A stretch of 64,000 nucleotides of DNA from an uncultured delta proteobacterium. GTDB taxonomy: Bacteria; Desulfobacterota; Binatia; Binatales; Binataceae. Of this stretch, positions 1 to 64,000 are shown one piece after another. Under the pieces are notes generated by a model, which worked only from the letters and a program-made list of their open reading frames with translations, did no database searches and was not told where the DNA came from. The stretch spans positions 4,426,573 through 4,490,572 of the forward strand of contig OY970324.1 in the NCBI GenBank assembly GCA_963717005.1, written 5' to 3'. Each line of letters opens with the position of its first letter. Positions within the stretch are counted from its first letter, which is position 1. A program made the position numbers and the translations under genes.

Positions 1-1014
1 ATGGCCGCAGGTGTACTTCAGGTCGAGGCGCTTGACGATCCGGTGGGGACCGCGATCGAGCGATGGACGCGGCCCAACGGGCTGAAGATCGAAAAGATCA
101 GAGTGCCGATTGGCGTGATCGCGATGATTTACGAATCGCGGCCCAACGTCACGGTCGATGCGGCCGCGCTGACGCTCAAGGCCGGCAACGCAGTGGTATT
201 GCGCGGCGGCAGCGAAGCGCTCAGCAGCAACGGATTTTTGGCGGGATTGGTCGCGCACGCGTTGAAGGACGCGGGGCTCGATTCGGATGCGGCGACCTTT
301 ATCAGCGACCCCAATCGCGAAGTGATCCAGGTAATGAAGCGCCGCCGCGAGTTGATCGATCTGATAATCCCGCGCGGGGGCAAGTCGTTGAAGGACGCGC
401 TGGACGGGTCAGCGGTGCCGCTGCTGCCGCATTTCGACGGTAAATGCCACACCTACGTCGATCGATTCGCGGATTTGAAGATGGCGGAAGAAATTTGCCT
501 GAATGCGAAATGCTCGCGGCCTTCGGTCTGCAATTCGATGGAGAAGTTGCTGGTTCATCGCGCAGTCGCGGAGAAATTTCTGCCGTCGATCGCCGCGCGG
601 ATGACGGCGGCTGGGGTCGAGCTTCGCGGCGACGACGCGACCCGAAAAATCGTGCCGGCGGCGCGCGCGGCGACGGACGAAGACTGGGACGCGGAATACC
701 TCGACCTGATCCTGGCGATTAAGGTGGTGGATTCGGTCGATGAGGCGATCGCGTTTATCGCGCGTCACGGATCGCATCTGGCCGACGCGATCGTCACCGG
801 CGACGCGGGAACGGCTGCGCGCTTTGAACGGGAGGTCGATTCGGCTACCGTTTACGTCAATGCCTCGACGCGTTTCACTGACGGTTTCGAGTTCGGATTT
901 GGCGCGGAGACGGGAATCTCGACCAATCGATTGCACGCGCGCGGGCCGATGGGACTCAACGAGTTGACCACATATAAGTACGTGGTGCGCGGGACTGGAC
1001 AAGTCCGCGCCTGA
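1..1014 (+). CDS. proA: Gamma-glutamyl phosphate reductase (5' part lies outside the window)
   Basis: Motifs VPIGVIAMIYESRPNVT, KAGNAVVLRGGSEA, catalytic PSVCNS, NASTRFTDGFEFGFGAE..ISTNRLHARGPMGL; proA-nadD-rsfS synteny. Confidence 0.97.
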   Translation: MAAGVLQVEALDDPVGTAIERWTRPNGLKIEKIRVPIGVIAMIYESRPNVTVDAAALTLKAGNAVVLRGGSEALSSNGFLAGLVAHALKDAGLDSDAATFISDPNREVIQVMKRRRELIDLIIPRGGKSLKDALDGSAVPLLPHFDGKCHTYVDRFADLKMAEEICLNAKCSRPSVCNSMEKLLVHRAVAEKFLPSIAARMTAAGVELRGDDATRKIVPAARAATDEDWDAEYLDLILAIKVVDSVDEAIAFIARHGSHLADAIVTGDAGTAARFEREVDSATVYVNASTRFTDGFEFGFGAETGISTNRLHARGPMGLNELTTYKYVVRGTGQVRA

Positions 1015-1039
1015 TCTTCGCGGCGCGAAATCAAATCCA

Positions 1040-1678
1040 ATGCGGGTAGGATTGTTCGGCGGCAGTTTCAATCCGATTCATCTCGGGCATCTGCGCGCGG
1101 CCGAGGAAGTTCGCGAGGCCTTGCAGCTCGACCTGGTCTATTTCATTCCGGCCGCGTCGCCGCCGCACAAGGCGGAAGGCGAACTGGCGCCCGCGGAGCA
1201 TCGGCTGGCGATGGTGCGGCTGGCGACCAAGGGCAACCGGCATTTCATGACGTCGGATGTGGAGATACGGCGCGCCGGGCGATCGTACACGATCGAGACG
1301 GTGCGTTATTTTCTCGCGACGCTGCGGCAGCCGGCGACGCTCTTCCTGTTGATGGGCGCGGATCAGTTCGCCGAGCTGGATTCATGGAAGGAGCCCGAGG
1401 AGCTGGTGCGGCTGTGCAATTTCGCCGTTCATACAAGGTTAACCGAAGGGAAAGACGGGCCGGCGCGAATATCAGTTGCCGCGCTCAAACGGTTTGGCTA
1501 CACTCAGGCAGACGATCACTACGTGCATTCGAGCGGACAAACGCTATCTTTTGTCGAAACCACGTTCCTCCCCATTTCAGCGACTGAAATTCGCGGCAAA
1601 CTGCGACACGGTGAATCGATCAGGTACCTGGTGCCGATCAACGTCGTCGATTACATCCAGCGTCACGCGCTGTATTGA
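1040..1678 (+). CDS. nadD: Nicotinate-nucleotide adenylyltransferase
   Basis: GLFGGSFNPIHLGH (HxGH), SPPHK, SYTIET, MGADQ, ISATEIR. Confidence 0.97.
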   Translation: MRVGLFGGSFNPIHLGHLRAAEEVREALQLDLVYFIPAASPPHKAEGELAPAEHRLAMVRLATKGNRHFMTSDVEIRRAGRSYTIETVRYFLATLRQPATLFLLMGADQFAELDSWKEPEELVRLCNFAVHTRLTEGKDGPARISVAALKRFGYTQADDHYVHSSGQTLSFVETTFLPISATEIRGKLRHGESIRYLVPINVVDYIQRHALY

Positions 1679-1769
1679 GGTTCGCTCTGCTTAAACTCCC
1701 CCGTTCATTTTCATCTCGATCGAACCATCCACAGACGGCGAACCCGCCGCCAATTCGCGGTCAGATTTC

Positions 1770-2159
1770 TTGACGGCGCTGAAGAAGGCCATCGCAGCGG
1801 CCCGGGCGGCGCTGGAAAAAAAGGCCTACGACCTGGTCGTGCTCGAAGCCGAGCATCTGAAACCGGTGGCGGATTATTTCTTGGTGGCGACCGGCCGATC
1901 CGACGTGCAGGTGCAGGCGATCGCGCGCGGAATCGAAGAGGCGATGGGCAAGGCAGGACAGCGCGCGCTGGCGGTCGAGGGGATGCATCATGCGCATTGG
2001 GTGGTGCTCGATTACGACGACGTTATCATCCACCTGTTCTACGAACCGGCGCGCGAGTTCTATCGGCTCGAGACGAATTGGATCGACGCGCACGAAGTCA
2101 AGCTGCCGGAGCCGATCCGCAAGCAGGCCGAGGAACTGAGAATCCGCGCGAGCGGCTGA
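1770..2159 (+). CDS. rsfS: Ribosome silencing factor RsfS (Iojap)
   Basis: KKAYDLVVL, ADYFLVATG, WVVLDYDDVIIHLF..REFYRLE; follows nadD; start approximate. Confidence 0.95.
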   Translation: MTALKKAIAAARAALEKKAYDLVVLEAEHLKPVADYFLVATGRSDVQVQAIARGIEEAMGKAGQRALAVEGMHHAHWVVLDYDDVIIHLFYEPAREFYRLETNWIDAHEVKLPEPIRKQAEELRIRASG

Positions 2160-2181
2160 AAGCGGCGCGCGGGGCGCCTGA

Positions 2182-2421
2182 TCAAGCCTCGCGAATAATG
2201 TGCGAGATCCAGACCAGGATGACGGCGCCGACGGTGGCGACGATGATGCCGCCGATCAAGCCGTTAGGTCCCGGAATGCCCAGCGCGCCGAAGATCCATC
2301 CGCCGACGAGACCGCCGATCAGTCCCAGTACGAGGTCCCCGATTAATCCAAACCCTGCGCCACGCACGAGTTTCCCGGCCAACCAGCCCGCGATGATTCC
2401 GACTATGATCGCATAGAGCAT
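2182..2421 (-). CDS. GlsB/YeaQ/YmgE (transglycosylase-associated) small membrane protein
   Basis: IIVGIIAGWLAGKLV.G.GFGLIGDLVLGLIGGLVGG Gly-rich TM pattern; ATG at 2421. Confidence 0.9.
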   Translation of the reverse strand: MLYAIIVGIIAGWLAGKLVRGAGFGLIGDLVLGLIGGLVGGWIFGALGIPGPNGLIGGIIVATVGAVILVWISHIIREA

Positions 2422-2650
2422 TCGTAGGGCCTCACTGGGTTGTCGCGACAACGCCTCGAACGAATGAGCGTGACCGCTACTTTTTCTGTTCCATCGGAAC
2501 GCCGCAGCACTTGAGCTGGCCGTTGCCGGCCTTGGTGACGATGACCTGCGATTTGCAGTTGCCGCAGATATAAACTTTGCCGAGCTGATTTGCCATTCGT
2601 GAGTCCTGGTCCTTTCGGATGATTTAGCCGCTTAAAGTTTGTGCCGAACA

Positions 2651-3439
2651 TCACGCGCCGCGGAACAGCGGTTTGCGCTTCTCCAGAAAAGCGCGGACGC
2701 CTTCGGCACGGTCGGAAGTCGTTTGTAGCAGGGCGTACAGATCTTCCTCAAGCCTGATGCCTTGCTCCAAAGTCATGTCGTAACCCTTGAGCACGGCGTC
2801 CTTGACCAGGCGCGCGGCGAGCGGAGCGCGGCTCAGGATAGCCTCGGCGACGCGGCCGCCGGTAGCGGCGAGGTCGGCGCGGCTGTCGGCGAGATAAGTG
2901 ACGAGGCCAGCGCGAAGGGCGTCGTCGGCTCCCAGAGCCACCCCCGTAAGCATCAAGCGCAACGCGTTGGCGGCGCCTATCAAGCGCGGGAGGCGCTGCG
3001 TCGCGCCGAAATGAGGCATCGCGCCGCGCTTCACCTGGGTAATCGCGAAATGAGCGGACGAAATCGCGACGCGAATATCGGCGGCCATCGCGAGTTCGAG
3101 GCCCTCGTCGAAAGCGTCGCCGTTAATGACCGCGACGGCAGGCTTGGAGAGCACGGCGAGCGATTCGACCAGGCGCGGATCGACCGCGGCGTCGAAGCCG
3201 ACGCAGAACGCGGCGCCGGCGGCGGTGAGCGCGAGCACGCGGGCACCGGCGTCATCTTCGACGTGCTCGAACAGTTCGAGCATCCGGACCGCCATCGCGG
3301 GCGTGAGAATCGCGCGCGAGCCCGGGTAGCAAAGCGTCGCGCTGACGCATCCGCCGGCGAAGGCAACGTCGATCGTGCCGGCGGATTTGGAGCGCGCGGC
3401 GCGGCGCGGCCGGGATTTTTTGGCGGCGCGCGGCGTCAG
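2651..3439 (-). CDS. Enoyl-CoA hydratase/isomerase family protein
   Basis: AFCVGFD, KPAVAVING, GLELAMAADIR, GATQRLPRLIG, EGVRAFLEKRKPLFRG; start uncertain (possibly CTG overlapping the upstream stop). Confidence 0.88.
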   Translation of the reverse strand: MTPRAAKKSRPRRAARSKSAGTIDVAFAGGCVSATLCYPGSRAILTPAMAVRMLELFEHVEDDAGARVLALTAAGAAFCVGFDAAVDPRLVESLAVLSKPAVAVINGDAFDEGLELAMAADIRVAISSAHFAITQVKRGAMPHFGATQRLPRLIGAANALRLMLTGVALGADDALRAGLVTYLADSRADLAATGGRVAEAILSRAPLAARLVKDAVLKGYDMTLEQGIRLEEDLYALLQTTSDRAEGVRAFLEKRKPLFRGA

Positions 3440-4983
3440 ACGCCTCCGGCGGGTGCGCGCAGATCTTTGCGCAGGATTTTGCCGAGCGGATTTTTCGGCA
3501 GCGCGTCGATGAACTCGATGCGCTCGGGACGCTTGAAGCTGGCCAGCCGCGAGCGGCAGAACTCGGCGAGTTCGGGCTCGGTTACAGTCGCGCCCTTGCG
3601 CACGCAGACGAAGGCCTTGACGATTTGGCCCCATTCGATGGACGGCACGCCGATGACTGCGCATTCGTCAACCGCGGGATGGCTCATGAGGACGGTTTCG
3701 ATTTCGGCGGGTGCGATATTTTCGCCGCCGCGGATGATCATGTCGTCCTTGCGGCCGGCGAAGAAGACGTAGCCGTCGTCGTCGAGCCATCCGAGGTCGC
3801 CGGTCGCGCGCCATCCGTCGGGGAGTCGCGCGTCGTCAGCGCGGCCGGCATAGCCCTTCATGATGCGCGGGGTGCGGATGATGATTTCGCCGACCTGGCC
3901 GTGGCCAAGGAACTTGCCGTCCTCGTCGCGCACGCGAATCTCAACGTCGGGCAGCGGTTTGCCGATCGAGTTGAGGCGTTTGAGCTTGAGCTCGATCTGC
4001 TCGGGAGTGCCTTCGATTCGATGGTCGTCGGGGCCGAGCACGGTCAGCGATGAGGTTGTTTCAGTCTGACCATAGGCATTAACGAAGCCGACCTGTTTCG
4101 GGAAGACTTCGATCGCGCGTCGAATTACCTGCACCGGCATCGCGGCGCCGCCGTAGGCGAGGTTGGTGAGGGTCGAGAGATCGGTTTTCGCGAATGAAGG
4201 CTCGTCGATAATCTGCTTCATCATCGTGGGCACGACGAACGCGTGGGTGACGTGCTCGCGCGCGACGAGATCGAGCCACGCCTTGGCGTCGAACTGCGGC
4301 ATTATGATCAGCTTGCGCCCGGTCCAGATGTTGGTCATGTACGCCGTGGTTCCGGCGATGTGATAAAAGGGCACGCATACCAGCGCGACGCCGCGATCGG
4401 TGCCGTCGGCCATCTCGACATTGGCGGTCACGTAGGCGGCGAAATCGCGGAAGCGGAGCTGCACGCCTTTCGGCAGCGAGGTGGTGCCGCTGGTGTACAT
4501 CAGAATAGAGATGTCCTCGTCCTCGACTTCAGCTTCGGCTTCGTCGGGCTCGGCCTTCGCGATTAGATCCGGGAGCCGCGGCAATCCGCGGGCGCCGTCG
4601 CCGAGCGCAACGATTTTGCTCGCCCGCAGCCGGGGTTGAATCTTCGCGATCAGTTCGAGGTAGCGATCGCCGACGAGCAATGCCTTCGCGTCGGCGGTGT
4701 TGATCATGTACTCGAGCTCGGCATCCTTGGCGCGATAGTTCAGCGGCAGGAAGGTGAGCCCGGCCTTGGCGGCGGCGTAGTAGCATTGGATGTAGAGGTC
4801 GGAGTTGGTGTCGAGCACCGCTATGACCTCGCCATGCGCCAGGCCGAGCTGTTTGAAGACCGCGCACAGGCGTGAGACCCGGTCGTTCAGATCCGCATAG
4901 GTAAGGCGTCGCGGCCCGAAGACCAGGATTTCCTGATCGGGCACGATCGATGAGGGGATCGTGACGAAGTTAACCGTATTCAA
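3436..4983 (-). CDS. Long-chain-fatty-acid--CoA ligase / AMP-binding enzyme
   Basis: YTSGTTSLPKG, YGQTE, TGDLG, GRKDDMIIRGGENI, PKNPLGKILR. Confidence 0.95.
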   Translation of the reverse strand: MNTVNFVTIPSSIVPDQEILVFGPRRLTYADLNDRVSRLCAVFKQLGLAHGEVIAVLDTNSDLYIQCYYAAAKAGLTFLPLNYRAKDAELEYMINTADAKALLVGDRYLELIAKIQPRLRASKIVALGDGARGLPRLPDLIAKAEPDEAEAEVEDEDISILMYTSGTTSLPKGVQLRFRDFAAYVTANVEMADGTDRGVALVCVPFYHIAGTTAYMTNIWTGRKLIIMPQFDAKAWLDLVAREHVTHAFVVPTMMKQIIDEPSFAKTDLSTLTNLAYGGAAMPVQVIRRAIEVFPKQVGFVNAYGQTETTSSLTVLGPDDHRIEGTPEQIELKLKRLNSIGKPLPDVEIRVRDEDGKFLGHGQVGEIIIRTPRIMKGYAGRADDARLPDGWRATGDLGWLDDDGYVFFAGRKDDMIIRGGENIAPAEIETVLMSHPAVDECAVIGVPSIEWGQIVKAFVCVRKGATVTEPELAEFCRSRLASFKRPERIEFIDALPKNPLGKILRKDLRAPAGGV

Positions 4984-5711
4984 AGTGCGCTTCCTCTCTT
5001 CCAGAGCCGATGTTCGAGTTCGAGTCCCTGTCGCAGTGGCAAATCGAGGCCGCCCCAGACCGCGAGCTTGAGTAGCGCGGAGCGCTCGCGGCTGATGCGT
5101 GCGAAGGCGCGGGCGATCGCGAGAGCGCGGCGATCCAAATCGGCCAAGGGGACCACTTCGGCGACCATACCTACAAGTAACGCGTCTTGGGCGTCAATCC
5201 AACGGCCCGTGAGGCACAGGTCGAGCGCGCGGCCGAGACCGAGGCGGCGCGCACAGGTCTGCGTGCCCGCGACGCCGGGGATCATGCCGGCGCCGGTCTC
5301 GGGCAGAGAGAGGCGGGTGTCGTCGGCGGCGATTGCGAGATCGCAGAGCAGCGCCATCTCGAGTCCGCCGCCTACTGTGTAGCCGTGGACGGCGGCGATA
5401 GTCGGGATGGGCAGCGCGCGCAGCATCCCCCACACGTCGCGGCGAAAGCGGACCCATCGCGCGACGATCGGCGACGGCGCCATCCCGAATTCCGCGAGAT
5501 CGCCGCCGGTCGAGAAGGCCTGACCGGCGCCGCGCAGGACCATCGCGCGAACGTCGCGATCGTCATGGATTGCGGCGAGGATTTGGAACAGCGCGTCGCG
5601 CATCGCCATGTTGTAAGCGTTGAATTGCGCGGGACGATTGAGCGTGACCCATGCGACGGGACCGTGCTTATCGTAGAGCACCGCGGGAGAACCATTCGAT
5701 TGTGAGGGCAA
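4980..5711 (-). CDS. Enoyl-CoA hydratase/isomerase family protein
   Basis: VTLNRP..NA, AFSTGGDL, GGGLEMALLCD, LPETGAGMIPG; likely TTG start at 5711 after GAGGTAGGA (ORF track extends to 5822). Confidence 0.9.
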   Translation of the reverse strand: MPSQSNGSPAVLYDKHGPVAWVTLNRPAQFNAYNMAMRDALFQILAAIHDDRDVRAMVLRGAGQAFSTGGDLAEFGMAPSPIVARWVRFRRDVWGMLRALPIPTIAAVHGYTVGGGLEMALLCDLAIAADDTRLSLPETGAGMIPGVAGTQTCARRLGLGRALDLCLTGRWIDAQDALLVGMVAEVVPLADLDRRALAIARAFARISRERSALLKLAVWGGLDLPLRQGLELEHRLWKRGSAL

Positions 5712-5863
5712 TCCTACCTCAATGACCTTCTTGTCGCCTTGCAGCCCGAGTGAGGTCCACTTCGAGAGTGGATCTCCGGTTGATGCTTTCTCTTGATATA
5801 GCTTTTCGGCCTCAGCCTCCACCGCTTCTGCAGCCGTAGGTTGGAGAGGTTCCGGACTCTATA

Positions 5864-6370
5864 TCACTTGTGATTTGGAATTGTTGTTCGATACGAGGAG
5901 GCGGAGCGATTACTCGCTCCGACCCCGCATTCGAGAAAATTGGCGCCCACGGTTGGAGGACCAGATGCCGCAGGGTCAGAAGATTGAGGACCGACTGGAG
6001 GGGCAGGGGGTAGTGGCGTCGCCAGGGGCGTGGGGCTAATTCCTGGACCCGACGCCAAAGGCGTCATAGACGGCCCGGGCCGGGCGCTGAACGCGCTCGA
6101 GAGATGTACGCAACCTTCCCACTCTGAATGATAAAATTTGTTTGGTTTGGCAAACACTGCGCGGCAATGTTCACGGAATGCTGTCCAACTTGATTGATCC
6201 CATCCGTTCGCAGCCCAATTCGACGGGATTTTTTCTGGAATGGAACCTACCGGAGCGCTCGTGGTCGGTGTAGCGGACGGCGACTGCGCGTTCGCGTTCG
6301 CCATAATCAGCGCCGCGCCAAGTGAGAACAGAATTGCAACTAGAGTGCCTCTTGCGATTTCACGACCCCT
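5864..6370 (-). pseudogene. Putative secreted Pro/Ser/Thr-rich protein remnant in a lower-GC insert
   Basis: In-frame upstream signal-peptide-like stretch IRGREIARGTLVAILFSLGAALIMANANAQ has no canonical start codon; locally lower GC. Confidence 0.35.
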
Positions 6371-6442
6371 TATTCTTGTCTACGCGTTTGATTTTAATGC
6401 TGTCGTAGAGCGCCGCGGGCGGACCGTTGGACATCGAAGACA

Positions 6443-8002
6443 TTAGGTGGAGCGCAGGTCGGCGCTGTCGCTACTGGCGATGGCGGGACGGCCGCGCTCG
6501 TACACCACGCGGCCGCCGACGATGGTGATATCGACGGTGAGGTTCATCAGATCGGTCGGCGTGAGTGAGAATGGATCGCGCGGCAGCACGATCAAGTCGG
6601 CAAGATGTTCAGGCTCGATGACGCCGGCGTCGAGGTGCGCAAGACGGGCGGCCGCGGACGTGAAGAGCGCGAACGCGTCGGGCATCGAGAGCGCTTCGGC
6701 AGGCGCCAGCTCGACGCCGTCGATGGTGGTACGAGAAACGGCGGCTACGATCGCGGCAAACGGTTTGGCCGGCGTGACCGGTGCGTCCGTCGCGCCGACC
6801 AGGTGGACGTTGGCGTCCTTCAAGCTGCGCGCGCGATACAGATGCGCGACAAGGCCGGGCTCGGCACTGTACTTGGGACCGCGAAAATAGATGAAGCCCG
6901 GATTGGTGACGACCCATACGTTGGCGGCCATCAGGCGGTCGATGTAGTCGGGCGTGATGAAACCGCCGTGCTCGACGCGAAAGCGCGGCATCTCGCGCGG
7001 GCCGGAGAATTGCGCCCTGGCGGCCTCTATCGCGGCGACCGCCTCTTCGAGCTCTTCGATTTCGGTGACGTGAAAGGCGCAATCGAGTCCGTGATCGAGC
7101 GCGCGGCGGACGGGGCGCGAGAGGCCGGCCGGGTCGTACTGGTAGCCGGGCATGAACTTGGCGCCGGCGAGACTGATGCCGCCGGCGCGGGCGAGCTGCG
7201 CGCATCGATCGGCGGCGTCGAGATGCTGACCGCCGATCATCACTCCGACACGCTGGCAGATAGCGCTGGATTGCGCGAGCCGGGCAAACTGCTCGACTTC
7301 GGCGGGGCCGTTGCGGGTAGTGGCGTCGGTGAAGGCGGTGACGCCGGCGGCGGCCATCTCACGGCTCATGATGCGCGCGCGCGATTCCGATTCGGCGGCG
7401 GTCACCGGCGGCAAATGATCCGAGAGCCACGTTTCCATCCCGACCACGAGGCCGGTGAGTTTGCCGGCGGCGTCGCGCACCATGTTGGCGCCGTACGGCG
7501 GAGTGAAGCCGACTGCCTCGAGGCCGAGCAGCGCGATCGCGCGCGAGTTGAGCCAGGTGGCGTGGAGCGTCTGATGACGCAGGCGCAGCGGATTTTTCGG
7601 CAGCGAATGGTCGAGCTCGGCGCGCGTGGGTCCGCGATGGTCGAGCAGCAGCGCTTCGTCGCATCCGAACGCGCGCATCCAATTGCCGGGCGGAGTCTTG
7701 CCGGCGGCGAGCCGCAAGTCGGCCAGCAAATCGCCGACGGTGCGGCATCGCTGGACGGAGATGCCGGTGGCGGCGGCAGCCGCCTCGCGAAAATGGATGT
7801 GCGAATCGATGAAGCCGGGCGCGACGGTGCGGCCCGCGAGCTTAATCAGATGAGTTCGCGGACCGACCAGCGGCTTCAGATCGGCGAAGGTACCGTGCGC
7901 GACGATCGAGCCGCCCGAGATGGCGACCGAGTCGCTACCGGGATGGCCTAGGACCAGACCCTGGTGAAGAACGAGGTCTGCTTTCCCGGGCGGGGCTACC
8001 AC
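6443..8002 (-). CDS. Amidohydrolase 3 family metal-dependent hydrolase (YtcJ-like)
   Basis: PGFIDSHIH (HxH), HATWLNS, AFHVTE, RVEHGG, GATDAPV, ADLIVL. Confidence 0.9.
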   Translation of the reverse strand: MVAPPGKADLVLHQGLVLGHPGSDSVAISGGSIVAHGTFADLKPLVGPRTHLIKLAGRTVAPGFIDSHIHFREAAAAATGISVQRCRTVGDLLADLRLAAGKTPPGNWMRAFGCDEALLLDHRGPTRAELDHSLPKNPLRLRHQTLHATWLNSRAIALLGLEAVGFTPPYGANMVRDAAGKLTGLVVGMETWLSDHLPPVTAAESESRARIMSREMAAAGVTAFTDATTRNGPAEVEQFARLAQSSAICQRVGVMIGGQHLDAADRCAQLARAGGISLAGAKFMPGYQYDPAGLSRPVRRALDHGLDCAFHVTEIEELEEAVAAIEAARAQFSGPREMPRFRVEHGGFITPDYIDRLMAANVWVVTNPGFIYFRGPKYSAEPGLVAHLYRARSLKDANVHLVGATDAPVTPAKPFAAIVAAVSRTTIDGVELAPAEALSMPDAFALFTSAAARLAHLDAGVIEPEHLADLIVLPRDPFSLTPTDLMNLTVDITIVGGRVVYERGRPAIASSDSADLRST

Positions 8003-8011
8003 CGGGCCGGC

Positions 8012-8155
8012 CTAATCGGAACTTGGAAGCGGCTTGGCTTCCTTGATTTTCATCTCGACGTCGCAACATTCGACGGCGCCGGTACCGGCCTTGTTGCAGA
8101 GCACCTCGGTGCCGCACTTTTCGCACATGTAACGCTTACCGAGCACGTTAGCCAT
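8012..8155 (-). CDS. 47-aa desulforedoxin-like Cys-rich protein (not in ORF track)
   Basis: MANVLGKRYMCEKCGTEVLCNKAGTGAVECCDVEMKIKEAKPLPSSD; GAGGGAG RBS upstream; CxxC...CC metal motif; stop 10 nt before the amidohydrolase start. Confidence 0.88.
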   Translation of the reverse strand: MANVLGKRYMCEKCGTEVLCNKAGTGAVECCDVEMKIKEAKPLPSSD

Positions 8156-8193
8156 CTTGTAAACTCCCTCGAAAGTAAAACTAAAGTATCACT

Positions 8194-9132
8194 TCAACTC
8201 TGCGCAAAGGGCAATTCGGACACGATCGCGACGCCGTTCCCGCCTACTTTCAACTCAACCCCGGCCGTCCATGCACTGTGATGCAAAATCGCAAGTCCGA
8301 TTGCGCCGAAGCGCGGCGAACGGACTGCGCTCGTTACGCGGCCGACTTCCTTGCCGTCGAGACTGAGGACTGCGCCAGCCGGCGGGATGTCCGCAGTATT
8401 GAACTTAAGTCCGAACATCCGCTTTTTCAAACCGCCGCGCGCGGTCGCCCGCTCGATCGTTTCCTGGCCGAGGTAGCATCCTTTGTTAAATGAGATCGCG
8501 CGATTGAGGCGCGCCTCGAGCGCGATCGTCTTGTCGGTGGTATCGACGCCAACGCGCGCAACACCGTTTTCGATGCGAATAACTTCGAGCGCTGACAAGT
8601 CGATACGGCGTGAACCCGGCGCCTTCGCAAGAATTGCGGCGATGGTCGAATCGACCGACGAACGCGGAGCGATCATCGTCGCAGCGGGACCGCCGTAGCG
8701 AGGCAGGTTGCCGACCATCAAGCCGGTGGCTTCGATGAAGGTCCACGGCGCAAGCGACGGCGCGCCTGCCGCATCGAGCGCGGCCGGTCCTTCCACATCG
8801 ATGACAGCAAGATTGGCGGCGTCCTCGAATTCGACATCGTCGGCGACCAACAGTTTTTCGAGATGCGCGCGCGTGCGGTTCCATGCTTCGGCGTCGATGT
8901 CGAGGAGCAGTGCGTCGGCCGTCACCCAGATGAAGGCGTCGGCGATCACGTGCGCATGCTCGGTGAGAAAGAGCGCGGGCAGAATGGCGCCGGGCTTCGC
9001 GCCCTTGACGTCGGCCGTGCACATCCCGTGGAGGAATGAGGCGCGGTCGTCGCCGATCACGCGGACCAGGATTCGCGCATCGAGGGTCAGGACTCCCGCG
9101 GTCGGGCGATCGGTGCATTCGATCTGCGGCAT
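8194..9132 (-). CDS. ygfZ: YgfZ/GcvT-family folate-binding protein
   Basis: Signature ISFNKGCYLGQE; GDDRASFLHGMCT; GRVTS. Confidence 0.9.
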   Translation of the reverse strand: MPQIECTDRPTAGVLTLDARILVRVIGDDRASFLHGMCTADVKGAKPGAILPALFLTEHAHVIADAFIWVTADALLLDIDAEAWNRTRAHLEKLLVADDVEFEDAANLAVIDVEGPAALDAAGAPSLAPWTFIEATGLMVGNLPRYGGPAATMIAPRSSVDSTIAAILAKAPGSRRIDLSALEVIRIENGVARVGVDTTDKTIALEARLNRAISFNKGCYLGQETIERATARGGLKKRMFGLKFNTADIPPAGAVLSLDGKEVGRVTSAVRSPRFGAIGLAILHHSAWTAGVELKVGGNGVAIVSELPFAQS

Positions 9133-9328
9133 AACAGAATCAAGATACTGGAAAGTGGCATCGTTGCGTACTGCGGCGTAAAGAACCTAACCCTTCCCCA
9201 GGTGGAAGGGGGACCGGATAACGAGGATGAGAGGAGGCGTTTTTCGGGTAGGTTTAATTGCGGGAATTTGAATATAATTGGGGTTCCGGAGGGCGGAACG
9301 TCTATGGGCGCATTTATCCTCGGTCTGA

Positions 9329-10816
9329 TTGTTGGTGCCGGCCGTGCTCTCACGCTCTTCATCTCATAGCAACCGTGAGCGTCGGCGATCCGTTTTGTGG
9401 CGGAGCGCCACGACGATTGGCTTAATCGTCCTGGTTGCGATGGCGAGCGGGCCGCGACAATCTTTCGCGCAGGACGCGCAGGCGCAGGCGCTGGAGTTGA
9501 GCGACCATGCGTTCGCGATGCTCAATGCAATCAACGCGTCGTCCACCAAGGCTGGTCCGATCCTCGCGCCGGCTGCCAGCCTGGCCGGCGATGCGCAAAC
9601 GCTATCGACGGCTCTGGACGCGCATGACAGCGCCACCGCGAGCGGTGCGATGGCGTCGATACTCAACGATCGCGACAAGATAGAAGCCGCGGCGAAGCTG
9701 GCCGGCGGAAATTATCCGGAGCAGTGGACCGGGATTAGGGAAAAGATCGCGGCGCTCGAAAAGCAGGTGCCCGCGGCCAAGGGACCGGTCGCTCGCAGCG
9801 AGGTGCCGGAATCGCATGCGGCGGTAGCGCCGCCGGCTGGAGAAGCGATGCCCGCCGCGCCGAAGATCCAGATCGCATCGCGGGTGTTCCAGGGCGGGAC
9901 GGTGCGGGTCAAAGGTTTCTTTGAAGGCACCGATCTCAAGTCGGCGGGAATTTTCGACGGCGACACCAAGAGCAGGGATATCAACGTCGCCAGCACGCCG
10001 GGCGAGCAGCGAATCAATTTCGACTTTTCGATCGAGCAGCCTTCGCCGACCCAGTCGATTCGGGTGGCGGACGTTTATGGGCGCGAGGCACAGGCGCTGG
10101 TCACGCCGGACCCGGCGGCAATCGGCCCGATGAAGGGCAGCGAAGAGATGATTGAAGTCGATCCGGGCGCGAGCGCGTCGTCGCGCGGTGAGGCGGGTCC
10201 TCTGGCGGAGAGTCCGCTCGCGTCGGCGGGTCCCTCGAAGGGCAACAACACGGCCGAGATTGCGCGGCCGGACGATGAACTCTCGCCGTCGCGGCGTCAT
10301 ATCGATGCGAACCCGTCGCTCGGGCCGTTGACCAACGTACAGATCAACGTGATTGACGCCGAGGAATCGATGGCGGCGCCGGGAAATGTCGAAGTGGTCG
10401 GGCAGATCGCGGGACCGGGCGTGCGTCATGCGGGGGTGTACGTCAACGGGCGGCTGGTCAAGTCGATTCCCATAAGCACAAGCGGCTACAGCGCGTTCGA
10501 CCTGACGTTCCCGATGCCCGCGGGCAGCGACGCGCGGATTCGCGCCTACGGCAACGGCAACGATTTCGTCGAAGCGTCGATCGACACGGTCGGCGGCGGC
10601 AGCGGGATGACGGAGTATCGCAATCCGCCGATATATCCGGCGCCGTACGGGGCGTATCCGCCGTCGCCGTACTACCGGCCGAATCCCTACGCGTACGCGA
10701 ATCCGTATGCGCCGGGCTACAATCCGTACGCGCCGAATCCGTATGGATATGGATACGCGCCGCCGTACGGCACGCCGCCTCCATCGCGGCCGTGGTACAA
10801 GAACCTGATTCCTTAG
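9329..10816 (+). CDS. Hypothetical exported protein: two Ig-like repeats and a Tyr/Pro/Asn/Gly-rich C-terminal tail
   Basis: Signal peptide ending SFA-Q; internal duplication; NPY-rich tail; start uncertain. Confidence 0.75.
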   Translation: MLVPAVLSRSSSHSNRERRRSVLWRSATTIGLIVLVAMASGPRQSFAQDAQAQALELSDHAFAMLNAINASSTKAGPILAPAASLAGDAQTLSTALDAHDSATASGAMASILNDRDKIEAAAKLAGGNYPEQWTGIREKIAALEKQVPAAKGPVARSEVPESHAAVAPPAGEAMPAAPKIQIASRVFQGGTVRVKGFFEGTDLKSAGIFDGDTKSRDINVASTPGEQRINFDFSIEQPSPTQSIRVADVYGREAQALVTPDPAAIGPMKGSEEMIEVDPGASASSRGEAGPLAESPLASAGPSKGNNTAEIARPDDELSPSRRHIDANPSLGPLTNVQINVIDAEESMAAPGNVEVVGQIAGPGVRHAGVYVNGRLVKSIPISTSGYSAFDLTFPMPAGSDARIRAYGNGNDFVEASIDTVGGGSGMTEYRNPPIYPAPYGAYPPSPYYRPNPYAYANPYAPGYNPYAPNPYGYGYAPPYGTPPPSRPWYKNLIP

Positions 10817-10889
10817 TGCGATTCTGAGAAGGTGGTTTGTAGCTCGCTGCTGCGGGAAGCGCTCGCTTACGCCCGCGCCGCTTTTTTTG

Positions 10890-11122
10890 TGTCATCCTGA
10901 CTGGAGCGAGCAGCGCGAGCGCAGGGAAGGATCTCAGACAGCGGCGTGTAAGCGCCGCCGGTTCCGGTTTTGGATTGCTGCATCAAATGAGAATCCGGAT
11001 GCTTGTGCGACGACATCAGCAAAGGAGCGCTTCGCGACTTCAAAACCGGTGCCGGCTTCGCTGCCGCGAAGCTGTCCGAGATCCTTCCCGCCGCTCGCGT
11101 TGCTCGCTTCGTCAGGATGACA
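10890..11122. repeat. Inverted pair of structured palindromic repeats (TGTCATCCTGA...GGATCTC family)
   Basis: 10890-~10972 is an imperfect reverse complement of 11041-11122; third copy at 22967-23064. Confidence 0.85.
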
Positions 11123-11125
11123 AAA

Positions 11126-11156
11126 CGGTACTGTCCTGCGAATCCGGACAGTACCG
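11126..11156. other. Perfect 11-bp stem-loop
   Basis: cggtactgtcc-N9-ggacagtaccg. Confidence 0.6.
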
Positions 11157-11170
11157 ACAAAATTACGAAC

Positions 11171-11199
11171 TTGCCGCGCGGCGCGGGCTTGCGTAGTAT
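11171..11199 (+). promoter_or_regulatory. Putative sigma70 promoter of efp
   Basis: TTGCCG-N17-TAGTAT, ~40 nt upstream of the efp ATG. Confidence 0.55.
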
Positions 11200-11241
11200 T
11201 CGCTTCTTAACCTTCGTTCTTTTATCGAGAGTGTTCACACG

Positions 11242-11805
11242 ATGCTGATTCAAGCGACGCAACTGCGCCCGGGTATGATTGTCGAGTACAACAAGGACCT
11301 GTGGCGGATCATGACGATTACGCATATCACGCCCGGCAACTGGCGCGGGATGGTGCAGACCAAGCTGCGCAACATCAAGACCGGATCGCAAACCGAGAAC
11401 CGGTTCCGCTCTGAAGATCGCGTCGAGCGCGTGATCCTGAATCAGAGCAAGATGCAGTTCCTCTACCAGGACGGCGACGATTTCCATTTCATGAACACCG
11501 AGAACTACGAGCAGATCACGATTCCCAAGGAACTGATCGAGGACGTGGTCGGATTTCTGACGCCGAACCTCGAAGTCGAAGTCGAGTTTTACGAGACCAC
11601 CCCGCTTAACGTGACCTTGCCGAAAACCGTCGCGCTCAAGGTGGTGCAGACCGACCCGGGGATGAAGACGGCGGCGGTGAACAATACGCTGAAACCGGCG
11701 ACGCTCGAGACCGGGATGACTATTAACGTGCCGCATTTCGTGGCCGAGGGCGACACGATCACGATCAACACCGAGACGCACGAGTACCTGTCACGCTCGA
11801 AGTAG
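11242..11805 (+). CDS. efp: Elongation factor P (Asn-tip type, PGNW)
   Basis: LRPGM, HITPGNWRGMVQTKLRN, FLYQDG..FHFMNTENYEQ, KPATLETG...VPHFV.EGD. Confidence 0.97.
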   Translation: MLIQATQLRPGMIVEYNKDLWRIMTITHITPGNWRGMVQTKLRNIKTGSQTENRFRSEDRVERVILNQSKMQFLYQDGDDFHFMNTENYEQITIPKELIEDVVGFLTPNLEVEVEFYETTPLNVTLPKTVALKVVQTDPGMKTAAVNNTLKPATLETGMTINVPHFVAEGDTITINTETHEYLSRSK

Positions 11806-11831
11806 CACGCTCGCAGCAGCACGGATGACAG

Positions 11832-13010
11832 GTGAATAGCGCGCGGCAGACGTATCGACCCACCGGTCGAGATACCGGGCGCGATCGCAAAGCGGCGCTG
11901 CCCGAGCGCACGCAGCCGCATCCGATAAGATTCGGGCCAAACCTCTACATCGCGCATACGCAGCCGGGGTTCGAGGCGATCGCGGCGGACGAGATAGCGG
12001 GCCGAATCGCGGGCGCGCGCGAGATAGCGCGACGGGTGGTGCCCGATCGCGCCGGGATGACGATTTTTTTCGCGCCGGCGGCGGAGAAGCTCGGCATCCT
12101 GCGCACGGCGGAAGATCTGTTCGGGCTGGCGGGCTATCGCGCCGGAATCGGTCCCGAGGACAAGGAACTCGACAAGATTCGGGGCGCGGCGCGCGAGGCG
12201 CCGCTGGTCGCGCCGGCGCTCGCGGCGCGGGTCAAACTTTCGCCGGGGACGCGCGCGGGCCGCAGGCTCAAGTTCCGCGTGATCGCGCGGATGGCGGGCG
12301 AGCATGAGTATCGGCGGGTCGATTTTCAGCGCGCGGTCGAGCGCGGAATTCTCGAGCGCGGCGACCATACTTGGCGCCTCGAAGAAGACGACGCCGACGT
12401 CGAGTTGTGGGCGACGATGATCGACGCGGAGTTTTTTCTGACGGTGCGGCTGAGCGACGACAAGATGCGGCATCGCGAGTACAAGGCGGCGCATCGCCCC
12501 GCCTCGCTGCGCGCGTCGAGTGCGGCGGCGCTCGGCTGGCTGTCGGAACCGCGCGCGGACAACGTCGTGCTCGATCCGTTTTGCGGCGCAGGCACAATCC
12601 TGATCGAGCGCGCGCACCTGGGGCGCTATGCGATGCTGCTCGGCAGCGATCGCGATCACGCGGCGCTCGCGGCGGCGCGGGTCAACGTCGGCGCGCGCTA
12701 CAAACCAATCCAGCTCGAGAACTGGGATGCGGGCGCACTGCCGCTGGGCGACGCGAGCGTGGATAAAATCGTCACCAACCTGCCGTGGGGAATCCGCTAC
12801 GGCTCGCACGGCGAGAATCGAAAACTCTACCCGTTGTGGTTCAAGGAGTTCGCGCGCGTGCTCAAGAGCGGCGGCGCGATGGTGCTGCTGACCTCGGAAT
12901 GGCGGCTGATGCGCGAGCTCGAGCGCACGCGCAAAATTGCGCCGAGCAAAATCATCCGCGTATCAGTGCTCGGCAAGCCGGCGGCGATCTACCTCTGCCA
13001 TAAAGCGTAA
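11832..13010 (+). CDS. THUMP-associated RNA N2-guanine methyltransferase (UPF0020; Trm14/RlmL-like)
   Basis: MRHREYK...PASLR, VLDPFCGAGTILIE (SAM binding), IVTNLPWG motif IV. Confidence 0.85.
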   Translation: MNSARQTYRPTGRDTGRDRKAALPERTQPHPIRFGPNLYIAHTQPGFEAIAADEIAGRIAGAREIARRVVPDRAGMTIFFAPAAEKLGILRTAEDLFGLAGYRAGIGPEDKELDKIRGAAREAPLVAPALAARVKLSPGTRAGRRLKFRVIARMAGEHEYRRVDFQRAVERGILERGDHTWRLEEDDADVELWATMIDAEFFLTVRLSDDKMRHREYKAAHRPASLRASSAAALGWLSEPRADNVVLDPFCGAGTILIERAHLGRYAMLLGSDRDHAALAAARVNVGARYKPIQLENWDAGALPLGDASVDKIVTNLPWGIRYGSHGENRKLYPLWFKEFARVLKSGGAMVLLTSEWRLMRELERTRKIAPSKIIRVSVLGKPAAIYLCHKA

Positions 13011-13029
13011 CGCGCCCCACCAATTCAAT

Positions 13030-13084
13030 GTGAAACCCGCCGTGGGTTTCACGCTTCCTTGGGCAGGGGTGACCCCTGCACCCA
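13030..13084. terminator. Two tandem hairpins between convergent genes
   Basis: gtgaaaccc-N5-gggtttcac and gcagggg-tga-cccctgc. Confidence 0.5.
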
Positions 13085-13102
13085 GTGATAAGAGAGTCCG
13101 TC

Positions 13103-14438
13103 CTACTTCGCCGGTGAGAAGAACGCGAGCACTGCGTTTGCGATTGCGTGCGGCTTGCTGCCGTCGATCGGCACGATCCACGCCGACGGTGCGGGCGCGA
13201 AGCCGAGCGCTTTGTCGGGCGACCCTTCCAATCGCACGCCCGCGTATATGAACGACGACGAGTCGGGCGACCAGATCGTGTGCGACACGGCGAGCTGATC
13301 GAAGTAGTGATAGGCGGTCGATTCGTCGGGCGTGGCGAGAAAGTTGCCGAGCGCTTTTTCGACGCCGGTTTTGGTATCAACCACCGACCAGCTGTAATAC
13401 GGCTTCTCCGCTGGTACGCCGATGAACGCGAGGTGGCGCGAGTCGGGCGCAAAGAAAAATGCGGCGACGTCGTCCTTGGTCAGCCACCTTGAATTCGCGG
13501 TGGCGATATCGACCAGCTTGATGCCGTGATAGGTCGGGTCCTGAGGCGTGATCGCCGTCGAGTACGCCAGGTGCGCCGAGTCGGGCGCCCACACGAAACT
13601 GTTCTCGCCGACCGGCAAACTCACGACCGAACGCGGATGACTGGCGTCGGCGTCGGCGACCACGATGTTCGATTCGGCGTGGTAGCTCGCGATGTAGGCG
13701 AGATGCTTGCCGTCGGGCGACCATGCGGGCGTCTTGAACGGCGTGCGTCCGCTCGACAGCACCTTCACCGTGCTCTGACTGGTCGGGGTCAGGCTCATCA
13801 GCGAAACCTTCTCGGTGCGATCGGGATCGAGCGCCAGGGTGTGCAACGCAACCTCGTCGGGCGTGCCCCAATCGAAGTACAAGCGGCATCCCGGTGGTGA
13901 CGATTCGGACCGGGGTCGATTCCTTGACCTCGGCCAGCACCAGGCTGAGTCCGCGCGGCTCGCCAAGCAGAAACGAAAGATGATTCCCGTCGGGCGTCCA
14001 GGCCATGTAAACGATGCGCTCGGAGCGGCTCTCGAAAATGAGCATCGCCTGGCGGCGCGCGAGATCGTAAACCCACACCGCGAACGAATCTTCGGCTTGC
14101 TTGTGGGTCTCGGCGGAATACGCGATGCGCTTGCCGTCGGGCGAGAACGTTGGCCATCCGTAGTCAGTGCCGCCGGCCGCCGGACCGGCGTTTGGGGCGT
14201 CGTCGGTGAGCATGACCGGCAAGATCGCGTGGTCGCGGCGGACGTGAATCGCGGCGGCCTTGCAGGTGATGCATTTCGGCTGCGCGCATTTTGCGTCGCA
14301 GTAGTAGATGTTGGAGTCGGTGCCGACGTAAGCGATCTCGCCCGGCGCCGGTGCGCCATGAGCATTGGACACGAGCGTGAAGATAAAAACGACTGCCGCA
14401 GCCGTGAAAATTTGCAAGCATGCACAGAAGGAGCGCAT
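13103..14438 (-). pseudogene. TolB-like/PD40 beta-propeller exported protein, split by a +1 frameshift near 13882
   Basis: N-half has a signal peptide, WPTFSPDGKRIAY and WTPDG; C-half has PAWSPDGKHLAY, WAPDS and WSPDS in another frame; one extra base in ATG CCG CTT GTA CTT. Confidence 0.85.
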
Positions 14439-14542
14439 GGTTGGAGATGTCATCGCGCTTAGAATTGCGCCCGCAAGGGCATCAGCGCAAGAACGATCGC
14501 GACGTGTTGACGGATGGCCGCCAATCGCGCAAAGTTGTGACT

Positions 14543-14980
14543 ATGCGCATAGCTGCGATTATTTTCTGCGCCGCGCTGTGGATTGGACTGCCGACAATTT
14601 CGCACGCGCAGTACAACGACAACGATCAGCAGAACCCCAAGGAATATCACGACGAGGATTCGCAACCGCTGGCCCTCGCCGCCGACCTCCTTTATCCCAT
14701 CGGCTACGGTCTCGAATGGCTGGTTTCGCGCCCGATGCACTGGATCGCCAACGACAGTCCGGCCGCACCGGTTTACCGGCCGATCGGCGGCAACGACATG
14801 TCACCGCCGCCTCCGGTTCCGATCATTCCCGACAACACGATGGACCAGACGACGGTGTCCACCACTCCGCAGGACTGGTCTCCGACGCATACAACCGTCA
14901 CCACCACGGCCACGACCGTCAAGCAGGTAGTACCGGTAGCATCGCCACCTCCGTCGAGCACCCAACCGGCGCTTCACTGA
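14543..14980 (+). CDS. Hypothetical exported protein with Pro/Thr-rich tail
   Basis: Signal peptide MRIAAIIFCAALWIGLPTISHA-Q; globular core YPIGYGLEWLVSRPMHW. Confidence 0.75.
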   Translation: MRIAAIIFCAALWIGLPTISHAQYNDNDQQNPKEYHDEDSQPLALAADLLYPIGYGLEWLVSRPMHWIANDSPAAPVYRPIGGNDMSPPPPVPIIPDNTMDQTTVSTTPQDWSPTHTTVTTTATTVKQVVPVASPPPSSTQPALH

Positions 14981-15154
14981 ACTTTCGCATCCCGCGCGCC
15001 CTCGACCCGACAATGCCCGGCAATCCGGGGGTTATCTTCGCCCTTGAATGTTGGGTATCTTTGGGTAATAGAATTTTTACTAATCGAATTCGTCCAATGA
15101 GATGTGGATGAGCTAATCCAGGCTCGTCACCGCTTGGGAGGTTGTGTTACCTAG

Positions 15155-15766
15155 ATGGCTGTTGCACTGAAAGAGAAAGCTCCGACCGATCCAGCTGAAC
15201 TCAAGAAGTGGCGCGAGGAGGAGCAGGCAAAAGAGCGCGCGAAGCGCGACAAGGAAAAATCCGAGATTGGTACGTTGTGGAGCCGGCGCGATTTTCTCGG
15301 CGTGCTGGGATGGTCGGGGTTCGGCGTATTCTCGCTGATCGGGCTGCTCGCCGCGGTTCGCTCGGCGTTCCCGCGCGTGCTGTTCCTGCCGCCGTCGAAG
15401 TTCAAGGCCGGCTTCCCGGACGACTACGTGGTCGGCGAGGTCAGCGAGAAATACAAGCAGGATTTCCGCACTTGGATCATTCGCACCAAGGCCGGCTTCT
15501 ACGCGATCTTTGCAAAGTGCACTCATCTCGGATGCACCCCGCGATGGCTGAAGACCGAGCAGAAGTTCAAGTGTCCGTGCCACGGCTCCGGCTATTACAT
15601 CAGCGGACTCAACTTCGAGGGACCGGCGCCGCGCCCGATGGATCGATTCAAGATCTACGTCGGCGACGACGGGCAGTTGGTGGTCGACAAGTCGGTGATC
15701 TATACGATGGCGCCCGGCGTCGATCCCAACGAGCAGTATCCACAGAGTATCCTGAAGATCGCCTGA
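15155..15766 (+). CDS. Rieske 2Fe-2S subunit of a cytochrome bc/b6f-type complex
   Basis: CTHLGC and CPCHGS boxes, Tat motif SRRDFL plus TM helix, GPAPRPM. Confidence 0.93.
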   Translation: MAVALKEKAPTDPAELKKWREEEQAKERAKRDKEKSEIGTLWSRRDFLGVLGWSGFGVFSLIGLLAAVRSAFPRVLFLPPSKFKAGFPDDYVVGEVSEKYKQDFRTWIIRTKAGFYAIFAKCTHLGCTPRWLKTEQKFKCPCHGSGYYISGLNFEGPAPRPMDRFKIYVGDDGQLVVDKSVIYTMAPGVDPNEQYPQSILKIA

Positions 15767-15859
15767 AGCGATTCGCAGTGCGCGCAACCGCGGGCGCAGC
15801 TCGACCAGGAGCCGCGTCCGTTTTTGTTTGATCTTTTCGAGCGGGAGTAAATTTTCACG

Positions 15860-16663
15860 ATGCCATCAATCAAAGCCGGCAACATCAACCTCAACTACGA
15901 CACCTTCGGCGACGGCGAGCCCTTGCTGCTGATCATGGGTTTCGGCATGTCCGGCGCGGGATGGCTTCCATCGCTGCCGTTCTTCACCGGCTTCAAGAGC
16001 ATCTATTTTGACAATCGCGGCACCGGACTCAGCGACAAGCCCGACGGAATCTACACCGTCGAGGCGATGGCCGATGACGCGAGCAACCTGTTGAAGGCAC
16101 TCGGAATCGCGAGGGCAAAAGTATTCGGCGTCTCGATGGGTGGGATGATCGCGCAGGAGCTGACGCTAAGGCATCCCGAGCAAGTCACGAAGGTCGTGCT
16201 CGGATGTACGATGGCGGGAGGCACGACGGCGAAGATGGCGGCGCCGGATATGGTCGAGCGCCTGATGACGGCGAACAAGATCATGGCGGCCGAACCCGAG
16301 AAGGCTTTCGACCTGCTGATGCCGGCGCTCATGCCCGCGGAATTCGTCGCCGATCATCCCGAGATCAAGCAGATGATGGTCGCGGGAGCTAAGATGATGC
16401 CGCCGACGCCGCCGGAGACCGCGGATCGCGCGTTTGCGGGAATCCAGACGTTCAACGCCTACGACCGGCTGGGGCAAATCAAGTGCCCGGTGCTGATCGT
16501 GCACGGCGACAAGGACGTACTGGTGCCGGCGGAGAACGCGAACATCATCAAGGGCAAAATCCCGCAGGCCGCGATGTACATAATTCCGGGCGCAGGCCAC
16601 GCCTTCCAGGCCGCGGATCCAGTCGGGATCCATCAGAAAATCGTGGAGTGGCTCCGGAACTAG
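15860..16663 (+). CDS. Alpha/beta hydrolase
   Basis: DNRGTGLS, GVSMGG nucleophile, HGDKD, GAGH. Confidence 0.93.
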   Translation: MPSIKAGNINLNYDTFGDGEPLLLIMGFGMSGAGWLPSLPFFTGFKSIYFDNRGTGLSDKPDGIYTVEAMADDASNLLKALGIARAKVFGVSMGGMIAQELTLRHPEQVTKVVLGCTMAGGTTAKMAAPDMVERLMTANKIMAAEPEKAFDLLMPALMPAEFVADHPEIKQMMVAGAKMMPPTPPETADRAFAGIQTFNAYDRLGQIKCPVLIVHGDKDVLVPAENANIIKGKIPQAAMYIIPGAGHAFQAADPVGIHQKIVEWLRN

Positions 16664-18435
16664 GCGGTTACAAACTGCGAAGCTCGTTCGAGCGATACTG
16701 GCGTCGGGTCGAGCAGCGCAGTGATCGCGTCCTCTTCCCAGTCCGAGTTCGGTAGCGCGAGCGGATCTTCGGGGTGCAGGCGATGCTCGACGACCATGCG
16801 CGCGAGGATCAGGCGGCGCGCGTCGTGGCCGTTGGCGCCGGCGGTCGCACCTTCCCACGTCATCAGCGCGGCGCTAGCTACATTGTAAAGCGCATCGGTC
16901 GCAACGCGCGCCAATCTTTCGTTCTTCGGCTTGGATGCTACCTCGCCGGCGAACGCGACTGCGCGATCGATCAGCTGCGAGATTTCCGCGCGAAACGCAG
17001 ACGGCGCCGCGGTCGCCGCTTGCAGTCTGCCTTTGAGCGCGCGCGCGAGCGTTTCGTGGCCGCCGGATTTGGCGACGGCGCGATTGATCACGTCGAGCGC
17101 GTTGATATTGCTGGTGCCCTCCCACAGCACACCGATATGCGCGTCGCGAATGAGGCGCGAGTTGACCCAATCCTCGATGTAGCCGTTGCCGCCGCGCACC
17201 TCCATCGCGCCGGTTGCGACCCGGATATTGTCGCGGCACGCGCGAAACTTCAGCACCGCGGTCAGGATGCGCATCACGCGCTCGGCTTCCGCGTCGCCGG
17301 CGCGCGCCCGATCCATCATCGTCGCGTCGTACGTGAAAACCGACAGCGCCTGCTCGGTCGGCACCATCAGTTTCATCAACTGGCGCCGCAGCAACGGGTG
17401 CTCGATGATCGGTTTCCCGAACGCCGCGCGATGACGCGCGACCGCGAGCGATTCGTTGAGGCATCGGCGCATCATGCCGGCGGCGCGCGCGCCGTGCGAC
17501 ATGCGGCTGAGATTCACCATGTCCATCATCTGGCGCAATCCGCGATCGAGCGCGCCGATCTGGAAAGCGATCGCGCCTTCGAGCACGACTTCGCCGCTCG
17601 CCATCGAGCGCGTGCCGAATTTGTCCTTGAGCCGCGCGACGCGGTAACTGTTGCGCTCGCCGTTTTCCAATCGCCGCGGCATCAGGAAGAGCCCAAGCCC
17701 TTTCGAGCCGTTGGGCGCACCGTCCGGGCGCGCCAGCAACAGAACAACGTCGCCGTCAACTGCGGAGCAAAACCATTTGTCGCCATAGAGCCGCCAGAAG
17801 TCGCCCTCGCGCTTCGCAACGACCGCACTGTTGCCGAGGTCGGAGCCGCCGGCGCGCTCGGTCATGTACTGCGCGCCCTTGAAAATCTCGTCCATGTTCT
17901 GCGACAACATGCGGCCGAGGTAACGCGTTTTGAGATCGTCGTTGCCGTAGTTCTCGACCAGCACCGCGCCGGTGTCGGTCACGCTAATCGGACACATCAG
18001 GCCGAACTCGGCCTGCACGAACAGGTACTGGAACGCGTACTTCGCGATGTAGGGCAGCGGCTCGGGCCATCCGAGCACGCCCGGCCGATGGGCCATCGCA
18101 TGCAGCCCGAATTCGCCGAAACCGATCCGCTCCATCTCGCGATACGCCGGGTGGAACTCGACCCAATCCTCGTCGCGCCCGAAACGATCGCGCGAATGGA
18201 GCATGGGCGGATGCTTGTCGGAGATTTCCGCAAGCTCGTCGAGCCGGCCGCCTGCGAGCTGGCCCAGCCGATCGAGATGCGGCTCCATCGCGGCGCGCAA
18301 GCGCGGCTCCATGTGAAGGTCGAGCAGGTCGCGCAGGCCGCGGTCGATGCGGTAAAAGTTCATGCCGCGACAATCAGGCGCGACCGATGCGGCCGCGGTT
18401 TCGCTGGCGAGTCTGTCTGAATCAAAAGATGCCAT
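16660..18435 (-). CDS. Acyl-CoA dehydrogenase, AidB-like subfamily
   Basis: CPISVT, QYMTERAGGSD, GDKWFCS, RLKDKFGTRSMASGE, MEVRGGNGY, WEGTSN. Confidence 0.92.
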   Translation of the reverse strand: MASFDSDRLASETAAASVAPDCRGMNFYRIDRGLRDLLDLHMEPRLRAAMEPHLDRLGQLAGGRLDELAEISDKHPPMLHSRDRFGRDEDWVEFHPAYREMERIGFGEFGLHAMAHRPGVLGWPEPLPYIAKYAFQYLFVQAEFGLMCPISVTDTGAVLVENYGNDDLKTRYLGRMLSQNMDEIFKGAQYMTERAGGSDLGNSAVVAKREGDFWRLYGDKWFCSAVDGDVVLLLARPDGAPNGSKGLGLFLMPRRLENGERNSYRVARLKDKFGTRSMASGEVVLEGAIAFQIGALDRGLRQMMDMVNLSRMSHGARAAGMMRRCLNESLAVARHRAAFGKPIIEHPLLRRQLMKLMVPTEQALSVFTYDATMMDRARAGDAEAERVMRILTAVLKFRACRDNIRVATGAMEVRGGNGYIEDWVNSRLIRDAHIGVLWEGTSNINALDVINRAVAKSGGHETLARALKGRLQAATAAPSAFRAEISQLIDRAVAFAGEVASKPKNERLARVATDALYNVASAALMTWEGATAGANGHDARRLILARMVVEHRLHPEDPLALPNSDWEEDAITALLDPTPVSLERASQFVTA

Positions 18436-18466
18436 AGGAATTTAGAAGTAATCTTTTCTCGATGCA

Positions 18467-19693
18467 TTGGCTACAAACGTGAAAACCAAAATGTCGGCGG
18501 ACGAGGCGCGGCGGATTGCGCTGGCGGCGCAGGGCTTCGCGAATCCACGGCCGACGACGCGTCCCGACCAACGTCATTTGCGACGAGTCATCGCGCAGAT
18601 CGGATTGCTGCAAATCGATTCTGTCAACGTGCTGGTGCGATCGCATTACTTGCCGCTGTTTTCGCGGCTTGGTGCGTACGCGCCGGAGATGCTCGACGCG
18701 TCGTGGATTGGCGCACCGGCCGGTCGCGAGCTGTTCGAGTATTGGGGGCACATGGCGTCGTTGATGCCGTTCGAAATGCATCCGATCCTCCGCTGGCGAA
18801 TGTCCGCTGCGGCCGAAAATCACAAGGACAACGACACCGGAGTCGCGACGCTCGAGCGGCGGCGTCCGGGCTTCATGCAGGCGGCGCTCGATGAGATTCG
18901 CGAGCGCGGCGCGCTCAGTGCTCGCGAGATCAGCGGCGCCGGCGCGAGCAAGGGCGGATGGTGGGGATGGAGCGACGGCAAGCGCGCGGTTGAAGCACTG
19001 TTCGCGGCGGGCAAACTTGCGGCGGCTGGACGCCGAGGCTTCGAGCGCTTGTACGATCTGCCGGAGCGAGTCATCCCGGCGCGAATCCTCGCGATGCCGA
19101 CTCCCGCGATCGAAGACGCGCAGCGTGAGTTGATGAGAATCGCCGCCAGCGCGCTTGGTGTGGGTACTGAAAAAGATCTGTGTGACTACTTTCGTATCCG
19201 CCTCGGCCCGGGAAAGCAGCGCATCAAGGAGCTCGTCGAGTCCCGCGAACTGATCCCGGTCAGCGTCGAAGGATGGCGCGAGCCGGCGTACGTGCATCGC
19301 AAGGCAAAGTCGCCGCGCAAGCTGAACGCGAGCGCCCTGCTCTCTCCGTTCGACTCGCTGGTCTGGGAGCGCGCGCGCACCGAAAGAATTTTCAGCTTCC
19401 GCTACCGGATCGAGATTTATACTCGGTCAGCGAAGCGCAAGTATGGATACTACGTGCTGCCGTTCTTGCTCGGCGACCGGCTGGTCGCGCGCGTCGATTT
19501 GAAATCCGACCGCCCCAATCGGACGCTGCTGGTAAAGGGAGCGCATTGCGAAGCGGGTGTCCGGGCGAGCGCCGTCGCTGAGCCGCTGATGCGCGAACTC
19601 GTCACGATGGCAGTGTGGCTGGGCCTCGATCGAATCAAAGTGACGCGCCGCGGCGATCTCGCCAAGAAACTCCACTCGACGCACGCGCATTAG
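18467..19693 (+). CDS. YcaQ-family crosslink-repair DNA glycosylase (HTH_42)
   Basis: LLQIDSVNV (QxD), RSHYLPLFSRLG, FEYWGH, LLSPFDSLVW.R.R, YRIEIY, YGYYVLPFL. Confidence 0.92.
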   Translation: MATNVKTKMSADEARRIALAAQGFANPRPTTRPDQRHLRRVIAQIGLLQIDSVNVLVRSHYLPLFSRLGAYAPEMLDASWIGAPAGRELFEYWGHMASLMPFEMHPILRWRMSAAAENHKDNDTGVATLERRRPGFMQAALDEIRERGALSAREISGAGASKGGWWGWSDGKRAVEALFAAGKLAAAGRRGFERLYDLPERVIPARILAMPTPAIEDAQRELMRIAASALGVGTEKDLCDYFRIRLGPGKQRIKELVESRELIPVSVEGWREPAYVHRKAKSPRKLNASALLSPFDSLVWERARTERIFSFRYRIEIYTRSAKRKYGYYVLPFLLGDRLVARVDLKSDRPNRTLLVKGAHCEAGVRASAVAEPLMRELVTMAVWLGLDRIKVTRRGDLAKKLHSTHAH

Positions 19694-19700
19694 GCGACAG

Positions 19701-21086
<1,386 letters not shown>

Positions 21087-22629
21087 GTTCGACCAACTCG
21101 CTTGACGCCAACGGAATTGCAACGACGAATCGCGACCCCGACGGCCCCGAGCTGAAGGTTATCTCGCCTTCATGCTCGCGCACTATAGATTGGCTGACCG
21201 CGAGGCCCATGCCGGTGCCTTTGCCGGGCTCCTTGGTGGTGAAGAACGGGGCGAACAGGCTTTTCTCGTGCTCGGGCGCGACGCCGATGCCGGTGTCCTC
21301 GAACGCGAGCGTCACGCGCGAGCCGCCGCTGCCCGGTTCGGTGTTCGCGGTAACGCGCAAGGTTCCACCGCCGCGATTCATCGCGTCGAGCGCGTTCATG
21401 ATCATGTTGACGAAAACTTGCTCGATTTGATCGGCGTCGCAATTTACCATCAGCGGAGTTTCACCGAGCCGAGCAATCGTTCTAACCCCGCGCTGCGCGG
21501 CTTCGGGCTCGAGCAGAGTCAGCGAGCGCTCGGCCACCGTTCTGAGATCGCAGATCGCTTTGTGCGATTCGCTCTTGCGCGCGTAGTCGAGCAGCATCTG
21601 CACGATGCGCGCGATTCGATCGATCTGGCGGACGATGATGCCGAGCTTTACGCGCGAGTCGGACGGCATCGTCTCGTCATTCTGGAGCGATTCGGCGCGC
21701 ACCCGAATAACTCCCAGCGGAGTGCCGATCTCGTGCGCGAGTCCGGCCGCCAGCGTGCCGATGGTGGCGAGCCGATCCGCCCGCTGGAGGTCGCGCTCGA
21801 GTTCCAATTCGCGCCGATGCCGTTGCGCCAGATCGGAGCGCGCGCGGGTGAGTTGCTGATCGAGTTTGCGGAATTCCTCGCTGAGCAGTTCCACTTCGCT
21901 GCCCGCGGCCCGGTCGGAATCGTCGGCCGAAAACTTCGTGACCTTTGCCGACAATTCGGCCAGCGGCCGCGCGACGTAGCGATGCACCAGCGCCGGGATG
22001 ACAGTGGCGACTACGCTAATCAGCACCAGCGCAACGACAATCGACGCGATCGATTGCGCGCGGCTGTCACGCGCCACCTTGGTCCAGTCCTGGACTTCGA
22101 GCAGGTATCCGATGACCTCGCCGCCGGTCCCTTTCAATGGAACCAATTCGCAGAACCAGTTCTTCGCCCCTGAGGTGGGACCGAACTCGGCGGATTGATG
22201 TTGTGCGATTTGCAGCCGGGCCGCATCAACGAGTTCAGGCGGGAAATTCGGCAGCGAGTGCCACAGGGTGCCGTCCTTCCGGAGGATCGCGCTCCGGGTT
22301 CCTTCAGCGTCCATCTTCTGGAACGCGCCGTCGATTTTGTCCCACTCCTGCGCGATGACTTCTTCGTCAACCGAAGGAGCGAGGCCCGAGCTGACGGCGC
22401 GCGCCGATTGTTGCAACTCGTTTATGTAGAGGTTGGACCGATCGACGCTCCAATACGTGTACACCGCGATTACCGGCATCACGCACAGCAACAGGACTAT
22501 CGTCAATCGAGTGCCGATTTTCACCGTCGGTGCTCCCATCGTATGCGCGCCACCAAATCAATCCCCCGCCAGTTATATTCCATCGGCCGCGTTCCGGCTA
22601 AGCCGTCGAATTACAAAAGTTTGAGGAGC

Positions 22630-22653
22630 AATTCCCTCGCGCGATTGGGAATT
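22630..22653. promoter_or_regulatory. Inverted repeat, candidate enhancer (UAS)
   Basis: aattccc-N10-gggaatt, ~150 bp upstream of the sigma54 motif. Confidence 0.35.
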
Positions 22654-22800
22654 TTGACCTGCGATTTTGCGCGAACTCCATATAGATGACCGCGAATCCT
22701 TCTGTGTGAATCCGTGACCGATGGCACTTGAGCAAGATTTCGCCCGTCCGGCGCGAGGTTGCTGCGTTTCGACCAAACAATCGCGCGATCGCGTTCATTT

Positions 22801-22816
22801 GGGCACATCCCTTGCT
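22801..22816 (+). promoter_or_regulatory. Putative sigma54 (-24/-12) promoter
   Basis: GGGCACATCCCTTGCT matches TGGCAC-N5-TTGC spacing. Confidence 0.55.
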
Positions 22817-22966
22817 GATGTGGTCAGGCGGCGGCCCGCCCGCTGAGTTTTGTGGCTGCGCGAGGTCGGGGGACGAAACGCCGGCCAAGCTGTAGTGGGG
22901 GACCCCGAGCCGCCTTATTTTTCCACGATCAAAACGGAACCGCACTCGATGAAAACGAAACGTAAC

Positions 22967-23064
22967 TGGATGCGGCAACGCGAAACCGGAACCGGCGGCG
23001 CTGTGCGCGCCGCTGTCCGAGATCCATCCTGCCGCTCGCGGTTGCTCGCTTCGTCAGGATGACA
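22967..23064 (+). repeat. Third copy of the structured repeat
   Basis: Matches the reverse complement of ~10890-10985 over about 100 bp. Confidence 0.85.
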
Positions 23065-23088
23065 CGCCAGCCTATACGGAGTCGGAAG

Positions 23089-23901
23089 ATGAATCAGATC
23101 TCGTTGCTCAACCGCGCGAACCTGTTCGAGGCCGGGCTTTTCTCGTGGGGCATTCCGGAAGACACTGCGCGCGAACTGACCAGGCATCATACTGAACTGA
23201 CCTACTCGTCGGGAAAATTGATCTTCGGCCAGGGCTCGCCAGCCGACATCGTGATGTGGGTCGTCAAGGGCATCGTCCGCGAAGTCTGCCCGAATCCGAA
23301 CGGCTCGCAAACGTTGGTGCGGCTCGCCACGGCTGGCGACATCCTCGGGCTGGCGGACAAGCTCAACGAGAAGGGTCAGTGGGTCCGCCGCTTCGAGGCT
23401 TGGGCCGCTGGCCCGTGCGTGCTTGCGGTTGTAACGCGCGATCACGTGCGCAATCTGCTGAAACAGATGAACCCGGAGGAGTTGCTGGCGCTGGCGGAGC
23501 GGATGAACTCGGCGGCGGCCGAATGGGTCCAGTACTACGCGACCTTCCTGGGACTGTCGTATCGCGAGCGAATCGAAATGGTGATGGCGGAGCTGGGACG
23601 CAAGTTTGGCATCGCCGACCGCGACGGTGTCCTGCTCACATTTGAACCCACGCACTCAGATTTGGCAGAAATGATCGGCAGCTCGCGGCCGGTGGTCGGC
23701 CGGGTACTGGCGGAGCTGGCCGAAGACGGCGAGATCGGACGGCGCGAGCGCAAATATATTTTGCTGCGCGGCGGAACGATCGAATCCGCGGTGAACGAAC
23801 TCGCGCACGTCCCGAGTGGCCATGTGCCTCCAGGGATCCAGCTCGCAGCGTCGAGCCGGCGCGACCTCCCACTCCGCCGCCAGCATCGATGGGCGCGATA
23901 A
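23089..23901 (+). CDS. Crp/Fnr-family transcriptional regulator (atypical effector domain)
   Basis: IFGQGSPADIVMWVVKG, AGDILG, HTH THSDLAEMIGSSRPVVGRVL. Confidence 0.9.
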   Translation: MNQISLLNRANLFEAGLFSWGIPEDTARELTRHHTELTYSSGKLIFGQGSPADIVMWVVKGIVREVCPNPNGSQTLVRLATAGDILGLADKLNEKGQWVRRFEAWAAGPCVLAVVTRDHVRNLLKQMNPEELLALAERMNSAAAEWVQYYATFLGLSYRERIEMVMAELGRKFGIADRDGVLLTFEPTHSDLAEMIGSSRPVVGRVLAELAEDGEIGRRERKYILLRGGTIESAVNELAHVPSGHVPPGIQLAASSRRDLPLRRQHRWAR

Positions 23902-24337
23902 TAGCGATTCCAGTTCGTATCTAAAAGACGGTTGCCTGTTTGCAGTTGCGCGTTCCTCGCAGCACTACAACTAGTGAACCTCTTCCTACTCCCTGCAAAT
24001 CTTCTTGCAATACGATTGGCACCGTTGTATGGGTAAACTCATCGTCAACAAGAAGCTGGGCGGTCTCACTATGTGTCACTGTAAGGGCGAGGGCGTTGGG
24101 GTCGCGGTCGGAGCTGCCGAGACGCGGCTACCCATGATTACGCCTGTAATTGGAACGAAGGCGACTCCTTCCGAGCCGGGCTTGCTCGAACAAGCCCAAG
24201 CCTCAACTACCAACGTAACGACTAGGGAAAGGATCGCAAGCCTCGAAATCCGCTTGAAGGAATTAGGCTTTGTTAAAAGGCGGATACGTCCCGGTTCACA
24301 CCTACCGCACAGATAGAATTCAATAGGAGGAGTTTTC

Positions 24338-24803
24338 ATGAACAGACTATCATTGTCTGGAATTCGATCTCTGATTCGAACTTCGCTGAAAATGGCGTTC
24401 TTTCTCGTCATGACTTCGTATGCAGCTTGGTCGCTTACACTTGCTGCCCAAACAGAGCCCATCGTTTCGTTGCCTGGCGGAGTTGGGCCGCGGGCGGCCG
24501 AGCTAAAGGGTGGGGCAACTCCAGCGAATCCAGACATGGTTCTTCCAATGAGGATTTACCTCGACATCCGCAATAGACAATCAGCCCAGAAAATGGACGA
24601 AGATCTCCATGATGCGTCTACTCCAATCTACCACAAGTGGATCAATCCGCAAATATTCGACGCAATGTTTGGCCCGCTTCAGGCCAGCTACGATGACATC
24701 GAAGCTTGGCTCAAATCGCAGGGCTTCACGGTGAGTGCGGTACGCCACGATCGACGCGACGTGGAATTTACAGGAACCGTTTCACAGGCTGATCAGGTAT
24801 TTA
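24338..24803 (+). pseudogene. Truncated S53 (sedolisin/kumamolisin) peptidase: signal peptide and pro-domain only
   Basis: AGGAG RBS; DASTPIYHKWINPQIFDAMFGP...IEAWLKSQGFTV...VEFTGTVSQADQVF; then abrupt switch to unrelated sequence. Confidence 0.75.
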
Positions 24804-24995
24804 CCCGCTTCGATCAACAACTTGAAGCGGCTGGTAACCTTGGGGACCTTCACGGCGCTGAGCATGACCATGACCGCTCCGACCGAGGGCGGCGCCGGAT
24901 ATGCGTTTCCGGCGCGCTGAAGACGCAACGGCTCGTGAAACAGACCGCCGTTTGATACTGCTGGCGCGCTGCTAGAGCGTCGGGGGCGAGCGCGC

Positions 24996-25955
24996 GTGGC
25001 CGCAAAAGTCTGGATCGGTGTCGATATCGGCGGCACCAAGACGGCGATCGTCGTCTCGGAGCGGCTGCCCGAAGTTCGCGAGCGTATCCAATTCGCGACG
25101 ATCCCCGCCAAAGGACCCGAGCGCGCGCTCGATCTGATCGGTAAGGGAATCGTCGCGCTGCTCAAGAAGCGGAGGCTCTCGAGTTCGGCAATTCGCGGTA
25201 TCGGCGTGAGTTGCGGCGGTCCACTCGATCGAGTGCGCGGGATTATCCAGGCACCGCCCAATCTGGCGACCTGGGTCGATGTTCCAATCAAAGCGATCCT
25301 AGAGCGCCTATTCGGCGTGCGCTGCAATGTCGAGAACGACGCCAACGCCGGCGCGGTCGCGGAGTATCGCTACGGCGCCGGGCGCGGCGTCGATAACATG
25401 GTCTTCCTCACGATGGGCACCGGACTCGGCGCGGGAATCATCGTCGACGGCCGGCTCTACCACGGCACCGACGATCTCGCGGGCGAGATCGGACACGTGC
25501 GGCTCACGCGCGGCGGCCCGATCGGATATCACAAGCGCGGCTCGGTCGAAGGATGGGCCAGCGGCGGCGGTATGGCGCAGGTCGCGATGCGAGCGATCGA
25601 AGACGCGCGCAAGCGCGGACAAAGCACACTGCTGACGGCGCATCGCGGGACGCTTACAGCTCGCGACGTTTGCGCGGCGGCGAAGCGTGGCGACGCGGTC
25701 GCGCAGCGAATAGTTCGCACCACCGGCGAGCGCCTGGGCCAGATTCTCGCGATCCTCGTGGACATTCTGAATCCTCAACGAATTGTGATTGGCGGGATCG
25801 CGATGCGCACCGGCGACATGATCCTGGGACCCGCGCGCGACGTGATGATGCGCGAGGCCTTGCCCATGTCGGCCGCGTCCTGCCAGCTAGTGCCGGCCGC
25901 GTTGCACGAGCGAATCGGCGATGTTGCGGCGCTATGCGTCGCGGTGGGACTCTAG
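24996..25955 (+). CDS. ROK family sugar kinase (glucokinase-like)
   Basis: GVDIGGTK, ENDANAGAVAE, GTGLGAG, GEIGH, GSVEGWASG. Confidence 0.93.
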   Translation: MAAKVWIGVDIGGTKTAIVVSERLPEVRERIQFATIPAKGPERALDLIGKGIVALLKKRRLSSSAIRGIGVSCGGPLDRVRGIIQAPPNLATWVDVPIKAILERLFGVRCNVENDANAGAVAEYRYGAGRGVDNMVFLTMGTGLGAGIIVDGRLYHGTDDLAGEIGHVRLTRGGPIGYHKRGSVEGWASGGGMAQVAMRAIEDARKRGQSTLLTAHRGTLTARDVCAAAKRGDAVAQRIVRTTGERLGQILAILVDILNPQRIVIGGIAMRTGDMILGPARDVMMREALPMSAASCQLVPAALHERIGDVAALCVAVGL

Positions 25956-25973
25956 GGCGGCGAGGCGCGCGTC

Positions 25974-26160
25974 ATGGAGCATCTCTACTTCGTCGTTCAC
26001 AGTCATTGGGATCGCGAATGGTATCAGCCGTTTCAGCGGATGCGCGCGCGGCTGCTGACGATGATGGACAAGATGCTCGCGCAGCTCGAAAGCGGCGCCC
26101 TCCCCTGCTTTCATTTCGACGGACAGACCATCGTGCTAGAGGATTATCTCGAGGTGCGGT
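25974..26160 (+). pseudogene. N-terminal fragment of a GH38 alpha-mannosidase (MngB-like)
   Basis: VVHSHWDREWY and FHFDGQTIVLEDYLEVR, then similarity ends. Confidence 0.85.
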
Positions 26161-26295
26161 GGCAGTTCACGCAACGTGACCATCGTATTCTCGCCGAGCA
26201 AGAAGGGATCTACGAGCGATGGGATCGTCATCACCAGCAATGATCCCGCGCACAAGAAACCGATCAAGGTGAAGCTCAAAGGCACATCGAAATAG
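26161..26295 (+). pseudogene. C-terminal remnant of an ASH/choice-of-anchor-D Ig-like domain surface protein
   Basis: Frame from 26161 reads GSSRNVTIVFSPSKKGSTSDGIVITSNDPAHKKPIKVKLKGTSK*. Confidence 0.7.
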
Positions 26296-26348
26296 ACTCC
26301 GCGATCGTGCGGCTAACGAATCAGAAGCTCCCGTTAGGATCGATGCCC

Positions 26349-26888
26349 CTACCTGGATGCGGCCTCCGACTGGCTCAGATTGGAGTCCGCGTGATGGTGG
26401 ACCAGCTTCCACACGCCCCCTTCGCGCCGGAAGATGTTGGTCGCGCGCTGATTGAAAGTGACCATCGGACCTTCAAACGAACGCAGTTGTCCAGTCTCGA
26501 TACAGACCGAGTAGCCCATGTCCGTCCCCGCGACGACGGTCATGTTCCGCTGTGTGATATTCCCACCGGGATAGAGCCGCGCCATGTTCAGAAAACCGTC
26601 GTGCACCTCGTTCCATCCGGTTGCGTGGCCGCCGGCCGCGCTCAGATTGGTGACGTTGGGACGATGGGACCATACGGCGCCGAGCGGCGCGAGGTCGCCG
26701 TGCAGGGCGCTGTTGAACGCCGCATAGAAGAGCAAGGTCGCGGCGCGGATCTCATTTTCAGTCGCGGTCGAAGATGTGGGCGCATGTGACTGCGCGCGCG
26801 CGGTCTGCGCGAATGGTGGCGCGAGGCTGAGCAACGCGACCAGGGTCACGACCGAAAATAGATTTCGCCAACACGCTGAAAATTTCAC
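26349..26888 (-). CDS. Exported SnoaL-like/NTF2-family protein
   Basis: GAGGAGG RBS plus GTG; signal peptide; FYAAFN, RATNIFRREGGVWKLVHHHAD. Confidence 0.88.
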   Translation of the reverse strand: MKFSACWRNLFSVVTLVALLSLAPPFAQTARAQSHAPTSSTATENEIRAATLLFYAAFNSALHGDLAPLGAVWSHRPNVTNLSAAGGHATGWNEVHDGFLNMARLYPGGNITQRNMTVVAGTDMGYSVCIETGQLRSFEGPMVTFNQRATNIFRREGGVWKLVHHHADSNLSQSEAASR

Positions 26889-27150
26889 CAGTGCCTCCTC
26901 GCACGGCAATCGCGCGGCCAAACCCGCCGCCGGTTAATCCTTGCGCTCCAAGCTAACACACCACGCGTCCGCGCGTACGTGATCGATTCTATTCCAGAGC
27001 AAAGCGATCCGATCGCCCAGACCGAGAGAGTCAGGTTACATTAGCTGGCGGCGTTCCGGTTGATAATTATTCTTATGCCTGTAGAATGGTCCGGCAGTAC
27101 GAATGGCAGTTCGGCGGGGTCGAAAGAAAAATCGGGGAGGATGAGGGGTT

Positions 27151-27300
27151 ATGGTGCTGATTCTTCTGTTGCTTCTGCTGATCGCCGGCGGATTCACTTA
27201 CTACGGCTATCGAAGCTACGGCAAGTACGGCGGATTGGTGCCGGCCATGCTCGTCATCCTGCTGATTTATTTCCTGGTCGGGACTGCCCACTTCCGCTAA
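27151..27300 (+). CDS. 49-aa two-TM small membrane protein (DUF3309-like; not in ORF track)
   Basis: MVLILLLLLLIAGGFTYYGYRSYGKYGGLVPAMLVILLIYFLVGTAHFR; GAGGGG RBS; TTGATA-N16-TAGAAT upstream. Confidence 0.75.
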   Translation: MVLILLLLLLIAGGFTYYGYRSYGKYGGLVPAMLVILLIYFLVGTAHFR

Positions 27301-27322
27301 GCGAACACTCCGCGCCGGTTGA

Positions 27323-27661
27323 TTATCTGAGCCGGGCGTACGAGATCATGTCGCTCCCGGCGCCGGAGATCGCAAGGTTGCCGGAGCCGGGGCTGCACTG
27401 GACGGCGCTGGCCGACGACGTGTCCGTGCACATCACGACGTTATCGACGCCGGTGAAGCACGGATCGATAACCGAGCTGTGTCCAGCGATGAGCGTCGCA
27501 TGACCGGCGCAATTTGACGGCCCCGACGATAGCGTAAAGCCGCCGTTAGGACCCCAGCTAGTCATGGTGGTTGGCGGCAGCGGCGGTTGCGGCTGAACCT
27601 GCAAGCATCCGGCCGTCATCGTTCCGATCAGAGCAAACATCGCAACAATCGCCCGCATCAT
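27323..27661 (-). CDS. Hypothetical lipoprotein
   Basis: GGAGGTG RBS; lipobox TAG-C; four further Cys. Confidence 0.7.
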   Translation of the reverse strand: MMRAIVAMFALIGTMTAGCLQVQPQPPLPPTTMTSWGPNGGFTLSSGPSNCAGHATLIAGHSSVIDPCFTGVDNVVMCTDTSSASAVQCSPGSGNLAISGAGSDMISYARLR

Positions 27662-27820
27662 CACCTCCATCGTACAACGGCACTTCGATTCTTCGCTCAG
27701 CCTAGCATCGAAGCCGTAACATTCCGACGCGTTCGGAGGTTCTGGCTGTTACGATACTGGCGTAACATCGATCACGCCGTGCCTATAGTAAGCGCGGCCT
27801 AGTGAAGAGCGATTCAGGCG

Positions 27821-28297
27821 ATGGCACATCCCCGGATGTATGACGATTCGAATCCCGCGATAGCGAAGTTGCGCGAGATCTGTCTCGCGTTTCCCGGCGT
27901 CTTCGAGAAAGAGGCGTGGGGCGAGTGCACGTTTCGCGTGGCCGGCGGCAGCATGTTCGCGATGACCGACAACAATCATCACGGCAGCGGCCACCTCGCG
28001 GTGTGGGTCAAGGCGCCGGCGATGGTTCAGGAAATCCTGGTCAACTCGGACCCGAAACGGTTCTTCATTCCACCGTACATGGGCAAGCAAGGATGGGTCG
28101 GCGTCCGCATCGACTACAAAGTAAAATGGGACCAGACGGCGGCGATACTGAACGACGGCTATTTGCTGTCCGCGCCGAAAAAGGTCCGAGATAAAATTCC
28201 ATCGAAGCTGCGCGATTCCGCGGCCTCACCGGACCCTACGCCAAAACGAATCTCCAGGACGGCGCGACGAAACAATGCGCCGGGGCAGGACCGCTAA
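27821..28297 (+). CDS. MmcQ/YjbR family DNA-binding protein
   Basis: LREICLAFP, WGECTFRV..MFA, RFFIPPYMG.QGWVGV. Confidence 0.88.
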   Translation: MAHPRMYDDSNPAIAKLREICLAFPGVFEKEAWGECTFRVAGGSMFAMTDNNHHGSGHLAVWVKAPAMVQEILVNSDPKRFFIPPYMGKQGWVGVRIDYKVKWDQTAAILNDGYLLSAPKKVRDKIPSKLRDSAASPDPTPKRISRTARRNNAPGQDR

Positions 28298-28818
28298 AGC
28301 AGCTACGGCACCAGTCCCGGAATCTCCCTGACTGCGCCGACGATGCTCACCGCCATCGGGCCGCTGATCGGTATCGGATTGCCGGTTAGCGGCGCGGGTA
28401 GGTGGATCGATCCGGAGGCGACCAAGGTTCCCGTCGCCCAGGTCACCAATCCCGCAGATAGTGGAAACTGAACAATCGAAGCTGCTCCCGACAAAACGAG
28501 GTTGTTGGCGTTATCCGAGCAGAGTTGTCCGTCGAAATTCACCGTGTACTGCGTCCCGGAAAACGTGCCAGTGCCCGTCGCTGGCAAGCATCCGGCGGGG
28601 GAAGTCGGTACTGTTCCCGGGACTGCACCCGGGAGTCACCGCGTACGCGAGGAGAGCCTTTCGTCGGCGGCTGGCCAGGTGAACTTCCAAAAAAGTATCG
28701 CGCCGGCAGCCTCAGAACAGGGCGTCGGCGGCCTCCATGATGGTCTCTCCGGAGGTTGGCGACGCCGCGGCTTGCGACGCACGGCCACGCGGCGAACCTT
28801 AGTGGATCGTGCGGACGT

Positions 28819-28986
28819 TTAAAAGAGCGCGGACACGCGGCCGACTAATTCCGAGACTATCGTCCCCGCATTCTGGACAAAGGCAGCGGCTACCACCGCG
28901 ATCGTTGCAAGTATCATCGCATACTCGGTCATCGTCTGCCCGCGCGAGCCTGATGCTAAGCTGTAGGCTACTGTCTGCTGGCGCAT
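28819..28986 (-). CDS. flp: Flp family type IVb pilin
   Basis: G|QTMTEYAMIL prepilin motif plus hydrophobic helix; GGGAGG RBS. Confidence 0.8.
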   Translation of the reverse strand: MRQQTVAYSLASGSRGQTMTEYAMILATIAVVAAAFVQNAGTIVSELVGRVSALF

Positions 28987-29126
28987 AACTTCCCTCCCGG
29001 GTGGTCGCATTACTTGGAGTGAGCTCCAAGCGGGAGCTGGTTTGCCAGTACCCCCTTGGAGACCATCCTTGACGCCCAGTCAGGCCATCGAGCACTTACG
29101 ACTCTTCCCCCATTGTCTATTGAAGT

Positions 29127-29156
29127 GGGGTGGCGGATGGGTTGGTCCGCCACCCC
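29127..29156 (-). terminator. Hairpin downstream of the first Flp pilin
   Basis: ggggtggcgga-N8-tccgccacccc. Confidence 0.6.
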
Positions 29157-29177
29157 GGGGACTTCACCGCTTTCGAA

Positions 29178-29348
29178 TTAGAGACTCGAGTCCACGTTCG
29201 ACAGCAGCGACGTGATGGTCGAGCCCATCGTCTGGTAGCCCACGAACACTACGACCGCGACGGCCGCGAGGATCAGCGCGTATTCCGCCATCGTCTGTCC
29301 CTTCTGATACTCCCGAGCCTTCACAACCATTTTCGTGATCATTTCCAT
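29178..29348 (-). CDS. flp: Flp family type IVb pilin (56 aa; not in ORF track)
   Basis: MEMITKMVVKAREYQKG|QTMAEYALILAAVAVVVFVGYQTMGSTITSLLSNVDSSL; GAGGAGG RBS. Confidence 0.92.
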   Translation of the reverse strand: MEMITKMVVKAREYQKGQTMAEYALILAAVAVVVFVGYQTMGSTITSLLSNVDSSL

Positions 29349-29488
29349 TCCCGTGTCCTCCTCAGACTGTTTTTTTGGCCGAAATTGGCCATTGTCCCCG
29401 TTAATAAAGTCCGACGCGTTACCAACCTTCGCGCTGACGGTCCGAGTCAGCCTTAATCCGCGTTAGATGGTCACAACCAACAGTTTCT

Positions 29489-29517
29489 TTAATATACGGA
29501 TTGTAGGTTTGTGTAAA
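29489..29517 (-). promoter_or_regulatory. Putative sigma70 promoter of the flp genes
   Basis: TTTACA-N17-TATTAA on the minus strand. Confidence 0.4.
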
Positions 29518-29626
29518 GAGCCGTGAATCAAAAATTTATCGGGTAGGCTAGGATGGCCTAAGCAAGGGAATGACTTCCCGAGAGCTCGGGCGATCGTGGG
29601 CAGATGATGCGTGCTATGGTTGCGGC

Positions 29627-30502
29627 GTGAGGCTGCATCTGGTTGACGGGACTTACGAGCTCTATCGGGCGCATTATGCGCCGCGGCCGGGCCATCGCGA
29701 GCCTTCGGGCAGGGATGCGAAGGCCACCGTCGGTATCGTCGAGTCGATACTCGCGCTGCTGCATGACGGGGACGAGGCCGTTAGCCATATCGCGGTGGCG
29801 TTCGACAATCCGATCCGTTCGTTTCGCAACGATCTGTTTCCGCTGTACAAAAGTGACGAGGGCGTTCCACCCGAGTTGCGCTCGCAGTTCGACGCCGCCG
29901 AAGATGCGGTCCGCGCGATTGGCGTGACCGTATGGCCGATGCGTGAGTACGAGGCCGACGACGGACTCGCGAGCGGGGCGCGCCGCTTTCGCGATCAGGT
30001 CGAGCAGGTGCGGATTCTCACGCCGGACAAGGATCTCGGCCAGTGCTTGATGGGCGACCGGGTGGTGCAGGTCGATCGGCGTCAGAAAAAAGTCACGAAT
30101 GAGGCCGCGTTTCGCACCGCGCGCGGCTTCGGGCCCGAAAGCATGGCGGACTTCCTCGCACTGGCGGGCGACAGCGCCGATGGCTTTCCGGGGTTGCCTG
30201 GATTCGGTAAGAAGACGGCGGCGATGCTGCTCGGCGTGTACCAACGAATCGAACAGATTCCGGCGGACTCCGCGGATTGGAAGGTCAAGCCGCGCGGCGC
30301 GGAAAAGCTCGCGGTGACGTTGGTGGAGCATCGCGCCGACGCCCTCCTCTACCGCCAGCTGGCGACGCTGGTGGACACGGTGCCGCTCAGCGACTCGCTC
30401 GACGACCTGAAATTCAACGGTGTGCCACGCGCGCGCTTCCAGCGATGGTGCGATGAGCTCGGGGTACAGCGGCTGAAGACCGTGCCGCGCCGATCGCAAT
30501 GA
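29627..30502 (+). CDS. Stand-alone 5'-3' exonuclease / flap endonuclease (PolI N-terminal-like)
   Basis: LVDGT...YRAHY, VAFD, FRNDLFPLYK, YEADD, PDKDLGQ, LAGDSADGFPGLPGFGKKTA. Confidence 0.93.
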   Translation: MRLHLVDGTYELYRAHYAPRPGHREPSGRDAKATVGIVESILALLHDGDEAVSHIAVAFDNPIRSFRNDLFPLYKSDEGVPPELRSQFDAAEDAVRAIGVTVWPMREYEADDGLASGARRFRDQVEQVRILTPDKDLGQCLMGDRVVQVDRRQKKVTNEAAFRTARGFGPESMADFLALAGDSADGFPGLPGFGKKTAAMLLGVYQRIEQIPADSADWKVKPRGAEKLAVTLVEHRADALLYRQLATLVDTVPLSDSLDDLKFNGVPRARFQRWCDELGVQRLKTVPRRSQ

Positions 30503-30547
30503 TCGCATGCGTAACCAAGGCGACGGCGCGACGGTTATACAATCATA

Positions 30548-32368
30548 ATGATGCCGCCGATGTTCGATCCACTGAAAGCGCGGGATGACTGGAAGTTCTT
30601 CGGCGTCATGCTGAAGGCGGATCGCCCGCTCGCGATCGCGTGGTGGGCCGCACTCGGACTGCGCGGAATGCTGCCCGCGCTGTTCGCGATTGCGATGGGC
30701 GCGTTGGTCGGCAGTGTTCAGCGCGGCAGTTCGCTCGCGGCGCCGCTGCTCGCAGTCGGCACGGTGTTCGTGCTGCTGCAGGTAACGCCGCCGTTCCATC
30801 ATGCGGTCGGCTCGAACCTCGGCAGCCGGGTCGCCGCGTGGCTCTACGATCAGCTGACCACCGCCTGCGTCACGCCGCCCGGCATGGGTCATCTCGAGGA
30901 CCCGCGCCTTACGACCGATCTTGCGATGGCGCGCGACTTCGATCTCGGAATCAGCGGACCGCCGATGAGCATCTCGATGGACTTCATTGCGTCGGGGCTG
31001 GTCGAGATGGTCGGGGGACTTCTATCGGCCGCGGTGCTGGCGGCGTACGCATGGTGGGCGCCGATACTGCTCGCGGGCGCATGGCTCGCGACGCATTGGC
31101 TGCTGCGCGAAAGCGGAGTGTGGCGCGATCGCAATACGGACGAGGTGCGGGAGGCGCAGCGCCACGCCGACTATGCTTATCGGCTCGCCGTCGATCCGCC
31201 GGCGGCCAAGGAACTGCGGCTGTTCGGGCTCGCGTCGTGGACAATCGATCGCTTCACCTCGCGGCGGCGGCGCCTGTTCGATTTGCGCTGGGAGGCGACG
31301 CGGCTGCGCGAGCGGCCGGTGCTGTGGAGCGTGATGTTATTGCTGTTCGCCAACCTTATCGTGTTCTGGGCGCTGGCGGCAGACGCCGCCGCCGGCCGCA
31401 TCGCGGTAGGTCACGTCGTGACGTTCGCGAGTGCGGCAGTCAGCACGAGCATGATCGCATTCGGCGGATTGTCGTGGGCGCTCGACGGCGCCGCCGCACC
31501 GGCCGGCGCTGTACTCCGACTGCGAGAAGCGATGCGTCCGGCCGGGAATCTCGTGCGCGGAGAACGCGCGGCGGACAAGATGCCGGCGCGCGAGATTCGA
31601 TTTCGCAACGTCAGCTTCGCCTATCCCGCGGGCGGAGAATGCGTGCTGAACGGCTTCGATTTGACGATCCCCGCCGGCACCTCGCTCGCGATCGTCGGCC
31701 AGAATGGAGCGGGCAAGACCACGCTCGCGAAGCTGCTGTGCCGGCTTTACGATCCGGATGAAGGCGCGATCGAGATCGACGGCGTCGATCTGCGCGAGAT
31801 CGACATCGACTCATGGCGCGAGCGGGTGACCGCGGTATTCCAGGACTTCACCCGGTTCGAGCTGCCGCTGCGCGACAACGTATCGCCCGCGGGCGCGCCC
31901 GACGAGGCGATCGCGCAGGCGTTGATGCAAGCGGGCGCGGCGAATCTGGCGTCGCTCGATACGATACTCGCGCGCGGATACCAGGGCGGCACCGATCTCT
32001 CCGGCGGGCAGTGGCAGCGGATCGCGCTCGCGCGCGCGCTGTGCGCGGTCAAACTCGGCGCGGGCGTCGTCCTGCTCGACGAGCCGACCGCGCAACTCGA
32101 CGTGCGCGGCGAGAGCGAGATTTTCGATCGCATTCTAACCGCGACGCATCACGCCACGACCATTCTGATATCCCATCGATTCTCCACCGTGCGTCATGCC
32201 GATCGCATCTGCGTGCTCGAACACGGACGCGTAGTCGAACTCGGCACCCATGACGAACTGATGGCAGCCGGCGGACGCTACCACACGATGTTCGAGTTGC
32301 AGGCGTCGCGCTTCGGCGAAGCCGCAGCCGGCGCCGAAGAAGGAGTTGCGCTCGATGAGCCCGCATGA
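30548..32368 (+). CDS. ABC exporter (fused TMD-NBD), subunit 1
   Basis: GQNGAGKT, LSGGQWQR, LLDEPT, ISHRFS. Confidence 0.93.
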   Translation: MMPPMFDPLKARDDWKFFGVMLKADRPLAIAWWAALGLRGMLPALFAIAMGALVGSVQRGSSLAAPLLAVGTVFVLLQVTPPFHHAVGSNLGSRVAAWLYDQLTTACVTPPGMGHLEDPRLTTDLAMARDFDLGISGPPMSISMDFIASGLVEMVGGLLSAAVLAAYAWWAPILLAGAWLATHWLLRESGVWRDRNTDEVREAQRHADYAYRLAVDPPAAKELRLFGLASWTIDRFTSRRRRLFDLRWEATRLRERPVLWSVMLLLFANLIVFWALAADAAAGRIAVGHVVTFASAAVSTSMIAFGGLSWALDGAAAPAGAVLRLREAMRPAGNLVRGERAADKMPAREIRFRNVSFAYPAGGECVLNGFDLTIPAGTSLAIVGQNGAGKTTLAKLLCRLYDPDEGAIEIDGVDLREIDIDSWRERVTAVFQDFTRFELPLRDNVSPAGAPDEAIAQALMQAGAANLASLDTILARGYQGGTDLSGGQWQRIALARALCAVKLGAGVVLLDEPTAQLDVRGESEIFDRILTATHHATTILISHRFSTVRHADRICVLEHGRVVELGTHDELMAAGGRYHTMFELQASRFGEAAAGAEEGVALDEPA

Positions 32369-34169
32369 CGATGTGCCGGCCGCGATTCCCGCGATGTGGC
32401 GCGCGCTCAAGCGCGGCTATCAGGCGGAGCCGCGCCTGCTGACGGTAGCCGCCGGCCTGTCATTGCTTGCGGCGTTGCCCGACGCGCTGCTGGCGCTGTG
32501 GCTGATGCTGCTGGCCAACGGAGTGACCGGACACGATCGCTTCGAGGTGATCGCGGCGGCTATGGGTCTCGGCGTCTCGGCCGTCGGCACCTGGTTCCTG
32601 CGCGTGACCAGCGACCGCGTTCAGCGCCGCTTCCGCGACCGCCTGACGATTGCGCTCGAGTCTCACGTTGCACGGCTGCAAGCCACGGTCGCGACCATCG
32701 AGCATCACGAACGCCCCGAGTACCTCGACCGCCTCGCCGTGCTGCGCGACCAGGTCTTCGTGCTCGACCACATGTACATGTCGATGTTCTCGACCTGCGG
32801 ATGGATCCTGCGCCTCGGCGTGACCGTTGTGCTGCTGATGTCGATAAGCCCGATCCTTGCGCTGCTCGCGGCCTTCGCGCTGCCGACGGTGCTGACTTCG
32901 ACCTGGCGGCCCGGTATCGAGCGCGCCGCGGAAGAGAGTGGCGCATCGGCGAATCGTTTGGCGCGGCATTTGTTCACCGTCGCGACGGCTGCGCCACCCG
33001 GAAAAGAAGTGCGCGTCATGCGGATCGGAAATCGCCTGGTGAAATTGCGGCGCGAAGCGTGGGAGCGCTGGTATGGACCCGTGGCAAGTGCGCGTTGGGG
33101 CAGTGCGGCGTGGCATACGGTCGCGTGGCTGATTTTCGGCGCGGGTTATATCGGCGCGATCGTGTACGTCACCGTCGGGCTCCACGCAACCTCGGGTCAG
33201 GTGCTGCTGGTGCTCGCCGCCGGATCGCGCCTGTCGGCGTATATCGGCGCGACGGTCGGCGAGATTGGATTCCTGCGCGGCGTCTGGCTCGACGGTTCGC
33301 GCCGGCTGGCATGGCTCGAAGACTATGCCGCCGCGTTGACCGAGGATGCCGACACGCCGGCCCCCGACCGCCTCGCCGACGGCATCCGGCTCGAACATGT
33401 TTCGTTCGCGTATCCGGGGACGACGCGCCAGGTGCTCGACGACGTGAGCCTCGATCTGAAACAAGGATCGGTGATTGCAATCGTCGGCGAGAACGGCGCC
33501 GGCAAGAGTACGCTGGTCAAGCTGCTGGCGCGGCTCTATCAGCCCGACCGCGGACGCATCCTTATAGATGGAGTGGACCTGGCGCGGATTCCCGCCGACG
33601 ATTGGCGCGAGCACCTCGCGGGCGCGTTTCAGGATTTTTTCCGCTTCGAGTTTCGCGCGCGTCACACGGTGGGCCTCGGCGACGTCCCGCGGCTCGATGA
33701 TGAGCCCGCCGTCGTTGCCGCCGTCGATCGCGCCGGCGCCGAAGACGTGGTGGCGAAGCTGAATGCCGGCCTCGACACGCAGCTCGGCCCGACCTGGCCG
33801 AGCGGGGTCGAAGTGAGCTTTGGCCAGTGGCAGAAGCTGGCGCTGGCGCGCGGCTTCATGCGCGATCACCCTCTCCTGCTGGTGCTCGACGAGCCCACCG
33901 CGGCGCTTGACGCCGAGACTGAGCACGCTTTGTTCGAGCGCTACGCCGCTGCCGCCCGGAGTGAGCGGCGCGACGGCACCTCCGGCAACGGACGCCAGGG
34001 GCAAATCACGATTCTGATTTCGCATCGGTTCAGCACGGTACGAATGGCCGATCAGATAGTCGTGCTCGACGGCGCGCGCGTCGCCGAGGTTGGCACTCAC
34101 GAGGCGCTGATGGCGAAGGGCGGACAGTACGCCGAGCTCTACGGTATCCAGGCCGCCGCGTATCGATAA
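32355..34169 (+). CDS. ABC exporter (fused TMD-NBD), subunit 2
   Basis: GENGAGKS, degenerate signature VSFGQWQ, VLDEPT, ISHRFS; overlaps subunit 1. Confidence 0.93.
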   Translation: MSPHDDVPAAIPAMWRALKRGYQAEPRLLTVAAGLSLLAALPDALLALWLMLLANGVTGHDRFEVIAAAMGLGVSAVGTWFLRVTSDRVQRRFRDRLTIALESHVARLQATVATIEHHERPEYLDRLAVLRDQVFVLDHMYMSMFSTCGWILRLGVTVVLLMSISPILALLAAFALPTVLTSTWRPGIERAAEESGASANRLARHLFTVATAAPPGKEVRVMRIGNRLVKLRREAWERWYGPVASARWGSAAWHTVAWLIFGAGYIGAIVYVTVGLHATSGQVLLVLAAGSRLSAYIGATVGEIGFLRGVWLDGSRRLAWLEDYAAALTEDADTPAPDRLADGIRLEHVSFAYPGTTRQVLDDVSLDLKQGSVIAIVGENGAGKSTLVKLLARLYQPDRGRILIDGVDLARIPADDWREHLAGAFQDFFRFEFRARHTVGLGDVPRLDDEPAVVAAVDRAGAEDVVAKLNAGLDTQLGPTWPSGVEVSFGQWQKLALARGFMRDHPLLLVLDEPTAALDAETEHALFERYAAAARSERRDGTSGNGRQGQITILISHRFSTVRMADQIVVLDGARVAEVGTHEALMAKGGQYAELYGIQAAAYR

Positions 34170-34210
34170 CGCCGCTACATCGCGGACGCGCGGTGTGCGA
34201 AGATGCGTGC

Positions 34211-34825
34211 GTGAGCGCGAAAATCGTCAGACTCACTGATTCGCAAATCTCCGCGGCCGCGGCCACGCTCGCGCGCGCCTTCCACGACGATCCGCTGATG
34301 ACCTACGCGATTCCCGACGCCGCCGAGCGCGTGCGCCTGCTGCCCGACATGTACGCGAGGATGATCCGCTTCGGAACGCTCGCGGGCGAAGTCTATGTGA
34401 CCGCGGGCGTGCTCAAAGGCGTCGCGCTCTGGCTCCCGCCGCACGCGAAATGGACGCGCGAGAATATCCAAGCGTCGGGGATGCACGAAACTCCGAATCT
34501 GATTGGCAACGACGCTTATCAGCGCTATCGCGAAGTCGTCGGTCGCGAATGGCAGGCGCGCGAGCGCGACCTGCCGAGCGCATGCTGGTACCTGTTTCTG
34601 CTCGGCGTCGAGCCCGACAGTCAGCGGCGCGGACTCGGCGGCGCGTTGATGCGTCCGGTGCTCGCGCGCGCCGACGACGAGCACGCCGCGTGCTATCTCG
34701 AGACCGAGAACCAGCGCAACGTCGCGTTCTATCTCAAGCAGGGCTTCGACCTGATCGTGAACGGCGAAGAAGCCGGCGCCAGCGGCGTCCGCTTCTGGAC
34801 CTTCCGCCGCCTGCCCACCCGCTGA
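34211..34825 (+). CDS. GNAT family N-acetyltransferase
   Basis: LARAFHDDP, WYLFLLGVEP.SQRRGLGGAL, YLET...NVAFY.KQGF. Confidence 0.9.
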   Translation: MSAKIVRLTDSQISAAAATLARAFHDDPLMTYAIPDAAERVRLLPDMYARMIRFGTLAGEVYVTAGVLKGVALWLPPHAKWTRENIQASGMHETPNLIGNDAYQRYREVVGREWQARERDLPSACWYLFLLGVEPDSQRRGLGGALMRPVLARADDEHAACYLETENQRNVAFYLKQGFDLIVNGEEAGASGVRFWTFRRLPTR

Positions 34826-34833
34826 ACGCGAAA

Positions 34834-35532
34834 TCAGGTATGCGCCGGGCGGCGCGATTCCATTCGCTCGATAACCTTGTTCAACCAGCGACGATAGCGC
34901 CTGGTGCTGTCGGCGCCTGAACCAAGTCCTATCGCTCGTCGCACGCTCGGCCCGAACAAACTATCCCCGAGCACGAGAATAAAGAGATGAGTAGCGGCGA
35001 ACAGCGTCTCATCCAGCGCAGGCGACCGGCGTCCTTCTTTCTGCGCTCGGCGAACCCGGCCGGCATGCATCCTCTCGGCCGCCGGCTTGAACACGCCGGG
35101 CGTCATGGTCCGGTTGCCCTGGCCGGAAAGAATCAGCCACGCCAGCATGCGCGCGATTCCGCGGCGCGACGCGACTTCGTAAAAGCGATCGAGCACGCCT
35201 TCGATGTCGGGTTCTTTCGCACTCGGCCATCCCTCGAGGAATTGCGCCTGAAGATTCGCGATGCCGCGCAGGACCATCGCCTCGACCAAACCTTCGCGGC
35301 TGCCGAAGTGATGGAGGATCGCGGGATGCGAGATGCCGGCGTCGGCGGCGATTTCCTGAAGCCGAATCGCGTCGGGTCCTCCGGCAAGCAGACGGCGCTC
35401 GGCTGCCTCGAGGATCGCGCTCCGAGTCTCCGCGGCGCTGCGGCGCCGTCGTGGCGCGCCCCGGTCCCGCGCCGGTGCCGTCGCAGAATGGCTCCTGAAG
35501 CTAACGCCCGGCGGTCGCGGTCCTGCTCGCAT
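34834..35532 (-). CDS. TetR/AcrR family regulator
   Basis: ILEAAERRL..GG.....LQEIAADAGISHPAILHHFGSREGL; start uncertain. Confidence 0.9.
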   Translation of the reverse strand: MRAGPRPPGVSFRSHSATAPARDRGAPRRRRSAAETRSAILEAAERRLLAGGPDAIRLQEIAADAGISHPAILHHFGSREGLVEAMVLRGIANLQAQFLEGWPSAKEPDIEGVLDRFYEVASRRGIARMLAWLILSGQGNRTMTPGVFKPAAERMHAGRVRRAQKEGRRSPALDETLFAATHLFILVLGDSLFGPSVRRAIGLGSGADSTRRYRRWLNKVIERMESRRPAHT

Positions 35533-36319
35533 CCGTGTTCATCCGCGAAGCACTCGCCCCAACTGCGACTTCTGCCGACTCGCCACGATGCTCGCGATAG
35601 GTCCGAAGAGTCCATTGGAACGCCGGATGCGTCGAGACCGACTCCCTGATTTTCGCAAACGGCTCGGGTAGCGGAGCCGCGGCTTGGTACGGAAACTCCG
35701 GCGGTCTGACCAGCGGCGAAAGCAGCGCGGCCGCCGTAAGATCGGCGACTGTGAAACGATCGCCCACCAGATAACCCGATGGTTGCAACTCATGCTCGAG
35801 CCGATCCATCGCGGCCATCGTCTTGCCGCGCGCAATCTCGGCCGTGGCGGGACTGATATCCATCTGACGGCGCATGACGATACCAATGAGGGGAGACATC
35901 GCACGCTGCGCCAGTTGCGCGGCGGTGCTCGCGTGGGATACGAAGACCGCGCGCACAAATTGCGGGTACGGCAGAATCACGTGAAAAATCCAGCGCCGTA
36001 TGTAGGGGCCGAGCTCGTCGTCGAAGAAGTCTTCGAGTTCGAGCGCGCGCCGGCGCTCATCGGGTTCGGCCGGATAAAGCGCGGGCTCGAGATACGCGCG
36101 CTCGAGCGCGTCGATGATCTTGCTCGAATCGGAGATCGCCGTGCCATTCAGCTTCAGCACCGGGACATGCGTCTTGCCCGTCATCCGCTTGACGACCGGC
36201 ACGTGAAACCCCGGAATCAGCGAGTGGCGGATATGCGGTACATGCTTGAAGTCCAACGCCCAGCGGGCTTTCTCATTGAAGTGAGAACCGGTGAACTGCC
36301 ACAACTCGGGAGTATCCAT
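35501..36319 (-). CDS. Glutathione S-transferase family protein
   Basis: SHFNEKARWALDFK, VPVL, ISDSSKII, YLVGDRFTVADL. Confidence 0.92.
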   Translation of the reverse strand: MDTPELWQFTGSHFNEKARWALDFKHVPHIRHSLIPGFHVPVVKRMTGKTHVPVLKLNGTAISDSSKIIDALERAYLEPALYPAEPDERRRALELEDFFDDELGPYIRRWIFHVILPYPQFVRAVFVSHASTAAQLAQRAMSPLIGIVMRRQMDISPATAEIARGKTMAAMDRLEHELQPSGYLVGDRFTVADLTAAALLSPLVRPPEFPYQAAAPLPEPFAKIRESVSTHPAFQWTLRTYREHRGESAEVAVGASASRMNTDASRTATAGR

Positions 36320-36357
36320 GGGGGACGACCTCCTTTGCGACTATTGCGCGGCGATTA

Positions 36358-36395
36358 CTTACAATTTTGTAAGCTACTTCCTGTCAGGCTGTCAA
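36358..36395 (-). promoter_or_regulatory. Promoter with overlapping palindromic operator (likely TetR site)
   Basis: Palindrome CTTACAA-TT-TTGTAAG (36358-36373) overlaps the -10 of a minus-strand TTGACA promoter. Confidence 0.65.
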
Positions 36396-36749
36396 GGCTC
36401 TTTCGTAAAACAGATCGCAAGCGCACTCGTTCAGTCTGGACCAAGGAGATTGGGGATGAACTTTACCGCCTGACCACGGCCGACTTTCCGTGTTATTTGT
36501 AAGGTATGCGTCAAGTTGCTCCATTCTCGCCAAACCGCAAGACCGGCACCGTTGCACCCCTCCTCGCAATCCGGTCTCCCTTCCCAGCACGGGCCCGAAA
36601 AACCGAGTTTGGGGTCCGGTTCCTGAAAACAGTTTCTGACGGAACGAAGCTACCGATGGTGGTGAACCGTCTTGTAACCACTACCCATTGTATGAGAACT
36701 CATGCCCATAGCCAGCCGCAAGCGCCAGAAAGCTCGAGGGAGCACTGCG

Positions 36750-37796
36750 ATGGCGAATGAAAACGGCCTCGGCGTAGTCGAACTAAAAAGTTTCGCGACC
36801 AGAAATTTCCGCCTCGAGCGCGGCGAGGTGCTGCCCGAACTCATCCTCACGTATGAGACGTATGGAACTCTCGCGTCGAGTGGACGCAACGCGATCCTGG
36901 TTGCACATGGCTACACCTCGAGCCAGCACGCGGCGGGTCTCGATGCGAATGGCGAAGCCGGATGGTGGGACGGGCTGATCGGGCCCGGCAAGGCGATCGA
37001 CACCGGCAGGTATTTCGTCGTGTCATCGAACATGCTCGGCTCTTCATACGGTTCCACCGCGCCTGCGAGTATAAATCCCAAAACCGGCAAGCCGTACGGT
37101 CCGGATTTCCCGGACTACAGCCTGGTCGATATCGTTACCGCGCAGCGCGCGCTGCTCGACGCGCTCGGCGTCAAGCATCTGGTCGCGGTCGCGGGCTTGT
37201 CGTTCGGCGGCTACCAGGCGTTTCAATGGGGCGTCTCGTTTCCCGACGCGATGTGCGCAATCGTCCCGGTGGTCACGGCGCCCAACGCCGCCGACGGTGC
37301 GCGAATGGTGGCCGACTTGCGCGCGCGATTTGCCGAAGCGCCCGGATGGAACGGCGGCCATCACTACGGCAACGCGGAGATGCTCGGCTTCATGACGGAG
37401 TTGCGCGTCGCGACGCTCAAGCGCTACGGCATCGAGGCTGAACTCGCTCCGAGGTTTCCCGATCCGGCAAAGCGCGAAGCGGCCATCAATCAGCTCGCGG
37501 AACCGTGGGCGAAGGCCTTCGATCCCAATTCGATGATTGCGCTGGCGCAGGCGCGTTCGCATTACAACGCCGAGAAGGATTTCGCGAAGATTCGGGCGAA
37601 AGTCCTTTACGTGCTCTCGCGCACCGACCAGCTGTTCCCGCCGGCCATCGCGCCCACCGTGATGGCGAAACTGAAAGCCGCGGGCGTCGATGCCCGCTAC
37701 TATGAGATCGACAGCGACAAGGGCCATCTCGCGAGCGGCGCCGATTGGCAGAAGTGGGATCGCGTATTGCGCGACTTTCTCAAAGGTCTCGAGTGA
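36750..37796 (+). CDS. MetX/homoserine O-acetyltransferase-like alpha/beta hydrolase
   Basis: YETYGTL, GWWDGLIGPGKAIDT, NMLGS.YGST.P, GLSFGGYQA, KGH; has HGYTS in place of HAL[ST]G. Confidence 0.85.
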   Translation: MANENGLGVVELKSFATRNFRLERGEVLPELILTYETYGTLASSGRNAILVAHGYTSSQHAAGLDANGEAGWWDGLIGPGKAIDTGRYFVVSSNMLGSSYGSTAPASINPKTGKPYGPDFPDYSLVDIVTAQRALLDALGVKHLVAVAGLSFGGYQAFQWGVSFPDAMCAIVPVVTAPNAADGARMVADLRARFAEAPGWNGGHHYGNAEMLGFMTELRVATLKRYGIEAELAPRFPDPAKREAAINQLAEPWAKAFDPNSMIALAQARSHYNAEKDFAKIRAKVLYVLSRTDQLFPPAIAPTVMAKLKAAGVDARYYEIDSDKGHLASGADWQKWDRVLRDFLKGLE

Positions 37797-38803
37797 CTAA
37801 TTCTACTGACCGTCTCCCGATCATCGATATCGGATCGCTGCGCAGCGACTCTCGCGATCTCGCTCGCGTTGGTGCGGCACTCGATCGAGCGTGCGGCGAG
37901 TTTGGGTTTTTCTATATCACCGGTCATGGAATCGATCCCGCGTTGTCGACGCGGATGATTGCGCTGGCGCGCGACTTCTTCGCTTCGCCGCTGGAACAGA
38001 AGATGGCGATCGCGATGGAGCATGGCGGACGCGCGTGGCGCGGCTACTTCCCCGTGGACGGTGAGTTGACCTCCGGCCGGCCCGATCGCAAGGAAGGAAT
38101 TTACTTCGGCACCGAGTTGGGACCGGACGACCCGCGCGTTCGCGCCGGCGTGCCGTTGCACGGCGCGAACCTCTTCCCTCCGCTGCCCGGATTCCGCGAC
38201 ACGCTGCTCGCCTATATAGATGAGGTCGCTGCGCTCGGCCAACTATTGTTGAAAGGCATCGCCGGCGGTCTCGGCCTTTCGCAGGACTACTTCCTCGAGC
38301 GCTATACCCGCGACCCTACGGTGCTCTTCCGCATCTTCAACTATCCGCCCGCAACGGCCGGCGCGGATGAAAACGAACTTGGCGTCGGCGAGCACACCGA
38401 CTACGGACTGCTGACCCTGCTGCGGCAGGACGAAGTCGCGGGCCTTCAAATCTGGCACTACGATCGATGGCTGCCAGCGCCGCCGGTGCCCGATTCGTTT
38501 GTGTGCAATGTCGGCGATATGCTCGAACGGTTGACCAACGGACGATACGTGTCGGCGCTCCATCGCGTGCGCAACGTCTCGACGCGGGATCGTATCTCGA
38601 TGCCGCTGTTCCTCGATCCGGGCTTTGACGCGGTGCTGGAGCCAATCAAAATTCTTACGCCCGATCCCACAGCCGGCAATCGGCGCCGCAACCGCCGCCG
38701 CTGGGATGGCGCCGACCTTGCCACCGTCAGCGGAAATTACGGCGATTACCTGCTCGCCAAAGTGTCGAAAGTGTTCCCACAGTTGCGAGCGGAAGTGCTC
38801 TAA
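37793..38803 (+). CDS. IPNS-family 2OG-Fe(II) oxygenase
   Basis: LPIIDI, GFFYITGHG, HTDYG, NVGDML..TNG.Y.S..HRV, RIS; GTGA overlap. Confidence 0.93.
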   Translation: MTNSTDRLPIIDIGSLRSDSRDLARVGAALDRACGEFGFFYITGHGIDPALSTRMIALARDFFASPLEQKMAIAMEHGGRAWRGYFPVDGELTSGRPDRKEGIYFGTELGPDDPRVRAGVPLHGANLFPPLPGFRDTLLAYIDEVAALGQLLLKGIAGGLGLSQDYFLERYTRDPTVLFRIFNYPPATAGADENELGVGEHTDYGLLTLLRQDEVAGLQIWHYDRWLPAPPVPDSFVCNVGDMLERLTNGRYVSALHRVRNVSTRDRISMPLFLDPGFDAVLEPIKILTPDPTAGNRRRNRRRWDGADLATVSGNYGDYLLAKVSKVFPQLRAEVL

Positions 38804-38820
38804 GCAGAAAAGGCCGAGCC

Positions 38821-39273
38821 TCAAAGCGCTGCGCACAGTTGGAGTACCAGCACCATGCTCATGGCCGCCAGACAGTAGAGATGGTCCCGATAGATCGCTC
38901 GGGCGAGTCGGGATTGCGCTTCCGATGAATCCGCGGCGCGTCCGAGCCGCATCGCGTTTGGAACGGTCCGCGCGCGAGCCAGCCCGATCGCGCTGGCGGC
39001 GGCAGCAAGCGAGATCCATGCGACCCACCAATGACCAGCGTGCTGTACAATTTCGATAACTATCGCCAACAAGGTAAGCAGCATCACGACCGCGATCAGC
39101 CGGTTCATCGGCCATGCTTCGATAGTGACGCGTCGGTAGTAGGCCGAGATCGAGGCCAACACCCCGCTCGGAATCTGATCGCCGGAGTGCTTTCGCGTCT
39201 GCACATCGAACATAAGATCGAACCACAATACAGCGATAAGAAATCCGGCCCCGGTCGCAGCCAATGTGTTCAT
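38821..39273 (-). CDS. Hypothetical 4-TM membrane protein
   Basis: GFLIAVLWFDLMFDVQ, hydrophobic helices. Confidence 0.75.
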   Translation of the reverse strand: MNTLAATGAGFLIAVLWFDLMFDVQTRKHSGDQIPSGVLASISAYYRRVTIEAWPMNRLIAVVMLLTLLAIVIEIVQHAGHWWVAWISLAAAASAIGLARARTVPNAMRLGRAADSSEAQSRLARAIYRDHLYCLAAMSMVLVLQLCAAL

Positions 39274-39318
39274 ATCTTGTCGCGCACCTATGCCGGGTTC
39301 ACAAATCTCCTTGAAATC

Positions 39319-41214
39319 TCAGATCGCCCAGAAGCGCAAGCCGATCATTCCCCAGTAACCCAAATAGACCGTCCAGCCCAGGCATGCAGACGCGACTGCT
39401 ATCGAATGAAACCGCGCCGCCCGATTCATCGCGTAGCTGAAAGAGCGAATCGCCAGCACGAATCCCACGGCCGAAAGGATCGCAAAGAGGAGTGTCAGCA
39501 AGCAGGTGGCGATTGCGAAGGGGCTCGGAGTCGCGATTGCAAACGTCGAGCCACCACCGTGTATCCACAGGATGACGGTGGCAAGGAAGGTGAGCGATGC
39601 GCATAGCGGGACGACGCGCACCGCAAGATATTTCACGCCCTTCATGCGCCCGAACAACTTGCGCGGAATCCAGACCAGCGCAAATCCGATCAACGTCGCC
39701 ATCGTCAGCACTGCGCCCACCAGCAGGATGAGCCGCGTCGCGGGCCAGGCCGGGCTAACCTTGCGGAAGCAAGCCAGCTCGCCGCAGCCGTAGCGGTTGC
39801 CGTCGGCGTCGGTGCAATACACACCGTCGGCGCCGGATTCCTTTTCGGTGCGAAACTGGTTGTGGCCGAGATAGACCAGTTCCTCCGGCGGACTCGGTAT
39901 AAGTCCTCGACGATAGAGCTTGCCGTGATCGATGTAGGTCCAGCCCTCGACCAGGAGCTCGTCGAGGAATTTGAACTTCTCGTTGCGGGGCGACGCAAAC
40001 TGGTAGAAGCCGGTCGCCGCGACGACGCCCGCATCGAGCGGCGCGGCAGCCGGCTTCGGCGGAATCGCAGTCGTGCGCGTGATGTAGGCGAAGATCAGAT
40101 CTTCAACCTGGCTGAACGCCGGGCTGCTCGCATTGATCGACAGGAAGTAGCCGAGTCCCTGGTCCGGCATGTACGCGTACGCCGAAAGGAAGCCGTCGAT
40201 GCCGCCGTTGTGGCCGTGGGTCTTAATCGGGTGCCTGACGGTCACGTAGTTGCCGAGCGCGTATCCTTCTTTGAAGCCGGCGCGCGCGGCCAGACCGGTC
40301 TCCGGCGTCTCCATCCGCGTAATCGAATCCGGGCTGACTATCCTGACGCCGTCGAGCGTGCCGCGGTTGAGCATCATGCGGACGAATCGCGCCATCTCGT
40401 TCGGCGACGACTTCATCTCGCCGGCCGGGCGCAGCAGTATGGGATAATAGGGCACCGGCAGCGGCGGGTTCCCGCGATAGCCCTGTGCGAGCGCCGCGCG
40501 CACGTCGGGCGTAAGCCGCAGGTCGGAATGCGTCATCGCAAGCGGACGCAGGATGTTATCCGCGATGTAGTCCGCGCACGGCCGGCCGGTGAGCTTCTCA
40601 ATGATATAACCGGCGACCGCATAGCCGGGATTCGAATAGGATTGGAGCGTACCGGGACGCCATCGCGCGACCTGCGGCTCGGGGAATCTCGCGAAGATCT
40701 GGAGCAGCGGCACTTGAGGACCGCCGCTCATGTCGAAGGTCTCCGCGGGCGACATGTCGTCGAAGCCGGCCGTATGTTCGAGCAGGTTTACGATTCTGAT
40801 CGGATCGGTCGCGTCCCATTGATTGACGATTTTCACTTCGGGCGCGACTTCGGCGACCTTCGCGTGGAGATCAACCTTGCCCTCCTCGTTCAGCTTCAGG
40901 AGCGACAGCGCGACGAAACTCTTGGTGATCGATCCGACGCGAAACATCGTGTCGCCGGTGACATCGCGGTTCGTCGCCAGGTCGGCTTTGCCGACGCCGC
41001 CGGCAAAGATGACGCTGTTATGGTTGACGAGAGCGAAGCCGCAGCCGGGAGTGTGCGTGCGCTCGAGCACGCCGGCGATTGCGGCCTTCAGTTGTTCTAT
41101 GGTTTGCGGCTTCGGTGCGGGTGGTGGTGGCGGCCGTCGCGTGCATCCGGCCGCGCTTACGATGATCATCGTGACTGCAACTATCGCGGCCGACGCGTGC
41201 GAGTTTGCCTTCAT
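39319..41214 (-). CDS. Beta-lactamase-family serine hydrolase lipoprotein with C-terminal TM helices
   Basis: Lipobox AAG-C, FRVGSITK (SxxK), LLEHTAG, YSN, HNG. Confidence 0.9.
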   Translation of the reverse strand: MKANSHASAAIVAVTMIIVSAAGCTRRPPPPPAPKPQTIEQLKAAIAGVLERTHTPGCGFALVNHNSVIFAGGVGKADLATNRDVTGDTMFRVGSITKSFVALSLLKLNEEGKVDLHAKVAEVAPEVKIVNQWDATDPIRIVNLLEHTAGFDDMSPAETFDMSGGPQVPLLQIFARFPEPQVARWRPGTLQSYSNPGYAVAGYIIEKLTGRPCADYIADNILRPLAMTHSDLRLTPDVRAALAQGYRGNPPLPVPYYPILLRPAGEMKSSPNEMARFVRMMLNRGTLDGVRIVSPDSITRMETPETGLAARAGFKEGYALGNYVTVRHPIKTHGHNGGIDGFLSAYAYMPDQGLGYFLSINASSPAFSQVEDLIFAYITRTTAIPPKPAAAPLDAGVVAATGFYQFASPRNEKFKFLDELLVEGWTYIDHGKLYRRGLIPSPPEELVYLGHNQFRTEKESGADGVYCTDADGNRYGCGELACFRKVSPAWPATRLILLVGAVLTMATLIGFALVWIPRKLFGRMKGVKYLAVRVVPLCASLTFLATVILWIHGGGSTFAIATPSPFAIATCLLTLLFAILSAVGFVLAIRSFSYAMNRAARFHSIAVASACLGWTVYLGYWGMIGLRFWAI

Positions 41215-41454
41215 CCCGCGCGATGTTATCTGAAGAGAGTAGAGCTTTTGAATCCCCGCCCAGCGGACGCCGTAACTGGAATTGCCAACTCGATCACGAA
41301 CGGTATGGCCGACTGCGAGGGACGTCGCCGGTGTATCCACATGGGAACTTCGCGCTGTTTCCATCGGATACATTCTTTCTCACTGCCCAATCGTCATCCG
41401 CGCTTTTGGACGCCCAGCTCTTCACGAAAAGATCGTCTTGCGTCTGGAACCAAT

Positions 41455-41470
41455 TGGTATGGCCCTTGCG
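41455..41470 (+). promoter_or_regulatory. Putative sigma54 (-24/-12) promoter
   Basis: TGGTATGGCCCTTGCG with exact GG-N10-GC spacing, ~47 nt upstream of the Crp-like ATG. Confidence 0.6.
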
Positions 41471-41516
41471 TTCCTTTTCGATTGGAATTTTAGTCGCCAG
41501 AAAAGAGGCAACAAGA

Positions 41517-42311
41517 ATGGACCGGCGGAAAACTGCGACTCCCACCGACTTCGATTTATTGTGTCAGTTGAAACCCTTGTCGTTTCTCTCACCCATCGCA
41601 ATCCACGATCTTGCGGACGAGCTCGATTCCGAGGACTTCAAGCGGGGGACGCTTATCCTTCATGAAGAGGAACTCGGGGCGGGTGTTCATTTCCTGCTGA
41701 GAGGCGTGGCGAAGATCACTTGCCTGAGCCTCGCCGGCCGGCGTGCAGCGATTGCCTTAGTCGCGCCGGGTCCAATCCCCCAGTTTGTTTCTGCACCCAT
41801 CGGCCGGTGGCATTTTCGATGCGAGGCTCATAGCGATTGTAGGGTTGGCAGCGTGAGCTGGGACCAGTTCGACCTCATCACCAGAGATGCGCACAGGTCC
41901 GATTTAAGAAAATTTCACGAAAACAATCTTACGCAATGGTATCGATTCTTCGGCGGGAGCCTCGACCTGCGCGAGCGCCTTTTGCTGACGCTGCTGCAAT
42001 TGTGTTCGATCTTCGGAGTCAACGAGTCCCGGGGAACGCTCTTGCGCGTCTTTCTAAGCCACAACGATTTGGCCGGGCTGGTTTGCGGCTCACGGCCGCG
42101 AGTCACCGAACACATCGCCGAGTTCGAGCATGAGCATCTGATTATTCGTCAAGGCCGGCAGATGATCGTGCGCCTGGACAAGCTCGAAAGTTTACTTGGC
42201 ATCGCGCGACCAAAAGCGAATGACTCCTTCCTAAACTCCGGTGCACGATCGCATTCGACATATGCAGCCCACCACGATGGCCACAGTTCGCTCGCTGCGG
42301 CGGCCCGTTGA
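41517..42311 (+). CDS. Crp/Fnr-family transcriptional regulator (atypical)
   Basis: FLLRGVAKIT, LRERLLLTLLQL...FG, HTH SHNDLAGLVCGSRPRVTEHI. Confidence 0.88.
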   Translation: MDRRKTATPTDFDLLCQLKPLSFLSPIAIHDLADELDSEDFKRGTLILHEEELGAGVHFLLRGVAKITCLSLAGRRAAIALVAPGPIPQFVSAPIGRWHFRCEAHSDCRVGSVSWDQFDLITRDAHRSDLRKFHENNLTQWYRFFGGSLDLRERLLLTLLQLCSIFGVNESRGTLLRVFLSHNDLAGLVCGSRPRVTEHIAEFEHEHLIIRQGRQMIVRLDKLESLLGIARPKANDSFLNSGARSHSTYAAHHDGHSSLAAAAR

Positions 42312-42347
42312 GGTCGCAGCGCTGTGAATCAGGGCTGCCTGCCTCAC

Positions 42348-42959
42348 CTACGGCAAACGCCAGTCGTATCGAAGTGATGGCGTTTGCTGGTGAACGGGCG
42401 CGGTGCCGGAGTGCAGGTAGGTTTTGGCGTCGCGAATCGCGCTCGCGAAACAGGTCGAACCGTCGAAATACGGAATCTTGTAGTGGCAGCATTCGCTTCG
42501 CAGGTATTCGCTGAAGGCGCGAAGCTCGCCAATCAGAGCGAGCAGACGGGCATCGTCGAGTTCCTCCGTCCAGTCCGCTCCGTAGGCGACATGCTCGCGG
42601 ATCGCGCGCAGCTTCTTCATCGGATCCACGTCCGCGTAGCCGATAAAGCATGCCTTGATACCGGTGTAAGCGTCGTGGCCGAATTCCATCAGATGCTTGG
42701 GTAAAAGCACGTCGCCTTCCATCAGCAGATCGTCACCAGCGCGCACTACATCGTTCGCGACCTTGCGAATCGTCGGCCAGACGATTTCCGTCCGCTTCAG
42801 CGCGGGATCGCTCACCAGCATTCCGAGTTCAGGTTTCGCGCGAGAGAGACTGGCGATCAAGGTGTCGATCGAGAAGTACGGAACTCCGTGCTCGGCGAGC
42901 ATCCGTCGCGCGAGCGTAGTTTTGCCCGAACGCGGGGCACCGCCAATCAGGTAGAGCAT
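42348..42959 (-). CDS. P-loop kinase-like protein
   Basis: YLIGGAPRSGKTT, LLMEGD. Confidence 0.75.
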   Translation of the reverse strand: MLYLIGGAPRSGKTTLARRMLAEHGVPYFSIDTLIASLSRAKPELGMLVSDPALKRTEIVWPTIRKVANDVVRAGDDLLMEGDVLLPKHLMEFGHDAYTGIKACFIGYADVDPMKKLRAIREHVAYGADWTEELDDARLLALIGELRAFSEYLRSECCHYKIPYFDGSTCFASAIRDAKTYLHSGTAPVHQQTPSLRYDWRLP

Positions 42960-43163
42960 CGTGCTTGACCTCGCAATCCGTACGTAAACATGCCTCAATT
43001 TCAAGCAAGGTCCCTGCCAACAGTTCGCGTACGAAAAAGTACTACACTGATCAAGACTTTGACTCGTGAGTATCGCAACCAAACGGGCGATTATGTATCC
43101 GAAAGAATCAATGCGTGAGTCATTTCGCGCCATCAGTCAGCTCGAGTTTCTACTGGCTGCGGG

Positions 43164-45716
43164 TCAACGCCAGCGCACGACGACATCATCGCGCCTGAGC
43201 GGCGCGGATTCATTTCGAACCAGCACCGTTCGCTGCTCGCCGCCGGCAAGATCGAAATAGTTGTCACTGAACCGGCTTCGCTCGTCGCCCGTCAGCAGAT
43301 GAACAAAGTATAGATAAGCCCGGGCGCCCAGATGGACCGCTAGTTCATGCGTACCCTTCTGCTCGATCTCAATCTCGATGCTGGAAGGCGCGACTCTTTC
43401 AAGGTCCTTAATCGGCGCGAAGAAATGCCGGTTCGGCGGAACAAGATTGTTATGCGCGCGGAGCGTGAGAACATGACGCGCATCGACGACCAGTTTAGCG
43501 GCGTCGCCCCGCCACACAATGCCAACCTGGTTTGCGCCCACCCGTTCAACAACCGAATCCGACCAAATGGTCTCTCCGCTGAATGTCTTAAGTGCGACCT
43601 CCAGCTCGGCATCGAGTGAATTCAAACTGTCGTTGACGACCCAGAGCTCGACAGATCCATCATCCGTGACCTTGAACGACGCCATCACCGGCGCATAGGC
43701 GCGGCGCACGTAGAAATAGGATGCCTTTGCAAAGCCGTAGTAGTCGATCAGACTCCAACTAACTCCCGGCCAACAGTCGTTGAATTGCCAGATAAGTGAG
43801 CCCGAGCAGTGGGGCTTCCGCCGCCGAAAGTGTTCGACGCCGAACTTAAGACCTTCCGCCTGTGTGATCTGAGTGTAGTCAACGTACTGCTCCAGCGTCT
43901 TAGGCATCCCGGTCACGGTGACAAGCATCGCGTCAATCTTGTTCTTCGGACGATCCTTGATCCGGTTGAGCAGCCCAGGACTGCCTAGACAGCGCTGATC
44001 CTCCGGTAAGCATCGCGTCAGCGTAGTCATAACCGGCGACGCCTGGATTCCGTATTCGCTGATGAAGCGGGCAGTGTCCTCGGCATAACGGGTATAGGCA
44101 ACACTTTCAGGACTTAGATCGAATTTACCCACGGGCCGATCAACTGGCACCGGAGGCATCCCATGCCAAACAGTCCAGTCGTGCACGTCGCCGGCTATCA
44201 TGCTGTTGGCGTTGGGACCGCCGAAAGGACTGCCGGGCCAATAGGGCGTGGTCGGATCGAGCTTGGCCACCGCCTCGGGCATCCGCTTGTTATAAAAGAG
44301 ATCGCCGGGCAGCGGATCGTTTCGCTTGTTGAGGGCGTTCATAAAGCCCTGAACCACCTGGGCCTCGTTATTGCCGCACCAAAGCGCGAGCGAAGGATGG
44401 TTGCGTAGCCGATCGATCTGGTAAGCGACCTCAGCGGCGACATTGTCCACGAACGACGGATCGTGATCGGGATAGGGAGCGCAGGCGAACATGAAATCCT
44501 GCCATACCAGGAGACCTAGTTCGTCGCAGAGGTCATAAAAGGCGTCGTGCTCATAGACGCCACCACCCCAGATGCGAATCATGTTCATGTTGGCTTCGAC
44601 CGCAGCCTCGAGCAGGCGGCGGTAATGCGCCTCGTCAACGGCGGCGACAAAGGAGCTGGCTGGAATCCAGCACACGCCGCGGGCGAAGATCGGAACTCCG
44701 TTCAGCACGAAACGAAAGAAGGTCGCTCCCGGTTCGTCGGAATCCGGTGATTGATCCAGTGCGATCGTCCGGATGCCTACCATGAGCTCGCGTCGGTCCA
44801 GTGTACGGTCTCGTGAATTCAGGACGACCTTCAAAGCGTAGCGATCGGGCTCGCCAAGCTCGCGCGTCCGCCATAGTTTCGGATTCTCGACAGTGGCCTC
44901 GAGCCGGCCGCGGCCATTTCGTACTACTACCGTCCCGTCGATGGGCCTCTCGCCCGCGGGTCCAATCAACGTAATCTGCGCCGACAACGTTTCCTGATCG
45001 CCAAACTCTTCGACCTCAAGCTCGACTGAGATTCTGGCTCGATCATGCGCTGCCGAAAGCTCCAGGGTCGTGAACTTTACGGTTTGCAGCACCGCCGAAG
45101 TTTCCAAGCGGAGCGAAACAGGCTTCCAGATGCCTACCGTCGGCAAGCACGGACCCCAATCCCAGCCCCAGCCGAATTGAGCCTTACGGATGAAGTTGCG
45201 CTTGGTCTGCTTGATAGGGTCGCCGATGATCGGCCAGAGCGGCATCGTCCGATCGGTGACCATGCTCGAAGTCGGCGAGAAGGAGACCGCCAGACGATTC
45301 TTGCCGCGTCGCACGCACCGCGTGATGTCGAACTTCGCCGCGCGAAACATATTGTTCGAGCGGCCGATAAGCTCGCCGTTCAGCCAGATAGCCGCGTACG
45401 TATCGAGGCCCTCGAAATCAAGGATCAATCGCTGATCGTTGGCGATATCCGGCGGATCGAAGTCGGTGCGCCACCACCACTCGCGATCCTTGACCCAAGC
45501 GCAGGCCGGCTCGGCCCGATCGCCGAAGGGATCGGGAATTCGTCCGGCCGCCCACAGTGCAAGGTAAACATCGCCAGGCGCCGCGATTTCGATCCAGCCA
45601 TCATCGGCACTGACCGGGTCAAAGGCCCGCGCCGCAGCGCCTTCGCCCTCGTCGAAATCTTTTAGCCTCCACTGGCGCAGAGGAACATGAACATTCGATG
45701 TCACGCGATCACCCAC
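43164..45716 (-). CDS. Beta-mannosidase, glycoside hydrolase family 2
   Basis: FEGLDTYA, RKAQFGWGWDWGP, NMIRIWGGG.YE, WQDFMFAC, WCGNNE, RFISEYG, WQFNDCWP. Confidence 0.95.
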   Translation of the reverse strand: MGDRVTSNVHVPLRQWRLKDFDEGEGAAARAFDPVSADDGWIEIAAPGDVYLALWAAGRIPDPFGDRAEPACAWVKDREWWWRTDFDPPDIANDQRLILDFEGLDTYAAIWLNGELIGRSNNMFRAAKFDITRCVRRGKNRLAVSFSPTSSMVTDRTMPLWPIIGDPIKQTKRNFIRKAQFGWGWDWGPCLPTVGIWKPVSLRLETSAVLQTVKFTTLELSAAHDRARISVELEVEEFGDQETLSAQITLIGPAGERPIDGTVVVRNGRGRLEATVENPKLWRTRELGEPDRYALKVVLNSRDRTLDRRELMVGIRTIALDQSPDSDEPGATFFRFVLNGVPIFARGVCWIPASSFVAAVDEAHYRRLLEAAVEANMNMIRIWGGGVYEHDAFYDLCDELGLLVWQDFMFACAPYPDHDPSFVDNVAAEVAYQIDRLRNHPSLALWCGNNEAQVVQGFMNALNKRNDPLPGDLFYNKRMPEAVAKLDPTTPYWPGSPFGGPNANSMIAGDVHDWTVWHGMPPVPVDRPVGKFDLSPESVAYTRYAEDTARFISEYGIQASPVMTTLTRCLPEDQRCLGSPGLLNRIKDRPKNKIDAMLVTVTGMPKTLEQYVDYTQITQAEGLKFGVEHFRRRKPHCSGSLIWQFNDCWPGVSWSLIDYYGFAKASYFYVRRAYAPVMASFKVTDDGSVELWVVNDSLNSLDAELEVALKTFSGETIWSDSVVERVGANQVGIVWRGDAAKLVVDARHVLTLRAHNNLVPPNRHFFAPIKDLERVAPSSIEIEIEQKGTHELAVHLGARAYLYFVHLLTGDERSRFSDNYFDLAGGEQRTVLVRNESAPLRRDDVVVRWR

Positions 45717-45872
45717 GCTCCAAATATCTCATCAACACAGGTTCGCGGCCAGCGCAAATGGAGATGCGCCGCGATTTCCCGCCTTCGCTCGACTCAGTTT
45801 AATTCAAATTTAACTGTGGCCGCGGAAGAGGATCTTGATTCCAACTGCTGAACAGATAAAAATACGAGGCGG

Positions 45873-46226
45873 ATGATGCTTTCGCGCCGACATCTACATC
45901 TGCTCGCCATGATTCTAGGCGCGATAAGCGTCCTAACCTTCACGCCTCGAGTGCAGCATCCGCATGTACGGCTCTCCTGCGCGTCGATCGTTGGGAAAGC
46001 CCTCAAAGGGCCGCAGCGGTTCACCGATGACTCGTCGCGTCTGCCTGATCTTAAGACTGGCTTTGAGGCGAATGGCATTCCATTACCGCAGCATCTGAGA
46101 CTCATTTCGGAAGATCAGGCAACCACGCCGTTTCTGAGGTTCAAATTCGGCACCCCTTTCGTGCGACCGATAGTAAGACGAATCAAATTGCTCCCGTCGC
46201 GCGCGGCGAGCGAAGACCCGCTCTAA
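45873..46226 (+). CDS. Hypothetical leader ORF upstream of the RND operon
   Basis: GAGG RBS; N-terminal hydrophobic segment; C-terminal RRIKLLPSRAASEDPL. Confidence 0.55.
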   Translation: MMLSRRHLHLLAMILGAISVLTFTPRVQHPHVRLSCASIVGKALKGPQRFTDDSSRLPDLKTGFEANGIPLPQHLRLISEDQATTPFLRFKFGTPFVRPIVRRIKLLPSRAASEDPL

Positions 46227-46335
46227 GCAAACTCTGAACTCGTCATTCGCCAGCACGCGAGCAAGTTTTCGCGGGCAGTTGTGATCAAGTTTAAAATCCT
46301 CGGCGCTACTTAGCCGAGGGTTGGGAGTTTGCATC

Positions 46336-49300
46336 GTGCCAAGTTTCTCGCTGCGCAACCCGCACGCCGTGATCGTGGGCGCGCTGCTCACGTTAATCCT
46401 GGGAGTCGCGGCATTTCTCAGTATGCCCGTCGACGTCTTTCCCAAGCTCGACATCCCGGTCGCGATCGTCGCCACCTTCTACCCGGGGATGCCGCCGCTG
46501 GATATCGAGGCGGACATCACGACTCGCTTCGAGCGCTTCTTCACGCTGGGCAGCGACATCGAACACATTGAATCGCGCTCGCTGCCCGGCGTCAGCATTA
46601 TCAAGGTCTTCTTTCAGCCGGGGACCGACCTGAGCGCCGCGACCGCCACGCTGGGCAACCTCGCGATGGCCGATTTGCGCCATCTGCCTCCCGGCACCTT
46701 GCCACCGCTTATACTCAAATCCGGCGCATCGTCGTTGCCGGTCACGCTGGTCACCGTCTCGGGCGAGGGACTCTCCGAAGCGCAGCTCCGCGACCAGGCG
46801 CAGTACAATATCCGCAACTGGATTGCGACCGTGCGCGGCGCCTCGGTTCCTCCGCCGTTCGGGGGCAAGTACCGGCAAATCATGGCGTACGTCAATCGCG
46901 ACGCCCTGCAGGCGCGCGGGCTGACCTTGATGGATGTCGTCCATTCGCTCAATGACGCCAACCTCATCATTCCGGCGGGCGACGCGAAGATCGGTCCGAC
47001 TGATTATTTCGTTTACAGCAACAGCATGATCCAACACCCGGCCAACATTAACCAGGTGCCGGTGAAGGTCGGACCCGATCAGGAACCCGTGCTGCTGGAA
47101 GACGTCGGCCACGTCGAGGACTCGGCGCAGATTCAGCAAAACATCGTGCGCATCAACGGCCAGCGCTCGGTGTATATCCCGGTGATGAAGCAAGGCACCG
47201 CCAATACGATCGCGGTGGTCGACGGCGTTCGCCAGGTGATCAAAAAAATCGCCGGTCTGCCGGCCGGAATGAAAGTCAACGCGATCTTCGGGCAGGATGC
47301 TTACGTGCGCGCGGCGATCGAGAGCCTCGAGCATGAGGCTGCCTCGGGCGCGGTGCTCGCGTCGCTTATGATCCTGATTTTTCTCGGCAGCTTCCGCTCG
47401 ACGATCGCGATTTTCCTGTCGATCCCGCTGTCGATTCTGGCCGGCGCATTCGGCCTCCGCATGATGGGCGCCACGATCAACGTGATGACGCTGGGCGGGT
47501 TCGCGCTCGCAATCGGCCGTCTGGTCGACGACTCGACGGTCGTGCTCGAAAACATCAACCGCCATCTGGCCGAGGGCAAAGCGCCCGTCGAGGCGGCGCG
47601 CGACGGCGCCAACGAAGTCGCGCTGGCGGTCCTGGCATCGACCATCACGACCATCATCGTGTTCTCGCCAGTGATGTTCCTGTTCGGCGTGGCGAAGTCA
47701 CTGTTCAGCGCGCTCTCGCTCGCGGTGGTCCTCTCGATGCTGGCGTCGTACGTGGTTGCGATGTCGGTTATTCCGGTCTTCTGCGCACATTTTCTGACGG
47801 CGGAGTCGGCGCGCGAGGCAGAAGAAGGAAGCGGCCGCGGCTTTCTCGCTGCCTTCATCCGCAGTTACGACCGCTTTGCGGAGCGTTATGAGCACCTGCT
47901 CGATCGAGTACTCAATCACAAGAGTGCGGTGGTGGTGGCAGCGACAGTGCTTTTCGTTGTGAGCCTGGCGGCGTTTCCCCTGCTCGGGACCGAACTGTTT
48001 CCCAAGACCGATGCCGGCCAGTTCGTGATCCAGTTCCGCGCGCCGCTGGGCCTGCGCATCGAACTGACCGAGAAACTGGTGGAACGCCTGGAAAACACGA
48101 TTAAAGAAGTCATCCCGCCGTCCGAACTCTCGACCGTGGTTTCGAACATAGGATTGGCGCCGGGATTTTCGTCGATCTACTCGTCGAACGCGGCCAGCGA
48201 CTCGGGCTTCGTGATGGTGGCGCTCAAGTCCGATCATCGCGAATCGACTTGGGACTACGTCTCCAAGCTCAAAGAGATACTGCCAACACGCATCCCGGAA
48301 ATTCGCACGTTCTTTTCATCCGGGAGCATCATCGACTCGGTACTTAACTTCGGGTTGGCGGCGCCGATCGATATACAGGTGAGCGGGCAACATTACTCCC
48401 AGCTCTTCGATCTGGCACGCAAAGTCAAAGCGAGAGTGAAAGTCCTACCGCAGGTCGCCGGGACGTTCATCCCGGAGGAGTCGAACTATCCTACTCTCAG
48501 GATCAATGTTGACCGGGTCAAAGCCGCTCGCCTGGGTCTGAACCAGCGCGACGTCGTGACTAACGTGATCACCGCGCTGACCTCCAATCAGATGATCGCG
48601 CCTTCAATCTGGATCGATCCTAAAACCGGCAACGACTACTTCCTGACCGCGCAATACGATGAATCTGAGATCAATTCCGTCGATACCCTGCGCGACATCC
48701 CGGTACGAAGCAGCGACGGCGACCATGCGCGGGCCGATGCGCTGCTGCTGCGCAACGTCGCCACCATAGCCCGCGAGCGGCATCCCGCTGAAGCGGACCA
48801 TTTCAACATTCAACGCGTCGTCGACGTGCTGGTTGCGCCGAGGACCGATGACATGGGCGGCACGTTGACGGCGGTGGAGAAGGCGCTATCCGATTTCGAC
48901 CTGCCGACGGGAACCGCTATTGCCTATCGAGGCTCGGTTGATTCAATGCAGCGATCGTTCGCGAGTTTCGGTTACGGCCTGGCGATGGCTGTGGTGCTGC
49001 TCTACCTGGTGATGGTGGCGCAGTTCAGATCGTTTCTCGATCCTTTCATTATTATGTTTGCGGTGCCGATGGGTCTGATCGGAGTCGTGTGGACGCTCTA
49101 CCTCACCGGCACGACGCTCAACATCGAATCGTTCATGGGAATCATCGCGATGGTTGGGATCGTCGTGTCCAACGCGATCCTGCTGGTGGATTTCGCCAAC
49201 CGGCGCTTCCGCGGCGGCCAGGAACTGCGCCAGGCAGTCATCGAGTCTGCGAAAATCCGGATGCGCCCGATCATGATGACCACGCTGGCGACCGTGGTGG

Positions 49301-49464
49301 GCCTGATGCCGATGGCGCTGAAGCTCGGGGCCGGGTCCGAAGCTTCCGCCCCGCTAGCGCGCGCTGCCGCAGGAGGACTCGCGGTCTCCACAGTGTTGAC
49401 TCTGTTCCTTGTCCCCGCGCTCTACGAAATGTTCTACAGCCGCCATCAGCAGGTATCGAAATGA
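46336..49464 (+). CDS. RND efflux permease (AcrB/MdtB-like)
   Basis: IGRLVDDSTVVLENI, VSNAILLVDF, RMRPIMMT; GGAG RBS plus GTG. Confidence 0.96.
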   Translation: MPSFSLRNPHAVIVGALLTLILGVAAFLSMPVDVFPKLDIPVAIVATFYPGMPPLDIEADITTRFERFFTLGSDIEHIESRSLPGVSIIKVFFQPGTDLSAATATLGNLAMADLRHLPPGTLPPLILKSGASSLPVTLVTVSGEGLSEAQLRDQAQYNIRNWIATVRGASVPPPFGGKYRQIMAYVNRDALQARGLTLMDVVHSLNDANLIIPAGDAKIGPTDYFVYSNSMIQHPANINQVPVKVGPDQEPVLLEDVGHVEDSAQIQQNIVRINGQRSVYIPVMKQGTANTIAVVDGVRQVIKKIAGLPAGMKVNAIFGQDAYVRAAIESLEHEAASGAVLASLMILIFLGSFRSTIAIFLSIPLSILAGAFGLRMMGATINVMTLGGFALAIGRLVDDSTVVLENINRHLAEGKAPVEAARDGANEVALAVLASTITTIIVFSPVMFLFGVAKSLFSALSLAVVLSMLASYVVAMSVIPVFCAHFLTAESAREAEEGSGRGFLAAFIRSYDRFAERYEHLLDRVLNHKSAVVVAATVLFVVSLAAFPLLGTELFPKTDAGQFVIQFRAPLGLRIELTEKLVERLENTIKEVIPPSELSTVVSNIGLAPGFSSIYSSNAASDSGFVMVALKSDHRESTWDYVSKLKEILPTRIPEIRTFFSSGSIIDSVLNFGLAAPIDIQVSGQHYSQLFDLARKVKARVKVLPQVAGTFIPEESNYPTLRINVDRVKAARLGLNQRDVVTNVITALTSNQMIAPSIWIDPKTGNDYFLTAQYDESEINSVDTLRDIPVRSSDGDHARADALLLRNVATIARERHPAEADHFNIQRVVDVLVAPRTDDMGGTLTAVEKALSDFDLPTGTAIAYRGSVDSMQRSFASFGYGLAMAVVLLYLVMVAQFRSFLDPFIIMFAVPMGLIGVVWTLYLTGTTLNIESFMGIIAMVGIVVSNAILLVDFANRRFRGGQELRQAVIESAKIRMRPIMMTTLATVVGLMPMALKLGAGSEASAPLARAAAGGLAVSTVLTLFLVPALYEMFYSRHQQVSK

Positions 49465-50603
49465 ACAAATTTGTCTGCCGCACAATCGCGGCCGTTTGCA
49501 TGTTAGTGGCGGTGAGTGGATGTTCGCGCGCGCACAATGATGCGCCGAGCGAATCGCGACGCACGGTCGTGGTAGTTCGGCCGCAGCGAAGCGACATGAT
49601 CCGATCGATCACGCTGCCTGGAGATTTGGTCGGACTATACCAGTCAACTCTTTACGCAAAGGTAACTGGCTATTTGAAGAGTATCTCAGTCGATAAGGGC
49701 GACTGGGTAAAAGAAGGACAGGTCCTTGCAGTGATCGAGGTGCCCGAGCTTCAAGAGCGGGTCGCACGCGCACGCGCCGATCTGGAAGTTCAGCACCTGA
49801 CCTATCAGCGTCTCGAGCAAGTCTGGAAGAGCGATCCGAGGCTGGTCGCGCGGCAGGATGTCGATATCGCTCGGGGCAAGTACCTTGAAGCGAAAGCACA
49901 AGTGGACGAGCTCGGTGCGATGGTCTCGTACACCAGGATCGTCGCGCCCTTCGCCGGAGTAATCACGGGCCGCTTTGTCGATCCGGGCGCTTTGATCAAG
50001 TCCGGCGGAGAGCAAACGACTGCGTCTCCGGATCAGGGTTCGGCGCATCCGAGCGGCGGCACTTCACCTGTCCTGAGTCTCGCGAAGATCGACACGATGC
50101 GCACGTATGTCTATGTGCCACAGGGCGAAATCGCATCGATCAAGCGCGGGATGCCCGCGAAGCTGACGCTCCAGGACCTGCCGGGACGCTCTTTCGAAGG
50201 ATCGGTCGCCCGCTATTCAAATTCTCTCGATCTCGGAACGCGCACTATGCTGACGGAGATCGATTTGAAGAACCCCCGGCATGAGCTTTACCCCGGGATG
50301 TACGCGAATGTGACGCTCGAACTCGAGCGGCATCGCGACGCGATCGAGCTACCCGAGTCGGCGATTGGCGATTCCTCCGATGGGAAGTACGTAATGGTCG
50401 CGGAGGGCGGGAAGCTGCGGAGACAGGAGGTAACGGTCGGAATCAACAACGGCAAGAGCGCCGAGATTGTCAGCGGTCTAAGCGGCAATGAAGAAGTAGT
50501 GACCGCCCTGGATCCTTCAATCGTCCCCGACGAACTAGTCAATATCGTGCAGCAGACGCCACAGCCGGATGAACGATCGAACATGGTTGCGGAAACCCCG
50601 TGA
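49461..50603 (+). CDS. RND membrane fusion protein
   Basis: Lipobox VSG-C, AKVTGYL.SISVDKGDWVKEGQ, APFAGVI, PGMYA; ATGA overlap. Confidence 0.94.
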   Translation: MNKFVCRTIAAVCMLVAVSGCSRAHNDAPSESRRTVVVVRPQRSDMIRSITLPGDLVGLYQSTLYAKVTGYLKSISVDKGDWVKEGQVLAVIEVPELQERVARARADLEVQHLTYQRLEQVWKSDPRLVARQDVDIARGKYLEAKAQVDELGAMVSYTRIVAPFAGVITGRFVDPGALIKSGGEQTTASPDQGSAHPSGGTSPVLSLAKIDTMRTYVYVPQGEIASIKRGMPAKLTLQDLPGRSFEGSVARYSNSLDLGTRTMLTEIDLKNPRHELYPGMYANVTLELERHRDAIELPESAIGDSSDGKYVMVAEGGKLRRQEVTVGINNGKSAEIVSGLSGNEEVVTALDPSIVPDELVNIVQQTPQPDERSNMVAETP

Positions 50604-50619
50604 GTGCCGGAGCACAACT

Positions 50620-50865
50620 ATGCGAGTATCGAATATCAAAGCCGCAATTGTATTTGCGGGTTGCCTATTGACTATAGCCACTCCGCAATTTGCCGGGGCG
50701 CTCGGGATCAACAATGGCGCCTACATAGAAGTAACCTCGGGCTTGTCGCCCCAATCGCTGGTAGTCGCGCCTTACAGTAACACTCTCAGCGTGGGACAGC
50801 AGGTGGATGCTCGAATTCAGAACGAAACTGTGCAGGCCACGGCGTCCGCAGAAAGGTCTGACTGA
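50620..50865 (+). CDS. Small exported hypothetical protein in the efflux operon
   Basis: GGAG RBS; signal peptide ending AGA-L. Confidence 0.5.
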   Translation: MRVSNIKAAIVFAGCLLTIATPQFAGALGINNGAYIEVTSGLSPQSLVVAPYSNTLSVGQQVDARIQNETVQATASAERSD

Positions 50866-50926
50866 CCTGACAATGCCGAAACGTCAAACGCGACAATCTA
50901 TTGCCGAACAGGCAGGTGAGCAAACG

Positions 50927-52462
50927 ATGGAATCTGCGCGAATCCTGGCTCTTCTCTTATTCATCCTTCTTTCGGCGCATCGTCTCGCTAACGCTGCCGG
51001 TCTCGCGGCGGCACTACCGGGTAATGCGCAAGTTACAACCTCCGCTCCGGGAACTTCGCTGGCGCCCGGAGAGTACTCGCCGCCGGCGACTTCATTCAAC
51101 ATCAAATCGTCACCTGACGGTCTTCCGGCACAATCCCAACCCTCCGGCTCGATTGGCGGACCAATTCCACCGGGCTCCCAATTGACCCTCAAGCAGGCAA
51201 TTGCGATCGCTCTTAAGTATCACCCGAGACTGCAGGAAGCTGTGGACAACACCAACGCCGCACAGCAGCAAATCGGCGAGGCGCGATCATACCTGGGACC
51301 GCAACTGTTTGGCGCCGCAGACTACTTGCGCAGCACCGATAATGGCATCGGCAATACGCAGTACTACAATCCTGATGGAGTGCTTCCGCGAGTAAGCGGA
51401 ACGAATCACAATTTGCCCGCAAATGACACTTCGCAAAGTTGGGACACCAGCAATAACTATATGGGCGGCGTGATGCTGTCCCAGTTTCTGTTTGACTTCG
51501 GCCGGCGGCACGGGTTTGTTTCGGAACGCCAGTTTGAGGCCGCCGCCGCGGCTGCCCGCCAACGGCTCACCGAACTTGATCTGATCTTTGACGTCTCTCA
51601 GCGGTACTTTGACCTGCTGCAGGCCAAGCGACTGATCGCGGTTTACGAAAAAGCACTGGAGCAGCGGCAGTATCACCTGCACGAAGCCCAGGTTAAGGCC
51701 AATGCCGGTCTGCGGCCGCAACTCGACACCTATGTCACCGAAGCCGAGGTGCAGCGAGCGCAATTGCATCTGGTGGACGCGCGCAACAGTGACGAAGACG
51801 CAAAGGTTGCCCTGGACAACGCGCTGGGCCTTAGCGATTCGGCGCCCGCCTACCAGCCTGCGGACGTTTTAACCTACTATCCGGTTAACGATACCTTGAA
51901 CACCCTGCTTGATACCGCATTCCGGAGCCGACCCGACTTGATCGCACTGCAGAATCAGGCCAAGGCCATGGGCGCCAGGATTGTCCAGTACAAGAGCGAC
52001 TACTATCCCACAGTCAACGCCGTGGGCGGGTACTCGGCGTTGGGGACCGGGACTCCTGCTGCAAACAATTTTAACGCTGGCATAGTAATCACCTGGCCAA
52101 TTTTCAACAGCTTTCTTACTACCGATCAGATCGCAGAGACCAGGTATCGCCAGCAATCGATCCTTCGCGCTATCGACGATCTGCGCCAGGAGGTGATCCT
52201 GCAGGTGCATACCGCGCTGCTCAATTGGCAGGCTTCCCTCGACCGAATTTCGCGCGCCGAAAAGACGCTTGCCGCTTCGCGCGCGGAGCTCGAACTGGCC
52301 GAAAAGCGCTATGAAGCTGGGCTGACAAGTATTATCGAACTCGAGGACGCGCAGCGCAGCTACACTTATGACGACGCCGCCTACGCCGACGCACTATACG
52401 GATTCTCCGTCACCAAGGCGGCGGTCGATAGAGCAACGGGCAGATCGCTGGCAACGCTCTAG
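50927..52462 (+). CDS. TolC family outer-membrane efflux protein
   Basis: LTLKQAIAIALKYHP, LFDFG, YYPTV, RYEAGL.SIIELEDAQ. Confidence 0.93.
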   Translation: MESARILALLLFILLSAHRLANAAGLAAALPGNAQVTTSAPGTSLAPGEYSPPATSFNIKSSPDGLPAQSQPSGSIGGPIPPGSQLTLKQAIAIALKYHPRLQEAVDNTNAAQQQIGEARSYLGPQLFGAADYLRSTDNGIGNTQYYNPDGVLPRVSGTNHNLPANDTSQSWDTSNNYMGGVMLSQFLFDFGRRHGFVSERQFEAAAAAARQRLTELDLIFDVSQRYFDLLQAKRLIAVYEKALEQRQYHLHEAQVKANAGLRPQLDTYVTEAEVQRAQLHLVDARNSDEDAKVALDNALGLSDSAPAYQPADVLTYYPVNDTLNTLLDTAFRSRPDLIALQNQAKAMGARIVQYKSDYYPTVNAVGGYSALGTGTPAANNFNAGIVITWPIFNSFLTTDQIAETRYRQQSILRAIDDLRQEVILQVHTALLNWQASLDRISRAEKTLAASRAELELAEKRYEAGLTSIIELEDAQRSYTYDDAAYADALYGFSVTKAAVDRATGRSLATL

Positions 52463-52504
52463 AAACAATGATTTGCGAAATGGTTCCATCGCGCAGGTAA
52501 GGCT

Positions 52505-52957
52505 ATGCTGAAGTACAGCAAGGTGATGTGTACGTTTGAATTCGATGGGAATTCGACAGCTGCATTGGTTCTGTCCAGCGCGCTCGCATGGGAAAGCGAG
52601 GCCACGCTCTAAGTCTTACTCATCGCGAGAGTACCTACTTACGACATGGACGTTCCGCTTCCCTTCGACGCCAAGCCGCGCTGGGAGAAGGAAGCCAGAG
52701 ACAAGCTCAAAAAAATAGTGCGCAGCACTCTTAAGAACGACGTTAAATATGTTATCGACGTCAGATCGGGTGTGCCTGACCTTGGTATCGTGCGAGCTGC
52801 CAGCGAGCTAGGAGTGGATCTGATCGTAATGGTCACGCACGGACGCCACGGAATCGAGCATCTGCTACTAGGCAGCGTCACCGAGCATGTCATTCGCGAA
52901 GCTCCTTGTCCGGTGCTGGTACTTCACAGCACGCCGGCTACGACGGTGATCGTTTAG
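52505..52957 (+). pseudogene. Universal stress protein with internal TAA (52610-52612)
   Basis: MLKYSKVMCTFEFDGNS...ATL*VLL... is in frame with DLIVMVTHGRHGIEHLLLGSVTEHVIREAPCPVLV. Confidence 0.85.
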
Positions 52958-52999
52958 CTGCCCTATCGATGCTTAGTCGATGCCGCGGAGGCCAAAAGC

Positions 53000-53950
53000 C
53001 TAGGCGCGAAACGCGGGAATCACTTCCTCCGCGAATGCCTGGACTTCGTCGTCCACTATCATCGGCCATGCCTGCATGAAGATGAAGTGAGTCACTCCCG
53101 CTTTACGAAAGCCCTCGATCTTGTCGATACACTCCTGCTTGTTGCCGATGATTATTCGATCGCGCGCTTTTTCCGGCGTGGTTTGAGCCATCATCGAGAC
53201 CAGCCCGGTCAGCATCTGCTCGCGCTGCTTAGGCGGGTTGTATGACATTGCGAGCATGAGAGTTTTTTCGATTTGATCGCTGTCGCGGCCGACCGTATCG
53301 GCATGACGCTCGATAACACCGATGAGGCGCTTCATTTCGGCCGCGTCGGCATTGGTCATGTTCCACATATCGGCGTGCTTCGCGACGATCTTGAGTAAAA
53401 CGCGCTCGCCGTGCCCGCCGATCATCAGCGGAACATGCTTCTGAATCGGCTTCGGATTACATACCGCATCGACGACGTTGTAATGCTTGCCCTTCAGCGT
53501 CGTTTTGTCCTGGGTGAACATGCTCTTGATGATTTGACATGACTCGTCGAGTGCTTCGAGGCGCCGCGGCACTGTTTTGAAATCGAAGCCGAGGCTGTTG
53601 TGTTCGAGCTCGAACCATCCGGCGCCCAGCCCGAGGTTGAGGCGACCGCCGCTAATCTGGTCGAGCGTCGCCCCCATCTTCGCGGTCAGACACGGATTGC
53701 GATAGGTGTTGCCGTTGACCAGCGCGCCGATGCGCGCGTGTTGGGTGTGCTGGCTTAGTGCGCCGAGCAGCGTCCAGCTCTCCATGCATGGTCCGCTCGG
53801 GTCGGGCACGAAGATGGGATAGAAGTGGTCGAAGGCCCACAGCGAGTCGTAGCCCCATCCGTCAACCTTGTGCCAGAAGTCGCGCATCCGCTCCCAACTG
53901 ACGTCCTGCTGGCCGGTTTGAATTCCAAAACGAATCGGGTGCACCGCCAT
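53000..53950 (-). CDS. LLM-class (probably F420-dependent) oxidoreductase
   Basis: GYDSLWAFDHF, YRNP..TAKM.ATLD.ISGGRL.LGLGAGW, PKPIQ...PLMIGG.GE. Confidence 0.92.
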   Translation of the reverse strand: MAVHPIRFGIQTGQQDVSWERMRDFWHKVDGWGYDSLWAFDHFYPIFVPDPSGPCMESWTLLGALSQHTQHARIGALVNGNTYRNPCLTAKMGATLDQISGGRLNLGLGAGWFELEHNSLGFDFKTVPRRLEALDESCQIIKSMFTQDKTTLKGKHYNVVDAVCNPKPIQKHVPLMIGGHGERVLLKIVAKHADMWNMTNADAAEMKRLIGVIERHADTVGRDSDQIEKTLMLAMSYNPPKQREQMLTGLVSMMAQTTPEKARDRIIIGNKQECIDKIEGFRKAGVTHFIFMQAWPMIVDDEVQAFAEEVIPAFRA

Positions 53951-54297
53951 AGTAGTTCTCCTCGCTGCCGTTTCCTTCGATTGCTGCCTGTCTTCTGTCG
54001 ATAATGTGCCTTGGTTTCGATGCAGGCAACCGCCTCCGACGCTCAATTCCCCGAGCTCCGATTCAAGATCCTCGCGCTTTCTTGCGGTTCTTCGCTCCGG
54101 CAATTGCTGATTGGAAATTCCTCGACACTGAGCGTTGAAAACGATTCTCATCCCAGCCGCGGGCTTTCGAGAGGCTTGCATAGTTAATAAGGTGAATCGG
54201 TCAACGGAGATTACCTTTTTTTCGGAAAGCTGCTTCGATCTGAATTCCGGGTCCGCTCTCGCGATATGAAGATGAACTTGTCAGCAGGCAAACGGTA

Positions 54298-56070
54298 GTG
54301 TGCGGAATTGCGGGACTGATGACGTGCGACGGTCGCCGACCGGATTCGGCAGTTCTCGATCGATTGGAAGCTGCCATCGCCCACCGCGGGCCCGATGGGA
54401 GCGGCCGATATATTTCCGGCGGGACCGGCCTGTTAAACACTCGTCTCGCGATCATCGACCTGCGCACCGGGATGCAACCTCTGTATGAGGCACAGGGCGC
54501 CGCGCTGGTTGCTAACGGCGAGATTTACAACGACTTGGAATTGCGCGCAAAGATGCGCGATGCCCCCTTTAAAACAGGGTCGGATTGCGAATCGGCTCTT
54601 CATCTGTATCGTCGCAAGGGGCTCGACTTCGTCGATGAATTGCGCGGCATGTATGCCATCGCGATTCACGACCCCGTCACCTCAAGGTTGCTCCTCGCCC
54701 GCGATCCCTTTGGGATCAAGCCCCTCTATTACGTCCAGACACCGACCTACTTTGCATTTGCTTCGGAGCCTCAAGCGCTGCTCGCGGCGGGGCTCGCCGA
54801 TCGAACCATCAATCCGCGTGCGCGCGCCGAGCTTTTCCAGCTCAAGTTTACGACGGGATCAGAGAGTATTTTTTCCCAGATTCGTCGAGTACTCCCCGGC
54901 GAAACCCTCGTGGTCGCCGATGGACAAATAGTCGAGCGCCGACAGCGCGACGCACTGCCCCACGATGGGCCGCGCAGGCTTAGCTATTCGCAGGCATTGC
55001 AGCAGCTCGATGAAGTTCTGACCGACAGCGTCGTACATCATATTAGATCGGACGTTCCTTACGGTCTCTTTCTTTCCGGTGGAATAGACTCGTCCACCCT
55101 GCTCGGGCTGATGGCCCGCATCTCTACCGAACCTGTGGTTGCCCTGACGGCTTGCTTCCCAGGCACCCGCGCCGCTAACGAACGCGCAGACGCGGAACGG
55201 ATCGCGCGTTTCTTCGGCGCCGCGCATCACGTGGTGGAAATGACGGAGCGTGACTTTTGGAGTGACGCGCCAAGGGTGGCGCAAGCGCTTGACGATCCGA
55301 CCACGGACGCGGCTACTCTGCCAACCTTTGCGCTGGCGAAGGTTGCGAAGGACCGGGTCAAGGTCGTGCTCAGCGGAGAGGGCGGCGACGAAATGTTCTG
55401 CGGATACAGTCGCTATCGCCGCGCCCGCTGGTTCCGCGGGATGTTCACCCGAAATGCCCGCACTCATGGCGAGTTCCAGGGCCTGGGAAACATGAACGGC
55501 ACGCTTGACGGCTGGCGCGACGGCTTGAACCAGACCGAGCGCGAGATCGCTCAGGACAGCCGAAGGACTTTCGTGCAAAGGTTGCAGGCTGTCGATTGTG
55601 CGCAATGGCTACCGAATGATTTGTTGATAAAGCTGGACAGGTGTTTGATGAGGAATGCTATAGAAGGCCGAACGCCTTTTCTTGATCCGGTCGTAGCCGA
55701 CTTTGCCTTCCGGCTGACCGATGACCAGAAGGCCACAACCAGGATGAGTAAGCGGCTGCTGCGAGACTGGTTGGCTGCAAACGCGCCCATCGCCAGGCCC
55801 TACGCAAGGAAGACGGGATTCAACCCTCCGGTCGGCGAGTGGATTGCGGTCAGGAAATCACTCCTTGAACCTATGGTAGCGAATGAGCCGGGAATTGCCG
55901 AGGCGTTCACCAACGACGATGTTCATCGGGTGTTCTTCGACCCGGAGAAGAACCCCCAAGCCGCGTGGAGCCTGCTCTTCTACGCGCTATGGCACAGCCA
56001 TCATGTTTTGGGGACCTCCGCGGAAGGAACCGTGGAAGATGTCCTTGACACTGCTCGACGCCGGGGCTGA
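54298..56070 (+). CDS. asnB: Asparagine synthase (glutamine-hydrolysing)-like amidotransferase
   Basis: MCGIAG, HRGPDG, NGEIYN, RDPFGIKPLYY, LSGGIDS, SGEGGDE, EGRTPFLD. Confidence 0.92.
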   Translation: MCGIAGLMTCDGRRPDSAVLDRLEAAIAHRGPDGSGRYISGGTGLLNTRLAIIDLRTGMQPLYEAQGAALVANGEIYNDLELRAKMRDAPFKTGSDCESALHLYRRKGLDFVDELRGMYAIAIHDPVTSRLLLARDPFGIKPLYYVQTPTYFAFASEPQALLAAGLADRTINPRARAELFQLKFTTGSESIFSQIRRVLPGETLVVADGQIVERRQRDALPHDGPRRLSYSQALQQLDEVLTDSVVHHIRSDVPYGLFLSGGIDSSTLLGLMARISTEPVVALTACFPGTRAANERADAERIARFFGAAHHVVEMTERDFWSDAPRVAQALDDPTTDAATLPTFALAKVAKDRVKVVLSGEGGDEMFCGYSRYRRARWFRGMFTRNARTHGEFQGLGNMNGTLDGWRDGLNQTEREIAQDSRRTFVQRLQAVDCAQWLPNDLLIKLDRCLMRNAIEGRTPFLDPVVADFAFRLTDDQKATTRMSKRLLRDWLAANAPIARPYARKTGFNPPVGEWIAVRKSLLEPMVANEPGIAEAFTNDDVHRVFFDPEKNPQAAWSLLFYALWHSHHVLGTSAEGTVEDVLDTARRRG

Positions 56071-56169
56071 TTGCCATAACCTATGACTCGGCGACGACTG
56101 CCCCTTGGGGCAGCCACGCTGGCTTTCGATGCAAGTTTGAGCGATGGTGTTGGCAGGTGAGGTTGGAAC

Positions 56170-56850
56170 ATGGCTGGCGACACTTTCATGGATCTCCTCA
56201 GAAAGAATCTCTCCGAAAAGGACTTCACTCGGATGATGGCCTTCACCGCCGCAATGGAACCCGAGCGGCGAGCCACTCTGATGCAGTTTATCGCAGAGCG
56301 GGAAACACACGCCCCTGCGGTCGGATCGAACGCACCCGACTTCAAGTTGCCGCGCCTCGAAGGCGGCGAAATGGTGCAACTATCGTCGTTTCACGGGAAG
56401 AAGCCGGTAGCTCTAATCTTCGGCAGCTACACTTGACCGCCTTTTCGTGCCCAGGCTGGGCACCTCGCGGAGCTTCACCGCCGTTTCGGCGCTCAGATCG
56501 AATTCTTCGTGGTTTATATCCGCGAAGCGCATCCTACGGACGAATGGCAGGTTGAATCCAACGAAAGTGAAGGAGTCCTGTTCACGCAACCGACGACTTT
56601 GGCGGCACGGAGCGATATCGCGCAGGTCTGCGCCCTCAAACTCGATCTCGAGATACCTACTCTGATTGACGACATGGAAAATTCGACCGATCAAAAGTAC
56701 TACGCGCTACCAGACCGGCTCTACCTGATAGGGCGCGAGGGCCGAGTGGCGTACCGCGGCGGACCGGGTCCGTTCGGCTTCGTGGCATCGGAGCTGGAAA
56801 GCGCGATCGAGGATTACCTCAAAGCTTCCACGGTCGCGTCGGCGTCCTAG
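56170..56850 (+). CDS. Iodothyronine deiodinase-like selenoprotein (Sec at codon 89, TGA 56434-56436)
   Basis: ORFs 56170-56436 and 56509-56850 are one frame; joined FGSYT-U-PPF, VYIREAHPTDEW, IDDMEN..DQKYYALPDRLYLI, YRGGPGPFGF all match deiodinase motifs. Confidence 0.92.
56447..56463 (+). promoter_or_regulatory. Candidate bacterial SECIS hairpin
   Basis: GTGCCCA-GGC-TGGGCAC starting 11 nt after the UGA, with G in the apical loop. Confidence 0.75.
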
Positions 56851-56879
56851 GCGCGAATCCTTAGCCAGACACTGAACCA

Positions 56880-57890
56880 ATGCATTCTTCGCAGACGAAT
56901 GCACTGGTTCGAATCGGCGGCTTGCGCGGGAAGCGGCGGATGGCGGCTGAAGTGATCGCACTTGCTTATATCGCGATCATTGCCGAAGTCGCGACCGCGA
57001 CCGGAGCCTTTTACTTATTGTTTCCCGAACTCGGCGCCCTGTCACACGATATCTTCACCAGGCCGCGCGGTTCGTGGGCGAGCGCGCCCGTTCTTCTGGT
57101 GATTACACCGGTGCTGACGGCCGTGCTCGGCACGTTGGTAACGCGCCATCTTCCGTATGGCTACTGGTCCGTGATACTGACTGTGTGTGGCGCTCTGACG
57201 ATTATCCTGGCGCTGCGATCGCCGATCGCGCCCGCAATTTCGGCGGGTCTGCTGCCGCTCGCGCTCGGCGTCAGGAGTGTATGGTATCCGCCGGGGATCG
57301 TTTTTGGAACGATACTGCTGGCCGTGCTCTCAACCATCTGGAAGCAGATGAGCGACGAGCCTCTTCAGAACACGATGGCTGCTACAGAGGATGAGGACAC
57401 GGCGCCGGACGCCGAATCAAACTGGCGCCTGGTCCCGCTCCTGGTTCTGGTGTTGACGGCGGTGTTCGTCGTCAAGCTGACAAATTTACGCTTCGTGCTC
57501 TTTCCGCCGTTGGTTGTGATTGGATTCGAGATGTTCCTCCACACCAAGCGTTGTCCGTGGGCGACGCGGTACCTCAGCTTGCCGGTGGTTTGTATCTTAA
57601 CCGCGGCGGGCGGGCTGTTCTGTCGCCGGCATCTGGGTGTTGGCGCAGGCGGCTCGGTCTCGAGTATGGCGTGGGGAATCCTGGTGCTGCGCGTTTTCGA
57701 TCTTCACGTTCCGCCGGCGCTCGCGGTCGCGTTACTGCCGCAGGTAATCGACTCGCCCACGGCGCTGTATCCGGTCGCCGTGGGTGTCGGCACTTCGCTT
57801 CTGAGCGGATCGTTTGTTCTCTACCAGCGCGTACTCCGTCCGTATTTTGAGCCTTCGCTAACCACTGTGCTCGGCAATCCGACCGAGTAA
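56880..57890 (+). CDS. HPP-family membrane protein (internally duplicated)
   Basis: Two halves: FPELGAL...PAISAGLLP and FPPLVV...HVPPALAVALLP; many TM helices; start may be 56940. Confidence 0.8.
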   Translation: MHSSQTNALVRIGGLRGKRRMAAEVIALAYIAIIAEVATATGAFYLLFPELGALSHDIFTRPRGSWASAPVLLVITPVLTAVLGTLVTRHLPYGYWSVILTVCGALTIILALRSPIAPAISAGLLPLALGVRSVWYPPGIVFGTILLAVLSTIWKQMSDEPLQNTMAATEDEDTAPDAESNWRLVPLLVLVLTAVFVVKLTNLRFVLFPPLVVIGFEMFLHTKRCPWATRYLSLPVVCILTAAGGLFCRRHLGVGAGGSVSSMAWGILVLRVFDLHVPPALAVALLPQVIDSPTALYPVAVGVGTSLLSGSFVLYQRVLRPYFEPSLTTVLGNPTE

Positions 57891-57905
57891 CGTCGTGAAA
57901 ATGCA

Positions 57906-57929
57906 GCGGGCGGGATCGAACCCGCCCGC
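57906..57929. terminator. Hairpin between convergent genes
   Basis: gcgggcggg-atcgaa-cccgcccgc. Confidence 0.6.
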
Positions 57930-57950
57930 AGCTTGCGCCATGTCAACCGG

Positions 57951-59261
57951 TCACGGCGCGGCTCGTACCATCGCGTTGGTGGTGAAGAAGTCGCGATCGA
58001 CTGAGCCCATGTTGATGTACCAGCATTCGTGCTCGGGGGTATTCTGCCCGGGCAGGTAGCACATCGTGGTCATCCCAGACTGAACGTCGGTCGCGGCGGC
58101 GCCGACTACGAATTCGCGCTTGAAAGGATAGATCGCGATGCGCGCATCAGGCACCGGACGATCGCGATAGGTCAGCCAGTAGATGTGGTTCTGCCACAGC
58201 TGGCCGTTGGGATCGTATTCGTCCACGTACGGCTCGAACCACATCTCGCCGTCGATGTAGAGAATCGACTTCGAGTGCAGCGCCTCGCTATTGACCGAGA
58301 CGCGCGGCGAGGTTTGGACAATATATAGCTGGCGCATCTCCCAGTTCTCGGGACAGGCGCTGGCGCCGCCGTCGGTTGAGCAGGTAATTTCCGGCGAATG
58401 CTTGGCGTTCACCGACGCCAGCATCGTCTTCTGACCCAGCAGCTTGTAGTTGTATTCCTCGACCTTGGCGTTGAAGCCGGAGTAATGGTCAGGATCGAAC
58501 GAAGTCGGATTGCCACCACCGGTCGCCGCGTCGCTCATAATTCCTTCGTTAAGGCGCCGCAGCCGCCGCGCTCCCGGCGTCCACTGCCAGATGTCGTCGC
58601 CCTTGGTTGGGTTTGCATAACGGAACCGAATGAAACCAGCGCCGCGCAGATTCTCAGGCGTGAGAATCGGGTAAAGCGCGAACATCCAATAGCGCCCGGT
58701 CTTCTTGAAGTCAGGGTCAATCGGGATCGGATCGACTTCGGTCCGCCCGACTTCATCGTAACCGGCGTAGTGTCCTATCTGAAAGTAATCGATCACATTG
58801 TACGGTTTGTTCAGTCCCTCATACACGTCGTCGCAATCGTAGTATCGCAGGTCATAGTCGTCGGACGTGATCGGCCTGAACGCGGCGTTCCACATGATCT
58901 TGGTAGCGACGTTGGGGTCATTGGGATCGAGAAAAGGAAACGGTTGCCCGGCAACGTAGTTGACCAGCGAGCGGCCGTCGGGAGAGAGCCTTACCTGGTC
59001 GGCGTACTTTTCCGTGGCGTCGCGAAAAGGCGGCGGCCACTGGATAGTTGAGGTCGGCACGATGTCCATACTCATGCCGCGCGTGACTTTGTAGTAAACC
59101 CCGGGCGACACCAGGTCTTTGACCTTGTAGGCGGTTTGCGCCGTGATGACGTCGCCCGGCTTTACTGCGGCGCCGACCGGGACCGCGAGCGCAATCACGA
59201 GTGCGATCGCGACCATCGCAGCGGGTACGTGGCGGACCGAAACACAATCTCCTCTTGGCAT
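57951..59261 (-). CDS. DUF1329 family exported protein
   Basis: AGGAGG RBS; PGDVIT, YVAGQPFP..DPNDP..ATKIMWN, DDIWQWTPGARRLRRL, GFNAK, WEMR. Confidence 0.85.
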   Translation of the reverse strand: MPRGDCVSVRHVPAAMVAIALVIALAVPVGAAVKPGDVITAQTAYKVKDLVSPGVYYKVTRGMSMDIVPTSTIQWPPPFRDATEKYADQVRLSPDGRSLVNYVAGQPFPFLDPNDPNVATKIMWNAAFRPITSDDYDLRYYDCDDVYEGLNKPYNVIDYFQIGHYAGYDEVGRTEVDPIPIDPDFKKTGRYWMFALYPILTPENLRGAGFIRFRYANPTKGDDIWQWTPGARRLRRLNEGIMSDAATGGGNPTSFDPDHYSGFNAKVEEYNYKLLGQKTMLASVNAKHSPEITCSTDGGASACPENWEMRQLYIVQTSPRVSVNSEALHSKSILYIDGEMWFEPYVDEYDPNGQLWQNHIYWLTYRDRPVPDARIAIYPFKREFVVGAAATDVQSGMTTMCYLPGQNTPEHECWYINMGSVDRDFFTTNAMVRAAP

Positions 59262-59536
59262 TACGCTACCTCCTTCATATGCGTTTGTGCGAGATGAGGT
59301 TCGGATGCCACGGCGAGCCGCCACGGGTCGCCTCTTTTTTTTGGGGTGACAGAGATCGCGCGACTGGTCGCGGCCTCTGCGCGGGCACCTATTAGATCTG
59401 ACGATTTGATTGCCGCAAATGTTCAAATCTTCTCATTAGCCATACGGAAACTCATTTTAGACAGACTAATGAATGAAACTCCGGAACATCGCCAGGCGGT
59501 TAGCTCTTATTGAAAATTCGATGTAAGCTCAGCAAC

Positions 59537-59869
59537 GTGAAGACGCTTGGCGTATGGCTGTTGACGTCGTTGCTCGTCGTCACTTGCGCATCGTCAGGTG
59601 CAACCGCAAGGATTGGGAGGACGCAAGGCGGAGCGGTTCACGCAGCCTTCAATCTCCCGCTGCGCAGTGCCCGGCGCCCACGCCGAGAGCTGCCGCTTGA
59701 GGAGAACCTCCGCTCGCTCTCTGTGCAAGAGGTGTCCGCCCAGCGAGGGTCGTTCGGAAGCTTATCCGATATGCGCTTGCGACGTATGTCGTGTTTTTCG
59801 GAGCGAAGATTTTCCTTTACTACTGTGACTTCCTTTCCTCTCGCTCGGCTCTGCCGTCTAAGAATTTAG
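59537..59869 (+). CDS. Hypothetical leader ORF upstream of mprF
   Basis: Signal-peptide-like N-terminus MKTLGVWLLTSLLVVTCA; C-terminal LARLCRLRI. Confidence 0.5.
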   Translation: MKTLGVWLLTSLLVVTCASSGATARIGRTQGGAVHAAFNLPLRSARRPRRELPLEENLRSLSVQEVSAQRGSFGSLSDMRLRRMSCFSERRFSFTTVTSFPLARLCRLRI

Positions 59870-59973
59870 CTCGCTCCACCGAATCACGTTTTGCGGGATA
59901 TTGCCGGGGATAAGTCTCCGGAGCATGCCCGGCGATCGCCTGGTATCTGAACCCCAAACAGACGCTGTCGCCC

Positions 59974-62571
59974 ATGGACAAAGAACTGCATAACACCACT
60001 CGTTCGCTGACCGGTCGCGCGAAGATTCTGCGGCGGATCGCAGGTCCTATCGCCGCGATCGCTGCATGCGCGCTACTGCTGGTCCTTCTGAAGGGTTTGT
60101 CACGCGGCCTCGACTATCACGGAGTGACAGCGGCGCTTCGCACGACCCCGCATCGACTTGTCTGGATTTCCATTCTGCTTACCGCAGTTAGCTACCTGGC
60201 GCTGGTCGCGCGCGATCTGTGCGCGTTGGGTTATGTCGGCGTCCAGGTATCGACCCCCGCCCTGCTGCTGGCATCTTTCTGCGGCTCCGCGCTCGGCAAC
60301 GCCGTCAGTTTCAAGGCGCTGACCGCCGATGCGGTTCGCGATCGCGTCTATGGCGCGGTCGGCGTGCGCCCTGAGCAGACCGCGCGCGTCATGCTCTTTA
60401 TCAATGTGGCATTTGGAATTGGCCTCGCGGCGTTCGCAGCTCTTTGCCTGATGCTCGCGGGGAGTGCGATCGCGCACTTGTTGCCTGCCTCGATCGCGAT
60501 GATTCGCGGCGTTGGCGCCGCCGCGTTGCTCGCGATCCTGCTCGCGCTGCTGCTCCGCTCATGGCGGCGGCGGCCAGTTGCAATCGGGCGGCTTTCGATC
60601 GCGATGCCTTCGCTTAGCCTTACGCTGCTGCAACTCGTGGCAAGCGCAGTCGATCTGGCGGCGGCGGCGGCGGCATTCTGGTTCCTGCTGCCGCGCGCGC
60701 AGATCGACTTCTTCAGTTTTGCGGCGGTCTTTTCGGCGGCGACTGCGCTGAGTGTGCTCAGCCGGATCCCGGGTGGCCTCGGTGTTTTCGACGTCGTCAT
60801 TTTCCTTGCGCTGAGACGCTTTGTGCCATCCAACGAGTTGGTCGCCGCACTGCTGATTTATCGCGGCGTGTATTTCGTGCTGCCTATCCTGCTCGCCGCG
60901 GCGTCACTGGCGGTGTTGGAACTCAGGAGCGTGCCGGGCCGTTTCGGCTCCAGGTCGGGAGACCGCGTTTCGCTGGGCGCCGCACTGCTCGCGCCGATTT
61001 TTCTAAGTGCGGTGACATTCGCCGTCGGCGTTCTTTTGGTGGTATCGGGCGCGACACCTGCGATCGATTGGCGCCTGGCGGCCCTACAAGGTGTTCTGCC
61101 GCTGTGGGCTGTAGAAATCTCGCACCTGCTTGCCACTCTGACCGGGGTTCTTCTGCTGTTCGTCGCTCGCGGCTTATATCATCGCCTCGATGGCGCCTGG
61201 TGGCTGGCGCTGATCGTCGCGTTGGCCGACGTTGCGTTCAGTCTGATCAAGGGACTCGCATTCGGCGAGACCGCGGCAATCGTTTTCCTGGTCTGTCTTC
61301 TGCTCGCAACGCGCCGCGAGTTCACCCGGCCCGCGGCGTTCATGCATCAGCCGTTCAGATTGGGCTGGTTCATCGCGATCGCCGTCGTCATCGCTTGCGC
61401 CTTAGGCATCCTGTTCTTCGCCTTCCGTGACGTCGCCTATCGGCGGGAAATCTGGTGGCAATTCGAGTTCGACGCGCAGGCATCCAGGTCGCTGCGAGCG
61501 ATTCTCGCGGCGTCGATTCTGGCGCTCGGCATTTCGCTATGGCAGTTGCTGCGGACGGCGCCGGGCCGGGTCGAGGCGCCTTCGGAAGAAGACCTGGCGC
61601 GCGCGGCGGCTATCATTCGCGGCCAGCAGTACAGCGCCGCGGCACTGGCGCTGATGGGAGACAAGAGCTTCCTGTTCTCCAGCTCGGGAAACTCGTTCCT
61701 TATGTATGCCAAGCGCGGCAGGAGCTGGGTCGCTCTGTTCGATCCGGTAGGACGCCCCGAGGAGTGGCCGGAACTGGTTTGGCGCTTCGTCGAACTTGCC
61801 GACAAGCACGGCGGACGAGCAGCTTTCTATCAAGTTCGTCCCGATAGCCTGCCGCTTTACCTCGACGCGGGTCTCAGGGTCGTAAAGGTCGGTGAGGAGG
61901 CCTGCATCTATCTGGACCAATTCAGCCTGGAAGGTTCCGCGCGCTACGGGCTGCGCCAGGCGCTGAAGCGCGGCGAGCGGGAAGGTCTGACCTTCCAGAT
62001 TCTGCCTCCACAACACGCCTGCCGCGAACGGCACGCGCTCGGTGAGATCTCGGAAAGGTGGCTCGCCAGCCATCATAGCGTCGAACGACGATTCTCGGTT
62101 GCGGGATTCGAGCCGCGGTTCGTCGAGGCTCAATCGGCGGCGTTGCTATCGCAGCACGGCAAGCCGCTCGCGTTCGTCACTTTCATGACGACGGATCCGC
62201 AGACCGAAGCCACCGTAGGTCTTATGCGGCAGGTACCCGGCGCGCCAGCCTGTACGATGGAGTGCTTGTTCACGCAATTGGCATTGGAGCTGAAAGCCAG
62301 GGGCTTCAAGCGGCTTAGCCTTGGGATGGCGCCGCTGGCGGGAATTGCGCGCACGCCGCTGTCGTCACGATGGCATCGTGTGGCCGGCCTGGTGTGGGAA
62401 CATGGCAAACCCATTTACAATTTTCAGGGCCTGCGCAGTTTCAAGAATAAGTTCCGCCCGGTCTGGGAACCTCGGTATCTTGCGGCATCGGGCGCAGCCG
62501 GTCCGTTCATCACGCTGGCGGACGTGGCCGCGCTCGCCAGCGGATACAGGCGAGGTTCCTCCGCGACATGA
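59974..62571 (+). CDS. mprF: Bifunctional aminoacyl-phosphatidylglycerol synthase/flippase
   Basis: PGGLGVFD, LLIYRGVYF, WWQFEFD, MGDKSFLFS, GEEA, LMR, LSLGMAPL, YNFQGLRSFKNKF.PVWEPRYL. Confidence 0.96.
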   Translation: MDKELHNTTRSLTGRAKILRRIAGPIAAIAACALLLVLLKGLSRGLDYHGVTAALRTTPHRLVWISILLTAVSYLALVARDLCALGYVGVQVSTPALLLASFCGSALGNAVSFKALTADAVRDRVYGAVGVRPEQTARVMLFINVAFGIGLAAFAALCLMLAGSAIAHLLPASIAMIRGVGAAALLAILLALLLRSWRRRPVAIGRLSIAMPSLSLTLLQLVASAVDLAAAAAAFWFLLPRAQIDFFSFAAVFSAATALSVLSRIPGGLGVFDVVIFLALRRFVPSNELVAALLIYRGVYFVLPILLAAASLAVLELRSVPGRFGSRSGDRVSLGAALLAPIFLSAVTFAVGVLLVVSGATPAIDWRLAALQGVLPLWAVEISHLLATLTGVLLLFVARGLYHRLDGAWWLALIVALADVAFSLIKGLAFGETAAIVFLVCLLLATRREFTRPAAFMHQPFRLGWFIAIAVVIACALGILFFAFRDVAYRREIWWQFEFDAQASRSLRAILAASILALGISLWQLLRTAPGRVEAPSEEDLARAAAIIRGQQYSAAALALMGDKSFLFSSSGNSFLMYAKRGRSWVALFDPVGRPEEWPELVWRFVELADKHGGRAAFYQVRPDSLPLYLDAGLRVVKVGEEACIYLDQFSLEGSARYGLRQALKRGEREGLTFQILPPQHACRERHALGEISERWLASHHSVERRFSVAGFEPRFVEAQSAALLSQHGKPLAFVTFMTTDPQTEATVGLMRQVPGAPACTMECLFTQLALELKARGFKRLSLGMAPLAGIARTPLSSRWHRVAGLVWEHGKPIYNFQGLRSFKNKFRPVWEPRYLAASGAAGPFITLADVAALASGYRRGSSAT

Positions 62572-63980
62572 ATGGTCTGCGTTGTACGATCGCGCTCATC
62601 GTTGCCGTCGTTTGCCTCTGCGCTTCGCCTGCATGCGCGTTCGAGCCCGGGCGCTACGGCAGCGTCAAACTCGTCGAGCCAACGGGCCAGGCTCGCGCCG
62701 TAGTGGTTTACTTTTCCGGGCGAAGAGGGCTCTCGACGGCCGACGAGACTGCCGCGAAGGCCATTGCGAAAGGCGGGGCGCTGGTCGCCGAGATCGATAG
62801 CAGAAATTATTTGAAACGTCTCGATAAGCTCAAGGAGAAGTGCCACGAGCTGGTTTACGACATGGAGCTGCTCACCCGCCAGCTTGAGCGAGAGCGGCGG
62901 CTCCAATCCTACCTGACGCCGATCGTCGCGGGCGTCGGCGAAGGCGGGACACTCGCCGAATTGAACCTGGTCCAGGCTCCCGCGGTCACAGTCGCTGGTG
63001 CCGTGTCGATCGATCCCGCGGAGACAATCGCGGGCAGGCAACCAATTTGTTCCGACCTGCCCACGACGGCGCGTAGAGGCGGATTTCGCTACGGCGCTCC
63101 GAAACAACTGCCCGGCTTCTGGACCGTCGGATTGACGCATCGGGTGCGCAGGGCCGATCGCGATTACGTGATGAGACTGCGTCACGACGGCGCGCCGATT
63201 GATCTCCACGAGATGCCGCGCAGCATGACGCCAGGCGACGCCTTGCGCGAGTTGATCGAGCCGCATCTCGCGCCGCTCCGGCCCGCTGTCACAAACACTC
63301 CCGCAAACATTCCGAAGGTTGATATCTCCGAGTTGCCGCTCGCCGAGCTGCCGGTTGACCATCCGTCGAAGCTGATGGCGGTCCTTCTCTCTGGTGACGG
63401 CGGCTGGCGCGATCTCGACAAGACCATCGCGGAAGACCTTCAAAAGCAAGGTGTGCCGGTAGTTGGTTTGGACACCTTGCGATATTTCTGGAGCAAGAAG
63501 ACCCCGCAGCAGACCGCGGACGTGGTCGCGGCGCTGATTCAGACGTTCATGGCCAAATGGAAAGCCGACCAGGTCGCGTTGATTGGTTATTCCTTCGGCG
63601 CCGATGTGATTCCGTTTGCCTACAACCGATTGCCACCGAGCTTGCGCGAGCATGTGGTTCTGATCGCTCTGCTCGGACTGTCGAAGGCGGCGGATTTCGA
63701 AATCTCGGTGCGCGGATGGCTGGGCGAACCGCCCGGTCCCGACGCGCTTCCGGTGCTGCCGCAAGCAACCAAAATTCCGCCGCAACTGATCCAGTGTTTT
63801 TATGGCGAGAACGAAACCGATACAGCCTGTCCTGCGCTCGCAAGTCGAGGCGTCGAAACCTTCCGCCGGAACGGCGCTCATCACTACGACGGCAACTACG
63901 AAGTGCTGGCCGATGCGATCCTCGCGGGCTTCAAAAAGCGGGCGAGTGTACTATCGAAGTCAGACCGTGCAAGCGACTGA
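62568..63980 (+). CDS. acvB: AcvB/VirJ family aminoacyl-PG hydrolase
   Basis: SGDGGWRDLD, LRYFW, IGYSFGAD, CFYGE.E, HHYDGNY; ATGA overlap with mprF. Confidence 0.93.
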   Translation: MNGLRCTIALIVAVVCLCASPACAFEPGRYGSVKLVEPTGQARAVVVYFSGRRGLSTADETAAKAIAKGGALVAEIDSRNYLKRLDKLKEKCHELVYDMELLTRQLERERRLQSYLTPIVAGVGEGGTLAELNLVQAPAVTVAGAVSIDPAETIAGRQPICSDLPTTARRGGFRYGAPKQLPGFWTVGLTHRVRRADRDYVMRLRHDGAPIDLHEMPRSMTPGDALRELIEPHLAPLRPAVTNTPANIPKVDISELPLAELPVDHPSKLMAVLLSGDGGWRDLDKTIAEDLQKQGVPVVGLDTLRYFWSKKTPQQTADVVAALIQTFMAKWKADQVALIGYSFGADVIPFAYNRLPPSLREHVVLIALLGLSKAADFEISVRGWLGEPPGPDALPVLPQATKIPPQLIQCFYGENETDTACPALASRGVETFRRNGAHHYDGNYEVLADAILAGFKKRASVLSKSDRASD

Positions 63981-64000
63981 CCCGATGCCCTTGATCCGTT

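Follow-up and report, generated by a model that had tools for sequence, protein, structure and literature searches.

We identified a gene of 226 codons, interrupted by a single in-frame TGA, in a 64,000-nucleotide stretch of genomic DNA (referred to here as the window) from an uncultured bacterium of a soil lineage. Comparison with related loci indicates that this gene is very probably a real selenocysteine (Sec)-decoded member of the bacterial deiodinase-like family, with the TGA specifying residue U89. The product is a soluble, cytoplasmic, intact-gene member of that selenoprotein family. The features of the gene are listed in Table 1.

Table 1 Positions of the features of the deiodinase-like gene within the window.
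Feature	Position	Strand	Comment
Possible Shine–Dalgarno sequence GGTGAGG	56156..56162	+	7 nt before the ATG; putative ribosome-binding role, from sequence
CDS, deiodinase-like selenoprotein	56170..56850	+	226 residues and TAG stop; PF00837 E 1.5e-29
UGA read as Sec (U89)	56434..56436	+	Position of mouse Dio3 Sec170; TGA at the aligned codon in 86/86 loci (6 plus the best 80 of 599)
SECIS hairpin within the CDS	56447..56463	+	Stem 56447–56453/56457–56463; apical loop GGC 56454–56456
Deiodinase Y-I-x-E-A-H-P-x-D-x-W block	56515..56547	+	Y116, E119, H121 and W126; edge of the deiodinase insertion
Cys154 codon	56629..56631	+	Only Cys of the protein; candidate resolving residue

When translated with TGA as Sec, the forward strand contains one uninterrupted frame, which translation table 11 splits into two calls that share it, 56170–56436 (88 amino acids, ending in ...FGSYT) and 56509–56850. 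Public gene calls for relatives are fragments of 124–138 amino acids. The original prediction had claimed two same-frame fragments split only by the TGA, a tendency of pipelines to call the gene in pieces and a single 226-residue Sec-containing product, and the sequence, the ORF lists and the public calls agree with it on all three points. The choice of start codon is backed by the N termini of orthologues (M-x-x-D-T-F-M...), and the frame is closed upstream of the ATG by an in-frame TGA at 56158–56160. No signal peptide or membrane segment was found in the 226-residue product (maximum 19-residue hydropathy of 0.95; 0.23 in the N-terminal part). A scan for promoters and terminators near the gene returned nothing above shuffles, and the window contains no tRNA according to ARAGORN. 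None of the listed sequencing runs was of RNA; in one soil-metagenome DNA run, 38% of sampled words were present and contigs match 56135–56285 and 56370–56583 with 0 differences, an agreement that is not independent because the run may be the source sample.

Each of the 86 related loci that we examined keeps the TGA at the corresponding codon. Six of them come from a genome search, and the others are the best 80 of 599 stretches confirmed in species-representative genomes; these loci come from several phyla, and both halves of the protein around the TGA are intact and conserved in them. At the DNA level, five distant members (L130 and L134–L137) have TGC at this codon, and a sixth (L138) shows Cys opposite U89 when its translation is aligned. 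L139 is incomplete, L140 carries Ser instead and L040 is a paralogue without the redox residue. Database proteins with C in the Sec column are unreliable on this point because that collection stores U as C. The same genome encodes SelA (565 bits), SelB (373 bits) and SelD (377 bits), the last from a gene with an in-frame TGA of its own, and has a tRNA-Sec (72.4 bits) that ARAGORN confirms, with anticodon TCA. The original prediction had looked to homologues for Cys or U opposite the UGA, and to the genome for selA, selB, selC and selD; the aligned TGA and TGC codons, and the selA, selB, selD and tRNA-Sec genes, bear it out.

Two other readings of the TGA fare poorly against these data. The codon is very improbable as a true stop, which would leave either a nonsense pseudogene or two separate small genes: table 11 does yield two ORFs and public calls list fragments only, but this reading is contradicted by the conservation of the TGA and of both flanking halves across phyla in the 86 loci (6 plus the best 80 of 599), the genome has the full Sec machinery, and homology to Dio3 and Dio2 continues across the TGA in the HMMER alignment, and a product ending there would lack the catalytic residue. 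The alignment to Dio3 and Dio2 also places the UGA at the deiodinase Sec position, as had been claimed. Even less credible is a genetic code of this organism in which TGA stands for a standard amino acid such as Trp (code 4 or 25). W does occupy the Sec column in 15 of 54 aligned database proteins, including some JGI full-length calls, but such W calls most simply stem from gene calling on short metagenome contigs with a TGA=Trp table. Against this code, the AsnB-like gene upstream terminates in a TGA (56068–56070) beyond which read-through adds just 3 residues, a dedicated tRNA-Sec, as well as SelA and SelB, is encoded in the genome, and the column is that of the catalytic Sec/Cys of the family, with TGC in distant members.

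On comparative grounds, a hairpin downstream of the UGA would act as a bacterial SECIS element and recruit SelB with Sec-tRNA(Sec). The sequence GTGCCCA/GGC/TGGGCAC forms a 7-bp stem with a 3-nt loop; the gap between the UGA and the stem is 10 nt, with the stem starting at the 11th nucleotide as predicted, and the loop follows the UGA after 17 nt (56437–56453). The bSECISearch consensus, as given in the Fig. 2 legend of PMC13188914, has an apical loop of 3–9 nt and an upper stem of 4–16 bp, and the same source gives a G at one or both of the first two loop positions (mostly G, then G or U) and a minimum free energy no higher than −7.5 kcal/mol. The hairpin lies within all four bSECIS constraints, namely stem and loop size, a loop G (GGC), the 17-nt spacing and an energy of −10.5 kcal/mol, in keeping with its description as a SECIS hairpin in the original prediction.

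Folded as a single sequence, the hairpin exceeds chance by no more than a modest margin. At −10.5 kcal/mol, the 17-nt element has a z score of −2.54 (5 of 200 shuffles were equally good), a 37-nt stretch folds at −15.9 (z score of −1.93; 7 of 200 shuffles), and a 76-nt stretch is not above shuffles (z score of −0.97; 34 of 200). What places the hairpin above chance is comparison: the TGA in 86 loci, the covariation of the stem and the invariant arms in 10 orthologues. The 86-sequence alignment (6 loci plus the best 80 of 599) has 73.4% of cells paired versus 51.0 ± 1.5% when shuffled (0 of 500 as high) and a covariation score of 0.457 versus 0.143 (0 of 500), and slid registers pair 33–52%, with fewer independent covariation events than the cell counts suggest because a single large acidobacterial group contributes much of the CG-to-GC change. 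When 10 close orthologues are compared, no stretch of 7 nt or more is invariant except the two arms of the hairpin; of 188 third-codon positions, 21 do not vary, and six of these follow one another across the hairpin (Sec+4 to Sec+9). All 7 pairs form in this register in 28 of the 86 loci (6 plus the best 80 of 599), the rest needing a bulge or a shifted register; the loops of these loci, untallied, are mostly GGT, GGC, GTC or GTT. RNAalifold retained 3 of the 7 pairs as consensus on the 86-sequence alignment, and an Rfam search of 56000–57000 (evalue mode, E up to 10) returned no family match. The comparison with hairpins of Cys forms covers 5 TGC forms only, all of which are GC-rich and one of which (L135) forms its own 12-bp hairpin.

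Both sequence and predicted structure place the protein with the deiodinases. PF00837 matches with 103.4 bits (cut-off of 27), aligning residues 49–216 with profile positions 73–236 of 237, and the best PDB sequence matches are the mouse enzymes Dio3 (4tr3 at 3.8e-22) and Dio2 (9h48 at 1.7e-17). An AlphaFold2 model (mean pLDDT of 92.2) retrieves the same two structures in a Foldseek search of the PDB, at rank 1 (4tr3; target TM of 0.80, E of 2.7e-14, 32% identity) and rank 2 (9h48; target TM of 0.81, E of 3.2e-13, 28% identity), followed by ResA/TlpA-type oxidoreductases and Bcp1 (3drn). The predicted deiodinase-like, thioredoxin-fold protein is thereby recovered by sequence and by fold, and the predicted motifs, FGSxT-U/C-PPF, YIxEAHPxDxW and YxGGxGP, line up at every residue with those of mouse Dio3 and Dio2; the deiodinase-insertion block, which follows the second strand of the core, aligns without large gaps to loop-D of Dio3. 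S86, T88, R93, Y116, E119, H121, P181 and R183 are present in all of the 86 Sec forms (6 plus the best 80 of 599), W126 in 83 and Cys154, which lies in helix 144–157 of the model, in 81. Exactly one Cys is found in 44 of these 86 proteins, and all 86 have the motif T-U-P-P-F/Y with no Cys at +3.

From what is known of the family, the U89 selenolate would sit at the N terminus of helix 90–106 in a thioredoxin/peroxiredoxin-type fold, where S86, T88, Y116, E119, H121, W126 and R183 may support it. The selenolate would attack an electrophilic atom of the substrate to give Se-OH or Se-X, Cys154 would then form a selenenylsulfide with U89, and a thioredoxin-type reductant would restore the enzyme. 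By analogy with the family, chances are about even that Cys154 serves as the resolving residue of such a peroxiredoxin- or Dio-type cycle. Speaking against this cycle, Cys154 is about 8 residues before the vertebrate distal Cys and is missing in 5 of the 86 Sec forms (6 plus the best 80 of 599). In Dio1–3, the Y..E-A-H..W residues of the insertion are assigned a proton-relay role (PMC11592359).

Gene neighbourhood gives no functional hint: across the 86 loci (6 plus the best 80 of 599), no family of neighbouring genes is seen at more than 4, and the family that reaches this number is made up of paralogues. The clustering used greedy ORF selection, and an all-ORF version was swamped by overlapping spurious high-GC ORFs. 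The substrate could, tentatively, be a peroxide or another oxidant of the oxidised-sulfur type; an aryl halide, and with it true dehalogenation, is possible but rather unlikely, and the remaining weight falls on something else.

One tentative reading is that the protein is a conventional peroxidase of peroxiredoxin-like type, or a thiol-disulfide oxidoreductase, whose Sec only accelerates a reaction that is feasible with Cys. AhpC-TSA (PF00578; 37.3 bits, cut-off of 26) and Redoxin (31.3 bits, cut-off of 26.6) also match the protein, and the next fold neighbours after Dio3 and Dio2 are of the ResA/TlpA type and a Bcp. Ser at U−3 and the Arg of D-R-L-Y (R183, in 86 of the 86 loci, 6 plus the best 80 of 599) resemble the peroxiredoxin site, the conservation of a second Cys would fit a 2-Cys cycle, and a CMD/AhpD-like gene, first seen in a Dehalococcoidia genome, lies within 3 kb in 3 of the same 86 loci; the discoverers of the family proposed ‘a redox function’ (PMC1088965). 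However, the Pro found at −7 in peroxiredoxins is replaced by Leu82, the deiodinase-specific insertion, which generic peroxiredoxins do not have, is conserved, and near-exclusive use of Sec is unusual for peroxidase-type families.

The protein could instead be a selenium-dependent reductive dehalogenase of natural halogenated aromatics, in which, by the half-reaction of the deiodinases, the selenolate would abstract X+ and the carbon would be protonated via Y116–E119–H121, although we regard this as unlikely. The relay residues S86, T88, Y116, E119, H121 and W126 are kept in 83–86 of the 86 Sec forms (6 plus the best 80 of 599) and are assigned to the proton relay in Dio1–3 (PMC11592359). Use of Sec also bears on this reading: the TGA form accounts for 120 of the 128 PF00837 matches from 301 Planctomycetota genomes and for all 22 from 201 Acidobacteriota genomes (142 of 150 in both samples), a ratio that hinges on which proteins PF00837 picks up at E ≤ 1e-10. 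This overwhelming preponderance of the TGA form weakly favours a chemistry that needs selenium. Other thioredoxin-fold families in the table of the Global Ocean Sampling (GOS) study (PMC2398784), if its unlabelled columns are presumed to be Sec versus Cys, have far more Cys than Sec (68 versus 2,608 for Prx-like 3), in contrast to 22 versus 21 for deiodinase-like, and replacing Sec with Cys cuts Dio activity about 1,000-fold (PMC11592359). On the other side, Pro replaces each of the Dio3 residues that hold thyronine (His219, Phe258 and Arg275), no dehalogenation or aromatic-catabolism neighbours recur among the 86 loci (6 plus the best 80 of 599), and didA of Dictyostelium is not needed for DIF dechlorinase activity, a result given as ‘not shown’ (PMC3205185). 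didA is the one non-animal homologue that has been tested for natural dechlorination.

A broader proposal, which we consider doubtful, is that the bacterial family consists of cobalamin-independent, selenium-dependent dehalogenases of natural halogenated phenolics that are ancestral to the animal deiodinases, with Cys154 as the counterpart of the recycling proximal Cys of DIO1. The footprint of selenium-based dehalogenation would be the Sec in 142 of 150 PF00837 matches together with the invariant relay residues. The phrase ‘bacterial deiodinase’ was absent from the 15 papers that a literature search listed, and the HaloCycDB preprint does not mention deiodinase.

For this genome, the result corrects the annotation, replacing the fragments left by gene callers with one selenoprotein of 226 residues. 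The family, present in 96 of 301 sampled Planctomycetota genomes and in at least 599 stretches of species-representative genomes, is considerably more common than its coverage in the literature would suggest and is almost always in the Sec form. It would therefore make a sensible choice for a first biochemical characterization, for which the soluble one-Cys version described here is a convenient construct.

Prokaryotic deiodinase-like selenoproteins were first reported in 2005 from the Sargasso Sea by Zhang, Fomenko and Gladyshev (PMC1088965), and appear again in the GOS study of 2008 (PMC2398784) and in reviews of 2022 and 2026 (PMC9312934 and PMC13188914), in whose accounts the function is given as unknown. 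The original prediction was thus right that such proteins had been reported without known substrates; the gene described here is a further member of a family known since 2005, and the find is therefore an annotation fix. It shares with the family, as those sources describe it, the PF00837 domain, a UGA at the deiodinase Sec position, a SECIS element just downstream and the occurrence of both Sec and Cys forms, but comes from a soil lineage rather than marine plankton. Both reviews, in their accounts of the family, state the motif UxxC, and the GOS table states none, whereas this protein and the 86 loci (6 plus the best 80 of 599) have T-U-P-P-F/Y without Cys at +3. The protein is a short cytoplasmic form that has no signal peptide, membrane anchor or EF-hands. 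The NF038285 model (deiodinase_rel) matches at E of 3.1e-63 with 214.3 bits, below its cut-off of 250, over positions 159–340 of 347; the C-terminal deiodinase domain is shared, whereas the N-terminal 158 positions have no counterpart here. In homologues of 359–386 amino acids that match EF-hand Pfam families, the N-terminal part is the EF-hand, and the N terminus of the NF038285 model is probably the same.

With Dio1–3 the protein shares the fold, the Sec position and the S-x-T-U-P-P-F, Y-I-x-E-A-H-P-x-D-x-W and G-G-x-G-P blocks. It differs in having no N-terminal membrane anchor and in carrying its hairpin in the coding region, whereas the SECIS of the Dio enzymes is a 3′-UTR element. DIO1 recycles through a Sec/Cys pair that involves the proximal Cys124 (PMC9141512); the proximal Cys is Tyr87 here, and the vertebrate distal Cys (Dio3 Cys239) is Ile, with Cys154 about 8 residues earlier. 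The thyronine-binding and relay residues His219, Phe258 and Arg275 of Dio3 (PMC11592359) correspond to Pro141, Pro181 and the Pro of G-G-P-G-P, respectively. Judged from these positions, the protein would not be an iodothyronine deiodinase in the strict sense, nor would one expect its substrate to be a thyroid hormone.

With the atypical 2-Cys peroxiredoxins of the PrxQ/Bcp type, the protein has in common a thioredoxin-type fold whose reactive residue begins a helix and whose second Cys falls in a later one; it differs in its deiodinase insertion, its Sec and the lack of the Pro of P-x-x-x-T/S-x-x-C. The peroxiredoxin active site combines that motif with a conserved Arg, and the corresponding residues here are Leu82 at −7, Ser86 at −3 and Arg183.

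The original prediction described two fragments that share one frame and are split only by a TGA between FGSYT and PPFRAQ, with a 7-bp hairpin starting 11 nucleotides (nt) past the UGA. Both descriptions are exact: in the sequence and the open reading frame (ORF) lists, the TGA is the sole interruption between two same-frame ORFs, and translation with TGA as selenocysteine (Sec, U) yields a 226-residue protein in which F-G-S-Y-T-U-P-P-F-R-A-Q surrounds residue 89. A soil-metagenome contig spans positions 56370–56583 with 0 differences; it possibly comes from the genome's own source sample and is therefore not independent evidence. We conclude that the gene genuinely belongs to a family first described in 2005; the observation is confirmed and its interpretation supported.

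Features of the selenoprotein locus and its neighbours in the window
Feature	Position	Strand	Remark
AsnB-type asparagine synthase	54298–56070		neighbour
Upstream ORF	56170–56436	+	88 codons
In-frame TGA (U89)	56434–56436	+	ends the upstream ORF
Hairpin	56447–56463		7-bp stem, GGC loop, 10 nt between UGA and stem
Downstream ORF	ends 56850	+	same frame as upstream ORF
Multi-pass membrane ORF	56880–57890	+	336 amino acids (aa); 29 nt lie between it and the selenoprotein gene
DUF1329 protein			neighbour
Luciferase-like oxidoreductase			neighbour

Profile, sequence and structure comparisons bear out the predicted deiodinase-like, thioredoxin-fold identity. Pfam T4_deiodinase (PF00837) matches with E 1.5e-29 and 103.4 bits (cut-off 27), AhpC-TSA and Redoxin are weaker matches, and NCBIfam NF038285 ('deiodinase_rel') scores 214.3 bits, under its 250-bit cut-off and over profile positions 159–340 of 347 only. 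The best sequence matches among solved structures are mouse Dio3 (4tr3, E 3.8e-22) and Dio2 (9h48, E 1.7e-17); these alignments continue across the UGA, which falls on the catalytic Sec/Cys. The AlphaFold2 model (54-sequence alignment, mean pLDDT 92.2) places three N-terminal helices ahead of a thioredoxin-type core, and its top Foldseek matches in the PDB are the same two structures (target TM 0.80 for 4tr3 and 0.81 for 9h48), followed by ResA/TlpA-type oxidoreductases. The 226 residues include no hydrophobic segment (maximal 19-residue hydropathy 0.95), so the protein is soluble and presumably cytoplasmic.

The genome, a single 4.58-Mb contig that is 97% complete, carries the Sec machinery that the prediction called for: selA (565 bits), selB (373 bits), selD (377 bits) and tRNA-Sec (72.4 bits; tRNA-SeC with anticodon TCA according to ARAGORN). 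As selD (L010, G000:C1:798809-799735, minus strand) contains one in-frame TGA, the selenophosphate synthetase is itself counted as a selenoprotein. Within the genus, 4 of the 24 other genomes searched have homologues with E < 1e-100 (one, G023, unpublished), with TGA inside each and two TGA listed for the match in genome G006; one genome from another family has a homologue with 50% identity, also with TGA inside. A scan of species-representative genomes returned at least 600 pattern matches, and 599 of the 600 listed were confirmed; the best 80 of these 599 stretches belong to records titled Binatia or 'delta proteobacterium', Chloroflexota, Planctomycetota, Acidobacteriota, Actinomycetota and others. 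The UGA had been expected to align with Cys or U in homologues, and the aligned codon is TGA in 86/86 loci (these best 80 of 599 plus 6 from a search of genomes), TGC in the distant members L130, L134, L135, L136 and L137, and Cys in the translated alignment of L138.

Several loci show further features. At L135 (G457:C2:32399-33490), a TGC form, a 12-bp hairpin lies just 3' of the Cys codon (−22.7 kcal/mol over 42 nt) and may be a relic SECIS left after a Sec-to-Cys change. At L040 (G036:C8), the Sec form is followed, after about 270 nt, by a tandem paralogue without a stop; its active site reads F-G-S-S-A-S..., lacking both Cys and Sec, and E-A-H is replaced, so that the paralogue looks like a catalytically dead copy. 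The upstream frame is open for 200–568 codons in 11 of the 86 loci (L071 and about 10 others of L044–L123), which could reflect N-terminal fusions or mere open frames in high-GC DNA.

Viewed in isolation, the hairpin stands out only modestly: its folding energy by itself is −10.5 kcal/mol (z −2.54, equalled or bettered by 5/200 shuffles), that of the 37 nt from the UGA onwards is −15.9 kcal/mol (z −1.93, 7/200), and folding of a 76-nt stretch is no different from shuffles (z −0.97). The bacterial SECIS model in the Fig. 2 legend of PMC13188914 has a loop of 3–9 nt with a G among its first two positions, a stem of 4–16 bp, a UGA-to-loop distance of 16–37 nt and a minimum free energy of −7.5 kcal/mol or lower; the hairpin falls within all four constraints (3-nt loop, GGC; 7 bp; 17 nt; −10.5 kcal/mol).

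Comparative support for a SECIS, as judged from alignments, is stronger than that from single-sequence folding. In an ungapped 51-nt alignment of the 86 loci (6 plus the best 80 of 599), 73.4% of cells across the 7 pairs are paired, compared with 51.0 ± 1.5 in shuffles, and the covariation score is 0.457 compared with 0.143 (0/500 shuffles as high for either); sliding the 3' arm by 1–3 columns lowers pairing to 33–52%. The arms change in coordination (CCCA/TGGG, GGGA/TCCC, GCCA/TGGC, CTCA/TGAG and ACCA/TGGT), and the encoded peptide varies along with them (R-A-Q-A-G-H, R-R-E-V-P-A and R-R-Q-A-G-A). Among 10 close orthologues, 21/188 third-codon positions are invariant, six of them consecutive at Sec+4 to Sec+9, and the two hairpin arms are the only invariant runs of at least 7 nt. 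One to seven paired positions were found in 2, 1, 10, 19, 20, 6 and 28 of the 86 loci, respectively; thus, all seven pairs keep the same register in 28 loci only, and the remaining loci pair only if a bulge is allowed or the stem is shifted. RNAalifold retained just 3 pairs on the 86-locus alignment, an Rfam search matched no family, and a single acidobacterial group accounts for much of the CG-to-GC signal.

In the window's own phylum (301 genomes), the 226-residue protein finds matches in 3 genomes, all with TGA. PF00837 matches 96 of 301 Planctomycetota genomes, with TGA in 120/128 (the total being the sum of the per-genome column) and 8 without a stop, and 22 of 201 Acidobacteriota genomes, with TGA in 22/22 (3 of them from the unpublished genomes G663, G688 and G791); it matches 0/14 control genomes. 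This Sec dominance contrasts with the 2008 metagenomic survey (GOS), if the unlabelled columns of its table are Sec and Cys counts, as we presume (Prx-like 3, 68 and 2,608; deiodinase-like, 22 and 21; PMC2398784). The dominance of the Sec form among the PF00837 matches is our chief reason to suggest that the chemistry needs selenium, as deiodination does; it amounts to an argument only, contingent on the sequences that the profile picks up.

As predicted, gene callers fragment such genes: public calls for close relatives are C-terminal pieces of 124–138 aa, named 'hypothetical protein' or 'Iodothyronine deiodinase'. Some full-length JGI calls have W at the Sec column (clusters P0002–P0007, and P0047 with its cluster, were examined). 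The protein collection stores U as C, and one 235-aa 'Cys' cluster also includes 102-aa members that end one residue before the Sec column (counted on the representative sequence). Database 'Cys homologues' are therefore unreliable and Sec/Cys counts from protein databases unsafe, so we relied on Cys cases seen at the DNA level.

Genomic context yields no functional lead, as no neighbour family recurs in more than 4 of the 86 loci (6 plus the best 80 of 599). Even at E 10, no Pfam family matches the membrane ORF, and a similar ORF follows the gene only at the two closest loci, L044 and L045 (3/86 loci in all). Separately, a Dehalococcoidia genome contains four matches to PF00837; each has TGA, and three lie within 6 kb (L141, G338:C1:904000-917000, about 2024–11113). 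An alkyl sulfatase (MBL + Alkyl_sulf_dimr) follows one of them, and two are paired divergently with duplicated CMD/AhpD family genes of about 379 aa, which carry an in-frame TGA of their own within a C-x-x-U motif. L141 looks like a small 'selenoprotein island' from tandem duplication; CMD-like neighbours recur in 3/86 loci only.

The prediction was also right that bacterial deiodinase-like selenoproteins had been reported with substrates unknown. A 2005 study of the Sargasso Sea (PMC1088965) described such proteins together with their bacterial SECIS and Cys homologues; its authors suggested a redox function because thyroid hormones are not expected in bacteria. The family was included in the GOS analysis (PMC2398784), and is listed in reviews of 2022 and 2026 with its function still given as unknown (PMC9312934, PMC13188914). 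This locus is thus a member of a known family, not a new one. What we add is limited: DNA-level evidence indicates that nearly all family members are Sec forms, the SECIS covaries while keeping its distance fixed from phylum to phylum, and Cys154 emerges as a candidate for the resolving residue. The reviews' tables give the deiodinase-like motif as UxxC, and the GOS table gives no motif; by contrast, all 86 loci have T-U-[P/G/A]-P-[F/Y] and lack a Cys at +3, so the reviews either used a representative from a different subgroup or list the motif in error.

Residues S86, T88, R93, Y116, E119, H121, P181 and R183 are invariant in the 86 Sec forms, of which 83 have W126 and 81 have C154; 44 of the proteins have exactly one Cys. 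In Dio1–3, the counterparts of S86, T88, Y116, E119 and H121 form a proposed proton relay, and that of W126 is a Trp that stacks on His (PMC11592359). The proximal Cys, which forms a selenenylsulfide in DIO1 (PMC9141512), is replaced by Tyr87 in the bacterial protein, and the distal Cys by Ile. Conserved in the family instead is Cys154, located in helix 144–157 about 8 residues ahead of the vertebrate distal position. From this conservation pattern, we infer a two-step cycle in which the selenolate of U89 would attack, a U89–C154 selenenylsulfide would form and a thioredoxin-type partner would reduce it. The thyronine-binding or relay-linked His219, Phe258 and Arg275 of Dio3 are all Pro in the bacterial protein.
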